A stretch of 64,000 nt of DNA from Syntrophales bacterium (GTDB lineage Bacteria; Desulfobacterota; Syntrophia; Syntrophales; UBA2210), in NCBI GenBank assembly GCA_963666365.2, contig CAXXNF010000001.1:992001-1056000 (forward strand), in the 5' to 3' direction. Position numbers and translations under genes: made by a program. Below the pieces are notes generated by a model, which did no database searches, was not told where the DNA came from, and saw nothing but the letters and a program-made list of their open reading frames with translations. Below, one piece after another: positions 1 to 64,000 of the stretch (position 1 is its first letter; each line of letters begins with the position of its first letter).

Positions 1-14034: not shown

Positions 14035-15423
14035 ATGCACAGGACGATACTCATTATTGACGACGAAGAAAGCATTTGCCTTTCATTAAAGGGAATTTTC
14101 AGTGACGAGGGATATGAAGTATTCACCGCTGCAAGCGGCGAGGAGGGTCTCACCCTGATTGAGGAAGAACTGCCCGGCCTGGTAGTGCTCGACATATGGC
14201 TTCCCGGGATTGACGGCATCGAAACGCTCACACGCATCAAGTCGAGATATCCTCAGATACCGGTGGTAATCATCTCGGGGCACGGCACCGTCGAATCGGC
14301 CGTCAAGGCGACCAAACTGGGGGCCTTTGATTTTATTGAAAAGCCGCTGTCTTTGGAAAAGGTGGTGCTTATTGCGAACAACGCGCTCGACCTTGCCCGT
14401 CTTGAGGAGGAAAACACCCTCTTGAAGAAAAAATTCAAACAGGATTACGAATTGCAGGGTCAAAGCGGCGTCATTAAAGATCTTAAGGAAATGATCCACA
14501 TCATCGCCCCGACAAATGCATGGATACTTATCATGGGTGAAAACGGCACAGGAAAGGAGCTGGTGGCGCGTTCCATCCACCGTGACAGCAGGAGAACAGA
14601 CAGGCCTTTCATTGAAGTCAACTGCGCGGCAATTCCGGAGGAGCTGATTGAAAGCGAGCTCTTCGGACATGAAAAGGGCGCCTTTACCGGCGCTACCACA
14701 AAAAAGCGGGGGAAGTTCGATTTGGCAAACGAAGGCACGCTTTTTCTCGATGAAGTGGCCGACATGAGTCTGAAGGCACAGGCAAAAATACTGCGCATTC
14801 TTCAGGAAAAAAAATTTCAGCGGGTAGGAGGAGCAAAAATAATAGAAACCGACGTGAGGGTGCTTGCCGCAACCAACAAGGACTTGGAAAAGGAAATGGA
14901 AGAAGGGCGTTTTCGTCAGGATCTGTTCTACCGTCTCAATGTGATCCCTCTGTATGTACCCCCCCTCAGAGAAAGAAAAGAGGACATACCCCTCCTTGCC
15001 AATCATTTTATCAAAGAATTTTCGATGAAAGAGGGGAAAACCCTGAAAGGCATCACCGAGGGCGCCCTTGAGATACTTATGGCACACAGCTGGCCAGGCA
15101 ATGTACGAGAATTAAAGAATATCATCGAACGCCTGGTGATCATGTCGCCATCGGAGTACATCACCGCCGATGACATTCCGGTCCTTCTGAAGGGGAGCGA
15201 GGTCCCGGCGCCGGTTGCCGCGCCGATTTTTACAGGCTCATTCAGGAAAGCGAAAGAGGTGTTCGAAAAGATATATCTTGCGCGAAAACTTTCCGAACAC
15301 GATTGGAATATATCAAAAACCGCCGAGGCGATCGGAATTGAACGCAGCAATCTCCACCGTAAAATAAAAAGCTACGGCCTCGACGAAATCAAAAAAGAGC
15401 CGTCCCCTTCAGAACCCACCTGA
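14035..15423 (+). CDS. ntrX: NtrX/NtrC-family sigma54-dependent response regulator
   Basis: Receiver (IIDDE, LDIWLP), GENGTGKE, ESELFGHEKGAFTGA, WPGNVREL, C-terminal HTH. Confidence 0.88.
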   Translation: MHRTILIIDDEESICLSLKGIFSDEGYEVFTAASGEEGLTLIEEELPGLVVLDIWLPGIDGIETLTRIKSRYPQIPVVIISGHGTVESAVKATKLGAFDFIEKPLSLEKVVLIANNALDLARLEEENTLLKKKFKQDYELQGQSGVIKDLKEMIHIIAPTNAWILIMGENGTGKELVARSIHRDSRRTDRPFIEVNCAAIPEELIESELFGHEKGAFTGATTKKRGKFDLANEGTLFLDEVADMSLKAQAKILRILQEKKFQRVGGAKIIETDVRVLAATNKDLEKEMEEGRFRQDLFYRLNVIPLYVPPLRERKEDIPLLANHFIKEFSMKEGKTLKGITEGALEILMAHSWPGNVRELKNIIERLVIMSPSEYITADDIPVLLKGSEVPAPVAAPIFTGSFRKAKEVFEKIYLARKLSEHDWNISKTAEAIGIERSNLHRKIKSYGLDEIKKEPSPSEPT

Positions 15424-15450
15424 GGGAGGGGCCGCCGTGAGACCGGGCAT

Positions 15451-15855
15451 TTACAATTGCAAAGCCTGCGCCACCTTGTCATGGAGACGCTGCGAGGCCA
15501 TCTTGTCGCCCACAACACCCACGCGTATGGACAGGCTGGTAAGATTTTTCGCTTTATAGGTGACAGCAAACCGCACTTTTTCACCTTCGATTAGGGCATC
15601 TATGGTACCGTTCCCGATTTCCCTGGACGGCACTACATCAACAGCCTTCATGTCGGCCACCACCTTTTCACAGGCACTCCACAGGGCTTCAAAGGAACAA
15701 TGATAATCCGACTTCAGTTCGCCGTTGATAAAGAAATAGGTGCCCGCACCTGCCGTGACCGCCGCTCCCCCGAGGATAAGAGGCGCACACCCGGAAAGGC
15801 AGGTAATCGCAATAGACAAAAAGAGTAACAGAACTCGGGCTTTCATATCTTTCAT
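15451..15855 (-). CDS. Lipoprotein, DUF3568-like
   Basis: Signal peptide with LSGC lipobox followed by Gly/Ala-rich helix; family assignment from recall. Confidence 0.65.
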   Translation of the reverse strand: MKDMKARVLLLFLSIAITCLSGCAPLILGGAAVTAGAGTYFFINGELKSDYHCSFEALWSACEKVVADMKAVDVVPSREIGNGTIDALIEGEKVRFAVTYKAKNLTSLSIRVGVVGDKMASQRLHDKVAQALQL

Positions 15856-15970
15856 AGGATGACTCCTTTAAAAGTCTGATTCATTTACGCCATGGCGATA
15901 CAGGGAGAATCTATAGTGGATATTTCAGAAATTGTCCACCCTTTTATTGACGCGCACGCCCCCTGGCGGT

Positions 15971-17344
15971 TTAACTTCGATGAGGAGACAGGCCATCGAA
16001 ACAGTTGAGACAGAGATTATCACGCGATGTGAGCAGGGCGGCCACGAAATCGTTCAAGGTGTTAAACTTAACGGTATCGGCGCCGATTCTTCCGGCAATC
16101 CAGTTCTCAAAATCGTGCAGCATATCCATGGAGGCGATATCACCCCTCTTTATATAGGAACGGGCGATCAATTCATCATAGGAGCGCGTCGAAATGCCGA
16201 ATTCACAGGGATACAAAAGGGGTGGACAGGCGACACGCACATGCACCTCTTTGGCGCCGGCATTTTTCAGATCTAGCACCTTGTGCATTATCTGTGTGCC
16301 TCTCACGATCGAGTCGTCGCAAAGGACAATCCTTTTGCCTTTCACATAGGGCAAGATGGAGAGTTTCCGCTTTGCCATCCTTTCACGGGCCATCTGTGTT
16401 GCCTGCGTGTAGCTGCGATCGGCGTACCGATTATAGAGGAACACCTCCTGATAGTTGATGCGGGAACGTTTATGATATCCCAGGGCATGCCCGATGCCGG
16501 ACATGGGAACGGGCGCCACGATGTCGGCAAAAATCCCCCCTTCGTCAATATCCCTCTGGGCCAGAGACGCACCGAGATTGTCGCGGGCTTCCTGCACATA
16601 CACACCGTCTATGATTGAATCCATGCTCGCGGTGTAGGCCCACTCAAAGGCGCAATGAGCCCGCCGGGGAGAATCGATCTTTGTCAGTGTTTTAAACCCT
16701 TCATCATTGATGAGAAGAATTTCCCCCGGTTCCACATCCCGACAAATATCCATGTCGAGGTTTTGCAGCGCCCGGGACTCGGAACTCACCGCATAGCGGG
16801 TCCTGTCATAGCCGAGAATGAGCGGCCTGAATCCGAACACATCGCGGGCTGCATACACACCCTCTTCGGTCAGCACAACGAGCGAGTATGCGCCCCGCAC
16901 TTTTTCGGCCAGTTTTTTGATGCCGCGCACCAGATTTGATTCCTCGATTATGACTTTTGAAACGATCTCTATGTCCGTCCCCACCAAAAAGGACTTCCCC
17001 CGCCCCATCATTTCCTCAATCAGCTCATCGGAATTGATGATGTTGCCGCTGAATGCAACGGAAATCTCCCCTATTTGCGTCAGCCATCTCATGGGTTGAC
17101 GATCCTGGAGACTGACATGACCGATTCCCCATCTGCCGGTAAGACCTGACAGCTCCTCAGCGGTAAAGGCGCCTGCGACCTTCCCGCGATGGGTTTCGTG
17201 GTGAATCGACTCGTCGAAGGTGGATATCCCGCAATACTCCTGCCCTCGATGCTGAAGAAAATCAATCCCCTGATAAATATCAGCGACACAGGAATTTTCC
17301 GAATAGATACCGAATATTCCGCAATTTTCTCGAATGAATTTCAT
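15971..17344 (-). CDS. purF: Amidophosphoribosyltransferase-like protein (PurF family, divergent glutaminase domain)
   Basis: Short propeptide then CGIFG, LQHRGQE, PRPP loop VLCDDSIVRGT, four Fe-S-type Cys (HCAFE, PCEFG, CLNC). Confidence 0.8.
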   Translation of the reverse strand: MKFIRENCGIFGIYSENSCVADIYQGIDFLQHRGQEYCGISTFDESIHHETHRGKVAGAFTAEELSGLTGRWGIGHVSLQDRQPMRWLTQIGEISVAFSGNIINSDELIEEMMGRGKSFLVGTDIEIVSKVIIEESNLVRGIKKLAEKVRGAYSLVVLTEEGVYAARDVFGFRPLILGYDRTRYAVSSESRALQNLDMDICRDVEPGEILLINDEGFKTLTKIDSPRRAHCAFEWAYTASMDSIIDGVYVQEARDNLGASLAQRDIDEGGIFADIVAPVPMSGIGHALGYHKRSRINYQEVFLYNRYADRSYTQATQMARERMAKRKLSILPYVKGKRIVLCDDSIVRGTQIMHKVLDLKNAGAKEVHVRVACPPLLYPCEFGISTRSYDELIARSYIKRGDIASMDMLHDFENWIAGRIGADTVKFNTLNDFVAALLTSRDNLCLNCFDGLSPHRS

Positions 17345-17432
17345 CGCACTGCTCTCTTCACATGTAAGGTGAGCCCGGTTTTCACAGGCATTCAAAGAAG
17401 ACGCCTCAGCGAACCCCTCCCTCCAACCGCGA

Positions 17433-20400
17433 TCAGGATATGTCGCGGTGATACTCCTGCAGAGACTTCACCGCTCCATGTCCGAACCGCACCGCCTGAA
17501 TGCCTTTTACCGTAGCGACTGCCGCCGCTATCGTGGTGATATAGGGCACTTTGTATTTGATGGCCGCCTTCCTGATATAGGAATCATCGAACTGACTCAT
17601 TCGACCACTGGGAGTATTTATAATCAGTTGAATATCCTTATTTTTAATCCCGTCAACGATATGCGGTCTTCCTTCATGCATCTTCAGAATGCCCTCGGAT
17701 GGAATGCCATGTTCTCTCAGATAGCGGTGGGTTCCGGTGGTCGCCCTGATCTTGAATCCAAGATTGGCAAACCCTTTCGCCACATCCAGGACGGAAGGAT
17801 TCGTTTTGTCATAGACGGTCAAAAGCACCGTTCCTTCATAGGGGAGTTGCTGGGATGCGGCTTCCTCGGCTTTGTAAAAGGCAAGGCCGAAGGAATCGGC
17901 AAGGCCGAGCACCTCTCCGGTAGACCTCATTTCGGGACCCAGCAGGGGATCTACTTCCGGAAACATGTTAAAGGGGAACACGGCCTCTTTGACGCCGAAA
18001 TGGGGCACGGGATTTCGCCTGAGATCGAGATCGACGATTCTTTCGCCCAGCATGAGACCGGTGGCGATTCGCGCCATCGATACATTACAGACCTTGGAAA
18101 CGAGCGGCACCGTGCGGGATGCGCGGGGATTCGCCTCCAGCACGTAGACCACATTGTCGGCGATCGCGTATTGCATATTCATTAATCCCGTCACCTTGAG
18201 CTCCACGGCAATCCTTCTGGTATAGTCGTAGATGGTTTTGATATGCTCCCTGGGGATGGTAATCGGCGGTATCGCACAGGCCGAATCGCCCGAATGAACC
18301 CCGGCAAGTTCGATGTGTTCCATCACGGCCGGCACAAAGGCATCGGTTCCGTCTGCAATGGCATCCGCTTCCGCTTCTATGGCGTTTTCCAGAAATTTAT
18401 CGATCAGCACCGGACGTTCCGGCGTCACATCGACAGCAAGGGCAAGATATCTCCTGAGACTTTCCTCGTCGTAGACGACCTCCATTCCGCGTCCGCCCAG
18501 CACGTAGGAGGGTCTCACCATCAGCGGGTATCCGATTTCGGCAGCCGCGGAAAGGGCCTCGTCGATATTGTGTGCCATACCGGACTGCGGTTCAGGGATG
18601 CCCAGTTTTTCCATCATCTTCCTGAAACGATCCCGGTCTTCGGCAAGATCGATCATTTCCGGCGATGTCCCGATCACGGCGACACCGGCCGCGGAAAGTT
18701 CATTGGCTATATTCAGAGGGGTTTGCCCTCCGAACTGCACGATGACCCCTTCCGGTTTTTCCTTTTCATAAATACTCAGCACATCCTCCACGGTAAGCGG
18801 TTCGAAATAGAGTCTGTCCGAGGTATCGTAATCCGTCGATACCGTTTCGGGATTACAGTTGATCATGATTGATTCAATGCCCGCATCGCGCAGGGCAAAG
18901 GCGGCATGGACACAACAGTAATCGAACTCGATACCCTGACCGATTCGATTGGGTCCCCCCCCCAGCACGATGATCTTTCGTTCCCCCGGAGAGGGCGGTA
19001 TCGCATCGGGAGCATTGTATGTCGAATAGTAGTATGCCGCATCTTCGACACCGCTTACGGGCACAGACTCCCAGCCCTGCGTGATGCCCAGCACTTTCCT
19101 TCGCTCTCGGATTTCTTCTTCGCTCCGGTTCGTAAGGAATGCCAGGTAGCGATCGGCAAACCCGTCTTTCTTGGCCCGCCCCAAAAGTTCATCGGGAATC
19201 GTCTCTTTGCGATGAGAAAGGATCTCCTCTTCAAGCTCGACAAGCTCCTTCATCTGTTCGATGAACCAGCGCTTGATATTCGTTTTCCGGAAAAGATCTT
19301 CCACCGAAGCTCCTTTTCGCAGGGCTTCATACATGATGAACTGCCGCTCGCTGGTGGGTTTGGTGAGAAGCCCCATCAGCTCGTCCAATGATTTTTTATT
19401 GAAATCTTTTGCAAAGCCGAGCCCGTAACGGTTTATTTCCAGCGATCGTATGGCCTTCTGAAGGGCCTCCTTGTACGTTTTTCCTATGCTCATCACCTCG
19501 CCTACGGCGCGCATCTGCGTCCCCAAGCTATCTTCGGCGCCCTTGAATTTTTCAAAGGCCCAGCGGGCGAATTTTACGACCACATAGTCACCTGACGGCA
19601 CATAGTTATCAAGGGTGCCTTCTTTCCAGTAAGGAATTTCGTCAAGGGTCAAACCGGCGGCCAGAAGGGCTGAGACAAAGGCAATGGGAAACCCCGTGGC
19701 CTTGGAGGCAAGCGCTGAAGAACGAGACGTTCTCGGGTTGATTTCGATGACCACCACCCTGTCCGTTTCGGGGTCATGGGCGAACTGGACGTTCGTGCCG
19801 CCGATCACTTGAATGGCCTCTACGATGGCATAGGAATATTGTTGCAGCCTGTTCTGAAGTGCGGAATCGATGGTGAGCATCGGCGCCGTGCAGAAGGAAT
19901 CGCCCGTATGAACCCCCATGGGGTCGACGTTTTCAATGAAACACACGGTAATCATATGATTTTTCGAGTCTCTGACCACCTCGAGTTCCAACTCTTCCCA
20001 CCCGAGGACGGACTCTTCCACAAGTATCTGTCCGATGAGGCTTGCCGAAATCCCGCGGGCCGCCACGATCTGAAGTTCCTCTTTATTGTATACCAGCCCG
20101 CCCCCTGTTCCACCCATGGTATAGGCGGGTCGGATCACCACGGGGTACCCTAATTCTTCGGCGATCTCTTCCGCCTCTTCCACAGTATAGGCCGGTTTGC
20201 TCAGCGGCATTTCGATACCGAGCCGGTCCATGGTCTGCTTGAAGGCAATCCTGTCTTCTCCGCGCTCAATGGCATCGATGTTGACGCCTATCATCTTTAC
20301 GCCGAACTCATCGAGCACCCCTTTTCTCGCCAGTTCTGCGGACAGATTCAATCCCGATTGACCGCCGAGATTGGGCAGAAGCGCATCGGGCCGTTCTTTC

Positions 20401-20636
20401 TGAATGATCTCTCGAAGGGACTGGAAATTGAGCGGTTCGATATAGGTATAATCAGCCATGCCCGGATCGGTCATAATGGTTGCCGGGTTTGAGTTTACCA
20501 ATACAATTTCATAGCCGAGTTTTCTCAGTGCCTTGCAGGCCTGAGTTCCCGAATAGTCGAATTCGCAGGCCTGTCCGATGATGATGGGACCTGACCCTAT
20601 AATCATGATTTTTTTTATGTCCTTGCGCGCAGGCAT
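17433..20636 (-). CDS. carB: Carbamoyl-phosphate synthase large subunit
   Basis: IGSGPIIIGQACEFDYSG, duplicated ATP-grasp halves, C-terminal MGS domain. Confidence 0.97.
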   Translation of the reverse strand: MPARKDIKKIMIIGSGPIIIGQACEFDYSGTQACKALRKLGYEIVLVNSNPATIMTDPGMADYTYIEPLNFQSLREIIQKERPDALLPNLGGQSGLNLSAELARKGVLDEFGVKMIGVNIDAIERGEDRIAFKQTMDRLGIEMPLSKPAYTVEEAEEIAEELGYPVVIRPAYTMGGTGGGLVYNKEELQIVAARGISASLIGQILVEESVLGWEELELEVVRDSKNHMITVCFIENVDPMGVHTGDSFCTAPMLTIDSALQNRLQQYSYAIVEAIQVIGGTNVQFAHDPETDRVVVIEINPRTSRSSALASKATGFPIAFVSALLAAGLTLDEIPYWKEGTLDNYVPSGDYVVVKFARWAFEKFKGAEDSLGTQMRAVGEVMSIGKTYKEALQKAIRSLEINRYGLGFAKDFNKKSLDELMGLLTKPTSERQFIMYEALRKGASVEDLFRKTNIKRWFIEQMKELVELEEEILSHRKETIPDELLGRAKKDGFADRYLAFLTNRSEEEIRERRKVLGITQGWESVPVSGVEDAAYYYSTYNAPDAIPPSPGERKIIVLGGGPNRIGQGIEFDYCCVHAAFALRDAGIESIMINCNPETVSTDYDTSDRLYFEPLTVEDVLSIYEKEKPEGVIVQFGGQTPLNIANELSAAGVAVIGTSPEMIDLAEDRDRFRKMMEKLGIPEPQSGMAHNIDEALSAAAEIGYPLMVRPSYVLGGRGMEVVYDEESLRRYLALAVDVTPERPVLIDKFLENAIEAEADAIADGTDAFVPAVMEHIELAGVHSGDSACAIPPITIPREHIKTIYDYTRRIAVELKVTGLMNMQYAIADNVVYVLEANPRASRTVPLVSKVCNVSMARIATGLMLGERIVDLDLRRNPVPHFGVKEAVFPFNMFPEVDPLLGPEMRSTGEVLGLADSFGLAFYKAEEAASQQLPYEGTVLLTVYDKTNPSVLDVAKGFANLGFKIRATTGTHRYLREHGIPSEGILKMHEGRPHIVDGIKNKDIQLIINTPSGRMSQFDDSYIRKAAIKYKVPYITTIAAAVATVKGIQAVRFGHGAVKSLQEYHRDIS

Positions 20637-20689
20637 ATGCACTTTTCCCTTTATGTTATTTTGGTTTTTTAAATTTTCATGTTGCAGGG

Positions 20690-20718
20690 GTTATAGAAAA
20701 GTCACTATGCTCTGTCAA
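20690..20718 (-). promoter_or_regulatory. sigma70 promoter of carB
   Basis: Minus strand TTGACA-17 bp-TATAAC. Confidence 0.75.
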
Positions 20719-20808
20719 GGAGCAAAATCCCCTTATCAAATTTTTATTTGTGGTGAAAATACATCAATGATGTATGAGAGCCGGAACTGCTCATTCGTGA
20801 GATGAACT

Positions 20809-21867
20809 TTACATTTCCTTGCGGAGTTTTGCAAATTCTTTAAGAAGCTTTTCCTCCTTTTTATTCAAATCCCGGGGCACTTCTACGCGCGTCTGGATAC
20901 GCTGATCCCCCCGGCCGAAACCGCGCAGATGGGCAATGCCTTTCCCTCGCAATGTAAATTGGTGACCCGGCTGTGTTCCTTTGGGAATCTTAATTTTCTC
21001 ACTTCCTTCGAGGGTGGGCACTTCAATCTGCCCCCCCAGGGCCGCCACGGTCATGGGTATGGATATTCGGCACAGAATGTCATCGCCTTCCCGCTGGAAA
21101 AGTTCGTGCGGCTCCACATGAATAAATACATAGAGATCACCGGGAGGACCGCCATAGCTCCCCTCTTCGCCTTCGCCGCGCAGTCGGAGCCTTACCCCTG
21201 TTTCCACGCCGGGCGGAATTTTCAGCTGCACGGTTTTTGTGGCCCTCTCTTTACCGGCGCCGCGGCAATCCTTGCAGGGATGCTCTATAATCCTGCCGGC
21301 GCCCTGACAGTGAGGACAGGTGGAACTGACGCTGAAAAAACCGCTCGACCTTGTCACCTGGCCGGCGCCTCGGCAGGTGGGACAGACTGAAGGTTCCGTC
21401 CCCGGTGCCGCACCCGTACCCCCGCAGGCGGCACAGTTCACCAGTCGTTCCATCTCTACTTCCGTGGTTTTACCGAATGCGGCATCCATAAAAGAGATGG
21501 AAAGATCATACCTCAAGTCAGCGCCCTGGCGGGCCGTCGTTCTGGATTGTCCTCTTCTCCCCGAAAAGCCAAAGACATCTTCAAAAATATCGGAAAAATT
21601 AGAGAATATGTCGTCAAACCCTGAAAACCCCCTGAATCCACTGCCGTTTAAGCCTTCGTGACCGTAGCGGTCATAGATGCTTCTCTTTTCCTGATCACGC
21701 AGCACTTCATACGCTTCGGCAGCCTCCTTGAATCGTTCCTCCGCCTCTTTATCTCCGGGGTTTCTGTCAGGGTGGTATTGCAGGGCAAGCCTTCGATAAC
21801 CTTTTTTTATTTCATCATCCGACGCAGTACGCTCAACGCCTAGAATCGTGTAATAATCCCGTTTCAT
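20809..21867 (-). CDS. dnaJ: Chaperone DnaJ
   Basis: J domain HPD, G/F-rich region, four CxxCxGxG repeats. Confidence 0.96.
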
Positions 21868-21958
21868 AATACTTCAAATGCTATATTCACGTGATGTTCA
21901 CCCGTCGTTCCATATGTTCCGTCACCGATTGATAAAGTAATAACGATCTTCCCGGCTG

Positions 21959-22861
21959 TCAAGAATGAACCGCACCGTGCTTGACGATTCTGCCGAGCAC
22001 CTCGCGGTATCGCTCATAGGTTTTCTCAACAATATGGTCGGGAAGCACCGGTGCGGGCGGTTCCATGTTCCAGTCACTCGACAGGAGATAATTTCTCAAA
22101 AACTGCTTGTCGAAGCTGGTGGGCTTTCTGCCTTCTTCAAGATCGCTCATGGGCCAGAATCTCGAGGAATCCGGGGTGAGAAGTTCGTCAATGAGTATGA
22201 GCCTCCCCTCATGGAGACCGAACTCCATTTTCGTATCGGCGATTACTATTCCTGTCTTCTCTGCAATGTCTGAGGCCTGTCGGTAGATCTTAAGACTTGC
22301 GTCCATCACCGACCGCGCAAGTTCTTCACCAATCACCGCGGACATTTCTTCCCTGCTTATGGGAAGATCGTGTGCGCCCTGCTCAGCCTTGGTGGAGGGC
22401 GTAAAAATCGGTTCGGGCAGTTTCGCAAATTCCTTGAGCCCCGCGGGGAGACGTATACCGGAAATTGCGTTCCCTTCGGAATAATCCTTCCATCCCGATC
22501 CGGCCAGGTAGCCCCTCACAATACACTCGACGGGGAGCGGCGCCGCCTTCTTGACCAGCATGCTTCGCCCTTCAAGCTCCTCGGCATAGGCGAGGCATGG
22601 CGCGGGATATTCTTCAACCCTTGTTGAAACCAGGTGGTTTTCGATGATAGTTTCCATCATCCTGAACCAGTACACCGACATCTCTGTCAATATTCTCCCC
22701 TTTCCCGGAATGGGTGTGGGCATAATCACGTCAAAGGCGCTGATGCGATCGGTCGCCACGACAAGCAGATAGTCGCCTGTTTCATAGACATCGCGCACCT
22801 TCCCGCGGTTGACCAGATTGAGACCTTCAAAATTTGTTTCTCTGCATGCTTCCTTTTGCAC
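21959..22861 (-). CDS. purC: SAICAR synthetase
   Basis: RGKVRDVY, TDRISAFD, ECIVRGY, DTKMEFG, DELLTPDSSRFW. Confidence 0.96.
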   Translation of the reverse strand: MQKEACRETNFEGLNLVNRGKVRDVYETGDYLLVVATDRISAFDVIMPTPIPGKGRILTEMSVYWFRMMETIIENHLVSTRVEEYPAPCLAYAEELEGRSMLVKKAAPLPVECIVRGYLAGSGWKDYSEGNAISGIRLPAGLKEFAKLPEPIFTPSTKAEQGAHDLPISREEMSAVIGEELARSVMDASLKIYRQASDIAEKTGIVIADTKMEFGLHEGRLILIDELLTPDSSRFWPMSDLEEGRKPTSFDKQFLRNYLLSSDWNMEPPAPVLPDHIVEKTYERYREVLGRIVKHGAVHS

Positions 22862-22879
22862 TGCGGACCCTTCTTTCCC

Positions 22880-23506
22880 CTAAAAAAACGGATTGTGCTG
22901 CTTTTCGTGAGCAACCGTCGATGTCGGCCTGCGGCCGTAATTATGACCGGGCAGCACGACTGTATCATCGGGAAGACGTAATATTCGCTCCTCGATGGAT
23001 CGATGCATCACCTCCCAGGATCCCCCGGGAAGGTCGGTTCTTCCCACTCCTTCCACAAAGAGGGTGTCGCCGGTAAACACATAGCCGGGCATATAAAGGC
23101 ACATTCCACCGGGCGAATGTCCCGGCGTGTGCATGACCGTCAGGGTGACCGGCCCCAGGGAGAGCGTATCGCCGTCCTTTACTGTGATATCGGCGGGAGG
23201 GGAGGGTTGTGCCCCGAACATTCTCAGCATGGCCGGCGGGGTCGACACGAGCATGGCTGCATCATCCTCATGAATGACAATTTTTGCACCCGTCAGTTCT
23301 TTCATGCGCGCATTGCCCGAAATATGATCCACGTGGCCGTGGGTATTGACGATATAGCGGATGGTGATATTGTGTTTTCCCGCTTCGTCGATGATGGCCT
23401 CGACCTGTGCGGCCGGATCTACGACCAGCCCGTCGCCTCCCGCTTCATCACCGACAAGGTAGGCGAAAACGGCCATGCTGCCAACCTGCATCTGACGTAC
23501 AATCAT
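22880..23506 (-). CDS. MBL-fold metallo-hydrolase (glyoxalase II-like)
   Basis: THGHVDH, HTPGHSPG, FTGDTLF, PGH motifs; GGAGG SD before ATG 23506. Confidence 0.9.
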   Translation of the reverse strand: MIVRQMQVGSMAVFAYLVGDEAGGDGLVVDPAAQVEAIIDEAGKHNITIRYIVNTHGHVDHISGNARMKELTGAKIVIHEDDAAMLVSTPPAMLRMFGAQPSPPADITVKDGDTLSLGPVTLTVMHTPGHSPGGMCLYMPGYVFTGDTLFVEGVGRTDLPGGSWEVMHRSIEERILRLPDDTVVLPGHNYGRRPTSTVAHEKQHNPFF

Positions 23507-23575
23507 TACTGCCTCCAAAGCGTGTTCCATAAATATAAAAATAAGCGATGTTGATACCTTTTTTTCCCTTTCCTG

Positions 23576-24934
23576 TCAATAGTTTTGCTTTTTCAGCACC
23601 GCCCCGAAAAATCCGTCCGTCCCGTGGCGGTGGGGCCACGTCCTGAAGAATCCCTCTGCATCGATCATGCTCCTGTCCCGAAGCGCAGGCGGCTCGCACA
23701 GAACCAGCGACGAATCGGAGGCAAGCGCTTTTTCTACTACCCCTTCATTTTCTTCGGGCTCCGTCGTGCAGGTGGCATAGACCATCGTTCCCCCCTCTTT
23801 GAGATAGCGTGAACAGCGCAGGAGAAGTTCACCCTGCAGTGCGGCACATCTTCCGCTGTCATCAGGATCGGCGAACCATTTGATCTCCGGTTTTCTCCTT
23901 ATCGTACCCAGACCGGTGCAGGGGGCATCGACAAGAATACGATCGAATTGTCCATGATACAAGGGGCCGAGATCCTCTTTTCCATCGGCGGTGATTCTTT
24001 CTATGATCTTGACTCCCAGCCGCTTCGCAAGTTCGACGCCGCGCGCCATTTTACGGAAGTCGCTGTCGACGGCTACGATTGTCCCTCGATTTTGCATCAT
24101 CGCACCAAGGTGCGTCGCCTTGATCCCGGCGCCGGAGCACAGATCCAGCACCCTGTCTCCCGGTTGAGGATTCAAAAGCAACGACACCAACTGTGACGCC
24201 TCATCCTGAAACTGAAGGCATCCCCCTGTGAAAAGCCCATGCTTCCTCACAGGGAAGGGATGAGCGTCGATCACTATGCCATCGGACGCGATGAGTGAAG
24301 GCCGCACCCGAAACCCTTCCTTGGAAAGCAACTCCACGATCGTCTCCCGGTCGGTTTTTATGGTATTGACACGGAGAGCCGAAGGAGGGGTGCGATTGTT
24401 CGCCTCGCAAAGAGCGCAGACCTGTTCGAGGCCGTACCGAGCCTCCCATCGTGATACCAGCCAGAGAGGGTGGGAATGATAGACTGCAATGTGTTCCAGG
24501 GGACGGCTCGCATAGTCCGGATAGCCTATTTCGCCCTTTTGACGCAGGGCATTTCTCAAGAGTGCATTGACGAGGCGATCACGCCCCGGATAAAGGCGTT
24601 TCGCAAGTCCCACCGCTTCGTGCACCGCGGCATAGTGTGGAATGCGATCCATGCAGAACGCCTGATAGAGGGCGACCCTCAGGATGTTCCGAATCCCCCT
24701 CTCCATGGAAGCCACGGCGCCTGAGTAGAATGTCCCGATTATCCAGTCCAGACGATTTCTCAGTCTCAGCGTTCCATAGACCAGTTCCGTAAGCAGTTTC
24801 CTGTCTTCTGCTCCGGCAGGGGCGCCCCGGTCGAGCAGGTGTGTCAGAAGCGGTTCGGCAAAGGACCGCTCTGCTTCCACCCTGTTGAGAATGTCAACGG
24901 CGAGACTTCGCGGAGTTTTCTTCATCATCGGCAT
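23576..24934 (-). CDS. rsmB: 16S rRNA m5C967 methyltransferase RsmB/Sun
   Basis: NusB-like N-terminus, QDEASQ, DAPCTG, YATCT; downstream of fmt. Confidence 0.93.
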   Translation of the reverse strand: MPMMKKTPRSLAVDILNRVEAERSFAEPLLTHLLDRGAPAGAEDRKLLTELVYGTLRLRNRLDWIIGTFYSGAVASMERGIRNILRVALYQAFCMDRIPHYAAVHEAVGLAKRLYPGRDRLVNALLRNALRQKGEIGYPDYASRPLEHIAVYHSHPLWLVSRWEARYGLEQVCALCEANNRTPPSALRVNTIKTDRETIVELLSKEGFRVRPSLIASDGIVIDAHPFPVRKHGLFTGGCLQFQDEASQLVSLLLNPQPGDRVLDLCSGAGIKATHLGAMMQNRGTIVAVDSDFRKMARGVELAKRLGVKIIERITADGKEDLGPLYHGQFDRILVDAPCTGLGTIRRKPEIKWFADPDDSGRCAALQGELLLRCSRYLKEGGTMVYATCTTEPEENEGVVEKALASDSSLVLCEPPALRDRSMIDAEGFFRTWPHRHGTDGFFGAVLKKQNY

Positions 24935-25742
24935 CTCTTTTCATCAGCACCACGGAGCTGTACCGGGCCTCTGCGCCCTCATTGGTATGATCCGTATCGG
25001 TAAGCACCAGAATTGCCGCCAGACTTCCGGGACTGCCGCCGAAGCACTCGTTAAAATCCCCGGGCAGATCCCGCTTCTCCCACATCCATCGTCCCGCCTT
25101 CATTTCGCCCGACTCTACACACACGATCTTGTGCCGGGACGCGCCCGGGTAATCTATAATTGTTCCTCGGGGAAAACGATTTCCCCATATATAATCAATT
25201 TTATAGCCTGACGGTTCCAAGGTACCGACGGATACTCCGAAATGCTTCAAAATACCTTCCAGCATCCCTGAAGAAGAGACGGCGCCGTCCCCACTGCCGA
25301 AGACAACCCGTATGCGTGCGGCACTGTCATTCCGGTCGCGGCGATCCTCCCGGGCCATACCGACAACTCGGTTGATCTTCCAGCGCCAGACAAGGATTGG
25401 AAACTCATGAATATTGACATCGGGCCGCGCCATGAGCGCCGAGACGCTGTTGAGGCTCTTCATGCACAGGACGGTACGTTTTCCCTCTTTCTCGAGGACT
25501 GTTTCGTTTGCCTGCTTTCCCAGGTAAGTGACATGCTCCCATCCCGAGGGCAACACATCCTCAGGGGGGGTTCCTTTAAAGCCTACAAAATAATGTGCGT
25601 CATTTTCGGAATCCATCGCCGGAGCGACCCTGGGAAGAAACAAAGAGACGACACAGAGCGCCGCGAGGAGAAAAGCCGGAACACAGCGCGCTCCATTGCC
25701 GCACAGACGGCCACCAAGGCGACGCCTCCTATTCGAGCACAT
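24894..25742 (-). CDS. DUF3047-like exported protein
   Basis: Signal peptide; WRWK, DSAARI.V.F, DYIW, RDL..DF, TDTD motifs; start uncertain. Confidence 0.7.
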   Translation of the reverse strand: MCSNRRRRLGGRLCGNGARCVPAFLLAALCVVSLFLPRVAPAMDSENDAHYFVGFKGTPPEDVLPSGWEHVTYLGKQANETVLEKEGKRTVLCMKSLNSVSALMARPDVNIHEFPILVWRWKINRVVGMAREDRRDRNDSAARIRVVFGSGDGAVSSSGMLEGILKHFGVSVGTLEPSGYKIDYIWGNRFPRGTIIDYPGASRHKIVCVESGEMKAGRWMWEKRDLPGDFNECFGGSPGSLAAILVLTDTDHTNEGAEARYSSVVLMKRDADDEENSAKSRR

Positions 25743-26670
25743 CTTCCTGTGAAATTTTATATCCCCTGAGAAAATCATCGATGGACATGCGCCGCTTCCC
25801 CTCTAGTTGCACTTCCTGAAGATAGATATGACCGTCCCCCGCCATGACCTGCAATCCCGATTCAAAGAGTCGGCCTACGCGCCCCGGTTCTTTTTCACCC
25901 GAGGCCTGCTCCCTGCCGGCCAGGGCGTAATATATTTTCAGCTTTTTCTCCCTGAGAAAGGCATAGGCGCCGGGCGCCGGGGACAATCCGCGGACAAGAT
26001 TCACAATCTCATCAGGAGACCGCGCCCAGTCAATATGCCCCGTTTCCTGCGTAAGCCGCGGCGCATAGGTGGCCAGGGAGTCATCCTGCGGCACGGGCCG
26101 TGCAGTACCGTCTTTCACACTTTCAACGGCTTTCAAAAGAAGGCGGGCGCCTGTCTTTGCAAGACGGGCTGAAAGATCGCCAAAGGCTTCAGCCGAGTCT
26201 ATGGCGGTTTCCTCCTGAATCAGCATATCCCCCGAATCGACCCCCTCATCCATCATCATGATGGTGACGCCGGTTTTTGTTTCTCCCCGGATCAGGGCCC
26301 AGTTGATCGGCGCTGCGCCCCGGTAGCGGGGAAGAAGGGACGGATGCACATTGAGGCATCCCAGGGGTGGGGCCTCGATAATTTCAGCCGGAAGGATCTG
26401 TCCGAAGGCGACAAGCACAACCATATCGGGAGCAAGCGTCCTGAATGTTTCAAGAAACGTTTCTCCCCGCACGCGCTCGGGCTCGAAGACAGGGATTCCG
26501 GCCGCCTCGGCATAGCGCTTCACCGGCGTCGGAACCGGCTTTCGCCCTCTCCCTTTCGGCCGCGCCGGCTGGGTGACCACGCCTACGAGCGGATACTTGT
26601 TCTTTACAAGCGCATCAAGCGTCGGGATTGCAAAATCAGGAGTTCCCATAAAAAGTATCTTCGGTTTCAT
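25729..26670 (-). CDS. fmt: Methionyl-tRNA formyltransferase
   Basis: FMGTPDFA, NVHPSLLPRYRGAAPI. Confidence 0.97.
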   Translation of the reverse strand: MKPKILFMGTPDFAIPTLDALVKNKYPLVGVVTQPARPKGRGRKPVPTPVKRYAEAAGIPVFEPERVRGETFLETFRTLAPDMVVLVAFGQILPAEIIEAPPLGCLNVHPSLLPRYRGAAPINWALIRGETKTGVTIMMMDEGVDSGDMLIQEETAIDSAEAFGDLSARLAKTGARLLLKAVESVKDGTARPVPQDDSLATYAPRLTQETGHIDWARSPDEIVNLVRGLSPAPGAYAFLREKKLKIYYALAGREQASGEKEPGRVGRLFESGLQVMAGDGHIYLQEVQLEGKRRMSIDDFLRGYKISQEDVLE

Positions 26671-26731
26671 TGTTCACTATTCCTTTTCGTTGAAGATACC
26701 TGTGTGTACCATATTATTGTTCCTAATTCTA

Positions 26732-26875
26732 CTGTTTGGTCTGTTTGGTCTGTTTGGTCTATCTGGTCTGTTTGGTCTGGCTGGTCTGGCTGGTCTGTGT
26801 GTCCCTTACTTTTCTTACTTTTCCTACTTTTCCTACTTTTCTTACTCTTATACTTTTCTTACTTTTTCCACTTCC
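26732..26875. repeat. Two adjacent 9-bp tandem arrays: (CTGTTTGGT-like)x7-8 and (CTTACTTTT-like)x7-8
   Basis: Read directly: 26732-26803 and about 26805-26875, intergenic between flavodoxin gene and fmt. Confidence 0.9.
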
Positions 26876-26878
26876 GCA

Positions 26879-27334
26879 TCAATAGATGCCCAGCGCTACT
26901 CCCCCGGCCAGCACTTTTCCCAGTTCTTCGCATTTGGACAAAATATCTTCCGTCACAATACCACGGGCAATCACCGGTTCGTAGACCTTTTTAAACTGAT
27001 AGCCCAGGGCAATCCTCTCTATGCTGTTCACCGCTCCAGTACCGTCGTTTCCGGCGCTGACGAACACCACATAGGGCGTACGGAACACCTGGCCCTGCAC
27101 GCGATAGAATGTCCTGTCAAAAAAATCCTTTATCATGCCCGACATATAGCCGAAGTTTTCCGGCGTTCCTATTGCAAGCCCGTCACACCCGATGAGATCG
27201 TCGCTCGTCGCCTCGGAGGCCCTTTTCAAAATCACTGCGGTATCCTCCATGGAGGAGGCGCCCCTGAAGACCGCCTGTGCCATTGTATCGGTGTGACCTG
27301 TTTGTGAATGATACACGATGAGAATTTCCTTCAC
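26879..27334 (-). CDS. Flavodoxin / WrbA-like FMN-binding protein
   Basis: IVYHSQTGHT FMN loop, GTPENFGYMSG. Confidence 0.85.
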   Translation of the reverse strand: MKEILIVYHSQTGHTDTMAQAVFRGASSMEDTAVILKRASEATSDDLIGCDGLAIGTPENFGYMSGMIKDFFDRTFYRVQGQVFRTPYVVFVSAGNDGTGAVNSIERIALGYQFKKVYEPVIARGIVTEDILSKCEELGKVLAGGVALGIY

Positions 27335-27394
27335 AATTTATCTCCTGTCATACACATATCGTTCTCCCTCCCGCAGGGGAGACTGTGTCGCAAT

Positions 27395-27478
27395 GTCAAT
27401 GGAGGCGCGCAGCAACGAAGCAGTCTCATGGCTTGAAATGATGCGATTGCCGCGCTCTCTTTGGTCGCTCGCAATGAC
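27395..27478. repeat. GTCATTGCGAG-type palindromic element (degenerate left arm)
   Basis: GTCAATGGAGG...CGAAGCAGTCTC ... GATTGCCGCG...CGCTCGCAATGAC. Confidence 0.6.
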
Positions 27479-27500
27479 AGTCCAGCAAGTTCTTGCCGCG

Positions 27501-27669
27501 CTCCCGCAAAGACTCATCAAAGCTGAATATTTTTTATCTTCTCTTTTAATCTCCACGCCTCAGCGCCTCAGCGCGAGATTGCATTTCCCTCTTTTTAACT
27601 TTTTTCCCGCAGAGGCGCAGTGATGCAGAGAAAATATTTTTGCAATGGCTCTTAATTCTCAGCGCGAAA
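27501..27669. repeat. CGCAGAG-family inverted repeat cluster (locus 1)
   Basis: CCTCAGCGCCTCAGCGCGAGA; CCCGCAGAGGCGCAGTGATGCAGAG; CTCAGCGCGAAA. Confidence 0.75.
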
Positions 27670-27723
27670 TTCTTTTTCTTTCTTCAACTCCCCAGCACTT
27701 TTCCTCCAGCCTCATAGCTCCTC

Positions 27724-27755
27724 AAAAAAAACCCCCGGGCGTGCCCGGGGGTTTT
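27724..27755 (-). terminator. Intrinsic terminator after the Fe-S oxidoreductase gene
   Basis: AAAAAAAACCCCCGGGC-GT-GCCCGGGGGTTTT. Confidence 0.88.
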
Positions 27756-27781
27756 CGTACTTCAGAAGAAAGGCGAATGAA

Positions 27782-29905
27782 TTAGGCTTCTTCCGCCTCT
27801 TCAGCGGGCGCTTCAGCCTTCTCCAGATCCATGGCCTTCCAGACGATTTCCGCGATATCAAGGGCCTGCATCTTTTCTTCCTGCCCTCGGTCCTTGATGC
27901 CGTCGGCCATCATGGTCAGACAGAAGGGACAGCCCACAGCGATCGTGTCGGCGTTGGCCGCAATCGCCTGATCGGCCCTCATGTCGTTGATGCGCTCTCC
28001 GATATCCTCTTCCATCCACATGCGCGCACCACCGGCGCCGCAGCAGAAGGATTTGGCATGGTTGCTCTTCATTTCCACCAGCCGCATGCCCGGCACGGCG
28101 CCCAGCACCGTTCTCGGCTGACTGTACACATTGTTGTAGCGTCCGAGGAAACAGGAATCGTGATAGGTAAAGAGCCCTTCCACGGACTTTTTCATTTTGA
28201 TCTTGCCCTTGGCAACCAGATCCGCCAGAATTTCCGTGTGATGGTAGACCTCGAAGTTTCCGCCGAAGTGGGGATAATCCTTTTTCAGCGCATTATACCC
28301 ATGAGGGCAGGTACAGATGATCTTTTTCACCCCGTAGCCGTTCATCACTTCTATATTCATCTGGGCCTGGGTCTGATAGAGATATTCGTTGCCGCCTCTC
28401 ATGGCGGAATCGCCGCAACACCCCTCCTCTTCGCCCAGGATGCCGAAGCTTACTCCCGCTTCCTTCAGGATTTTGGCGAGCGCCACGGAAACCTTCTTTC
28501 CCCGGTCGTCAAAGGAACCGGCGCATCCCACATAAAAGAGATACTCCACATCGGGGTCTTCAGCCAGCGTTTTGATGCCCAGTTCTTTGGCCCAGTCGGC
28601 CCTGAGGTGCGCACCGATGCCCCAGGGATTGGAGTTATTCTCCATATTCCGATAGGTCAGCTGGAGTTCCGGCGAGAAATCAGCCTCCATCAGCACCTTG
28701 TACTGACGCATCTGCACGATCTTCGGCACATGTTCGATCAGCGCCGTACAGTGCTCCATGCAGTACATGCAGTTGGTGCAGGCCCACAGCTCATGCAGGT
28801 CGATCACCTCGCCCACCATGGCTTTCTCGGCTTCCGGAAGAGCCGGCTCTTCGCCTTCCTTGGCCTCCTTCTTCGCCGCGGCAACCGCCGGCGCCCGCTC
28901 GAGCCAGTAGTCCTTGATATCCTGCACAAGCTTTTTCGGCGAGAGCGGCTTGCCGGACAGATAGGCCGGACAGCCGTCCTGACAGCGACCACAACGGGTG
29001 CAAGCCTCGGAATCGAAGATCTGCTTCCAGGTGAATTCTTCGAGCTGCCCCACGCCGAAGGATTCGGCATTTTCGAAATCCTCAATTGGTTTCAAGGCAC
29101 CCGTTGGCTCAAGCGATTTCATATAGTAGTTGGCCGGCGTCGTCACGATGTGCAGCAGTCTTGAAAAGGGCAGGTAGGCGATCAAACCCAGGGTGAGGAA
29201 ACTGTGAATCCACCATACGACCTTGTGAAGAATGCGGGTCGTTTCGTAGCTCACTCCCGTCAGCGTCTGCGACAGGGCATAGCCGACAAAGGACCATTTC
29301 CCCCAGGTAAAACCGTCTACGTTCACATTGACGTGAAGGCGGAGGGCCTCGATAATGAACCCCGTGACAATGATGGCGCCGATACCGACCAGCACAATGG
29401 CGTCATCGGGTCTGTTGTCGGGGATTCCCCTGTAGCCCAGCAGGTCGGGCTTCAACACGTACCGGCGAATGATCGCCATGGTCACGCCGATCAGCACGGC
29501 CAGACCGAATATCTCCATGACCAGCGAAAACCAGAGATAAAAGGTGCCGTGAAAGAACGGAAGCCCGATATGAAACTGCGTCGCATCGATTGCCGCGCCG
29601 AATATGAGCACAATGAATCCGAAGAATATGAGTCCGTGAAAGATGCCCGCATAGGATTCCTTGAAGGTTCTCGCCTGAAGCAGGCCATTAACGATCAGCG
29701 ACTTGAATCGTTCCCCCCCATTGTCAGTCCGTACTTCAGGAAGGCCGACGGCCTTCCACATCTGCCAGCGCCTGTACAAGCCATAGGCGCATATAATGAG
29801 CGCAATTGCGGTAAAGAAAAAGAGGATGCCCTCGAAGGGGGCATTCCAGAATACCTCCCTCCCCTCATTTCCCACTCCTAATGCATGTTCACCACCGTGT
29901 GCCAT
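27782..29905 (-). CDS. Membrane-anchored heterodisulfide-reductase-like Fe-S oxidoreductase (DUF224/CCG; ETF:quinone oxidoreductase EMO-type)
   Basis: N-terminal TM cytochrome-b-like region with His residues, CTRCGRCQDGCP and CTNCMYCMEHC clusters, two CCG domains; follows etfBA. Confidence 0.85.
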   Translation of the reverse strand: MAHGGEHALGVGNEGREVFWNAPFEGILFFFTAIALIICAYGLYRRWQMWKAVGLPEVRTDNGGERFKSLIVNGLLQARTFKESYAGIFHGLIFFGFIVLIFGAAIDATQFHIGLPFFHGTFYLWFSLVMEIFGLAVLIGVTMAIIRRYVLKPDLLGYRGIPDNRPDDAIVLVGIGAIIVTGFIIEALRLHVNVNVDGFTWGKWSFVGYALSQTLTGVSYETTRILHKVVWWIHSFLTLGLIAYLPFSRLLHIVTTPANYYMKSLEPTGALKPIEDFENAESFGVGQLEEFTWKQIFDSEACTRCGRCQDGCPAYLSGKPLSPKKLVQDIKDYWLERAPAVAAAKKEAKEGEEPALPEAEKAMVGEVIDLHELWACTNCMYCMEHCTALIEHVPKIVQMRQYKVLMEADFSPELQLTYRNMENNSNPWGIGAHLRADWAKELGIKTLAEDPDVEYLFYVGCAGSFDDRGKKVSVALAKILKEAGVSFGILGEEEGCCGDSAMRGGNEYLYQTQAQMNIEVMNGYGVKKIICTCPHGYNALKKDYPHFGGNFEVYHHTEILADLVAKGKIKMKKSVEGLFTYHDSCFLGRYNNVYSQPRTVLGAVPGMRLVEMKSNHAKSFCCGAGGARMWMEEDIGERINDMRADQAIAANADTIAVGCPFCLTMMADGIKDRGQEEKMQALDIAEIVWKAMDLEKAEAPAEEAEEA

Positions 29906-30062
29906 AACGCCTCCCTTCTCCACACTCACCACTCGCGATACCCATGGTCGTGACTCACTGGACACTCACATGCCCACGCCTGAGGCACATCGCCGCTCTG
30001 CTTATCATCTGAACGGCGTCGCGGCCCCCGGACATGCACAGCATGGAGTGTGCACATATAAT

Positions 30063-30098
30063 GAAAAAAAGGGGGTGGATTTTCATCCGCCCCCCTAT
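30063..30098 (-). terminator. Intrinsic terminator between etfA and the Fe-S oxidoreductase
   Basis: Minus strand GGGGGCGGAT-GAAA-ATCCACCCCC followed by T7. Confidence 0.75.
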
Positions 30099-30108
30099 GT
30101 ACACCCTG

Positions 30109-31077
30109 TTACAGAATCTTTTTCACTGCCGCGGTGATTTCCGGCACCACCTTGAACAGATCGTCCACAATGCCGTAATCCGCCTTCGCGAAAATGGGCG
30201 CCTCTTCATCCTTGTTCACGGCCACGATGTACTTGGAAGAACTCATGCCCGCCAGGTGCTGAATCGCTCCCGATATACCGCAGGCCACATACAGATTCGG
30301 AGAGACGACCTTACCGGTCTGCCCCACCTGATCCACCTGAGGACGCCATCCGGCATCGACGGCCGCTCTCGAGGCGCCTACGGCGGCGCCGAGCAGATCG
30401 GCCAGTTCTTCAAGAATCTTATACCCCTCGGGGCCCTTCATGCCGCGGCCGCCCGAAACGATTACCGTTGCCTCGGTCAGCTCAACTCTGCCGCTGGTGT
30501 CTTTCTGCACCTCCAGCACCTTGGTCTTCAATTCGCCCAGGGCCGCATCGAATTTCACCACCTCGCCTGCCTTCGCATTTTCCACGATGGGGAACACATT
30601 GGGGCGAAGAGAGGCCATCTGGGGCGATCCCAGCACTTCCACTTCGGCGAAGGTTTTTCCTGCATACATGGGCCGGATCGCAATCAGCTTGCCGCCTTCG
30701 ATGCGAAGGTCCGTGCAGTCCGACGCCATACCGGTGGCAAGGGAGCCCACCAGACGGGATGAGAGATCCTTACCCTCTACCGACGCGGCCAGAAGCAGAA
30801 TCGCCGGATCGTTTTCCTTCACCACTTTCGTCACCGCCTGCCCATAGGCGTCGGTGGTATATTTTTCAAAGGCTGCATCGTCAGCCAGGTAGATCTTGTC
30901 CACGCCATATTTACCCAGCTCGGCCGCGATGCCCTCAACTCCCGAACCGAGCACGACGGCGCATACTTCATCGCCCAGCTCGTCGGCGAGCTTTCGCGCC
31001 GCACTGGCTATCTCAAAGGAAACCTTTCTGAAGGCTCCGTCTCTTTGTTCCGCAACTATCCATACACCTTTTGCCAT
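30109..31077 (-). CDS. etfA: Electron transfer flavoprotein alpha subunit
   Basis: GASRAAVDAGW, QVGQTGK, GISGAIQHLAGM. Confidence 0.96.
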   Translation of the reverse strand: MAKGVWIVAEQRDGAFRKVSFEIASAARKLADELGDEVCAVVLGSGVEGIAAELGKYGVDKIYLADDAAFEKYTTDAYGQAVTKVVKENDPAILLLAASVEGKDLSSRLVGSLATGMASDCTDLRIEGGKLIAIRPMYAGKTFAEVEVLGSPQMASLRPNVFPIVENAKAGEVVKFDAALGELKTKVLEVQKDTSGRVELTEATVIVSGGRGMKGPEGYKILEELADLLGAAVGASRAAVDAGWRPQVDQVGQTGKVVSPNLYVACGISGAIQHLAGMSSSKYIVAVNKDEEAPIFAKADYGIVDDLFKVVPEITAAVKKIL

Positions 31078-31100
31078 TTTATCTCCTCCATTCCCTTCGA

Positions 31101-31871
31101 TTAAATTACCTTGGCCTCTTCCCGCAGTAACTTGACCAGTTCACCCGCCTTTTGGGCCGCTTCTTCGCCGGCGATGATCTTACCGGCAGCTCTTTCCGGA
31201 GGAGGCGTCATCTTCACGATCTTTGCCTTCGCCGCAACGGTGATGCCGAGCGCCGCCGCGTCTTTTACGTCAACCGGTTTTTTCTTGGCCTTCATGATAC
31301 CGGGCAGCGACGCGTAGCGGGGTTCGTTCAGTCCCTTCGTTGCGGTGACGACACAGGGAAGGGAAATTTCGATCTTCAGCTGGGCGCCTTCAATGGCCTT
31401 GACGGCCGTCGCTTTGTCGCCTTCGACATCCAGCTTGGTTATCACTGTGACCTGGGGAAGGCCGAGGAGTTCCGCCAGAATCGAACCGACCTGTCCAGCA
31501 TCGTCATCGATGGCACGCATGCCGCAGAAGATGATGTCGTAGGGAATTTCCTTGATCGCCGCGGCCAGCGCGCTTGCCGTAGTATAGGCATCGGCGCCTT
31601 CCAGCGCGGGATCGTTGATATGGATGCCCTTCTCGGCGCCCATGGCCAGGGCGGTCCTGATCGTCTCCAAGGCCCGCGCGGGACCGACGGACACGATGGT
31701 CACATCGCCGCCGTTCTTTTCTTTCAGTTTAAGGGCTTCTTCAACACCGAATTCATCGTAGGGGTTCATCACCCACTTGATTCCGCCTTCTTCGATACCG
31801 GATCCATCGGCCTTTACCTTGATCAATGCTTCCGTGTCCGGGACCTGTTTGACACACACAACTATGTTCAC
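31101..31871 (-). CDS. etfB: Electron transfer flavoprotein beta subunit
   Basis: VCVKQVPD, NPYDE, ALAMGA, NEPRY. Confidence 0.96.
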   Translation of the reverse strand: MNIVVCVKQVPDTEALIKVKADGSGIEEGGIKWVMNPYDEFGVEEALKLKEKNGGDVTIVSVGPARALETIRTALAMGAEKGIHINDPALEGADAYTTASALAAAIKEIPYDIIFCGMRAIDDDAGQVGSILAELLGLPQVTVITKLDVEGDKATAVKAIEGAQLKIEISLPCVVTATKGLNEPRYASLPGIMKAKKKPVDVKDAAALGITVAAKAKIVKMTPPPERAAGKIIAGEEAAQKAGELVKLLREEAKVI

Positions 31872-32003
31872 AATGACCTCCTTTCACCGACAAATGCCGG
31901 CACGGGGTCGCCGTGCCGGACTATTTGCCCTGATAATAAAATAATATGTGATGCCTTTATGGCGGGCGCCTTCAGTACCGCACAAACGCGCGCCCCTTTG
32001 TTC

Positions 32004-33971
<1,968 letters not shown>

Positions 33972-34102
33972 GTTCTACCTCCATTTTTTTTATTATCAAT
34001 TCCGCTCGGTGATGGCAGCTTGCCCATCTTCGCCCTGTTAAATTCGCTGCTATATAATGTACCAACCATCCTCTGTCAAGGAAAAATTTCCCTAAAAAAG
34101 GC

Positions 34103-34131
34103 TTGACTTTGATGGGTTACGATGCTAGCGT
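34103..34131 (+). promoter_or_regulatory. sigma70 promoter of the porin gene, back-to-back with the acs promoter (TTGACA at 34079-34074, minus)
   Basis: TTGACT-17 bp-TAGCGT with extended TG. Confidence 0.65.
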
Positions 34132-34277
34132 TTCTCGAAATGTCGCCTCGGACGGGTACGTCCCGGGGGTGAAGGAAAGGGGGTGAGCGGGGAAACAGCC
34201 AATCAGCAGACAGGTATATCGGTTCAAAAAATCAAAGGTTTAAAACAGACAATATCTTTTTTTAGGAGGAAAGATAG

Positions 34278-35615
34278 ATGAAAAAATTATTGGTAGCTCT
34301 GTGCGCTCTGGCGCTGGTATGTGCATTCGCCATGCCTGCGGGCGCAACGGACGTGAAGATGAGCGGTGAATATTATGTCCAGGGATATTATTCGGCCAAC
34401 AGCGGTCTGCTGGACAATGCGGCAACGTCGCATGCCTGGTTCAACCAGCGCCTGCGCATGTCCACGATCTTTCAGGTCAACAAGGCCGTCAAATTCACCA
34501 CCCGCTATGACATCATGGAAAGCTACTGGGGCGGTAGCGACTTGTACATCGACAAAGACGGCGCCAACCGCAATTTGAACGGTCCCAATGCAGCGGGCTA
34601 CCGCGACGAAGCCAACATCTCTTTCGATTTCGGCTACTTGACCTTCGTGACCAAGTGCGGTAAGTTCGACGTGGGGTACATGTCCGACGGCGTCTACGGC
34701 ACCGAATTCGGCAATGCCGAAGTGGCGCTGCCCAAGATCGGCTGGTCCATTCCGATCGGCAAGTTCTACAACGTGTTCCAGTACAAGCATTGGGGTGAGC
34801 GCGACGTGATCTCCGGCAACAACGAGTCCGACGAAGATTACACCCGCTACATGGACATCCTCTTCTACTTCGCCAAGACCTGGCAGGCCGGCTTGCTGTA
34901 TCAGTACAATACCGATGCCACCATGTCGGGAGTGGGAGCGCCCCAGGGCTACAAGACGAATTTCCATGTATTGATCCCCTACGTGAAAGCCACCATCGGC
35001 AATCTCTATATCGAGAGCGAACTGAGCTGGATCGACGGTGACTTCCGTGCATGGGAAGCCCCCAATGCCCTCGGCCTTCAGGACATCGACATGAAGGGAC
35101 TCGCCTTCTACCTGAAGGGCAAGTTCGACCTCGGCAAAGGCTACATCGGCGGCCTCTTTGCCTACACCAAGGGGAACGATATCACCGATCCCACCGAACT
35201 CTACGTGTCCAGCGGCGGCGCTGACTGGAATCCCATGCTGATCCTCTGGAATAAGGAATATTTCAACTGGAACGCCAACAATCTGGGCGCCAACACCGCA
35301 TCGGGCGGCACGGGCAATGCGATGGGCAACGCAACGCTGTATCAGATCTTCGGCGGCTTCAACCTCCGGAAGAATCTCGATATCTTTGCGTCCCTCTCCA
35401 TGGCCAAGGCGGACCAGGATTCCGTGGCCGGTCAGATTGACGATGACTACGGCACCGAGTTCGACCTCCAGGCCACCTACAAGATGTTCGACAACCTCGA
35501 ATACATGGTGGGCTTCGGCTACTTCTGGGCCGGCGACTGGTACAAGGGCGCCAACGCAGCACAGGAAATCGACAACGAGTACATCCTGTTCCACAAGCTG
35601 ACGTTGACATTCTAA
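34278..35615 (+). CDS. Outer-membrane porin-like beta-barrel protein
   Basis: Signal peptide, alternating beta-strand pattern, C-terminal Phe (HKLTLTF), strong codon bias. Confidence 0.8.
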   Translation: MKKLLVALCALALVCAFAMPAGATDVKMSGEYYVQGYYSANSGLLDNAATSHAWFNQRLRMSTIFQVNKAVKFTTRYDIMESYWGGSDLYIDKDGANRNLNGPNAAGYRDEANISFDFGYLTFVTKCGKFDVGYMSDGVYGTEFGNAEVALPKIGWSIPIGKFYNVFQYKHWGERDVISGNNESDEDYTRYMDILFYFAKTWQAGLLYQYNTDATMSGVGAPQGYKTNFHVLIPYVKATIGNLYIESELSWIDGDFRAWEAPNALGLQDIDMKGLAFYLKGKFDLGKGYIGGLFAYTKGNDITDPTELYVSSGGADWNPMLILWNKEYFNWNANNLGANTASGGTGNAMGNATLYQIFGGFNLRKNLDIFASLSMAKADQDSVAGQIDDDYGTEFDLQATYKMFDNLEYMVGFGYFWAGDWYKGANAAQEIDNEYILFHKLTLTF

Positions 35616-35645
35616 GCGAATTTCAGACAGTTGTTTTGCAGTGTG

Positions 35646-35680
35646 AAAACCCCGGGGCGCCCCGCCCCGGGGTTTTTTTT
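35646..35680 (+). terminator. Porin gene terminator
   Basis: AAAACCCCGGGGC-GCCCC-GCCCCGGGGTTTTTTTT. Confidence 0.9.
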
Positions 35681-35681
35681 G

Positions 35682-35726
35682 TTGACGGCGGAAAAAGCGG
35701 CGAGTATCATTGGCATCACTATTGCG
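35682..35726 (+). promoter_or_regulatory. Abutting sigma70 and sigma54 promoter motifs upstream of hflX
   Basis: TTGACG(35682)-17-TATCAT(35705), immediately followed by TGGCAT-CACTA-TTGCG (35711-35726). Confidence 0.65.
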
Positions 35727-35806
35727 TATCGCGCGTTTCCTGTGCCGATACACCGGCATTATAGCGGGAAGAAACTCACAGTTTTCTGGATAGAAAAAAA
35801 GCAGAA

Positions 35807-36017
35807 TCTCGCGCAGAGGCGCAGGGACGCTGAGGGCAGGACAGAAAAAAATACGAGAGCTTTGAAAATTCCCCTTTGGTTTCAATATTGTCATGCCGGA
35901 CGTGATCCGGCATCCAGTTGAAATATTGTCTGGATTCCGGGTCGCGCTTCGCGTGCCCGGAAAGACGAAGAGAAGAGTTAAGCTCTCAAATGTTTTTCTC
36001 TGCGTCTCTGCGCGAAA
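35807..36017. repeat. CGCAGAG-family inverted repeat (locus 2) enclosing a GTCATGCCGG palindromic element (35890-35966)
   Basis: TCTCGCGCAGAGGCGCAGGGACGCTGAG ... CTCTGCGTCTCTGCGCGAAA; inner GTCATGCCGGACGTGATCCGGCATCCAG...CTGGATTCCGGG...CCCGGAAAGAC. Confidence 0.8.
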
Positions 36018-36052
36018 AAAAATCTGCATTTTTTTAAAGGAGTATTCGCGCC

Positions 36053-37708
36053 ATACCTCGCATTTACGGATACACAACCGGCCTCAAAACGGCCGAGTTC
36101 AAATCCCTGGAACAGCTCTACCGGCGGCGCGTGCCCCCGGACCGCATCATCACGCAGGAGTATGCCCGCGCCCTTGTGGAACTCTCCCGTCGCATCGGTC
36201 GTCAGATCGGCGTGCTCATAAGCCGCCGGGGAGAAACCGGTTATGTCATCGTCGGCGATACCCGTCAGATCGTCATCCCCGATCTCACGGGTTTTCGGGC
36301 GGCGTCGACGCGGCTCAAGGGGCTGCGCCTCCTTCACACCCATCTGAAGGACGAACCGCTCAGCCGGGATGACCTGACCGATCTCGCCCTCCTCCGGCTC
36401 GACCTTGTGGCGGCCCTTACCATCGACCCGGAGGGACTGCCCGGTCCCATGCATATAGCCCATCTGATTCCGGAAAATCCCACCGGCAGCTACTGGCTGG
36501 TGCTGGATCCCTGCCGTCCCTCGGAGCTTTCCATCAACTTCGCGTCCTTTATTCAGGCCCTTGAAGGGGAGTTCGCCCGCACACAGAAGCTGCGAAAGGT
36601 GGAATCCAGGGACCGGGCGATTCTTATACGGGTGGAGACCGATCCCGCCGCCGAGGCGAAGGCATCCCTGGATGAGCTGAAGGAACTGGCCCGGTCCTCC
36701 GATGTGTCCGTTTTCGATGCGGTCATACAGTACCGCAGTCAGGTCGATCCGAAATTTCTCATGGGGAAGGGGAAGCTTTCCGATGTGGTGATCCGGGCGC
36801 TGCAGATGGGGGCGAACCTTCTCATTTTCGATCACGAGCTTACCCCCGCCCAGGCGCGATCCATCGCGGACTTCACCGACATGAAGGTAATCGACCGGAC
36901 CCAGCTCATTCTGGACATCTTTGCCCAGCGGGCCCTGTCCCGGGACGGCAAGATTCAGGTGGAACTGGCCCAGCTCAAGTATCTTCTTCCCCGCCTCGTG
37001 ACAAAAAACACGGCTCTTTCCCGCCTTACGGGAGGGATCGGCGGCCGGGGTCCCGGCGAGACGAAACTCGAAATCAATCGGCGACGGGTCTATGACCGCA
37101 TCAACCATCTTGAAAAAGAACTGGTCCGCATCAGAAGGGGGCGGGGCGAGCGGCGCGGGCGAAGAAAAAAAGAGGGGCTTCCCGTCATATCCATTATCGG
37201 CTACACCAATGCGGGAAAATCGACCCTGTTGAACGCGCTGACCGCAAGTACGGTCCTCGCGGAAGACCGTCTCTTCGCCACCCTCGATCCGAAGAGTGCA
37301 CGCCTGCGGTTCCCCCGCGACCGGTCGGCCATCATCACCGACACGGTGGGCTTTATACGCGCCCTTCCCAAAGAACTCATGGCCGCCTTCAGGGCAACCC
37401 TGGAGGAACTGCACGAGGCCGATCTTCTGCTCCATGTCGTCGACGCCTCCAATCCCGCCTTCGAAGATCAGATGGGCGCCGTGGAGATAATCCTCGAGGA
37501 TCTTTCGCTGCAGGCGAAACCCCGCATTACGGTGTTCAACAAGGAAGATCTCTGTGCGGACAGGGAGGCGCTTGCACATCTCTGCACACGGTATCGTGCA
37601 ATTTCACTTACAGCACGTGATGCAACCACCTTTTCCCCTCTGCTGGAAAAAATTGAAAGGGTGATTCTCAAATCGGAAAAGGGGTGGCGGGACCAAAATA
37701 ACTGTTGA
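36053..37708 (+). CDS. hflX: GTPase HflX, long form with N-terminal extension; probable ATA start
   Basis: [45 protein letters not shown]; first canonical start is GTG 36131. Confidence 0.9.
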
Positions 37709-37802
37709 CTTTTCGCATCTTTTTTCATAAAGGTAGGCCGATTTTACTATGAAAGGCGCCTTCGCAATGATGACGGATCAGGAGACAGAAGGTACACGGT
37801 CG

Positions 37803-37877
37803 ATGCTATCTCTTGCGGTATTATCCCTCTTGTGCCTCGCTCTTCCCGGGCGACATACCCGGGCCTCATCGGCGTAA
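37803..37877 (+). CDS. Putative Leu-rich attenuator leader peptide MLSLAVLSLLCLALPGRHTRASSA
   Basis: 7 Leu codons in codons 2-14; GAAGGT upstream; in-frame ATGs also at 37749, 37767, 37770. Confidence 0.7.
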   Translation: MLSLAVLSLLCLALPGRHTRASSA

Positions 37878-37944
37878 AGGAACGATTGTCACGGCACGCG
37901 CACACTCGATGAGGCCACGGATTGAATCCGTGGCCTTTTTTTTT
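37845..37944 (+). promoter_or_regulatory. Transcription attenuator (1:2 hairpin, 2:3 antiterminator, 3:4 terminator)
   Basis: CCCGGG/CCCGGG (37845-50/37858-63); GGCCTCATCG(37862-71)/CGATGAGGCC(37907-16); AGGCCACGGAT-TGA-ATCCGTGGCC plus T9 (37912-44). Confidence 0.8.
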
Positions 37945-37957
37945 AAAGGAGCAGCCC

Positions 37958-38521
37958 ATGTACGAAATCATATGGCACGGCCGGGGCGGCCAGGGAGTCG
38001 TCCTGGCTTCTGAAGTTCTCGCCGAAGCGGCATATTTTCAGGGGTTCAAGGGCGTCACCTCGGCGCCCACCTTCGGGCCCGAGCGAAGGGGCGCGCCGCT
38101 TGCGGCGTCGACGCGCATCGCCGACGAACCGCTGCGGACCTTCTCTCAGATCGAAGAGGCCGATATCTCCGTCGTGCTCGACGAATCCCTCTTCAAAGTG
38201 GTGGATATCTGGGGGGGGCTCAAAGAAGGGGGCATTATGGTGATCAATTCTTCCGCGCCCCCCGGCGAGCATTTTCTCGTTAAGGCCGTGACGGTTCTGT
38301 GGCTGGATGCCGCGGCCGTCGCCCGGGAACACCGGTTGACCGCCGGCGGGGCGCCCGTGGTCAACACCCCTCTTCTGGGGGCGCTGGCGCGCGGATGGGG
38401 ACTGGTCGATCTCAATAACATTGAAAAGGCACTCGGCATCAAAATGTCCAGTGCCGGCGCCTATGTCAATTTTCAGGCGGTGAAGACCGCCTATGAAAAA
38501 ACGGTGATTATACCAGTGTGA
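37958..38521 (+). CDS. 2-oxoacid:ferredoxin oxidoreductase gamma subunit
   Basis: WHGRGGQG, FGPERRGAP; AAGGAG SD. Confidence 0.92.
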   Translation: MYEIIWHGRGGQGVVLASEVLAEAAYFQGFKGVTSAPTFGPERRGAPLAASTRIADEPLRTFSQIEEADISVVLDESLFKVVDIWGGLKEGGIMVINSSAPPGEHFLVKAVTVLWLDAAAVAREHRLTAGGAPVVNTPLLGALARGWGLVDLNNIEKALGIKMSSAGAYVNFQAVKTAYEKTVIIPV

Positions 38522-38528
38522 GGATACT

Positions 38529-38822
38529 ATGGAACGACGAGATGAAAATATATCGGGCGTCTGCACACCCGCCGTGGGCGAGGCGGGAAAAACCGGCGAC
38601 TGGAGCGACGTACAGCCCGTGATAGACCACTCAAAATGCACCCCCGCCGTCAAGGGGAGGGCCTCCTGTTTTCTCTGCTGGCTCTACTGTCCCGAAGGGG
38701 TGGTTCGGATGACCATTCCCGTGGAGATCAATCTCGACTACTGCAAGGGGTGCGGGATCTGCGCCGAAGAATGTCCCCCCAATGCGATCACCATGGTCCG
38801 AAAGGAGGAAATCCATGAATGA
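38529..38822 (+). CDS. 2-oxoacid:ferredoxin oxidoreductase delta (ferredoxin) subunit
   Basis: KTGDW, C...CFLCWLYCP, CKGCGICAEECP. Confidence 0.92.
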   Translation: MERRDENISGVCTPAVGEAGKTGDWSDVQPVIDHSKCTPAVKGRASCFLCWLYCPEGVVRMTIPVEINLDYCKGCGICAEECPPNAITMVRKEEIHE

Positions 38823-40035
38823 CATCCGCATCATCACGGGAAACGAAGCGGCAGCCCAGGCAGTCCTGCTCTGCGAACCGAAGGTGGTGGCCGCCTATCC
38901 CATTACTCCTCAGACCAAAATTTCGGAACTCCTTTCCGGGTATGTCGAGGGGGGCGTGCTGAAGGCGGAGTATGTACGCGTGGAAAGCGAACATTCCGCC
39001 ATGACCGTTCTCATATCGGCGTCCACCGTTGGGGCCCGGGTCTTCACGGCGACAAGCTCCAACGGACTTCTCTACATGCACGAACAGCTTCACTGGGCCG
39101 CGGGGTCCCGTCTTCCCATCGTCATGTGCTGTGTAAACCGCGGCGTAGGCGCCCCCTGGTCGATCTTCAACGATCAGCAGGATTCCATGTCGCAGCGCGA
39201 CACGGGCTGGATTCAGATATACTGCAGGGACAATCAGGAAATCATCGACACCGTCATCCAGGCCTACCGGATCGCCGAGCAGGTCTATATTCCCACCATG
39301 GTCTGTTATGACGGATTCGTACTCTCCCATACGATGATGCCCGTGGAAATCCCCGACGCGGGACTGGTGAAAGGGTTCCTTCCCCCCTACCGGCCCCACA
39401 CCTTCCTCGACCCGGAACGCCCCCGGACGATCAATCCCGTCTTCTTCCCCTGGCAGCGGCGCAATGCCGAGGGGGTGCTCTGCGACGGCTATATGGAAAT
39501 GCGCTACAAGCTCCAGCACGATTTCGAACGGTCCAAAGGCGTGATCGAGGAGGTCAACAGGGAGTTTGCCGAACGGTTCGGACGGGATCACGGCGGTCTC
39601 CTCTGGGAATATAGAACCGACGACGCAGACATCCTCGTGGCCGGCATGGGATCGATCGCCCAGGAAGCAACGCTCGCCGTCGACGCCCTGCGGGCCGAGG
39701 GAATAAAAATCGGCGTCGTGGGGATTCGCACCTTCAGGCCCTTCCCCCGCGAAAAGGTGGTCGAAGCCTTCAGGGGGGCCCGCGTCATCATCGTGTTTCA
39801 GAAGGCAATAAGCTACGGCTATGAGGGGGGCCTCACGTCCGAATTGAAAGCGGCGCTTTACGGGACGGGAATCACGGCGCCGGTGCACGATTATGTCGCC
39901 GGCCTGGGAGGACGGGATGTAAAAACACGGGAACTGGTGGAAGCGATCAGAACCACCCTTGATGCCGTCGCACGGGGAGAACGGCACAACAAAACAACCT
40001 GGCTCAACTGTTATACGGGTGACACTCATGCATGA
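38815..40035 (+). CDS. 2-oxoacid:ferredoxin oxidoreductase alpha subunit
   Basis: GNEA, YPITPQT, ESEHSA, TATSSNGL, FRPFP. Confidence 0.93.
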   Translation: MNDIRIITGNEAAAQAVLLCEPKVVAAYPITPQTKISELLSGYVEGGVLKAEYVRVESEHSAMTVLISASTVGARVFTATSSNGLLYMHEQLHWAAGSRLPIVMCCVNRGVGAPWSIFNDQQDSMSQRDTGWIQIYCRDNQEIIDTVIQAYRIAEQVYIPTMVCYDGFVLSHTMMPVEIPDAGLVKGFLPPYRPHTFLDPERPRTINPVFFPWQRRNAEGVLCDGYMEMRYKLQHDFERSKGVIEEVNREFAERFGRDHGGLLWEYRTDDADILVAGMGSIAQEATLAVDALRAEGIKIGVVGIRTFRPFPREKVVEAFRGARVIIVFQKAISYGYEGGLTSELKAALYGTGITAPVHDYVAGLGGRDVKTRELVEAIRTTLDAVARGERHNKTTWLNCYTGDTHA

Positions 40036-40927
40036 GAATTTATTTAAACTACATGAAAAAGAATACATTCTGCCCGGCAGCCGCGCCTGTCAGGGATGCG
40101 GGCTTTCTCTGGCCTACCGCTACATTCTGAAAGCGCTCCGCGAAAACACCATTGTGGCAATCCCTCCGAGCTGTCTCTGCGTGCTTCACGGCCTCTACCC
40201 GAATACCTCGGTCATCGTGCCGGCGCTCAATATCACCTTCGCCGGGAACGCCGCCTCGGCATCGGGGATCGTGGCGGCGCTGACCGCGCTGAACAGGCCC
40301 GACATCACCGTGCTCGCCCTTTCGGGGGACGGCGGCACCTATGACATCGGCATCCAGTCCCTGAGCGGCGCCGCCGAACGGAACACCGATTTCATATTCG
40401 CCTGCTATGACAATGAAGCCTACATGAATACGGGGACACAGCGCTCCGGCGCCACCCCGCTGGGCGCCGTCACCACCACCACGCCCCTCCTGACAAAACA
40501 GGATCACAAAAAAGATTTCATCAAGATCATGGAGGCCCACAATATTCCCTACATTGCCACAGTTTCACCCGCTTATCCTCAGGATCTTTATGAAAAATTC
40601 GTAAAGGCGAAGCGCATCAAGGGTACGCGCTACATTCAGATCGACACCCCCTGTCCTCCCGGATGGGGCTACCCGACGAAAGACACCGTGAAAATAGGGA
40701 AACTTGCCGTGGAAACGGGTATGTTTCCGCTGATTGAAATCGAAGACGGCAAACTGCGTTTCACCGGCAGAAGCCATACCCTCACCACAAAGGGGAAACG
40801 CACCCCCATCATTCATTACGTGGAACGGCAGACGCGCTTTAAAAAGATGAGTATCGAACAGCTCAATCAGCTGCAGAGCTGGGTGGACAAACGCTGGAAC
40901 GACTTTATGAGGCAGGCGGAACTCTAA
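40028..40927 (+). CDS. 2-oxoacid:ferredoxin oxidoreductase beta subunit
   Basis: ACQGCG, TPP motif GDGG...DNEAYMNTG, PCP. Confidence 0.93.
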   Translation: MHENLFKLHEKEYILPGSRACQGCGLSLAYRYILKALRENTIVAIPPSCLCVLHGLYPNTSVIVPALNITFAGNAASASGIVAALTALNRPDITVLALSGDGGTYDIGIQSLSGAAERNTDFIFACYDNEAYMNTGTQRSGATPLGAVTTTTPLLTKQDHKKDFIKIMEAHNIPYIATVSPAYPQDLYEKFVKAKRIKGTRYIQIDTPCPPGWGYPTKDTVKIGKLAVETGMFPLIEIEDGKLRFTGRSHTLTTKGKRTPIIHYVERQTRFKKMSIEQLNQLQSWVDKRWNDFMRQAEL

Positions 40928-42222
40928 GGGAGCAGGGAGGCGATGAGATCGGCATAGCGCGCCGCTGCTCCTCTGTTGTTCTGCACAATCTCTTTTCCGG
41001 CCTCGCCGCGCCGGAGACGCTGTTCCGGATTGTTCAGCATATCCGCGATTCCTGCGGCAAGTTCTTCTTCTCCGGTGACGGTCACGCCGGCGCCGACGGA
41101 ACAGAGCTGATCGCGTTCGTCCATGAAATCATCCATATGGGGGCCGAAAAAGACAACCTTCCCCCAGGCGGCCGCCTCGAGGACATTCTGCCCTCCCCGC
41201 GGCACGAGACTTCCCCCGCAAAACACCACATGGGCGCATCCGTAGAGCGTAAAAAGCACCCCCATGGCATCGACAAGCACCACAGGCCGGTTTCCCCGCG
41301 GCACTCCTTTTACGATTTCACTATAGACGATTACATCACGATCGAACCCTTCCGCCTCAAGGAGAGTGCGAATCTCGCCGGATCTCTCTATATGCCGCGG
41401 CACAAGTACAAGCACCACATCGGGGAATTGCCGGCGCAGCTTCTTAAATGCCGCGATGACCGTCTTTTCCTCACCCCCATGGGTGCTGCCGGCGACAAAG
41501 ACAGGGGTGTGCACGGACAGGGACAGCCGGCCGGCCATTGCGCCGGCGCGGGCAGGATCGGCCTCTGCGGCAAGGCTGTCGAACTTGGCATTTCCCATCA
41601 CAAACAGGCGAGAGGAATCCACTCCCATCGATATGAGCCTTTCCTCGTCAATCCTGGAAATGACGCCCGCCGCATCGATCATTTTCAGCACCCCCTGCCA
41701 GAAAAATCTCGTCGCCCGATATTTTTTAAAGGACCGTGGAGAAATACGGCCGTTCACCATCACCACCCTGACGGCGCGCCTTCGGCAGGCGCGAATGAAA
41801 TTGGGCCAGATCTCCGTCTCCACGGGGACAAATACATCGGGGGCGACGCCATCCAGCACCTTATTTATTACGTGTGGAATATCAAGGGGATAATAGAGAT
41901 GGCTCGTCGCATGGGGCACAAGCCGGACCGCCGCATCCTGCCCCGTTTCGGTGCTCGTCGAAAGGACGATGCACCCCTCGGGATAGCGTACACGAAGCGC
42001 TTCGACGATCGGCGCCGCCGCCGTGACTTCACCGACCGACACGGCATGCACCCATATGCGGGGGGTTCCCTTCATAACGCTGAAGAGTTCCGGCGGATTG
42101 ACGCCGAACTTCGGCCCCATGCTCTTCCTGTACTTGCCGGTCACACAGACCCGCCAGGCGTAGTAGGGCGCCAGAAAAAGGGCGGCCAGGCCCAGCAGCA
42201 CATTGTAGAGGAAAAATTTCAT
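40924..42222 (-). CDS. waaA: 3-deoxy-D-manno-octulosonic acid transferase
   Basis: WVHAVSVGE, ETEIWPN, NGRIS, GSTH, PRH, GGQN.LE. Confidence 0.93.
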   Translation of the reverse strand: MKFFLYNVLLGLAALFLAPYYAWRVCVTGKYRKSMGPKFGVNPPELFSVMKGTPRIWVHAVSVGEVTAAAPIVEALRVRYPEGCIVLSTSTETGQDAAVRLVPHATSHLYYPLDIPHVINKVLDGVAPDVFVPVETEIWPNFIRACRRRAVRVVMVNGRISPRSFKKYRATRFFWQGVLKMIDAAGVISRIDEERLISMGVDSSRLFVMGNAKFDSLAAEADPARAGAMAGRLSLSVHTPVFVAGSTHGGEEKTVIAAFKKLRRQFPDVVLVLVPRHIERSGEIRTLLEAEGFDRDVIVYSEIVKGVPRGNRPVVLVDAMGVLFTLYGCAHVVFCGGSLVPRGGQNVLEAAAWGKVVFFGPHMDDFMDERDQLCSVGAGVTVTGEEELAAGIADMLNNPEQRLRRGEAGKEIVQNNRGAAARYADLIASLLP

Positions 42223-42432
42223 ACAGTACCTTCGAGGAACACTTGCTCCTCCATATCACGACAGCATCATCGGCTGCAACTGTTACCATCGGGGGTCGTC
42301 ACGGTTCAATGCACAATGCCTGTGTTCTTAACCTCTATGCCGCTGCATAATTATCACTGTACACACACGAAAAGATTGACAGGGGAAAATGCGGTATAGT
42401 AAAGGGAGATATAACCAAGGAGAAAAAAAACA

Positions 42433-43176
42433 ATGAAGCACAGAAAATATAACAGGTGCTGCATTGCAGCGGTGTTGTGTGTCGCATTTCTGGTCGCTGC
42501 CGGCTGCACACGGTATGAACGCACGGTTGTCCCCTTCAAGATGCCCACGGCCTACCCCAACGCAACGGCCGTGGCAGGCGCTGTAGTGGCCGCCGAAGCC
42601 TTTGCCGATTCCGAAAAGGCCTCCCGGGCATTCGGGTTCGACATTATGGGGGCGGGAGTCATGCCTGTGCAGGTGGTATTTGACAATCAGGGCGCCCATC
42701 CTCTGGAAGTCATTCCTTCAAAGACATTTCTTGTCGATGCGTCCAGCAATCTGTGGCCCATCCTCGATGAGGGACTCGCCTACGATCGGATTGCCAAAAA
42801 AACGGATTTTGGAGAGGTCGCGCCCAAAGCGGCAAAGCCCGCGCTTTTGGGCGGCGCGGCAGGCGCGCTCATCGGCGCCGCCATCGGCATCGTCACGGGG
42901 ACCAATGTGGGAGAAGCAGCGGGCAAAGGCGCCGCCGTGGGCGCGGCGGCCGGCGCAACGGCAGGGGGTCTTTCGGGGGTCAATGATCAGGAGGTGCGCC
43001 GCCAGATCGGCGACGATCTCCATACCAGGACACTGGAGCAGAAACCCATACCGGCGAAGGAGATCGCCCATGGATTTATCTTCTTTCCCGCCGAGGCCTC
43101 CGGTGCAAAGGAGCTCCGTTTGAGCATCCGGGAAATTGACACGGGCGTTACCCATACCCTCATATTACCGTTTTAA
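42433..43176 (+). CDS. Glycine-zipper lipoprotein
   Basis: Lipobox AAGC; GGAAGALIGAAIG...GAAVGAAAG zipper. Confidence 0.75.
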   Translation: MKHRKYNRCCIAAVLCVAFLVAAGCTRYERTVVPFKMPTAYPNATAVAGAVVAAEAFADSEKASRAFGFDIMGAGVMPVQVVFDNQGAHPLEVIPSKTFLVDASSNLWPILDEGLAYDRIAKKTDFGEVAPKAAKPALLGGAAGALIGAAIGIVTGTNVGEAAGKGAAVGAAAGATAGGLSGVNDQEVRRQIGDDLHTRTLEQKPIPAKEIAHGFIFFPAEASGAKELRLSIREIDTGVTHTLILPF

Positions 43177-43180
43177 TGAA

Positions 43181-43831
43181 ATGAAAAAAATCGCCCCTTC
43201 CATACTTTCGTCCGATTTCAGCAGGCTTGGCGAAGAAATAAAGGCCGTCGAAGCGGCAGGCGCCGACCTGATTCACGTGGATGTCATGGACGGGCATTTC
43301 GTGCCCAACCTGACCATAGGCGCCCCCATCGTCAAATCGATCAGAAAGGTCACGTCCCTCCCCTTTGACGTGCACCTCATGATTGAAAATCCCGATCGCT
43401 TCATCGACGACTTCATAGACGCGGGAAGCGATTATCTCACGGTCCATGCCGAGGCAGCGGCGCACCTCCACAGGACAATTCAGGCCATCAAGGCGAAGGG
43501 AGTCCGTGCCGGCGTATCGATAAACCCGGCCACACCGCTTGTACAGGTTGAATACGTGCTGGAAGACATCGATCTTCTCCTCATTATGACGGTTAACCCC
43601 GGCTTTGGCGGCCAGGAATTTATTTCCACCATGCTGCCGAAAATCCGCCAGGCGAGAGAGATGATCGACCGCATCGCCCCATCGGTGGCCCTGGAGGTGG
43701 ACGGCGGCGTCACAATCGATAATATCGAGACCATCGCGGCAGCCGGCGCCGACATCATCGTGGCCGGATCGGCCATCTTTCACAGCGGCGATTACCACGA
43801 CACCATCGACCGCATGAAAAAGAGCCTGTGA
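43181..43831 (+). CDS. rpe: Ribulose-phosphate 3-epimerase
   Basis: IAPSILS, HVDVMDGHFVPN, DVHLM, VNPGFGGQ, EVDGG. Confidence 0.97.
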   Translation: MKKIAPSILSSDFSRLGEEIKAVEAAGADLIHVDVMDGHFVPNLTIGAPIVKSIRKVTSLPFDVHLMIENPDRFIDDFIDAGSDYLTVHAEAAAHLHRTIQAIKAKGVRAGVSINPATPLVQVEYVLEDIDLLLIMTVNPGFGGQEFISTMLPKIRQAREMIDRIAPSVALEVDGGVTIDNIETIAAAGADIIVAGSAIFHSGDYHDTIDRMKKSL

Positions 43832-43875
43832 AGAAAAGCACATGCACTTCGCGCTGGGAATAAAGAAATTAATTC

Positions 43876-44038
43876 CTCTGAGTGCCGCGCACCTGCGAAC
43901 AGAAAACAAAAAACTCGCGCAGAGGCGCAGTGCCGCAGAGGATAAAGAAAAATAATCTTAATATTTTTTTACTCTGCGTCTCCGCGTCCCTGCGCGAGAA
44001 CAAAATTAAAAAAAGCGGTCCCTGCGCCTCGGCGGGAG
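43876..44038. repeat. CGCAGAG-family inverted repeat cluster (locus 3)
   Basis: CTCGCGCAGAGGCGCAGTGCCGCAGAG (43914-40) / CTCTGCGTCTCCGCGTCCCTGCGCGAG (43972-98), plus flanking partial arms. Confidence 0.85.
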
Positions 44039-44042
44039 GAGA

Positions 44043-44720
44043 ATGGTAATGACTATTAGCGATCTTTCGACCTATGATTTTAAGGGCTTTCTGGCGGAAT
44101 CGGAGGCGCGGCGGCTTTATACGCTGGCGAAAGAGGCGTCGCGCCTGGGTCCCTGTCTCGAAATCGGAAGCTACTGCGGGAAGTCCACGGCCTACCTCGG
44201 GATGGGGTGCAGGGAAAACGGCGCCATTCTCTTTTCCATAGATCACCACCGCGGATCGGAAGAACAGCAGCCGGGGGAGGAATATTTCGATCCGGACCTT
44301 CTGGATGCCGAAACGGGTCTGATCGACACCTTCAGAATATTCAGAAACACCATCACCGACCTCGCCTTAACGGACACGGTGATTCCCATCGTCGCACATT
44401 CCGATACGACGGCGCGCCACTGGAGGACACCGCTCTCCCTCGTGTTTATCGACGGCGGCCACAGTTTCGACGCGGCCTTTCGTGATTACAGCTGCTGGTC
44501 ACCCTTTATTCTACCGGGAGGATACCTGGTCATTCACGATATCTTTCCCGATCCCGCCAACGGCGGACAGGCGCCCTATTGCATATACCAACTCGCGCTC
44601 GCATCGGGTCTCTTCGAGGAACTTCCCCGTCTGGACACGCTGGGGGTGTTAAAACGGATCAGTCACGGCATATTGTCAAAAACGGCGGAAGATATCTGGA
44701 AAAAGCACCGCTGGGACTGA
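44043..44720 (+). CDS. Class I SAM-dependent methyltransferase (Methyltransf_24-like)
   Basis: LEIGSYCGKST, FIDGGH, GGYLVIHD. Confidence 0.8.
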   Translation: MVMTISDLSTYDFKGFLAESEARRLYTLAKEASRLGPCLEIGSYCGKSTAYLGMGCRENGAILFSIDHHRGSEEQQPGEEYFDPDLLDAETGLIDTFRIFRNTITDLALTDTVIPIVAHSDTTARHWRTPLSLVFIDGGHSFDAAFRDYSCWSPFILPGGYLVIHDIFPDPANGGQAPYCIYQLALASGLFEELPRLDTLGVLKRISHGILSKTAEDIWKKHRWD

Positions 44721-44767
44721 AGTGGACAGGGATCCGTCTGCCTCAAAAAACAGAGTCACAGGGATAC

Positions 44768-45931
44768 TCAGATCACACCAAGCAGGGCAAAGACCCTTTC
44801 AAACCTCTTTTCCCAGCTGTGGTCTCTTCGAGCCCGCTCGAAGCCCCGCCTCCTGATTTCTTCCCGTTTATCGGGATTCGCCAGAAAATATTCTATCTTT
44901 TCTACAAGATCATCGAAATCGTTATAGGTGGCGATTTCCTTCCCCGGTTCGTAGGCCAGTTTCAGCTCATCGTGATATTCAGTAAGGTAAAATCCGCCGC
45001 TCATGGGAATTTCGAAATCTCTTCCCTTCAGGCAGAAGGTGTCCCCGTGACCGTCCACGCTGCCGAATCCCAGGTTGATGCGACTCCGGGAGTAGAGACG
45101 CACCATCTCTTCGTGAGTGAGCGCTCCCCGGGGCCATCCGGCCCCGAAGGCCTCGACGCCAATGCCCCGTTCTCGCAGCTTCTGTATGATATGGGGCCGT
45201 TTCCCATAGCACTGCCCCACAAATGATACATCGATTGTTTTTCCTTCGTCATAGGGCCTGTGCACATCGGGATTGGCGCCTTCCGGCAGATAGAGGGGCA
45301 GCCCGCCCTCCACACAGTATTTTTTCAGGGCATCTTCAGTGCTGGTCCAACAGAGATCGAAATAGCGGCAGATATCACGCATGCCCATGGACTGTCCCCG
45401 GCGTAGTTTCCCCACGAAATACTCTTTATCGTTGAGACAGAGATTCACCATGGGGACATGAAGGGCTTGAAGTTTCTTCATCGTATCAGGAGTGACCAGG
45501 GCGCCCGACAGGTAGGCGAAGATTACATCGGTCCCATCGTCGGCAACCCATTTTTTTACCTCTTCGGCGAGCGCTTTGTTCATGCGCGCCTTGACGTGTC
45601 TGTGCCAATCCGGCTTCTGGTGGTCGAATTCATCGCCCCAGTCATAATGACGAAGATGACCGAATTTTTCCAGTGCCGGTTTGAGAGAATAATTTTCCCA
45701 GTTGTAGTGATGGTAGAGGGCGAGGATCTGTAAGGCGCCTTTCGGCTTTGCCCTCATTCCTGGATAGATCTCCGTCATACGTGTTCGAATCACTGTCTCA
45801 TCGGGCAGGGGGTGTCCACGCATATCGAACCGCTGTGAATAGTAACGCAGCTCCCTCTCAAGACGGTTCTTATTGCTCCACGCCCTGAACTGATGCCGGT
45901 ATTTTTTAAGTGGATCGTTCATCCTGTCCAT
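44768..45931 (-). CDS. CgeB-like glycosyltransferase
   Basis: DVSFVG, SRINLG, RDFEIPMSGGF, HSWEKR C-terminal GT-B pattern. Confidence 0.75.
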   Translation of the reverse strand: MDRMNDPLKKYRHQFRAWSNKNRLERELRYYSQRFDMRGHPLPDETVIRTRMTEIYPGMRAKPKGALQILALYHHYNWENYSLKPALEKFGHLRHYDWGDEFDHQKPDWHRHVKARMNKALAEEVKKWVADDGTDVIFAYLSGALVTPDTMKKLQALHVPMVNLCLNDKEYFVGKLRRGQSMGMRDICRYFDLCWTSTEDALKKYCVEGGLPLYLPEGANPDVHRPYDEGKTIDVSFVGQCYGKRPHIIQKLRERGIGVEAFGAGWPRGALTHEEMVRLYSRSRINLGFGSVDGHGDTFCLKGRDFEIPMSGGFYLTEYHDELKLAYEPGKEIATYNDFDDLVEKIEYFLANPDKREEIRRRGFERARRDHSWEKRFERVFALLGVI

Positions 45932-46859
45932 GCCCGTCGCGATGAATGGTGTAGAGCCTCGGTCCGTTCGATTTATTTTCCTGGCCGTTCATCATGTTCA
46001 GCACATGGCCTGCGTCGATGGCGGGTATGTGAAATGCGCCGGCCACATCAACACAGACCAGAAGAGAGCCGATGCCGCCGCCCACCAGGCAGAGATCAAC
46101 ATCCTGGGGAATTGCTGTCAGAACTTCACCCCGAATTGACTCCCAGCGCGTTGCCACATATGAATCGGGAATTTTGACCGATAGAATTTCAGGGCGACTC
46201 GAAAATCCTGCGAACCATTGGCTGCAGGCTTCCAGATTGCAGTCCGAACCGATGACACAGATCTTTTTTCCATCAACCAGCTCACTGAATTTTTTCGATG
46301 TCAGGTATGCGTACACCACATAAAAAGGTATATAATTATCAAGTGTTAAGTCGATATGAGACCTGTGGAGAAGTTCAAGAAAGTTGCGTGCGCCCCCATC
46401 CCCTTTCGGTGTATGAAAGAAGGAAAAAATGCCTCTTTCTTTCCGTCGGATATTCCCGGGAAAAATCAGGGAGGCGATTTTCCCGGTTTTTGCCAGAGTT
46501 TTCATCGCCTCTACATGCAGCGGCATCACACCCTTGATCGCCTCTATCGATTCCGCCTGCCGGTAGAGACCGTTGCAATCAAGTGTATGATCGTAAAAGG
46601 CATATTCTCCGTCGGCAAAACGAACGACCGGCGTAGATTCCCTGTGTTGCAGTCCCTTTTTAAGAAATTCATGTAAAATGGAGCAATACTCATCCCCCGT
46701 CGCCACCTCTCTGTGAAAAAGACAGGTTTCCTGGTCGGATATGTCTGCTGAATAGGCCTGTAACACAGGGCTGTTATCCACATCGCTCAATGCAAGCGCG
46801 TCAAATCGAAAGGTCCCTTCCTCTAAAAGTCCATCGAGATATTGTTTTTCTTTTCCCAT
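45906..46859 (-). CDS. Putative GT-D fold (DUF1792-like) glycosyltransferase
   Basis: VVRFADGE and AIDAGH resemble DUF1792 RFGDGE / AIDIGH motifs. Confidence 0.55.
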   Translation of the reverse strand: MGKEKQYLDGLLEEGTFRFDALALSDVDNSPVLQAYSADISDQETCLFHREVATGDEYCSILHEFLKKGLQHRESTPVVRFADGEYAFYDHTLDCNGLYRQAESIEAIKGVMPLHVEAMKTLAKTGKIASLIFPGNIRRKERGIFSFFHTPKGDGGARNFLELLHRSHIDLTLDNYIPFYVVYAYLTSKKFSELVDGKKICVIGSDCNLEACSQWFAGFSSRPEILSVKIPDSYVATRWESIRGEVLTAIPQDVDLCLVGGGIGSLLVCVDVAGAFHIPAIDAGHVLNMMNGQENKSNGPRLYTIHRDGHGQDERST

Positions 46860-46881
46860 CACATTGAACCTCTTGCCTCGT

Positions 46882-47706
46882 TCACTCCTTTTTCGCCACC
46901 ACCGCGACACTATGGCCGGAATACCGCTTCGCGATCAGGCGGGCAAAGGGCCGAACAAGCAGTTTTTTTTCTAATTTTTCTTTCATATACTGGGAATGGT
47001 ACCTTTTCTCACGAAGAGGGGTAAATCCGAAGCGCACCAGCAGGGTATTGAGCGTTGCCGGCGTAAAATGATAGAGATGGTAGGGGAGGCTCCACCCATC
47101 CCAGGCATCCCACAGGTGTATCGCATCGGTTCCCTCATGATTCGGCACATCGACCACGAACAGACCGCCCGGTTTCAACCAGTGCCACGCCTTCTCCGCA
47201 TGTACCCTGGGATCGGGCGTATGTTCCAGTGCGTGCCACATGGTTATAATATCAAACGATTCGGGCTGAAACGTTACCTCCTCAATTGATCCGGTGGTTA
47301 CAGGTATCTTCAATGTCTCCTCTACATATGATGCCGAATCCCCGGATACATCCATTCCCTCAACTTCATAGCCGAAGGCATGGGCTGCATGGAGAAAATA
47401 TCCCAAGCCGCAGCCGATGTCGAGAATGCGCCCCTGCTTCTTTATGCCACGGAAAAACCTGATGCGATGATCTTCCTGCGAGAGGCGGCGCTTCATTTCC
47501 GGGGACCCTATTTTAAGCCCCTCATCATAATGACTTGAAAAATACTCGCTCCGATAGAGCTCATCCAATTCTTCCTTGCCGGGTCGGGGATCAAGAAATC
47601 CCAGCCCGCACCCGCCGCATTTGAAAACAGTCCATTTATCCTGTGAAATTAATTCCCTGCGGTGGGTGCTGTTACAAAGAATACAATGGACAGGGGCTCG
47701 TTCCAT
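46882..47706 (-). CDS. Class I SAM methyltransferase with N-terminal zinc ribbon
   Basis: CILC...CGGC, ILDIGCGLG, WHALEH, LKPGG. Confidence 0.85.
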   Translation of the reverse strand: MERAPVHCILCNSTHRRELISQDKWTVFKCGGCGLGFLDPRPGKEELDELYRSEYFSSHYDEGLKIGSPEMKRRLSQEDHRIRFFRGIKKQGRILDIGCGLGYFLHAAHAFGYEVEGMDVSGDSASYVEETLKIPVTTGSIEEVTFQPESFDIITMWHALEHTPDPRVHAEKAWHWLKPGGLFVVDVPNHEGTDAIHLWDAWDGWSLPYHLYHFTPATLNTLLVRFGFTPLREKRYHSQYMKEKLEKKLLVRPFARLIAKRYSGHSVAVVAKKE

Positions 47707-47714
47707 GTCGTCTC

Positions 47715-48623
47715 CTATTGTTGTAATGGGCCAAAGTTCCTGACAGTGTGACGAATGACCATGTATTTTTCAAGCTTTTCTTTCGCATGCCCTTTGTCCT
47801 TCATCAGGGGCAACGTAAGTTTCAAGGTCATAATTCTCCAGCACGCTTTTATGGCATCCGCTCTTTTAATCCGCAGGACAGTTTTCGGGGGATAATGCTT
47901 TCTATAAAACAGGTATTCTGCATTAATTTTTTTCTTCCATACTTCCGACAGGAGTGAGTGTTTTTCACTGTGCCCCCCCACATGGGTCACCACTGAGGAA
48001 TCGATATATCCTATTTCATATCCCAGCTTCCTCACTCTGAGGCACAGATCCTGATCTTCTCCGTAGAGAAAAAAATCGTCGTCAAATCCTTGAAGCCTCT
48101 CAATAATCTCGGCTCGGGCTATCATACTGGCGCCTAATACGCAGGCGATGGAACCGGGCAAACTGTCCAGTTCGTTTTTTGCGTAGCCTTGCCCCGGATA
48201 GCGATACGACACGGACCATTGCAGGCTGCCATCGGGATTGACAATCTTTGTGCCTGCAAGCCCTATGCGGGGATGCGAATCCATGTACATCATTGCCGCG
48301 CGCAAACCCTGAGGGGAAATCACCGCATCGGGGTTGAGGAAAAAAATATACCGCCCCCGGCACAGGGGGATCACTTGATTGTTGGCGGCGGCAAAACCGA
48401 CATTTTCCTTGTTGGCCACGAGAGAGACCGAGGGGAAGGTATGCTTTACAATGGCGGCACTCCCGTCGGAAGAGGCATTGTCAATGACGAATACTTCGCT
48501 TCCGATGTCCCGTGCCGCCAAAAGTGCGGCGAGGCAGGATCCGATCACCTCGGCGGAATTGTAGGTAACGACTATGACCGAGATATCAGTCTCAGTGGTG
48601 ACAGTTTTATTCAGCATTTTCAT
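47715..48623 (-). CDS. GT2 glycosyltransferase (rhamnosyltransferase-like)
   Basis: VIVVTYNS, IDNASSDG, NVGFAAANN, LNPD, GFDDDFFLYGED. Confidence 0.88.
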   Translation of the reverse strand: MKMLNKTVTTETDISVIVVTYNSAEVIGSCLAALLAARDIGSEVFVIDNASSDGSAAIVKHTFPSVSLVANKENVGFAAANNQVIPLCRGRYIFFLNPDAVISPQGLRAAMMYMDSHPRIGLAGTKIVNPDGSLQWSVSYRYPGQGYAKNELDSLPGSIACVLGASMIARAEIIERLQGFDDDFFLYGEDQDLCLRVRKLGYEIGYIDSSVVTHVGGHSEKHSLLSEVWKKKINAEYLFYRKHYPPKTVLRIKRADAIKACWRIMTLKLTLPLMKDKGHAKEKLEKYMVIRHTVRNFGPLQQ

Positions 48624-48712
48624 CCGCTATATCCGCAGCACTCCTCACTGTAATCCCTGCATGCAATCACCAGGCTCGATCTTCGGGACACGCCTTTTCA
48701 TTTTTTTTGCCC

Positions 48713-49420
48713 CTACGGTTTCTGGAACCAAAAACATCCGCACCCGTACCTTTCCTGGTCGGCCCTTTCTTTTGCAGCGTTTCGAATCAAACCTCCACTG
48801 CGGTTGTCCTCAGTAATCAGACTGAATTCCTTCATTATGAGATCTGAAAAATACCCCAGAATCTGATCATATGAATACACGCGGTGTGCATTAAACATTA
48901 TCCGGGCTGTCCCGATCGGTACTACAAACAGCAGGGAACCTCCCGGCGCTACAACCCGCTTCAGTTCGGCGATTGCCTTCAAATCACCGTCAGGATCAAG
49001 CACGTCGCCATAGCGCCCCAGTCCCACATGCTCCACCACATGCATGCATGAGATCGATTCCACACTGCCGTCTTCAAAGGGAAGGTGCAGAAGATCGGCG
49101 GCCTCCGAGGTCAGGTTATCGAGATTAAGCTTTGCCGGCCGATATTCGTAAAATTTTACCGGCACAAAGGCGGAAACGATGGTGCAAAATGACAGCGTTG
49201 AAGAAATATCGACATGAACGCCGGGACGAATCTGTGCGATAATCCGGGCGGCCCAGGCGGGATGATAGGTATAGTGGGGCTCAATATCGAGGCTGGGCAC
49301 TTTCTCGTTCAAGCAGGGATAACGGTCCTTCCATCGTAGCGTGAAGCGTCGTGGCGATTCTCTCAATAATCTTTTAAAGGCCAAATATTCTGATAAAAAT
49401 CGGGCGTATCGCAGTCTCAC
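48713..49420 (-). CDS. DUF268-like methyltransferase
   Basis: SCMHVVEHVGLGRYGD..DPDGD motif; GTG start with GGGAG SD. Confidence 0.7.
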   Translation of the reverse strand: MRLRYARFLSEYLAFKRLLRESPRRFTLRWKDRYPCLNEKVPSLDIEPHYTYHPAWAARIIAQIRPGVHVDISSTLSFCTIVSAFVPVKFYEYRPAKLNLDNLTSEAADLLHLPFEDGSVESISCMHVVEHVGLGRYGDVLDPDGDLKAIAELKRVVAPGGSLLFVVPIGTARIMFNAHRVYSYDQILGYFSDLIMKEFSLITEDNRSGGLIRNAAKERADQERYGCGCFWFQKP

Positions 49421-49483
49421 ATTTTTCTCCCTGTCTTAAAATTTCTTTTTCTCAGCCATGAGCACCTTTACGTACCGCACTAA

Positions 49484-50260
49484 TCAATAGCGCACGTAAA
49501 TGTCACCCCAGAGGAATTCATCCTCACAGGCATGTAATGTTGTGTAAAGTGTGGAAGCATCAACCCATTCCGGGAGCAGCAATTCCATGGACTCGCCGAG
49601 CGAGCAGTTGAATTGCGCCGGTGCGATGGATAGCAAATGGGTAATGCATTTTTTAGTATCCTCGAAAAATTCTCGTGTGAATTCAAATGATATGTAGGGA
49701 ATAGGACGAGACAACCCCTTCAGCACCGGTTCCTCAAAACCTTCAACATCGATTTTGCAGAACTTCGGGAGTCCATATGTTTCGATTAAACCGTCCAGTG
49801 TGGTGATCTCAACCGTTTCCGTCTGACTCCAGCGGTACTGCGTTGAAAACCTTCCCTCATTTTTCCATTTATCAGACATTGTGGAAATTGTCGGTTCGTC
49901 GGCACATATGGCAAGTTCACCCACACCTTCTCGCTCACCAAGTGCCTTGTCAATGATAATGATATCCTTATTTCCTTTGAACCGTGAACGCAGTTTTATA
50001 AGACAGGAATGCTGTGGTTCGATACAGAGGACCTTTGCTCCAAGTCCCCAAAAGACTTCGGTCCTGTTACCGAAGTTTGCGCCCACATCAAAACAGAGGT
50101 CACCCTCATGAATGAACTGAGAATAAAAATCCATCATCGTCAAACAGGAACGCCAGGATCGAGGACAGAGGGCCTCAATCAATGAACCCGCCGGCCCATG
50201 CGATGCATGTCGCACTGACCTCAACATGTGCATGAATCTTTTATGTATCATCGCTTTCAT
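49484..50260 (-). CDS. FkbM-family methyltransferase
   Basis: FDVGANFG, IEPQ, KIDVEGFE. Confidence 0.85.
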   Translation of the reverse strand: MKAMIHKRFMHMLRSVRHASHGPAGSLIEALCPRSWRSCLTMMDFYSQFIHEGDLCFDVGANFGNRTEVFWGLGAKVLCIEPQHSCLIKLRSRFKGNKDIIIIDKALGEREGVGELAICADEPTISTMSDKWKNEGRFSTQYRWSQTETVEITTLDGLIETYGLPKFCKIDVEGFEEPVLKGLSRPIPYISFEFTREFFEDTKKCITHLLSIAPAQFNCSLGESMELLLPEWVDASTLYTTLHACEDEFLWGDIYVRY

Positions 50261-50306
50261 TCTCTTGTATGTGACACATTGTGCAGCAAGAACCGTCCGT
50301 TACCAT

Positions 50307-51107
50307 TCAGACATTCCCCCTTGTAAGTGATGAGGCGGGGTAGTCCTTTCTGACAATCAACCAGTTTTGATACTGAAAGGTTTCAAGCCTCTGATCATAT
50401 CGCGGAACATTTCGTATCCCTTCCGGATAGATTTTGTAGAAACTATAGTCAAAATTCTCGAAAAATTGAAAAATATCTTTCAGAAAGACATGTGAATCAA
50501 TATTACATCCCCCATATTCAAATTGAATCATTTTAACCAGGGAATGTTCAAATAGTGATCTACCCCCCTTAAACACTTCAAGCTCATGTCCTTCAACATC
50601 TATTTTCATGTAGTCGATTTCCGAAATTTTATTTCTGCTGCAGTAGTGTTCAAGCGTATCAAGTTTCACCTGCTCCTGTTGCCTTTGAGTCTCGAGCCCC
50701 CATCCATTTTCCAGGCCATGCCTCTGATAGAGCGAATTAAGCCCCGAAGCCCCCTCGAAAACAAAGAGCGTTTGTTCGCCTTCAACGGAACTTAATGCCA
50801 CGTTGTTACAATGGACATTCGAAGGAAATTCATTTGCGGTTAATGTGGCAAATGTCCGCGCGCTTGGTTCAAAGCAGTGGATTTCCAGGCGGTGATTAAT
50901 CGCAAGACCAAGCTTTGTCCACTCTCCGATATGTGCGCCTATGTCGAAAACCACTTGACACGTTCCCAGAGTGCGCTGCATGACTCGCAACTCGCCATTG
51001 GTTCTAATATCGGCATTATTTTCGCCATTGTACTTATCCACATAACTCTTACAAAAATTGTAGATGTGCCGATTCTTGGGAAGTATTTTTAATAAGACAC
51101 GTTTCAT
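50307..51107 (-). CDS. FkbM-family methyltransferase
   Basis: FDIGAHIG, FEP, KIDVEGHE. Confidence 0.85.
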   Translation of the reverse strand: MKRVLLKILPKNRHIYNFCKSYVDKYNGENNADIRTNGELRVMQRTLGTCQVVFDIGAHIGEWTKLGLAINHRLEIHCFEPSARTFATLTANEFPSNVHCNNVALSSVEGEQTLFVFEGASGLNSLYQRHGLENGWGLETQRQQEQVKLDTLEHYCSRNKISEIDYMKIDVEGHELEVFKGGRSLFEHSLVKMIQFEYGGCNIDSHVFLKDIFQFFENFDYSFYKIYPEGIRNVPRYDQRLETFQYQNWLIVRKDYPASSLTRGNV

Positions 51108-51210
51108 AAAAACCTCTTCATCGTGTTGTCATCCTACCCGATGCCTTCCTGCATTTCCCCGGCTTCATTAAAATCCGCCATCATTCCTCATATATAAAAG
51201 GCGGCGCCTG

Positions 51211-52377
51211 TTACATTACCGGCCGCTCCATCTCTCTAACACGATCCCTGGTTTTTTCATACAGCAACCGCATCTTATCCGCTGCCGCATCCCAGCTGTG
51301 CAACCGGGCTGTTTTCAGGGCCGCCTCCGCCATGGAGCACCTTCTTGGTTCATCAAAGATGTCTTGGATGGTCTCTGCGATCATCGCCGCATCTGCCGAG
51401 TGTCCAACAACAAAGCCGTTCGTCCCCTGTGTCACCAGATCGGCTGCCCCGACGCGATCGCTGACGACAACGGGAACGGACGAGGCCATTGCCTCAAGTG
51501 CGGCCATGCCGAAGGTATCGAATTTTGAGAGCATGGCATATACGTCGGCACCCCGGTAATACCGTGCAATGTCCTCTTTGGCGACAACTCCGGTAAAGGA
51601 AACCTGGCCCTCGATGCCGAACTCCTTTGCCATGGCGCGGTACTTGCCTATATTCCCCCTACCCACGACAAGCAGGATAAAATCAGCGGTAGGCCGGATC
51701 GCCTTAAATCGACCCAAGGCCGCCAGTATTGTATCCAACCCCTTGATTTCAAAATTCATCGATACGAATAAAATGATACGAGTTTCGGAACCGAGGTAAT
51801 GCCGCTCGATCAGGTAACGGCGGCATTGGTCTCTTTCATATCGCTGAAATCGTTCCACATCGACGCCGGGATGCATGACCTCGATGTTTTTTGGGGACAC
51901 TTCATACTCACGGAGGAATTCCTGCCGCGAAAGTTCGGAAACGGCAAGAAATTTCCTGCAGTTGCCCCTTGTAATCAGGGAATGCTCCACCCAGGCCGTG
52001 CCGAAATCGTACAGACTCATCCGTTTTTTCCGCACGTCCCGCACCCATGCACGATGTGGAATGCCATGCATGGTAAAAATATGGGCTTCAAACACTCGTT
52101 CGTGGCTGTGAACAATGTCGAACCGCATACCGGAAAGCTTTCTCCTCACAAAGGAGGCAAAACTGATGGTGGTAAAAAGCTTCGGAAAGCTTATGACGGG
52201 TATGCGATGAAAGATAATCCGGTCCGTCTCGGCGCGCCACCGGTGGGCAAAGACATGCATCTCCCATCGCCCGTCGCGGGCAATCCGTTCCGTCAGTTCA
52301 AAGGCAAACTGTTCGGCCCCCCCTACGAGGCCATATTTGGGGATTATAACGGCTACTTTCCCAATTTGTTGATTCAT
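51211..52377 (-). CDS. GT4 glycosyltransferase (WaaG/RfaG-like LPS core)
   Basis: GGAE, NFEIKGL, DTFGMAALEAMAS. Confidence 0.85.
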   Translation of the reverse strand: MNQQIGKVAVIIPKYGLVGGAEQFAFELTERIARDGRWEMHVFAHRWRAETDRIIFHRIPVISFPKLFTTISFASFVRRKLSGMRFDIVHSHERVFEAHIFTMHGIPHRAWVRDVRKKRMSLYDFGTAWVEHSLITRGNCRKFLAVSELSRQEFLREYEVSPKNIEVMHPGVDVERFQRYERDQCRRYLIERHYLGSETRIILFVSMNFEIKGLDTILAALGRFKAIRPTADFILLVVGRGNIGKYRAMAKEFGIEGQVSFTGVVAKEDIARYYRGADVYAMLSKFDTFGMAALEAMASSVPVVVSDRVGAADLVTQGTNGFVVGHSADAAMIAETIQDIFDEPRRCSMAEAALKTARLHSWDAAADKMRLLYEKTRDRVREMERPVM

Positions 52378-52710
52378 GAACACTCTTCTTTTATACAAGG
52401 GGACGCACCTGCAGTACAGGGCTACAGGGTGCTGTATCATAAAGAACATTGAAAATCATCTTCTAAGTACTCGTTATGAAAGTGCGCGCATATAGCCTCT
52501 TCTTTTCCAGCCCCCCGTGATTTCAATCGACCGAGACCGCACGTGCCTGCATGTTTGATCACTTTTCTGGTTGACGGAACAGGTCGCTGTCTGGTATCAC
52601 ATGAGTCGGAAGAATAATTAACATTCTGATATTACTTAATATTAAAAGAATGAACCTGGCCTATCGCATGCATAGACATCTCTCGCCACGCTCATCACAG
52701 GGCTAACGCT

Positions 52711-54318
52711 ATGGACTACAAAGTAATTCTCGGAATCATCGGCGGTCTCGGTCTTTTCATCTATGGAATGCACCTTCTAAGCGATTCGCTGAAAAAGCTC
52801 TCTCTCTCACTCCTCAAAACGATGCTTGAAAAACTCACCTCCGACAGAATAAGGTCTGTGCTGGTGGGGTTGGGAGTAACCGCAATCATACAGAGTTCCA
52901 GCGCCACATCGGTAATCCTCATCGGGTTTCTTAACGCGGGGATTATCCAGCTTGCGGCGGCGCTTTCCATCATGATCGGCGCGAACATAGGCACCACCAT
53001 CACCGCCCAGCTGATTGCCTTCAAATTCACCGCCGCCGCACCCGTCTTCGTCTTTGCCGGAGCGGTTGTCTTTTTCTTTGCAAAGAAGAACAAGCACAAA
53101 AATAAGGGATTGGCAATCCTCGGATTCGGACTGCTCTTTATGGGACTCGCCATGATGAGTTCCGCCGTGAAACCACTGGCGGGAAACATTGTCGTACGGG
53201 ACGCCTTTACGTCTTTCGGAAGTCAACCCTTTCTGGGCATACTTACGGGATTGGTCGTCACGGCCGTCCTTCAGAGCAGCAGCACCACCACCGGGATGAT
53301 CATCGCCTTCGCACTGGCGGGACTTCTCGACCTGCCTTCGTCCATATATCTCATATTCGGCACAAACATCGGCACCTGCGTAACCGCCATTATCGCCAGT
53401 TTCGGCGGGAACCTTTCGAGCAAGCGGCTGGCACTGGGAAACACCCTCTTCAATATTGCCGGCACGGTCATCGCCTTCTTCATGGTTCCCCTGTACCTTG
53501 CCTATGTACCCCTCTTTTCGGAAAGCGTGGCCCGGCAGGTCGCCAACAGCCATACGATCTTCAATATCCTGAATACTATTATCTTTCTCCCCCTGATTCC
53601 GCTTTTTGTCCGAATTCTCGAAAAAATGCTGCCCGGCAGTGATTACAAAAAGCAGGAAATCCGCTATCTGGACGAGAATCTTCTGCCGACGCCCCATCTG
53701 GCCCTTTCGGCGGTCATCAAAGAGCTCACCGTCATGCTCTCGATCTGCGAAGAGATGATCGAAAAGGCGGAGACCTGCGTTTTTTCCTACAACCACAAAC
53801 TCAAAAACGAGATTATCTTCGACGAAGAGTCAGTCGATGAAATGCAGAAGAACATTACCGAGTACCTGGTGGAAATCACGAAAAACGAACTGACGGACCG
53901 CCAGAGGAGGCTGGTGCCGGCGATTCTTCACAGCGTGAACGATATCGAAAAAGTGGCCGACTACTGCGAAAACATCGTAATGCTTGCACAACGGACCTTT
54001 GAAGAAAACCTGTCCTTTTCCGGCGCCGCCAGGGAGGAACTGGAACGGCTCTTCGCAAAGACCAGGACCATCTTGAAACACACCATGCAGGCGGTGAAGA
54101 ACGATGATCATAAATCGGCCGCTATTACCCTCACTATAGAACGGGAATCGGATGAATTGATAACCCAGTATAAGCTGAATCATATTTTGAGGCTCGAGGC
54201 CGGCACCTGCATCAGTGAATCGGGCCTTGTTTTTTCGGATATTCTGACCGATATTGAGCGCATCGACGGACATCTTTGCAACATCACCAAAGGCATATTG
54301 CACATCGGGAAACGATAA
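52711..54318 (+). CDS. Na/Pi cotransporter with C-terminal PhoU-like domains
   Basis: Duplicated QSSS and GANIGT/GTNIGT motifs; DIEKVAD and DIERIDG. Confidence 0.9.
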   Translation: MDYKVILGIIGGLGLFIYGMHLLSDSLKKLSLSLLKTMLEKLTSDRIRSVLVGLGVTAIIQSSSATSVILIGFLNAGIIQLAAALSIMIGANIGTTITAQLIAFKFTAAAPVFVFAGAVVFFFAKKNKHKNKGLAILGFGLLFMGLAMMSSAVKPLAGNIVVRDAFTSFGSQPFLGILTGLVVTAVLQSSSTTTGMIIAFALAGLLDLPSSIYLIFGTNIGTCVTAIIASFGGNLSSKRLALGNTLFNIAGTVIAFFMVPLYLAYVPLFSESVARQVANSHTIFNILNTIIFLPLIPLFVRILEKMLPGSDYKKQEIRYLDENLLPTPHLALSAVIKELTVMLSICEEMIEKAETCVFSYNHKLKNEIIFDEESVDEMQKNITEYLVEITKNELTDRQRRLVPAILHSVNDIEKVADYCENIVMLAQRTFEENLSFSGAAREELERLFAKTRTILKHTMQAVKNDDHKSAAITLTIERESDELITQYKLNHILRLEAGTCISESGLVFSDILTDIERIDGHLCNITKGILHIGKR

Positions 54319-54493
54319 CCTTCCGAAAGTAAAAACAGTTCCTGGTCAGCCAAAAAATTCTTTTCCCTTTTTTTTCATCCCTTGACAGAACGGATTTCAT
54401 GTTTATTTTAAGGGTGCCTGATTCAATAACGGAAAGATTTTCTTGTCTTATTTAAAATAAAAAACATGCATGAGGAAAGGAGACAAAGGAAGT

Positions 54494-54784
54494 ATGAACA
54501 TCAGACCATTACATGACAGGATTCTTGTACGGCGCCTCGAGGAAGAGGAAAAAACCAAAGGCGGCATCATCATTCCCGATAGCGCAAAAGAGAAGCCGAT
54601 GGAAGGCGAAGTCATCGCCGTTGGAAATGGAAAGAAGACCGAAGAGGGAAAGCTGGTCGCCCTTGACGTGAAAGCGGGCGACAGGGTTCTTTTCAGTAAG
54701 TATGCGGGTACAGAGGTGAAAATCGATGATGTGGAACACCTCATCATGAGGGAAGACGACATCCTTGGAATTATAGAAAAATAA
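54494..54784 (+). CDS. groES: Co-chaperonin GroES
   Basis: IRPLHDR, GGIIIPD, KYAGTEV. Confidence 0.97.
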
Positions 54785-54794
54785 TAAAGATTAG

Positions 54795-56456
<1,662 letters not shown>

Positions 56457-56486
56457 CAGGGTAATGTAAATTTCACATGCATGCGT

Positions 56487-56524
56487 AAAAAGGTCCCTCG
56501 CCCTTTCGGGCAGGGGCCTTTTTC
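56487..56524 (+). terminator. groESL terminator
   Basis: AAAAAGGTCCCTCGCCC-TTTC-GGGCAGGGGCCTTTTT. Confidence 0.8.
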
Positions 56525-56749
56525 ATGTTCAGCCCGATGAAACGCCCCCATGATCTCTTAAAATCCTATGCGAGAGTATCTGCGTAGCGTTTTTTTAACA
56601 AATTTATTCCGGCAGTCATTTCCGACAAATCTGTTGCCTCATCCGGCTGACCTGTGTTATAGGGACCCGTTGTTGTAACGTGAAGTCCCTTATGTATCTC
56701 CATTGCGGGGAATACACGCACGTATCAGTCCATACACCAGGAGACGTCC

Positions 56750-59554
56750 ATGAACTACAAGGATACACTTAATCTTCCCAGAACCGATTTCGCCATGAAG
56801 GCAAATCTTTCAAAAAAAGAACCGGACAGGCTCGGCACATGGGAATCCGTTGATATCTACAAGAAAATACGCGCTATATCGAAAGGGAAACCGACCTTCA
56901 TACTTCATGACGGCCCGCCCTATGCGAACGGCGACATCCACCTCGGCACGGCACTCAACAAAATTATCAAGGACATCGTCATAAAATCGAAAAACATGAC
57001 CGGCTACGACAGTGTCTACGTGCCGGGATGGGACTGCCACGGGCTCCCCATCGAACACCAGGTGGACCAGAAGCTGGGGGAGAAACGGTACACCCTTTCT
57101 CAAGCGGAAAAGCGCCGCCTCTGCCGTGCCTACGCGGAAAAATTCGTCGACATACAGCGCGAACAATTTAAAAGATTCGGCGTGTTCGGGGAGTGGAACA
57201 ACCCCTATGTAACCATGGATTACGATTACGAGGCAACGACCATCGCTGAATTCGGAAAGCTCATGGTGGGTGGCGACGTCTACAAGGGAAAGAAACCGGT
57301 TTACTGGTGCGCCTCCTGCAAAACGGCACTGGCCGAGGCGGAAGTGGAATATGCGGATCATTCCACTCCGTCAATATATGTGAAATTCCCCCTTGTTTCC
57401 GATATCGCTTCCGTGCTCCCCGCACTCAGGGGAAAACCCCTTTCCGTTGTCATATGGACCACAACCCCATGGACCATTCCGGCAAATCTGGCCATCGCCC
57501 TGCACGAAGATTTCGAGTATGTCGCCCTTGAGGTAGAGGGGGAGGTGCTTATCTTTGCCGAGGAACTCACCGACTATTGTCTTGACGCCTTCGGATACCG
57601 GGATAAAAACGCAGAGGTGCTGGCCACGTTCAAGGGTTCAGTGCTGGAAGGAATGGCCTGCCGGCATCCCTTCATCGAACGGGAAAGCACGCTCATCCTC
57701 GCCCCCTTTGTTACACTTGAAGCGGGAACCGGCTGCGTCCATATCGCACCCGGGCATGGTCAGGAGGACTATGAAATCGGCCTGGAATACGGGCTCGATG
57801 TCTATGCCCCCGTCAATGACGACGGTCAATTCACCGCCGATGTGGATTTTTTTGCCGGCCAATTCGTTTTCGACGCCAATAGCGCGGTGATCGACAAGCT
57901 GAAGGAAGTGGGCGCCCTGATGGGACACCTCGACATGGAACATCAGTATCCTCACTGCTGGCGATGCAAAAACCCCATCATTTTCAGATCGACGGAACAA
58001 TGGTTCATTTCGATGGATAAAAATTCGCTTCGTCAAAAGGCCCTTTCCGCAATCGACGGCGTGACCTGGTTTCCTTCCTGGGGTCGTGACCGCATTTACG
58101 GGATGATCGAAAACAGACCCGACTGGTGCATCTCGCGGCAGCGTTCCTGGGGCGTCCCCATTACCGTCTTCTATTGCGCCGAATGCGGCCAACACCTGGC
58201 GTCCAGGGAAATCCTCGATTACGTCGTGGCCCTCGTCCGCGATCACGGTGCGGACATCTGGTTCGAAAGGGATGCGAAAGATCTCATGCCCGAAGGCACA
58301 CTGTGCCCCCACTGCGGGGGGGGGCGCTTTACCAAGGAAACAAACATACTGGACGTGTGGTTCGATTCCGGCGTCAGCCACGCGGCGGTACTGGAAAACT
58401 CATCGCAATGGCCGGACCTTTCATGGCCTGCCGACCTCTATCTGGAGGGGAGCGACCAGCACCGAGGGTGGTTTCATTCCTCGCTCCTCGAATCGGTGGG
58501 CTCCCGGGGTCATGCACCCTATCGGTCGGTCCTTACCCACGGCTTCGTCGTCGACGGAGAGGGAAAAAAGATGTCCAAATCGATGGGAAATTTCATCGAT
58601 CCCCAGCAGATGGTCGATCAGTATGGTGCGGAAATTCTCCGTCTCTGGGTAGCCGCCGAAGATTACACCATGGATATTCGCATTTCCGAAGAAATTCTGA
58701 AGCGCCTTGTCGAGGCCTACCGCCGTATCCGCAACACAAGTCGCTACATCCTGGGGAATCTTTATGATTTCGACTGCGAAAAGGACGCCCTCCGCTATGA
58801 GGAAATGGAAGAGATCGATCAGTGGGCCCTTCACCGGCTCCAGGAAATTATCGGACGCGTCCGCAAGGCCTACGAAGACTACCAGTTCCATATGGTCTAT
58901 TACACGCTGTATAATTTCTGTACCGTTGATTTGAGTGCACTCTATCTCGATGTCCTGAAAGACAGGCTGTACACCTCGAAGGCCGCTTCCAGGGAACGCC
59001 GGTCCGCCCAGACCGCCATGCACGCAATTCTCGATGCCATGGTGAGACTGCTGGCGCCGGTGCTGACCTTTACGGCCGAAGAAATATGGGAGAATCTGCC
59101 CCTCTACGAGGGGAAAGAAGAGAGCGTACACATGGCGCAGTTTCCCGAGGTCAATTCCCGCTATCTCATAAACGATCTTGGCGAGCGATGGAAAACCATC
59201 CTGAACGTCAGGGGAGAAATCTCCAAAGCCATAGAAGCGGCACGGCGCGACAAGATTATCGGTCATTCCCTGGACTGCCGCATTGATATCGCGGCGCCGG
59301 ATACACTGAAGGCATTTCTCGGCGACCGCATTTCCGACATGGCCACATTATGCATCGTGTCAGCGGCCCGCATCGTCCCCGCCGAGGAGCTTTCCGATCC
59401 CTATGAAAGCGCGGAGATCGAGGGGCTCAAAATCGCGGTTTCAAAGGCCTCAGGGGACAAATGTGAACGGTGCTGGCACTACAGTGAATCCGTGGGCAGT
59501 CATGCGGAGCATCCTCGTGTCTGCACTCGTTGTCTCGAGAATCTCGCATCATGA
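56750..59554 (+). CDS. ileS: Isoleucine-tRNA ligase (type 1)
   Basis: DGPPYANG, HLGT, WTTTPWT, EGSDQHRGWF, KMSKS, C-terminal CERC..CTRC zinc finger. Confidence 0.97.
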   Translation: MNYKDTLNLPRTDFAMKANLSKKEPDRLGTWESVDIYKKIRAISKGKPTFILHDGPPYANGDIHLGTALNKIIKDIVIKSKNMTGYDSVYVPGWDCHGLPIEHQVDQKLGEKRYTLSQAEKRRLCRAYAEKFVDIQREQFKRFGVFGEWNNPYVTMDYDYEATTIAEFGKLMVGGDVYKGKKPVYWCASCKTALAEAEVEYADHSTPSIYVKFPLVSDIASVLPALRGKPLSVVIWTTTPWTIPANLAIALHEDFEYVALEVEGEVLIFAEELTDYCLDAFGYRDKNAEVLATFKGSVLEGMACRHPFIERESTLILAPFVTLEAGTGCVHIAPGHGQEDYEIGLEYGLDVYAPVNDDGQFTADVDFFAGQFVFDANSAVIDKLKEVGALMGHLDMEHQYPHCWRCKNPIIFRSTEQWFISMDKNSLRQKALSAIDGVTWFPSWGRDRIYGMIENRPDWCISRQRSWGVPITVFYCAECGQHLASREILDYVVALVRDHGADIWFERDAKDLMPEGTLCPHCGGGRFTKETNILDVWFDSGVSHAAVLENSSQWPDLSWPADLYLEGSDQHRGWFHSSLLESVGSRGHAPYRSVLTHGFVVDGEGKKMSKSMGNFIDPQQMVDQYGAEILRLWVAAEDYTMDIRISEEILKRLVEAYRRIRNTSRYILGNLYDFDCEKDALRYEEMEEIDQWALHRLQEIIGRVRKAYEDYQFHMVYYTLYNFCTVDLSALYLDVLKDRLYTSKAASRERRSAQTAMHAILDAMVRLLAPVLTFTAEEIWENLPLYEGKEESVHMAQFPEVNSRYLINDLGERWKTILNVRGEISKAIEAARRDKIIGHSLDCRIDIAAPDTLKAFLGDRISDMATLCIVSAARIVPAEELSDPYESAEIEGLKIAVSKASGDKCERCWHYSESVGSHAEHPRVCTRCLENLAS

Positions 59555-60042
59555 AAAAGGATCACATAGTATTTTTCCTTATCGCCTTCTCTGTGGTACT
59601 CGTCGATCAAGTGAGCAAGTACTGCATCCGCAGTGCGCTTACCCTCCACGAATCGATCCCCCTAATCGATGGGTTTTTCAATATTACCTATGTGAGAAAC
59701 CCGGGAGCGGCCTTCGGGTTTCTTGCCGGGGCCTCACCGGTCCTACGGTCCGTTTTCCTGATTGCCGTCACGCTGATCGTCATCGTACTTATCGTGATCA
59801 TGATTGGACGGAATCGAAGCCCCGACGGACTTTTCACCTTTTCTCTGTCACTGGTGCTGGGCGGCGCCGTCGGCAACCTTATTGACCGCATTTATTTCGG
59901 TGAAGTGACCGATTTTCTCGATGTCTATATAAGCTCAGCACACTGGCCCGCCTTCAACGCAGCCGATTCGGCAATCACCGTAGGCGCCGTTATGCTGATT
60001 TTGGGGATGATCAGACGAAAAAATCCGGAAATCGCGATTTGA
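59551..60042 (+). CDS. lspA: Lipoprotein signal peptidase II
   Basis: DQVSK, NPGAAFG, GNLIDR, VTDF, FNAADS; ATGA overlap with ileS. Confidence 0.95.
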   Translation: MKKDHIVFFLIAFSVVLVDQVSKYCIRSALTLHESIPLIDGFFNITYVRNPGAAFGFLAGASPVLRSVFLIAVTLIVIVLIVIMIGRNRSPDGLFTFSLSLVLGGAVGNLIDRIYFGEVTDFLDVYISSAHWPAFNAADSAITVGAVMLILGMIRRKNPEIAI

Positions 60043-60204
60043 CGGTTTCGTAAAAAGCCCCCATATACCGACGGGTCGGCACTATAATGGAAAGTAAATG
60101 ATGCTGGCGCATCTCTGTTCCCTATGATGCATCCTGCTTCAGTTGCCGTCGTTGAAGGGCATGAGGTGGCGCCCGGCTCAGACCGGTGTTTCGACCATGC
60201 ATCG

Positions 60205-60382
60205 TCTCGCGAAGCTGCTGAGCTCGCAGAGAAAGCCTTGTTATATCTTATAAATACCCTGCGTTCTCTGCGCCCCTGCGCGAGCATGTTTTTTTGTTCT
60301 CCCGCAGAGCCGCTGAGCTCGCAGAGAAAGCCTATTTATTTTTTCTTTTCTCTTCTCTTTTCCTCTGCGCCCCTGCGCGAAA
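60205..60382. repeat. CGCAGAG-family inverted repeats, two tandem units (locus 4)
   Basis: 60205-60284 and 60298-60382; both left arms end GCTGAGCTCGCAGAGAAAGCCT and both right arms end CTCTGCGCCCCTGCGCGA. Confidence 0.85.
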
Positions 60383-60487
60383 TCCTTTTTTTATTGCCGG
60401 TACGCTTCGCTCAAGAACCTTTGAGGTACTTTCAATTATATTGACACCTTGGTCGGCATAAAGAGCTTTTTACGAGTCCATCAGAAA

Positions 60488-60967
60488 TCAAGGTCTCAAA
60501 ATTATTACGTCAAGATACTTCCTGCCCCACTCGAGCGCGTCGTCGCGATCGGGGAAGAATATGTCGATATGCTCACCCGTAATCGCCCGTCCTCTATCGT
60601 GCACCTCCCCCCATCCATAGCCGGGCACATACATTTTCGTCCCGAAGGGATATTTCGGATCGGCGGCGATCGTGCCTTTTTCGGCTTTTGATCCGTCGGC
60701 GGTAATGCCGACGCGTTTTCGTTTCCCCTTGAGGGGACCATAGGCATAGACGGGGGGACCAATGCACCAGTACTTCCGTTTCCATCCGCACGATTCGGGC
60801 CCCGCATCGTAGGCCGTCACCAGCATTCTTTTTACTTCACGTCTGTGGGCCTTTGTGCCCGCACCGGGAAAGAAGCAGCACCCTTCGACAAGAATCAGGA
60901 TACATATGCTGCAGATAACGAGGGTCCCCTTCAGCGAAACTACGGGTATGCCATGGTCCATTTTCAT
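60488..60967 (-). CDS. 3D-domain (MltA-like) protein
   Basis: VTAY, GITADG, IAADP, DRG.AI, IDIF, WGR motifs. Confidence 0.85.
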   Translation of the reverse strand: MKMDHGIPVVSLKGTLVICSICILILVEGCCFFPGAGTKAHRREVKRMLVTAYDAGPESCGWKRKYWCIGPPVYAYGPLKGKRKRVGITADGSKAEKGTIAADPKYPFGTKMYVPGYGWGEVHDRGRAITGEHIDIFFPDRDDALEWGRKYLDVIILRP

Positions 60968-60979
60968 GAAACGTCGTTC

Positions 60980-62029
60980 CTACTCCACGGCACCTTCAAG
61001 ACGTTTCCTTATGGCAACCGCCTCGGCCACTATCCGTTCAATACGTTCCGCAATCGTCGGCACGTCGTGGATCAGCCCCGTCACCTGTCCGACGGGGAGC
61101 ACACCCTGCTTCGTATCCCCTTCCTCGGTGGCGACACGAAGCATCTTGAATGCGTTGGCCAAATAGGCCATCATGGTCATGTTCTTCCATCCGGAGGCCA
61201 CCACTCCCATGAAGAGCTTGGAGTAGGGAAGGCCCAGAGATTTCGCGATATCCTTTGAATTCACAAAAGCGGCTGGAAAATTCGGCAACCCCATAAACCC
61301 TTTCCGATACGCCCGAAGGGCAGCACCGGTTTTCATGGAGCGGCAGCCGAGCCCGTCGAAATAGGGCCCGTAAATAGTATCATCGATCCCCTTCTTGACT
61401 GAAAGTTCCTTGTAGGTGTCGTGCAGCGGACTTTCTTTGGTGCTCATAAAGCCCGTCCCCATGGCAATGCCCTCCGCACCGAGCGAAAGCGCAGCCATAA
61501 GCCCCCGCCCGTCCACAAAACCGCCGGCGGCGATTATGGGGATCTCGACCGCATCTGCCACCGCAGGAATCAACACGAGCGACGTCGCATCACCCCCGTG
61601 AGCAGCCGCCTCATGACCGGTCACGACGAGACCGTCGGCCCCCTGTTCCTCGGCACGCTTTGCATGGCGTTCATTCACCACCGTGGCAATCACCTTCCCC
61701 CCGTATTTGCGGGCGCCTTTGGCGAGCCAGTCCCCCTTGCCAAGAGAAAAATTGATCACCGGCACCTGCTCTTCCAGAAGTACCTTTGCATTTTGTGCGG
61801 CGCCGGGGAACAGCAACGTTGCATTCGCACCGAAGGGCTTGTCGGTCAATTCCCTGATTTCCCGAATTGCCTTTCTTGTCTCTTCGGCATTCAGGGGTCC
61901 CGTCGCAAGCACGCCAAGTCCGCCGGCATTGGAAACCGCGGCGACCATGGAGGGCACGCTTATCCAGCTCATCCCTGAAAGCATGACGGGATACTTGATG
62001 CCAAACAGTTCGGTAATTTTCGTTTTCAT
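60980..62029 (-). CDS. Nitronate monooxygenase / FabK-like flavin-dependent enoyl-thioester reductase
   Basis: LFGIKYP, VSNAGGLG, GHEAAAHGG, IIAAGG, AMGT, GQV. Confidence 0.85.
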   Translation of the reverse strand: MKTKITELFGIKYPVMLSGMSWISVPSMVAAVSNAGGLGVLATGPLNAEETRKAIREIRELTDKPFGANATLLFPGAAQNAKVLLEEQVPVINFSLGKGDWLAKGARKYGGKVIATVVNERHAKRAEEQGADGLVVTGHEAAAHGGDATSLVLIPAVADAVEIPIIAAGGFVDGRGLMAALSLGAEGIAMGTGFMSTKESPLHDTYKELSVKKGIDDTIYGPYFDGLGCRSMKTGAALRAYRKGFMGLPNFPAAFVNSKDIAKSLGLPYSKLFMGVVASGWKNMTMMAYLANAFKMLRVATEEGDTKQGVLPVGQVTGLIHDVPTIAERIERIVAEAVAIRKRLEGAVE

Positions 62030-62057
62030 CGGTCTCTCCTTTGATGTGGTATGGTGT

Positions 62058-63104
62058 TCAATGATGTGGAGTAAATGCTGCAGCCTTCATTCGGATCCGG
62101 CGATACATCGCCTGAAGACAACGGTCCGACATGACCGTCACGGTAGTATAAAAGAGGATCTTTTTTACCTCCCGCCGGCTTATTTTTATCGTGCGACCGC
62201 ACAGAAGAGATTTCTTCTCTTCGGAAAGCCTCGCCAATGTCTCTAGGGCCATAAAGAGCGGCCATAGACAGAAGAGACGGTATCGCACCTGCGATCTCGG
62301 AATATCGAGGGTGTACAAGAGCGCTTCGTCAAGATTTTCAAGGGCCAGGGAGATAAGCCTCCTGAAGACGCCCAACGAAGCCTGTTGATTACACTGTAAC
62401 AAATGCACGTCGGGGGCAATGCCTTCAGACTCAAAAAACGACCGGGGCACATAACACCACCCCCTCCCGAAGTCTGAAAAGAAATCCTTTGCAATATTAG
62501 TAATTTGTAATCCCGTCCCAAAGGCAACGCTTCGGGAGTACAAACGTTCCCTTAGCTCTGACGGCATGGACGGCGCCCCTTCAGCGAAAAGCGAAGTAAT
62601 CATCACGCCCACCGTACCCGCAACATAATAGCAGTAGCGCTCCAGCTCCTCCCGGTTATCAAGACAGATCATCCCGCTGCGGGACCGCTTTTTCTGGAAC
62701 TCGGCCATGCCCAGAGCCATTTCCCGGACATGCTGCGATATGATGGAAATATACGCGGGGGGCAACTTGACAAACTCCGATACTACGCAGTCAATATCCC
62801 CGACGAGGCGTACATCAAAACTCTCCCGGCTGAAGGCAAGCTCGTCAGTAAAATGTGCCGTGCGACTGCGCCAATCGGACGAGGGGGGAAAGAGCGACGC
62901 ATAAAGAGAAAGATAGCCAATTTTCTGCCCGAACGAGAAAGAGGGATCATCTTCAAGGGTATCGGCAATGCGGCACAGTAGGTACGCCAGAAGAAGTCCC
63001 CGATACACGTCCCCTCCGAGCACCCGTATATTCAGGGCAAAAGTTCTGGAAACCTTCGTCAAATGATCCTCACAGATCCTGAAATCGTTCCCGCTCGCCG
63101 CCAT
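62058..63104 (-). CDS. Squalene/phytoene synthase family protein
   Basis: VSRTFA, CRIADTLEDD, YCYYVAGTVG, LQITNIAKD, FCLWP..MA.ETL. Confidence 0.85.
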   Translation of the reverse strand: MAASGNDFRICEDHLTKVSRTFALNIRVLGGDVYRGLLLAYLLCRIADTLEDDPSFSFGQKIGYLSLYASLFPPSSDWRSRTAHFTDELAFSRESFDVRLVGDIDCVVSEFVKLPPAYISIISQHVREMALGMAEFQKKRSRSGMICLDNREELERYCYYVAGTVGVMITSLFAEGAPSMPSELRERLYSRSVAFGTGLQITNIAKDFFSDFGRGWCYVPRSFFESEGIAPDVHLLQCNQQASLGVFRRLISLALENLDEALLYTLDIPRSQVRYRLFCLWPLFMALETLARLSEEKKSLLCGRTIKISRREVKKILFYTTVTVMSDRCLQAMYRRIRMKAAAFTPHH

Positions 63105-63142
63105 AATCCTCGCCCGAAATGTCCTCCCTTTTAGTCTGGGAC

Positions 63143-63172
63143 ACTGTAAAAAAAATACCTCCTCAATGTCAA
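63143..63172 (-). promoter_or_regulatory. sigma70 promoter of the squalene synthase gene
   Basis: TTGACA-18 bp-TACAGT on minus strand. Confidence 0.6.
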
Positions 63173-63209
63173 AAGAATAATCGACGCCCGCCGTAATAGT
63201 TCCCGCCAC

Positions 63210-63239
63210 AAAAAAAGGGAGACCCTGAGGCCTCCCTTT
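63210..63239 (-). terminator. Intrinsic terminator of the candidate sRNA
   Basis: Minus strand AAAGGGAGGCC-TCAG-GGTCTCCCTTTTTTT. Confidence 0.8.
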
Positions 63240-63424
63240 GCAAAGGGAATGTACCAACCAATGTTTTTATAACCCGTGCCGCAATCTAAAGAATAACTCT
63301 AAGAACTTACATCCAAAAACAACCCTCGCCTCGCAATTCCACTTCATGTACAATTCAAGGGCTCTCAAAAATCGGTCGGTTCAAAGGTTTAAACCAGAAA
63401 ATTAGGAGGTATTTTCCAGTTCGC
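63210..63424 (-). ncRNA. Candidate sigma54-dependent structured small RNA
   Basis: Bounded by a -24/-12 promoter and an intrinsic terminator; stems with strand-specific G-U pairs; ACCUCCU in 5' loop. Confidence 0.6.
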
Positions 63425-63434
63425 CCTTTTGTAA

Positions 63435-63450
63435 AGCATGGACCGTGCCA
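63435..63450 (-). promoter_or_regulatory. sigma54 -24/-12 promoter
   Basis: Minus strand TGGCACGGTCCATGCT; GG at 63449-48, GC at 63437-36. Confidence 0.7.
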
Positions 63451-63741
63451 GAGGAGTGCATTGATGTTCAACACATTGAAATATCTTTCAAATGCATTGT
63501 CTACCCCCCTTCAAGAAGACGTCGGGACAGAGGAACAAAATGTCGAATTATTTCTCCGCCTCATATTTTTTGAATTAAAAACAGGTAGATGCCTATTCGA
63601 CATCTTTTCGTCGATTCGACAAAATTGTCGAATTGCCTCCGTGGAAAGGGAGCATCCCCTTTTTAATCGCTTGTGTTCGACTACGGATTAGTATATGTAG
63701 GGAAAATAAAACAATAAACCAAAGAATTTAAGGCAGATAGC

Positions 63742-64000
63742 ATGAAGATACTTCAAGGTGTACGCATATGCGCGTTCGTTGTGATTGTCACGGCAGGCGT
63801 CATCGCCTTTTCGGGCCCCGGTTTTTCAGACAACGCCCTGGAAGATAGTAAAAAAAATTGCACCCCCTTGAGCGAAATGCCCCTCACGGAGGCTCAAAAG
63901 CTTTCTATTGAGACCATCCAAGCGGATTTCAGAAAAGATATACTGCAGATACGCAGTAGTCTCCTGGCGAAGAGAATAGAACTCAACGATCAACTGCGGG
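63742..64000 (+). CDS. Spy/CpxP/ZraP-like periplasmic protein (runs off the window end)
   Basis: Manual translation MKILQGVRICAFVVIVTAGVIAFSG...PLTEAQKLSI...RIELNDQLR; signal peptide plus LTxxQ motif. Confidence 0.6.
   Translation, partial: MKILQGVRICAFVVIVTAGVIAFSGPGFSDNALEDSKKNCTPLSEMPLTEAQKLSIETIQADFRKDILQIRSSLLAKRIELNDQLR

What the first reader, a model, noticed from the sequence alone, without database searches (positions are those of the whole stretch)
37749..40927. Leucine-sensing ribosome attenuator in front of a 2-oxoacid:ferredoxin oxidoreductase operon
Seen: directly upstream of the gamma-delta-alpha-beta genes is an unannotated ORF (37803-37877, MLSLAVLSLLCLALPGRHTRASSA). Seven of codons 2-14 are Leu (CTA, CTT, TTA, CTC, TTG, CTC, CTT; never CTG), plus one Val (GTA). 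It is followed by mutually exclusive pairings: CCCGGG/CCCGGG (37845-63); a perfect 10-bp antiterminator GGCCTCATCG(37862-71)/CGATGAGGCC(37907-16); and an 11-bp terminator with T9 (37912-44) whose 5' arm overlaps the antiterminator. The stop codon lies just past antiterminator strand 2, so a ribosome reaching the stop would favour termination and one stalled at Leu codons would allow read-through. Established: this is the geometry of enterobacterial leu/ilv/trp attenuators, which control biosynthetic genes. Inference: this oxidoreductase is induced by leucine starvation, so probably runs anabolically, reductively carboxylating a branched acyl-CoA (e.g. isovaleryl-CoA to 2-oxoisocaproate). I am not aware of an amino-acid attenuator described on this enzyme family, but could not search.
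Basis: partly seen in the sequence, partly recalled or inferred. Interest (0 to 1): 0.9.

Follow-up and report, generated by a model that had tools for sequence, protein, structure and literature searches.

The report
Leucine attenuator on a ferredoxin oxidoreductase operon
A short leucine-rich leader gene and switchable RNA hairpins sit in front of a four-subunit 2-oxoacid:ferredoxin oxidoreductase operon, so the enzyme is probably switched on when leucine runs short and may make leucine's keto-acid from isovaleryl-CoA.

Summary
The feature is a classical leader-peptide transcription attenuator. It consists of a promoter-like site, a Shine-Dalgarno site, a leader ORF ending at 37877 with 7 Leu codons, an antiterminator (37858-76 with 37901-21), a 12-bp terminator with T9 (37911-44), and then the gamma gene 13 nt further on.

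It is conserved across the order Syntrophales. A covariance model built from it hits 114 of 151 genomes. A hit lies directly upstream of 73 of 97 gamma orthologues.

In 66 leaders, Leu makes up 22.8% of residues, against 9.2% in the gamma genes. Leu positions are kept while the codons vary.

The same leader type precedes leuA, including in this genome.

The enzyme's substrate is unresolved by sequence. Three observations favour an anabolic role making 2-oxoisocaproate from isovaleryl-CoA:
- OFOR and leuA are distributed in a complementary way: both 48, OFOR only 49, leuA only 46, neither 8.
- In leuA-less genomes the cimA-like gene carries an Ile leader.
- The OFOR co-occurs with HMG-CoA lyase.

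There is no expression data. The scan reached the same attenuator reading before on other genomes (e1-5131778, e1-2083565). This is a new member of a known mechanism on an unusual target.

The parts
37705..37733 (+). Promoter-like site: -35 TTGACT (37705-10), 17-nt spacer, -10-like TAAAGG (37728-33), just after the stop of the upstream HflX-type GTPase ORF (ends 37708)
   Evidence: Read. TTGAC(T/A) stands at the same place in orthologous loci G001, G019, G022, G004, G008 and G012. It is not called by the consensus scan (0 sites), so this is inferred, not shown.
37751..37756 (+). Shine-Dalgarno-like GAAAGG of the leader ORF
   Evidence: Orthologues carry GAAAGGG 6-10 nt before their leader ATG ('up=' column).
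37767..37877 (+). Leader-peptide ORF (MMTDQETEGTRSMLSLAVLSLLCLALPGRHTRASSA, 36 aa). The stop is TAA 37875-77.
   Evidence: An in-frame ORF is present in 30 of 30 family hits and in 66 of 72 gamma-linked hits order-wide.
37806..37844 (+). Regulatory Leu codons: CTA 37806, CTT 37812, TTA 37821, CTC 37827, TTG 37830, CTC 37836, CTT 37842
   Evidence: The homologous positions are Leu in 56, 57, 64 and 66 of 66 leaders, with 6, 5, 3 and 4 different Leu codons.
37845..37863 (+). Hairpin 1 (CCCGGG / 7-nt loop / CCCGGG). Its 3' arm overlaps the antiterminator strand.
   Evidence: As a conserved 1:2 protector it is not supported: 59% of cells paired in the family alignment, and occupancy of region 2 is no higher than in shuffles (0.37 vs 0.37).
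37858..37876 (+). Region 2: the 5' strand of the antiterminator. It ends at the leader stop codon.
   Evidence: (L012 row: idx 32-50 = window 37858-76; dG -27.5, z -4.6, 0 of 200 shuffles as good). A ribosome at the stop codon covers 94% of its paired bases. A ribosome at any of the 7 Leu codons covers none.
37901..37921 (+). Region 3: the 3' strand of the antiterminator. It overlaps 11 nt of the terminator's 5' arm.
   Evidence: (overlap_with_term5arm=11).
37911..37944 (+). Intrinsic terminator (12 pairs, 7 G-C, loop TGA) with T9 at 37936-44
   Evidence: In the family alignment 92.5% of cells are paired and 8 of 13 pairs show changes on both sides.
37945..37957 (+). 13-nt gap holding the gamma gene's Shine-Dalgarno site AAAGGAG. 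There is no room for a promoter.
37958..38521 (+). OFOR gamma subunit (187 aa)
   Evidence: PF01558; TIGR02175, 166 bits against a cut-off of 81.
38529..38822 (+). OFOR delta subunit (2x[4Fe-4S] ferredoxin-like, 97 aa)
   Evidence: Fer4 families; TIGR02179, 85 bits against a cut-off of 60.
38782..40035 (+). OFOR alpha subunit. These are ORF bounds from the first ATG; the true start was not determined.
   Evidence: PF01855+PF17147. No equivalog cut-off is reached: PorA_Arch 456.5<550, VorA-type PRK08366 375.7<646. The closest solved chain is 9bt4_B, a four-subunit PFOR alpha (E 4.9e-94).
39959..40927 (+). OFOR beta subunit (TPP-binding). These are ORF bounds from the first TTG; the true start was not determined.
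   Evidence: PF02775. PRK11864 (3-methyl-2-oxobutanoate dehydrogenase beta) scores 361.3<405 and PorB scores 349.1<405.

Best explanation
This is a classical ribosome-mediated (leader-peptide) transcription attenuator that reads leucyl-tRNA supply.

Transcription starts just after the upstream GTPase gene, and the leader ORF is translated while RNA polymerase moves on. When Leu-tRNA is plentiful, the ribosome runs to the stop codon at 37875. There it sits on region 2 (37858-76). Region 3 is then free to form the terminator (37911-44), and transcription ends 13 nt before the operon. When Leu-tRNA is scarce, the ribosome stalls on the seven Leu codons (37806-44). Region 2 stays bare and pairs with region 3, taking the 5' arm of the terminator, and polymerase reads into the gamma-delta-alpha-beta genes.

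Shown by sequence and comparison: the parts, their conservation and their geometry.

Inferred: that translation and stalling actually drive the switch.

Inferred further: the enzyme, a POR/VOR-family four-subunit 2-oxoacid:ferredoxin oxidoreductase, works anabolically under Leu limitation. Most likely it carboxylates isovaleryl-CoA reductively to 2-oxoisocaproate, which a branched-chain aminotransferase turns into leucine. This would be a LeuA-independent route.
For: Mechanism:
- All parts are present at the stated bases.
- Model R1 finds the element in 32 of 38 family genomes, 10 of 10 genera. 29 of 31 best hits lie 13-46 nt before a gamma orthologue.
- Order-wide it is in 114 of 151 genomes and 23 of 24 families. 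It lies 12-270 nt upstream of 73 of 97 gamma orthologues.
- An in-frame ORF is present in 30 of 30 family hits, 28 with ATG and 2 with GTG.
- In 66 leaders, Leu is 22.8% against 9.2% in gamma genes, Ile 3.2 vs 7.2%, Val 7.0 vs 8.3%. The median is 8 Leu in 36 aa and 6 Leu in the densest 10 codons. TTG is 29% vs 6% and CTG 16% vs 36%.
- Leu is invariant or nearly so at four positions, with 3-6 synonymous codons each.
- Antiterminator complementarity beats at least 95% of shuffles in 65 of 75 leaders. Median z is -2.95, with a median 13 nt of the terminator's 5' arm engaged. Different lineages use different sequences.
- A ribosome at the stop covers a median 71% of the antiterminator strand (at least 50% in 53 of 75). 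At Leu codons it covers 25% or less in 717 of 738 cases.
- The terminator covaries.
- The same model hits a leader before leuA in G000 (TIGR00973, 717 bits against a cut-off of 598.7) and in 9 other family genomes. It precedes 50 of 95 leuA genes order-wide.
- G000 also has Ile, Val and Trp leaders before cimA, two ilvB genes and a trpB-like gene.

Function:
- G000's second POR/VOR-type operon (40% identity) has no leader.
- The distribution is complementary: both 48, OFOR only 49, leuA only 46, neither 8. At completeness of 98% or more it is 21, 27, 24 and 1.
- 0 of 5 complete OFOR-only genomes has a LeuA over the cut-off.
- Their cimA-like gene has an Ile-rich leader in 4 of 4.
- HMG-CoA lyase is over its cut-off in 75 of 97 OFOR genomes against 15 of 54 others.
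Against: - There is no expression or termination data. No RNA run was listed.
- Equilibrium folding with ribosome masks keeps the terminator in every state. The switch must therefore be kinetic, which I could not model.
- The whole leader's fold is not better than shuffles (z -1.26).
- A conserved 1:2 protector hairpin is not supported.
- In one genus the leaders hold few Leu: 2-5 by the short ATG. For example, one has only the two invariant CTC and CTT codons.
- 24 of 97 gamma orthologues and 45 of 95 leuA genes have no model hit upstream. At least two of these sit at contig ends, and the filters were strict.
- The promoter is weak by consensus.
- Function: no equivalog model reaches its cut-off, and the PorA profile scores highest for alpha.
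- The co-occurrence counts are not corrected for phylogeny. Whole families fall into one class.
- G000 itself has leuA, leuB, leuC and leuD, so here the enzyme is not needed for Leu.
- No CoA ligase or aminotransferase is linked to the operon.
Confidence: 0.85

Rival explanations
1. The attenuator is real, but the enzyme is not a 2-oxoisocaproate synthase. It would be a pyruvate synthase or a 2-oxoisovalerate (VOR-type) enzyme that feeds the ordinary LeuABCD pathway with precursor when leucine is short.
For: The alpha subunit scores highest with the archaeal PorA profile (456.5 bits) and its closest solved chain is a PFOR. G000 has leuA, leuC, leuD and leuB, so a precursor-supplying role is possible here.
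Against: A precursor shared with Val and Ile would be expected to answer to those amino acids too, yet Ile and Val codons are depleted in the leaders. 49 of 151 genomes keep the Leu-led operon without a leuA orthologue (0 of 5 over the cut-off), and there 2-oxoisovalerate or pyruvate could not reach leucine. G000 has a second, leaderless POR/VOR-type operon that can serve as the general pyruvate enzyme.
Confidence: 0.3
2. The conserved leader is a sensor that does not use the ribosome: a riboswitch, a T-box-like tRNA binder or a protein-binding RNA. On this view the ORF is a by-product.
For: The core CTCGCTCTT and region 2 are conserved at the nucleotide level with little synonymous change. 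The C-terminal peptide motif SPVVFR simply translates the RNA strand that mimics the terminator's 3' arm. Geobacter is reported to use a Leu T-box on leuA (PMC2700814, section 9 read).
Against: There is no Rfam match. The best is 18.2 bits against a gathering score of 44.2, and no T-box or Leu_leader hit appears up to E 10. The frame, start codon and Shine-Dalgarno site are kept in 30 of 30 family hits. Leu identity is kept through 3-6 synonymous codons at four positions. Upstream of the core the nucleotides vary while Leu stays. Sister leaders in the same genome carry Ile, Val or Trp runs before the matching pathways.
Confidence: 0.05
3. The hairpin with T9 is only the terminator of the upstream HflX-type GTPase gene, or the end of a separate small RNA or small protein gene. 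The oxidoreductase operon would then be transcribed on its own.
For: The upstream gene ends at 37708 and has no other strong terminator. The terminated leader transcript could have a life of its own.
Against: Only 13 nt, filled by the Shine-Dalgarno site, separate the T-run from the gamma ATG, so the operon must be read through the terminator. The element travels with the gamma gene across 23 of 24 families and with leuA elsewhere, not with one upstream gene. The leader's hydrophobic stretch is too short for a membrane helix (my judgement from the peptides).
Confidence: 0.03

Closest known systems
leuL, the leader-peptide attenuator of the enterobacterial leuABCD operon (Rfam Leu_leader RF00512). 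The name and its features are recalled, not from a call.
   Same: A short translated leader with a cluster of Leu codons biased to rarer codons; an antiterminator competing with an intrinsic terminator placed just before the first structural gene; a stop codon placed so that a non-stalled ribosome blocks the antiterminator.
   Different: No sequence or structure match to RF00512. The phylum is different (Syntrophales). The Leu codons are spread over about 14 codons rather than four in a row in this genome. A 1:2 protector hairpin is not supported. It controls a ferredoxin-dependent oxidoreductase as well as leuA.
The leuA leader of the same genome (G000:C1:68087-68216, minus strand) and of other Syntrophales
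   Same: Found by the same covariance model. It shares the core CTTAGCCTCGCTCTTACC, a Leu-rich ORF, the same kind of terminator (GGCCATGGG...) and the same polarity.
   Different: A weaker match (31 bits vs 106 bits). The downstream gene is 2-isopropylmalate synthase (TIGR00973, 717 bits).
Conserved 5' sequence of the iorAB-paaK operon listed under 'tryptophan' in Geobacter (PMC2700814, Table 2; section 9 read)
   Same: A 2-oxoacid:ferredoxin oxidoreductase operon treated as amino-acid biosynthetic and carrying a conserved 5' element. It is the nearest printed precedent that I found.
   Different: The paper gives no mechanism and no leader peptide. It concerns a different enzyme (indolepyruvate), amino acid and order.
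Archaeal and bacterial four-subunit POR/VOR enzymes (porGDAB, vorGDAB); closest solved chain 9bt4_B
   Same: The same four subunits and domains.
   Different: No equivalog cut-off is reached for POR, VOR, phenylglyoxylate or oxalate enzymes. The substrate is unknown. None of these is known to me to be under an amino-acid attenuator.

Membership tests
Classical leader-peptide (ribosome-mediated) transcription attenuator | A short ORF with start codon and ribosome-binding site in the 5' leader | tested here: met
   30 of 30 family hits have the ORF, 28 with ATG, and a GAAAGG(G) site upstream; a frame+1 ORF in 66 of 72 gamma-linked hits. Translation itself is not shown.
Classical leader-peptide (ribosome-mediated) transcription attenuator | A cluster of codons for the cognate amino acid, conserved as codons for that residue | tested here: met
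   (Leu 22.8% vs 9.2%; median 6 Leu in the densest 10 codons). (Leu in 56-66 of 66 leaders at four positions, with 3-6 codon types). Exception: one genus has 2-5 Leu by the short ATG.
Classical leader-peptide (ribosome-mediated) transcription attenuator | An intrinsic terminator between the leader and the first structural gene | tested here: met
   (12 pairs plus T9). (92.5% of cells paired; 8 of 13 pairs with changes on both sides). (gap of 13-46 nt to the gamma gene).
Classical leader-peptide (ribosome-mediated) transcription attenuator | An alternative (antiterminator) pairing that takes the terminator's 5' arm | tested here: met
   65 of 75 leaders at p<=0.05 against 200 shuffles, with a median overlap of 13 nt. 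For the window, dG is -27.5 and z is -4.6.
Classical leader-peptide (ribosome-mediated) transcription attenuator | Geometry: a ribosome at the stop masks the antiterminator strand; a ribosome at the control codons leaves it free | tested here: met
   with an assumed footprint of -15 to +12 around the A site. At the stop a median 71% is covered (94% in the window). At Leu codons 25% or less is covered in 717 of 738 cases (0% for all 7 in the window).
Classical leader-peptide (ribosome-mediated) transcription attenuator | A 1:2 protector or pause hairpin that sequesters region 2 when no ribosome stalls | tested here: inconclusive
   The window has a 6-bp hairpin at 37845-63. Across 75 leaders, however, occupancy of region 2 by upstream bases equals that in shuffles (0.37 vs 0.37), and only 59% of cells pair in the family alignment.
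Classical leader-peptide (ribosome-mediated) transcription attenuator | Read-through rises when the cognate charged tRNA is scarce | not testable with these tools
   No RNA run was listed. This needs Term-seq or reporter work.
Rfam Leu_leader (RF00512) and T-box | A match to the curated covariance model | tested here: not met
   six sub-threshold matches to unrelated families up to E 10. There is no Leu_leader or T-box hit, so the feature is not filed as a member.
2-ketoisovalerate (branched-chain 2-oxoacid):ferredoxin oxidoreductase, VOR | Four subunits gamma, delta, alpha, beta with POR/VOR-family domains | tested here: met
   (TIGR02175 and TIGR02179 over their cut-offs).
2-ketoisovalerate (branched-chain 2-oxoacid):ferredoxin oxidoreductase, VOR | Reaches the curated equivalog score of a VOR subunit model | tested here: not met
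   PRK08366 375.7<646; PRK11864 361.3<405; PRK09623 75.8<166. The POR models are equally below their cut-offs.
2-ketoisovalerate (branched-chain 2-oxoacid):ferredoxin oxidoreductase, VOR | Activity on branched-chain 2-oxoacids or acyl-CoAs | not testable with these tools
   This needs an enzyme assay. The only support is indirect.

The most novel reading that the evidence does not exclude
The Leu-attenuated oxidoreductase is a dedicated 2-oxoisocaproate synthase (isovaleryl-CoA + CO2 + reduced ferredoxin). It would form a LeuA-independent leucine pathway and be the only leucine-committed step in about a third of Syntrophales: 49 of 151 genomes have it without leuA.

A bolder extension follows from its co-occurrence with HMG-CoA lyase. 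In these near-equilibrium syntrophs the isovalerate-degradation pathway might run backwards. That would make isovaleryl-CoA, and hence leucine, de novo from acetyl-CoA.
Probability: 0.4. Interest if true: 0.8.

Novelty: new member of a known kind. Interest (0 to 1): 0.62.

Why it matters
An attenuator acts as a built-in label for a gene's role: the cell turns this operon on when leucine is short. That gives a physiological role, and a testable substrate guess, to a member of an enzyme family whose specificity cannot be read from sequence. Such enzymes are usually annotated as pyruvate:ferredoxin oxidoreductase.

Several observations fit together: leuA is absent from many genomes that keep the Leu-led operon, the Ile-led cimA is present in those genomes, and HMG-CoA lyase co-occurs with the operon. 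Together they suggest that many syntrophic fatty-acid degraders make leucine from isovaleryl-CoA rather than through isopropylmalate. If so, auxotrophy and cross-feeding predictions for anaerobic digesters and sediments would change.

The finding also adds a leader family absent from Rfam, and it shows that classical attenuation is the standard amino-acid control in this order. No paper describing this was found in five searches of the held library. The nearest is a table entry for Geobacter iorAB-paaK.

Tried and rejected
- Rfam scan of 37300-38300 at E up to 10: only sub-threshold hits to unrelated families.
- Whole-leader MFE against shuffles: z -1.26, not informative.
- Equilibrium partition-function folding with ribosome masks (free, Leu, stop): the terminator wins in every state, so equilibrium cannot show the switch.
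- 1:2 protector test: no better than shuffles.
- RNA evidence: no RNA holder was listed.
- Other members of the Leu regulon. 21 model hits lay next to neither gene. 20 were fetched. The 21st had been fetched earlier (L049) and is not a leader. Of the 20, 4 are true leaders at contig ends, 1 precedes a leuA fragment, and 15 show no Leu-rich frame (plain terminators). Nothing beyond the OFOR operon and leuA was found.
- A conserved gene after beta: 23 of 55 loci have any co-directional ORF of at least 70 aa within 250 nt, and none is shared widely. Six share an SDR-like N-terminus by eye, which I did not verify.
- Leaders before G000's two IOR-like genes and its second POR/VOR operon: none.
- Substrate call from NCBIfam equivalogs and PDB neighbours: unresolved.
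- Literature: no description of an amino-acid attenuator on this enzyme family.
- Structure prediction, complex prediction and the large protein searches were not used, as they would not change the reading.

Full report
**1. What is in the window.**

- An ORF runs from ATG 37803 to TAA 37875-77 and reads MLSLAVLSLLCLALPGRHTRASSA.
- It holds Leu codons CTA, CTT, TTA, CTC, TTG, CTC and CTT at codons 2, 4, 7, 9, 10, 12 and 14.
- CCCGGG 37845-50 can pair with CCCGGG 37858-63.
- GGCCTCATCG 37862-71 can pair with CGATGAGGCC 37907-16.
- A hairpin at 37911-37 is followed by nine T (37936-44).
- AAAGGAG and the ATG of the first structural gene (37958) come next.

The terminator scan lists this hairpin first of its 16 sites in 36000-42500, with the most pairs (12 pairs, 7 G-C).

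The four genes are the gamma, delta, alpha and beta subunits of a POR/VOR-family 2-oxoacid:ferredoxin oxidoreductase. Upstream lies an HflX-type GTPase ORF that ends at 37708. Downstream, a Kdo-transferase gene converges on the operon.

The leader frame is open from 37749. By likeness to the orthologues (GAAAGG, about ten bases, ATG ACN GAT), the homologous start is probably ATG 37767 or 37770. All seven Leu codons lie downstream of every candidate start. Rfam gives nothing. The leader as a whole does not fold better than shuffles (z -1.26).

**2. Conservation.**

A DNA search of 41 relatives found the 3' two-thirds of the leader in 7 genomes, each time before the gamma orthologue.

A covariance model built from those seven sequences hits 32 of 38 genomes of the family, in 10 of 10 genera. 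Of the 31 best hits examined, 29 lie 13-46 nt upstream of a gamma orthologue of 54-79% identity. The other two precede leuA. The 32nd genome's hit is not a leader (L052).

In the order, which record titles name as Syntrophales, the model hits 114 of 151 genomes and 23 of 24 families. Gamma orthologues separate cleanly from paralogues: E is 7e-53 or lower for orthologues and 7e-38 or higher for paralogues. Orthologues occur in 97 genomes, and 73 of the 97 have a model hit 12-270 nt upstream on the same strand. At least two of the 24 without a hit start within 140 nt of a contig end.

**3. The leader is read as codons.**

All 30 family hits carry an ORF in the same frame, 28 starting with ATG and 2 with GTG. 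The typical peptide is MTGFSAKGLLNLSSLLSLALSRGKYPRPVISVV.

Pooling the family, order and named-record loci gave 87 unique full-length hits. 72 are followed by a gamma-like N-terminus, and 66 of those have an ATG-started ORF in that frame. In these 66:
- Leu is 22.8% of residues against 9.2% in the adjacent gamma genes, while Ile (3.2 vs 7.2%) and Val (7.0 vs 8.3%) are not enriched.
- The median leader has 8 Leu in 36 residues and 6 Leu in its densest ten codons. Some have runs such as LLRLALLLLLL.
- Codon choice leans to TTG (29% vs 6%) and away from CTG (16% vs 36%).
- At four aligned positions Leu is present in 56, 57, 64 and 66 of 66 leaders, spelled with 6, 5, 3 and 4 different codons.

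That pattern is expected if the residue, or its tRNA, matters. It is not expected of an RNA-only motif.

One result runs against uniform richness: in one genus the leaders hold only 2-5 Leu by the short ATG.

G000 has one gene each for the five tRNA-Leu isoacceptors.

**4. The alternative structures.**

The terminator covaries: 92.5% of cells are paired, and 8 of 13 pairs show changes on both sides.

I folded the nascent RNA up to the terminator's 5' arm. The stretch that follows the first hairpin pairs with that arm. A duplex test on 75 leaders gave median z -2.95. In 65 of 75 the pairing was at least as good as the best 5% of 200 shuffles, and a median 13 nt of the terminator's 5' arm was engaged.

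Lineages use different sequences for this pairing. The window pairs 37858-76 with 37901-21 (dG -27.5, z -4.6). Most other families pair CGCCCGUCGUUUUUAGGA with UCCUAAAGGCCAUGGGU. That is, region 2 mimics the terminator's 3' arm plus tail, which also explains the conserved peptide ending SPVVFR.

I assumed a ribosome footprint of -15 to +12 around the A site.
- A ribosome at the stop codon covers a median 71% of the antiterminator strand (94% in the window; at least 50% in 53 of 75).
- A ribosome with a Leu codon in the A site covers 25% or less in 717 of 738 cases (0% for all seven in the window).

Two negative results:
- Equilibrium folding keeps the terminator in every ribosome state, so the switch has to be kinetic.
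- The first hairpin is not supported as a conserved protector of region 2 (0.37 vs 0.37 in shuffles; 59% of cells paired).

**5. The same leader type on leuA, and sister leaders.**

The model's second hit in this genome (G000:C1:68087-68216, minus strand) lies 41 nt before a gene that scores 717 bits with TIGR00973 (cut-off 598.7). Its Leu-rich ORF shares the core CTTAGCCTCGCTCTTACC. Nine more family genomes show the same arrangement. Order-wide, 50 of 95 leuA genes have a model hit 16-330 nt upstream.

Of the 21 remaining hits, none adds a new kind of target gene: four lie at contig ends with no gene assembled after them, one precedes a leuA fragment, and the rest are not leaders.

A scan of the whole genome found further leaders:
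- an Ile-run leader before citramalate synthase (TIGR00977, 729 bits);
- a Val-run leader before one acetolactate synthase;
- an Ile-run leader before a second acetolactate synthase with ilvC and ilvD;
- a WWW leader before a trpB-like gene.

Classical attenuation is therefore this organism's usual control for amino-acid synthesis. The oxidoreductase leader is of the Leu kind, with the same polarity as the biosynthetic leuA leader.

**6. What the enzyme may do.**

Sequence does not settle the substrate. No POR, VOR, phenylglyoxylate or oxalate equivalog reaches its cut-off. The closest solved chain is a four-subunit PFOR alpha.

G000 has a second POR/VOR-type operon (40% identity) without leader or terminator. 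That operon can serve general pyruvate metabolism.

G000 also has leuA, leuC, leuD, leuB and an ilvE-like gene just under its cut-off. Here, then, the enzyme is an extra route rather than the only one.

Across the 151 genomes the two genes are distributed as follows:

| Set | Both | OFOR only | leuA only | Neither |
|---|---|---|---|---|
| All 151 genomes | 48 | 49 | 46 | 8 |
| 73 genomes at least 98% complete | 21 | 27 | 24 | 1 |

The Fisher odds ratio is 0.17 (p 1e-5). It is not corrected for phylogeny: several families are uniform, and six are mixed.

In five complete OFOR-only genomes no LeuA reaches the cut-off. The best hits, about 245 bits, are at the level G000's CimA gives. In four of four of these genomes that cimA-like gene has an Ile-run leader and a terminator, so it is not a hidden LeuA.

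HMG-CoA lyase, a marker of isovaleryl-CoA metabolism, is over its cut-off in 75 of 97 OFOR genomes and in 15 of 54 others. Among OFOR-only genomes it is present in 41 of 49; among leuA-only genomes, in 10 of 46. These counts are also uncorrected.

A genome paper on a Syntrophus symbiont predicts growth on isovalerate and cites isovalerate-degrading syntrophs (PMC10579272, passages seen).

The simplest reading is as follows. When leucine is short, the cell draws isovaleryl-CoA into 2-oxoisocaproate by reductive carboxylation. That this reaction serves leucine synthesis in rumen bacteria is recalled from the older literature, not from a call.

A catabolic role would need the opposite polarity. 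That does not fit the geometry or the kinship with the leuA leader.

**7. Comparison with what is known, and verdict.**

The feature works like the enterobacterial leu leader but is not a member of Rfam Leu_leader. I file it as a new member of the class of leader-peptide attenuators.

I found no paper describing an amino-acid attenuator on this enzyme family. The nearest is Table 2 of the Geobacter metallireducens genome paper. It lists a conserved 5' sequence for 'tryptophan (iorAB-paaK)' and a Leu T-box on leuA, without giving a mechanism for the former (PMC2700814, section 9 read).

Earlier notes of this scan on other genomes reached the same attenuator reading.
- the paralogy with the leuA leader;
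- the sister leaders in the same genome;
- the geometry test;
- the leuA/OFOR/HMG-CoA-lyase distribution.

My confidence in attenuation is about 0.85. My confidence in a role as 2-oxoisocaproate synthase is about 0.55. My confidence that it is the sole leucine route in the leuA-less genomes is about 0.4.

Noticed in passing
L046 (G000:C1:65587-68616); leader at G000:C1:68087-68216, minus strand, outside the window: A paralogous Leu leader with terminator lies 41 nt before leuA (TIGR00973, 717 bits). leuC and leuD follow, and cimA lies just upstream.
   Followed up: yes
L053 and L054 (G000:C1:56001-71000 and G000:C2:2024001-2036000), and G000:C2:516226-516325: This genome has sister attenuators: an Ile-run leader before cimA; a Val-run leader (MTGRFGVVLSSVYVLVVVLTGTAARSR) before one ilvB-ilvN pair; an Ile-run leader before a second ilvB-ilvN-ilvC-ilvD set; and a WWW leader with two hairpins before a trpB-like gene.
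   Followed up: partly
L043 (G008:C26:15085-18113), leader at locus 401-529: A leader with three consecutive Trp codons (MIRDRFLTGWWWRFPHSGEGSVHCLITG) and a terminator lies 35 nt before an indolepyruvate:ferredoxin oxidoreductase alpha-like gene (TIGR03336, 643.1 bits against a cut-off of 650.9). This looks like a second case of an amino-acid attenuator on a 2-oxoacid:ferredoxin oxidoreductase. G000's two IOR-like genes have no such leader.
   Followed up: partly
L162-L165 (G027, G079, G033, G055): In genomes without leuA, the cimA-like gene carries an Ile-run leader (for example MKSIIGIIIPIIIDIIGIRPGGVGG) and a terminator.
   Followed up: yes
Order-wide, 151 genomes: HMG-CoA lyase (NF004283 over its cut-off) goes with the Leu-led oxidoreductase: 75 of 97 genomes against 15 of 54. 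G000 itself has none. The counts are not corrected for phylogeny.
   Followed up: partly
Many loci, e.g. L055:1501-1626 (minus strand), L101, L141: In most Syntrophales families, region 2 of the leader (CGCCCGUCGUUUUUAGGA) copies the terminator's 3' arm plus U-tail. Read in frame it gives the conserved peptide ending SPVVFR, so a peptide motif is fixed by an RNA constraint.
   Followed up: partly
window 40924-42222 (minus strand): A Kdo-transferase gene (PF04413) converges on the operon, and its ORF end overlaps the beta gene's stop by 4 nt. The operon therefore ends with beta.
   Followed up: no
window 36131-37708: The HflX-type GTPase ORF is 525 aa from its first GTG, but the first Pfam domain starts at residue 178. 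Either the true start is later or there is an unexplained N-terminal extension.
   Followed up: no
G000:C1:1063810-1064700, minus strand (about 8 kb beyond the window's end): The best branched-chain aminotransferase candidate of the genome (TIGR01122, 238.5 bits against a cut-off of 245.55). It is not linked to the operon.
   Followed up: no

What the first reader, a model, noticed from the sequence alone, without database searches (positions are those of the whole stretch)
63210..63450. Candidate sigma54-dependent ~215-nt sRNA presenting an anti-Shine-Dalgarno loop
Seen (minus strand): -24/-12 promoter TGGCACGGTCCATGCT (63450-35), predicted start about 63424, terminator ending about 63210. 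The 5' hairpin AACUGGAAAAU-ACCUCCUA-AUUUUCUGGUU exposes ACCUCCU, identical to the 16S 3' tail in this window. A long-range stem pairs UGAACCGACCGAU (63383-71) with AUUGGUUGGUACA (63262-50) and extends inward (AGCCC/GGGUU). Both stems use G-U pairs that would be A-C mismatches on the other strand, which supports a real, strand-specific RNA. Established: loop-displayed anti-SD motifs are used by trans-acting sRNAs to block ribosome-binding sites. Inference: an unannotated regulatory RNA under enhancer control. A 26-codon ORF (MKWNCEARV...) lies inside but has no convincing SD.
Basis: partly seen in the sequence, partly recalled or inferred. Interest (0 to 1): 0.8.

Follow-up and report, generated by a model that had tools for sequence, protein, structure and literature searches.

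The report
Sigma-54 small RNA targeting porin mRNA
The gap holds a real, conserved gene for a roughly 215-base non-coding RNA that a neighbouring sensor/activator pair probably switches on, and whose exposed ribosome-like loop and adjacent linker match the start region of the cell's main outer-membrane pore gene, so it most likely shuts down pore production under stress.

Summary
On the minus strand lie a -24/-12 promoter (63450-63435), a 5' hairpin with CCUCCU in its loop, a long-range stem and a strong terminator, giving an RNA of about 215 nt (63424-63210).

It is a member of a conserved RNA family with no Rfam 15 match. The family was found in 30 of 38 genomes of the bacterial family and in 6 of 10 sampled genomes of one sister family. 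Covariation supports the hairpin.

The gene sits divergently from a ZraP-like/histidine-kinase/sigma-54-activator operon. A conserved palindromic upstream site lies 168-192 bp from the promoter. Every one of the 30 examined "site + sigma-54 promoter" loci in the family drives such an RNA.

New here is a target. The invariant linker after the hairpin, together with the anti-SD loop, is complementary to a conserved box plus the Shine-Dalgarno of a predicted 18-strand outer-membrane porin gene, which lies in this window at 34278-35615. That site ranks 1 of 6,837 start regions in the genome, and box and linker change together in divergent genera.

Best reading: a two-component-system/sigma-54-driven, probably Hfq-independent, porin-repressing sRNA. 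No transcript data exist.

The parts
63616..63631 (.). Upstream activator site 1: perfect palindrome TCGACA-N4-TGTCGA, 181 bp upstream of the -24 element
   Evidence: The site is present 168-192 bp upstream in 28 of 30 family loci. In G000 it is the only exact copy with an A/T spacer, and the only one paired with a sigma-54-like site.
63597..63614 (.). Adjacent second, imperfect palindrome (TCGAC-N8-GTCGA)
   Evidence: Read. Seen in G000 and partly in G016 and G022. Not tested further.
63532..63546 (-). Upstream site 2: half-site-like TCGACA-T-rich-TTCC, about 95 bp upstream of the promoter
   Evidence: a matching element 81-103 bp upstream in 23 of 30 loci.
63435..63450 (-). Sigma-54 (-24/-12) promoter TGGCACGGTCCATGCT
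   Evidence: GG and TGC are invariant in the 7-sequence alignments A1 and A2; in all 30 rows of A3 GC-A at -24 and TGC at -12 are kept, with one row (L051) reading TGACA. rpoN is present in the genome.
63210..63424 (-). Predicted sRNA transcript, about 215 nt. The start is inferred from promoter geometry and the end from the terminator.
   Evidence: Long-form homologues are 191-230 nt. No transcript data.
63392..63421 (-). 5' hairpin (11 bp, 8-nt loop)
   Evidence: 85.3% of cells paired, 7 of 11 pairs with changes on both sides, 0 of 500 shuffles reach the covariation score.
63403..63410 (-). Loop ACCUCCUA. The anti-SD motif CCUCCUAA (63409-63402) is complementary to the porin SD.
   Evidence: The loop holds CCUCCU in 27 of 30 aligned members, UCUCCU in 2 and CCUCCA in 1. 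It is identical to the 16S tail. Duplex.
63381..63397 (-). Seed: end of the hairpin 3' arm, single-stranded linker and first bases of the long stem (CUGGUUUAAACCUUUGA)
   Evidence: Most conserved stretch after the loop. 13 contiguous plus 3 further pairs with window 34232-34248.
63371..63383 (-). Long-range stem, 5' strand
   Evidence: helix 89% paired in 12 members. 5 pairs vary on one side (G-U/A-U/G-C) and 1 pair changes on both sides.
63250..63262 (-). Long-range stem, 3' strand
63210..63239 (-). Intrinsic terminator (11-bp stem, tetraloop, U7)
   Evidence: GC-rich terminators sit at the same place in the long-form members.
34232..34248 (+). Box in the porin 5' UTR (UCAAAGGUUUAAAACAG), complementary to the sRNA seed, 30-46 nt upstream of the ATG
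   Evidence: A related box is present in 22 of 26 porin start regions of the family. Its variants follow the sRNA linker.
34262..34269 (+). Porin Shine-Dalgarno region UUAGGAGG, complementary to the sRNA loop
34278..35615 (+). Predicted target gene: 445-aa outer-membrane beta-barrel porin with signal peptide
   Evidence: NCBIfam DESULF_POR1 E 4e-16 (below cut-off). AF2 model pLDDT 76.6. Foldseek hits AlgE (E 1.4e-16) and Campylobacter MOMP (E 7e-14).
63742..64000 (+). Start of the divergent operon: ZraP/Spy-like periplasmic protein (148 aa, runs past the window end). The histidine kinase and the sigma-54 activator follow beyond the window.
   Evidence: PF13801 32.8 bits (cut-off 29.2). Kinase HisKA + HATPase_c. 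Activator REC + Sigma54_activat + HTH_8.

Best explanation
This is a trans-acting small RNA of about 215 nt, probably the main or sole direct output of the divergently encoded two-component system. That system consists of a membrane histidine kinase, an NtrC/AtoC/ZraR-type sigma-54 activator and, in some genera, a ZraP-like periplasmic protein.

Proposed mechanism:
1. The phosphorylated activator binds the conserved palindrome about 180 bp upstream and the half-site about 95 bp upstream. It then opens the sigma-54 promoter.
2. The RNA presents two short accessible elements: CCUCCU in the loop of its 5' hairpin, and the linker just after it. The rest (a variable domain closed by a long-range stem, plus the terminator) serves as scaffold.
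3. Loop and linker pair with the Shine-Dalgarno sequence and with a conserved box about 20 nt upstream of it in the 5' UTR of the major outer-membrane porin mRNA (window 34232-34269).
4. This occludes the ribosome-binding site and lowers porin synthesis, probably without Hfq.

Shown by sequence analysis: the elements, their conservation, covariation and complementarity. Inferred: transcription, the signal (envelope or metal stress), and the direction of the effect (repression).
For: The RNA family is real.
- DNA and covariance-model searches find it in 30 of 38 family genomes and 9 of 10 genera.
- At order level it is in f1 11 of 11 sampled genomes, f6 6 of 10, and 0 of 129 genomes of 22 other families.
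- Hairpin covariation, long-range stem.
- No Rfam match for the window, the region or 12 diverse members.

Control by the neighbouring system.
- Kinase and activator genes lie next to it.
- A kinase orthologue sits divergently upstream in 26 of 30 loci and in 3 of 6 loci of family f6.
- The palindrome lies 168-192 bp upstream in 28 of 30 loci.
- In G000 the only exact palindrome paired with a sigma-54-like site is this one.
- The pattern 'palindrome, 150-180 nt, sigma-54 promoter' gives 37 matches in 31 of 38 genomes and 0 in the reversed control. All 30 loci returned are followed by the hairpin-plus-linker module and none by a protein gene start.
- rpoN is present.

The target.
- The complement of the conserved linker followed by GGAG occurs at porin start regions in several genera: 6 of 7 examined non-self hits.
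- In G000 the porin 5' UTR pairs with the seed over 13 contiguous plus 3 further bp, and with the loop over 7-8 bp.
- That start region ranks 1 of 6,837 SD-bearing start regions: -32.6 kcal/mol against a mean of -15.7, sd 3.7.
- Across the family, 24 of 25 porin start regions in 23 genomes pair with their own sRNA better than all but at most 5 of 100 shuffles; 18 of 25 beat all 100. 18 of 19 pair better than the same genome's rpsB start region.
- Linker and box vary together in genera g1 and g4. For G000, G001, G016 and G019, 0 of 20-21 other-genus boxes pair as well as the cognate one; for G012, 1 of 20. These pairings include G-U pairs that would be mismatches at DNA level.
- In family f6 two porin start regions are about 20 of 22 identical to the antisense of their own sRNA.
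- The target is a beta-barrel porin.

Hfq (PF17209) was not found in G000, which is 94% complete.
Against: - There is no transcript evidence: no RNA run holds the locus. The ends are inferred only.
- The whole-RNA folding z-score is weak (-1.86).
- The kinase, activator and ZraP-like protein score below the NCBIfam equivalog cut-offs for AtoSC and ZraPSR, so the signal is a guess.
- No sigma-54 promoter was found for the ZraP-like gene.
- 4 of 26 porin start regions lack a clear box: G042, G046, the second G017 copy and the second G006 copy. G042 pairs no better than shuffles.
- In G052 linker and box both changed at the same pair but to C.C, a mismatch.
- For the canonical linker group, cognate and non-cognate pairs are equally good, so covariation rests on a few lineages.
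- Perfect 13-14-nt complements to the RNA's first 62 nt also occur elsewhere by chance: 18 word hits of 13 nt, one of them inside a coding region.
- The Hfq absence rests on one Pfam model in a genome that is 94% complete.
Confidence: 0.68

Rival explanations
1. The RNA is real and sigma-54 driven, but the porin is not its main or physiological target, or is not repressed. It might act as a general anti-SD RNA on many strong ribosome-binding sites, on another mRNA, or as a sponge or decoy.
For: - The CCUCCU loop can pair with any strong SD. The rpsB start regions give -19.6 to -24.6 kcal/mol.
- Many members carry a second or third CCUCC motif: in a second hairpin loop in g9/g10, and single-stranded before the terminator in g2/g3/g7/g8.
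- The porin SD sits in a local hairpin in the MFE.
Against: - The invariant linker has no role in generic SD binding, but matches a conserved box found specifically in porin leaders.
- The porin ranks first genome-wide.
- Lineage-specific co-variation.
- Near-contiguous 22-nt complementarity in family f6.
Confidence: 0.15
2. The complementary box and linker are two copies of one double-stranded DNA site for a transcription factor that acts at both loci. They would not be RNA-RNA partners.
For: Both elements are short, conserved and partly palindromic: the core UUUAAA is its own complement.
Against: - In g4 and G012 the match is kept through G-U pairs, which are not equivalent at DNA level.
- The complementarity continues into the SD/loop pair and, in f6, through the hairpin arm.
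- The box lies inside the 5' UTR next to the SD, and the linker lies inside the transcribed RNA.
Confidence: 0.05
3. It is a cis-acting leader or attenuator of the downstream gene (the squalene/phytoene-synthase-like gene at 62058-63106) and not an independent RNA.
For: It lies upstream of and on the same strand as that gene, and it ends in a terminator, as attenuators do.
Against: - The downstream gene differs between genera: SQS-like, a FabK/NPD-like gene, or unrelated genes at the sibling loci.
- The downstream gene has its own sigma-70-like promoter after the terminator in G000.
- The conserved partner is the upstream divergent kinase.
Confidence: 0.04
4. It is an mRNA for the small ORF (26-33 codons, 63368-63267).
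For: - An ORF exists in G000.
- A partly similar one exists in the same-genus genome G001.
Against: - There is no convincing SD.
- 4 of 12 long forms have no ORF of 15 or more codons, and the peptides are unrelated between genera.
- The region is the most variable part of the alignment.
- Short forms of the family lack the region altogether.
Confidence: 0.03

Closest known systems
Qrr1-5 with LuxO (Vibrio), and GlmY with GlrK/GlrR = QseE/QseF (Enterobacteriaceae)
   Same: - A sigma-54 promoter with upstream activator sites.
- The sRNA gene lies next to the genes of its own kinase/activator pair.
- The sRNA or sibling sRNAs are the main output of the system.
- Sibling copies occur in some genomes.

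   Basis: listings and abstracts of PMC3045617, PMC6075780 and PMC10162802; the rest recalled.
   Different: - No sequence or Rfam relationship.
- Different phylum: the nearest porin clusters are Thermodesulfobacteriota.
- Different target (a porin) and different pairing mode (anti-SD loop plus linker).
- Hfq not found.
Envelope-stress, OMP-repressing sRNAs: MicA, RybB (sigma-E), MicF/MicC/OmrAB (EnvZ-OmpR), VrrA
   Same: A stress-induced sRNA pairs with the translation start region of abundant outer-membrane protein mRNAs to stop their synthesis (abstract of PMC1804206 seen; the rest recalled).
   Different: - Driven by sigma-54 and an enhancer-binding response regulator, not by sigma-E or OmpR.
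- Bipartite pairing with a hairpin-loop anti-SD.
- No homology.
- Probably Hfq-independent.
atoC RNA motif (Rfam RF01733; Weinberg et al. 2010, PMC2864571)
   Same: A small structured RNA of 'delta-proteobacteria' found next to atoC-type sigma-54 activator genes. Its terminator hairpin loop shows CCCUCCU in several members (Table 1 and the supplementary alignment).
   Different: - About 90 nt with a different architecture: the anti-SD sits in the terminator loop and there is no 5' hairpin or linker.
- Classed as cis-regulatory in that paper.
- Members are from Geobacter and Pelobacter.
- No cmscan match to this RNA or to 12 relatives, even at E up to 1-10.
Anti-SD-loop sRNAs: alpha-r14/'cuckoo' family (NfeR1, CcsR1-4), RoxS/RsaE, RNAIII loops
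   Same: C-rich or CCUCC motifs displayed in hairpin loops or single strands, often in several copies, that pair with SD sequences. NfeR1 is linked to NtrBC (abstract of PMC10746234; the rest recalled, and an earlier scan note).
   Different: - No homology.
- Here specificity comes from a second conserved element, the linker.
- Here the promoter is sigma-54 dependent.
DVU0679 and Dv_sRNA2 in Desulfovibrio vulgaris (PMC3333781)
   Same: In the same broad lineage, a sigma-54-dependent response regulator has as its mapped target an adjacent sRNA of unknown function (passages read).
   Different: - That sRNA lies downstream of the regulator gene.
- No sequence was compared here.
- No target is known for it.
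ZraPSR of E. coli
   Same: The same three gene types: a periplasmic ZraP/Spy-like protein, a sensor kinase and a sigma-54 response regulator. A divergent sigma-54 promoter is shared between them (the organisation of zraP-zraSR is recalled).
   Different: - All three proteins score below the equivalog cut-offs.
- The divergent sigma-54 target here is an sRNA, not the zraP-like gene.
- The zraP-like gene is absent in most genera: present in 5 of 30 loci.

Membership tests
Sigma-54 / enhancer-binding-protein-dependent sRNA (functional class) | -24/-12 promoter (GG-N10-GC) at the right distance from the RNA | tested here: met
   63450-63435, 1 mismatch to the consensus. GG and TGC are invariant in the 7-sequence alignments; among 30 homologues one row (L051) has GA at -24.
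Sigma-54 / enhancer-binding-protein-dependent sRNA (functional class) | Upstream activator binding sites and a cognate activator | tested here: met
   The palindrome lies 168-192 bp upstream in 28 of 30 loci. The adjacent activator has REC + Sigma54_activat + HTH_8. Binding itself was not tested.
Sigma-54 / enhancer-binding-protein-dependent sRNA (functional class) | rpoN present, and transcription depends on it | tested here: inconclusive
   The rpoN gene is found. Dependence on it needs an experiment.
Any described RNA family (Rfam 15, including atoC RF01733, Qrr, GlmY/GlmZ, alpha-r14, Pxr) | Covariance-model match at or near the gathering score | tested here: not met
   No match in the window at the gathering score. 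The best match in the region is STnc100, 18.8 bits against 47, on the terminator only. No match in 12 relatives at E up to 1.
OMP-repressing envelope-stress sRNAs (works-like class) | Base pairing with the translation start region of an outer-membrane protein mRNA | tested here: met
   In silico only. The target fold is a beta-barrel porin.
OMP-repressing envelope-stress sRNAs (works-like class) | Induced by an envelope-stress regulator | tested here: inconclusive
   The regulator is ZraR/AtoC-like and its partner is ZraP-like (PF13801), but all score below the equivalog cut-offs. The signal is unknown.
OMP-repressing envelope-stress sRNAs (works-like class) | Hfq dependence (typical of the enterobacterial members) | tested here: not met
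   PF17209 was not found in G000, which is 94% complete.
ZraPSR system | Equivalog-level similarity of ZraP, ZraS and ZraR | tested here: not met
   ZraR 450 bits against a cut-off of 760. ZraS 196 against 479. ZraP 30.6 against 200. AtoC and AtoS score higher but are also below their cut-offs.
ZraPSR system | Sigma-54 promoter in front of the zraP-like gene | tested here: not met
   No sigma-54-like site was reported on the plus strand of the intergenic region by the scan. A sigma-70-like site overlaps the palindrome.
DESULF_POR1 outer-membrane homotrimeric porin (target gene) | NCBIfam NF033939 above its cut-off; beta-barrel fold | tested here: inconclusive
   58.8 bits (E 4e-16) and, for the second porin type, 100.3 bits (E 1e-28), against a cut-off of 250. 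The fold is an AlgE/MOMP-like barrel, TM about 0.6.

The most novel reading that the evidence does not exclude
The two-component system has no protein-coding regulon at all. Its only direct outputs would be one or two sibling sigma-54-dependent sRNAs, which form a dedicated 'porin off-switch'. They would work by a bipartite hairpin-loop-plus-linker interaction in a lineage without Hfq. This would be a previously undescribed RNA family and circuit that sets outer-membrane permeability in largely uncultured Thermodesulfobacteriota.
Probability: 0.4. Interest if true: 0.72.

Novelty: new variant of a known kind. Interest (0 to 1): 0.64.

Why it matters
This gives a complete, testable regulatory circuit (sensor kinase, sigma-54 activator, sRNA, porin mRNA) derived only from comparative genomics. 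It sits in a lineage known mostly from metagenome-assembled genomes, where almost nothing is known about RNA regulation.

It extends two textbook themes to a new phylum and combines them in a way I did not find described. One theme is sigma-54 systems whose output is an sRNA. The other is stress sRNAs that shut off outer-membrane protein synthesis.

It also shows how an anti-SD loop, which is unspecific by itself, can gain specificity from a second short element. The co-varying box and linker form a ready-made compensatory-mutation design for experiments.

Tried and rejected
- **Expression data.** The look-up of sequencing runs listed 4 holders in 2 studies, none on record as RNA. So no RNA holder is listed, and no reads were laid.
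- **Genome-contig scan.** It returned only 6 unrelated, chance-level hits. Named organisms carrying the RNA are therefore not available. The phylum is inferred only from the nearest porin clusters.
- **Whole 62-nt duplex scan.** The scan of GGAG- or linker-containing sites gave inflated, uninformative energies. It was replaced by the start-region scan.
- **rpsB as target.** The G000 rpsB leader holds a 10-nt complement to the linker. This is absent from 29 other rpsB leaders of the family, so I take it as chance.
- **Second complement site.** A second 14-nt perfect complement lies inside a coding region just outside the window, so I take it as chance.
- **Small ORF.** Not conserved.
Not conserved beyond the genus.
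- **Further genomes.** A further look for box variants in genus g2 and in G010, G018 and G020 was not carried out. It remains open whether their porin leaders follow their variant linkers.
- **Literature.** Five searches listed no paper on this RNA. This is not proof that none exists, because subscription journals are not covered.
- **Not used.** Complex prediction, the metagenome scan and the viral scans.
Full report
**1. Observation**

- A -24/-12 element TGGCACGGTCCATGCT lies at 63450-63435.
- An 11-bp hairpin lies at 63421-63392, with the 8-nt loop ACCUCCUA.
- A long-range stem pairs 63383-63371 with 63262-63250.
- A GC-rich terminator (stem 63239-63214, 11 pairs) is followed by seven U ending at 63210.

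The 16S gene of the window ends ...GGAUCACCUCCUUUCU, so the loop repeats seven bases of the anti-Shine-Dalgarno tail.

Taken alone, these features are not compelling. A consensus match with one mismatch is not rare: the window has 4 against 1.83 expected, and 11 of 100 shuffles do as well. The whole RNA folds only slightly better than shuffles (-64.5 kcal/mol, z -1.86, 6 of 200 shuffles as good). The case rests on comparison with relatives.

**2. A conserved RNA family**

A DNA search of 41 related genomes found partial matches in 8. Each hit proved to have the same layout: sigma-54 promoter, hairpin with CCUCCU in the loop, a conserved stretch after the hairpin, and a terminator.

A covariance model of the promoter plus 5' module (R1) matched 30 of 38 genomes of the family and 9 of 10 genera. 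A second model built from those 30 (R2) was run over 151 genomes of the order. It matched 11 of 11 sampled genomes of the same family, 6 of 10 of one other family (f6), and 0 of 129 in 22 further families.

On the 30-sequence alignment the hairpin is paired in 85.3% of cells, against 28-58% when the partner is slid. Seven of 11 pairs change on both sides, and no shuffle of 500 reaches the observed covariation score. The alignment was fitted to the model, which favours the structure somewhat.

Twelve 'long-form' members (191-230 nt) share the long-range stem. Hairpin plus stem are 89.5% paired. The stem varies mostly through G-U/A-U/G-C exchanges on one side, with one change on both sides.

The interior is not conserved, and neither is the small ORF. 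Four of 12 long forms have no ORF of 15 or more codons, and the others are unrelated between genera.

Two genera carry shorter forms with a second hairpin whose loop again shows (C)ACCUCCU(G). Many genomes also hold a sibling RNA elsewhere, with a different hairpin stem, the same linker and its own terminator.

No Rfam 15 family matches. This was tested on the window at the gathering score, on the region at E up to 10 (best match STnc100, 18.8 bits against a gathering score of 47, on the terminator only), and on 12 diverse members at E up to 1.

**3. Control**

The window ends inside a gene for a 148-aa periplasmic protein that starts at 63742. It matches PF13801 Metal_resist at 32.8 bits (cut-off 29.2) and ZraP weakly.

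In the genome this gene is followed by two more:
- A membrane histidine kinase (HisKA + HATPase_c).
- A response regulator with REC, Sigma54_activat and HTH_8 domains.

The best NCBIfam models are AtoC/AtoS and ZraR/ZraS, all below their cut-offs.

A kinase orthologue lies divergently upstream of the RNA in 26 of 30 family loci. The four without it are one truncated locus and three sibling-RNA loci. The same arrangement, including the ZraP-like gene, is seen in 3 of 6 loci of family f6. The ZraP-like gene itself is present in only 5 of 30 loci.

A perfect palindrome (TCGACA-N4-TGTCGA, window 63616-63631) lies 168-192 bp upstream of the promoter in 28 of 30 loci. A half-site-like element lies 81-103 bp upstream in 23 of 30. 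Both also stand before the sibling RNAs that have no kinase nearby.

In G000 the only exact palindrome that stands 50-320 bp upstream of one of 344 sigma-54-like sites is this one.

Across the 38 family genomes, the combined pattern (palindrome, 150-180 nt, promoter) occurs 37 times in 31 genomes and never in the reversed control. All 30 loci returned show the hairpin-plus-linker module right after the promoter. In two of them the first loop carries UCUCC or a UUCCC-type motif instead of CCUCC. I found no protein-coding gene behind such a site.

rpoN is present in the genome. I therefore read the RNA, and its sibling where present, as the main and possibly only direct target of this two-component system. 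This is an inference from sequence. Binding and rpoN dependence are untested.

**4. The target**

The stretch just after the hairpin (GGYUUAAACCY) is more conserved than a spacer needs to be.

I searched the family genomes for its complement followed by GGAG. Apart from the antisense of the RNA genes themselves, this returned hits just upstream of genes for secreted proteins of about 415-445 aa. Six of the seven non-self hits examined precede such a gene. The seventh precedes another secreted protein.

The G000 homologue lies in this very window (34278-35615, 445 aa). Its 5' UTR holds a box at 34232-34248 and the SD region UUAGGAGG at 34262-34269. The box is complementary to RNA positions 63397-63381, with 13 contiguous pairs and three more after one mismatch. 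The SD is complementary to the loop.

The predicted duplex is -30.6 to -32.6 kcal/mol. Among 6,837 SD-bearing start regions of ORFs of 100 or more codons in the genome it ranks first (mean -15.7, sd 3.7).

Homologous genes were found in 28 of 38 family genomes. Of 26 start regions read, 15 carry the canonical box, 7 carry a variant and 4 carry none.

Each RNA was paired with the porin start region of its own genome: 25 regions in 23 genomes.
- 24 beat all but at most 5 of 100 shuffles.
- 18 beat all 100.
- z-scores for those 24 run from -2.1 to -7.7.
- 18 of 19 beat the same genome's rpsB start region, which also has a strong SD.
- G042's type-1 porin is no better than shuffles.

The variants are informative. 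In genera g1 and g4 both the linker and the box differ from the canonical form yet remain complementary, partly through G-U pairs. With the linker alone, none of 20-21 boxes from other genera pairs as well as the cognate one for G000, G001, G016 and G019, and 1 of 20 does for G012. For the many genomes with the canonical pair no discrimination is possible.

One counter-example exists. In G052 both partners changed at the same position, but to C.C.

In family f6 two porin start regions are about 20 of 22 identical to the antisense of their own RNA, running from the linker through the hairpin arm into CCUCC.

The target protein shows the following:
- A signal peptide.
- A distant match to NCBIfam DESULF_POR1, 'outer membrane homotrimeric porin' (E 4e-16; second type 1e-28; both below the cut-off).
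- An AlphaFold model from 18 homologues (pLDDT 76.6, pTM 0.74) that is a large beta-barrel.
- Closest solved structures AlgE (E 1.4e-16, TM about 0.6) and Campylobacter MOMP (E 7e-14).

**5. Mechanism and rivals**

The best-supported reading is as follows. An unknown signal is sensed by the kinase; envelope or metal stress is a guess from the ZraP-like partner. The activator binds the upstream sites and fires the sigma-54 promoter. The RNA's loop and linker then clamp the porin leader at the SD and at the box about 20 nt upstream. This blocks ribosome binding.

Because the SD itself is covered, repression is much more likely than activation.

Hfq (PF17209) was not found in the genome, which is 94% complete. 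The long bipartite duplex may therefore act without a chaperone.

Four rivals were weighed:
- A generic anti-SD RNA, or one with another main target.
- A shared DNA site rather than RNA pairing.
- A leader of the downstream squalene/phytoene-synthase-like gene.
- A small-protein mRNA.

The cis-leader idea fails because the downstream gene differs between genera and has its own promoter after the terminator. The DNA-site idea fails on the G-U pairs and on the contiguous complementarity in f6.

**6. What is known**

By function this resembles Qrr/LuxO and GlmY/GlrKR: sigma-54 sRNAs encoded beside their two-component system. It also resembles MicA/RybB/MicF-type repressors of outer-membrane protein synthesis. 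By the anti-SD loops it resembles the alpha-r14/'cuckoo' RNAs, RoxS and RNAIII.

In the same broad lineage two things are on record:
- Desulfovibrio vulgaris DVU0679 controls an adjacent sRNA of unknown function (PMC3333781, passages read).
- The atoC RNA motif of Geobacter and Pelobacter shows CCCUCCU in a terminator loop next to atoC-type genes (PMC2864571, Table 1 and supplementary alignment).

Neither matches this RNA by covariance model.

Five literature searches listed nothing on this family. The porin target was not in that note.

I rate it a new variant of a known kind: a new RNA family and a new combination (sigma-54 enhancer control plus porin repression by a bipartite anti-SD interaction).

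**7. Limits**

- No transcript data exist.
- The organisms are unnamed. The one scan that would have named them was lost to a mis-typed pattern.
- The phylum (Thermodesulfobacteriota) is inferred from the nearest porin clusters only.
- The porin leaders of genus g2 and of some genomes with variant linkers were not examined.

Noticed in passing
window 63143-63172 (-): A sigma-70-like promoter (TTGACA, 18 nt, TACAGT; 10 of 12) lies between the sRNA terminator and the squalene/phytoene-synthase-like gene (62058-63106, PF00494). A similar TTGACA lies in the same-genus genome G001 (its -10 was not shown). The downstream gene therefore seems to have its own promoter.
   Followed up: partly
window 63597-63625 (+): A sigma-70-like promoter for the ZraP-like/kinase/activator operon uses the palindrome's TCGACA as its -35. 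Activator binding could therefore autoregulate the operon.
   Followed up: no
loci L027, L028, L038, L049-L054, L109, L110, L114, L115, L118; family f6 L043-L048: Sibling ('type B') sRNAs. They have the same palindrome, promoter, CCUCC motif and linker, but a different hairpin stem, a second hairpin and a CCCGGGAAG-type terminator. No kinase, activator or porin gene lies within about 1.5 kb in 0 of 14 such family loci.
   Followed up: partly
window 34160-34200 (+); porin and rpsB leaders in L152-L181 and L055-L084: Porin leaders carry a conserved G-rich element (GGGGGUGAU-like) 60-90 nt upstream of the start. rpsB leaders carry GGUGGAGG followed by an A-rich run. Both resemble an extended SD complementary to the 16S tail, and could be standby sites or second pairing sites for the extra CCUCC motifs of the sRNAs.
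   Followed up: no
G000 contig C2 about 1143240-1143300 (-), locus L061: The rpsB leader of G000 alone holds a 10-nt complement to the sRNA linker next to its SD. The other 29 rpsB leaders of the family lack it.
   Followed up: yes
window 10082-10097 (+): A perfect 16-nt match to the sigma-54 consensus (TGGCAC-N5-TTGCA) elsewhere in the window.
   Followed up: no
window 34253-34277 (+): In the MFE fold of the porin leader, the SD lies in a local 10-bp hairpin formed with the upstream U-run and the bases up to the start codon. This is a possible intrinsic translational brake.
   Followed up: no
loci L126/L166 (G007), L122/L164 (G003), L132/L160 (G046): Two porin genes of different subtypes stand back to back in several genomes. 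In G007 both carry the box at their start regions.
   Followed up: partly
loci L035 and L176 (G052): The sRNA linker and the porin box both differ from the canonical form at the same predicted base pair, but give C.C instead of a pair.
   Followed up: no
window 63267-63368 (-) and L011: The small ORF of G000 and one in the same-genus genome G001 share a short similar stretch (…WN-E/S-ARV-F…). Nothing comparable exists in other genera.
   Followed up: partly
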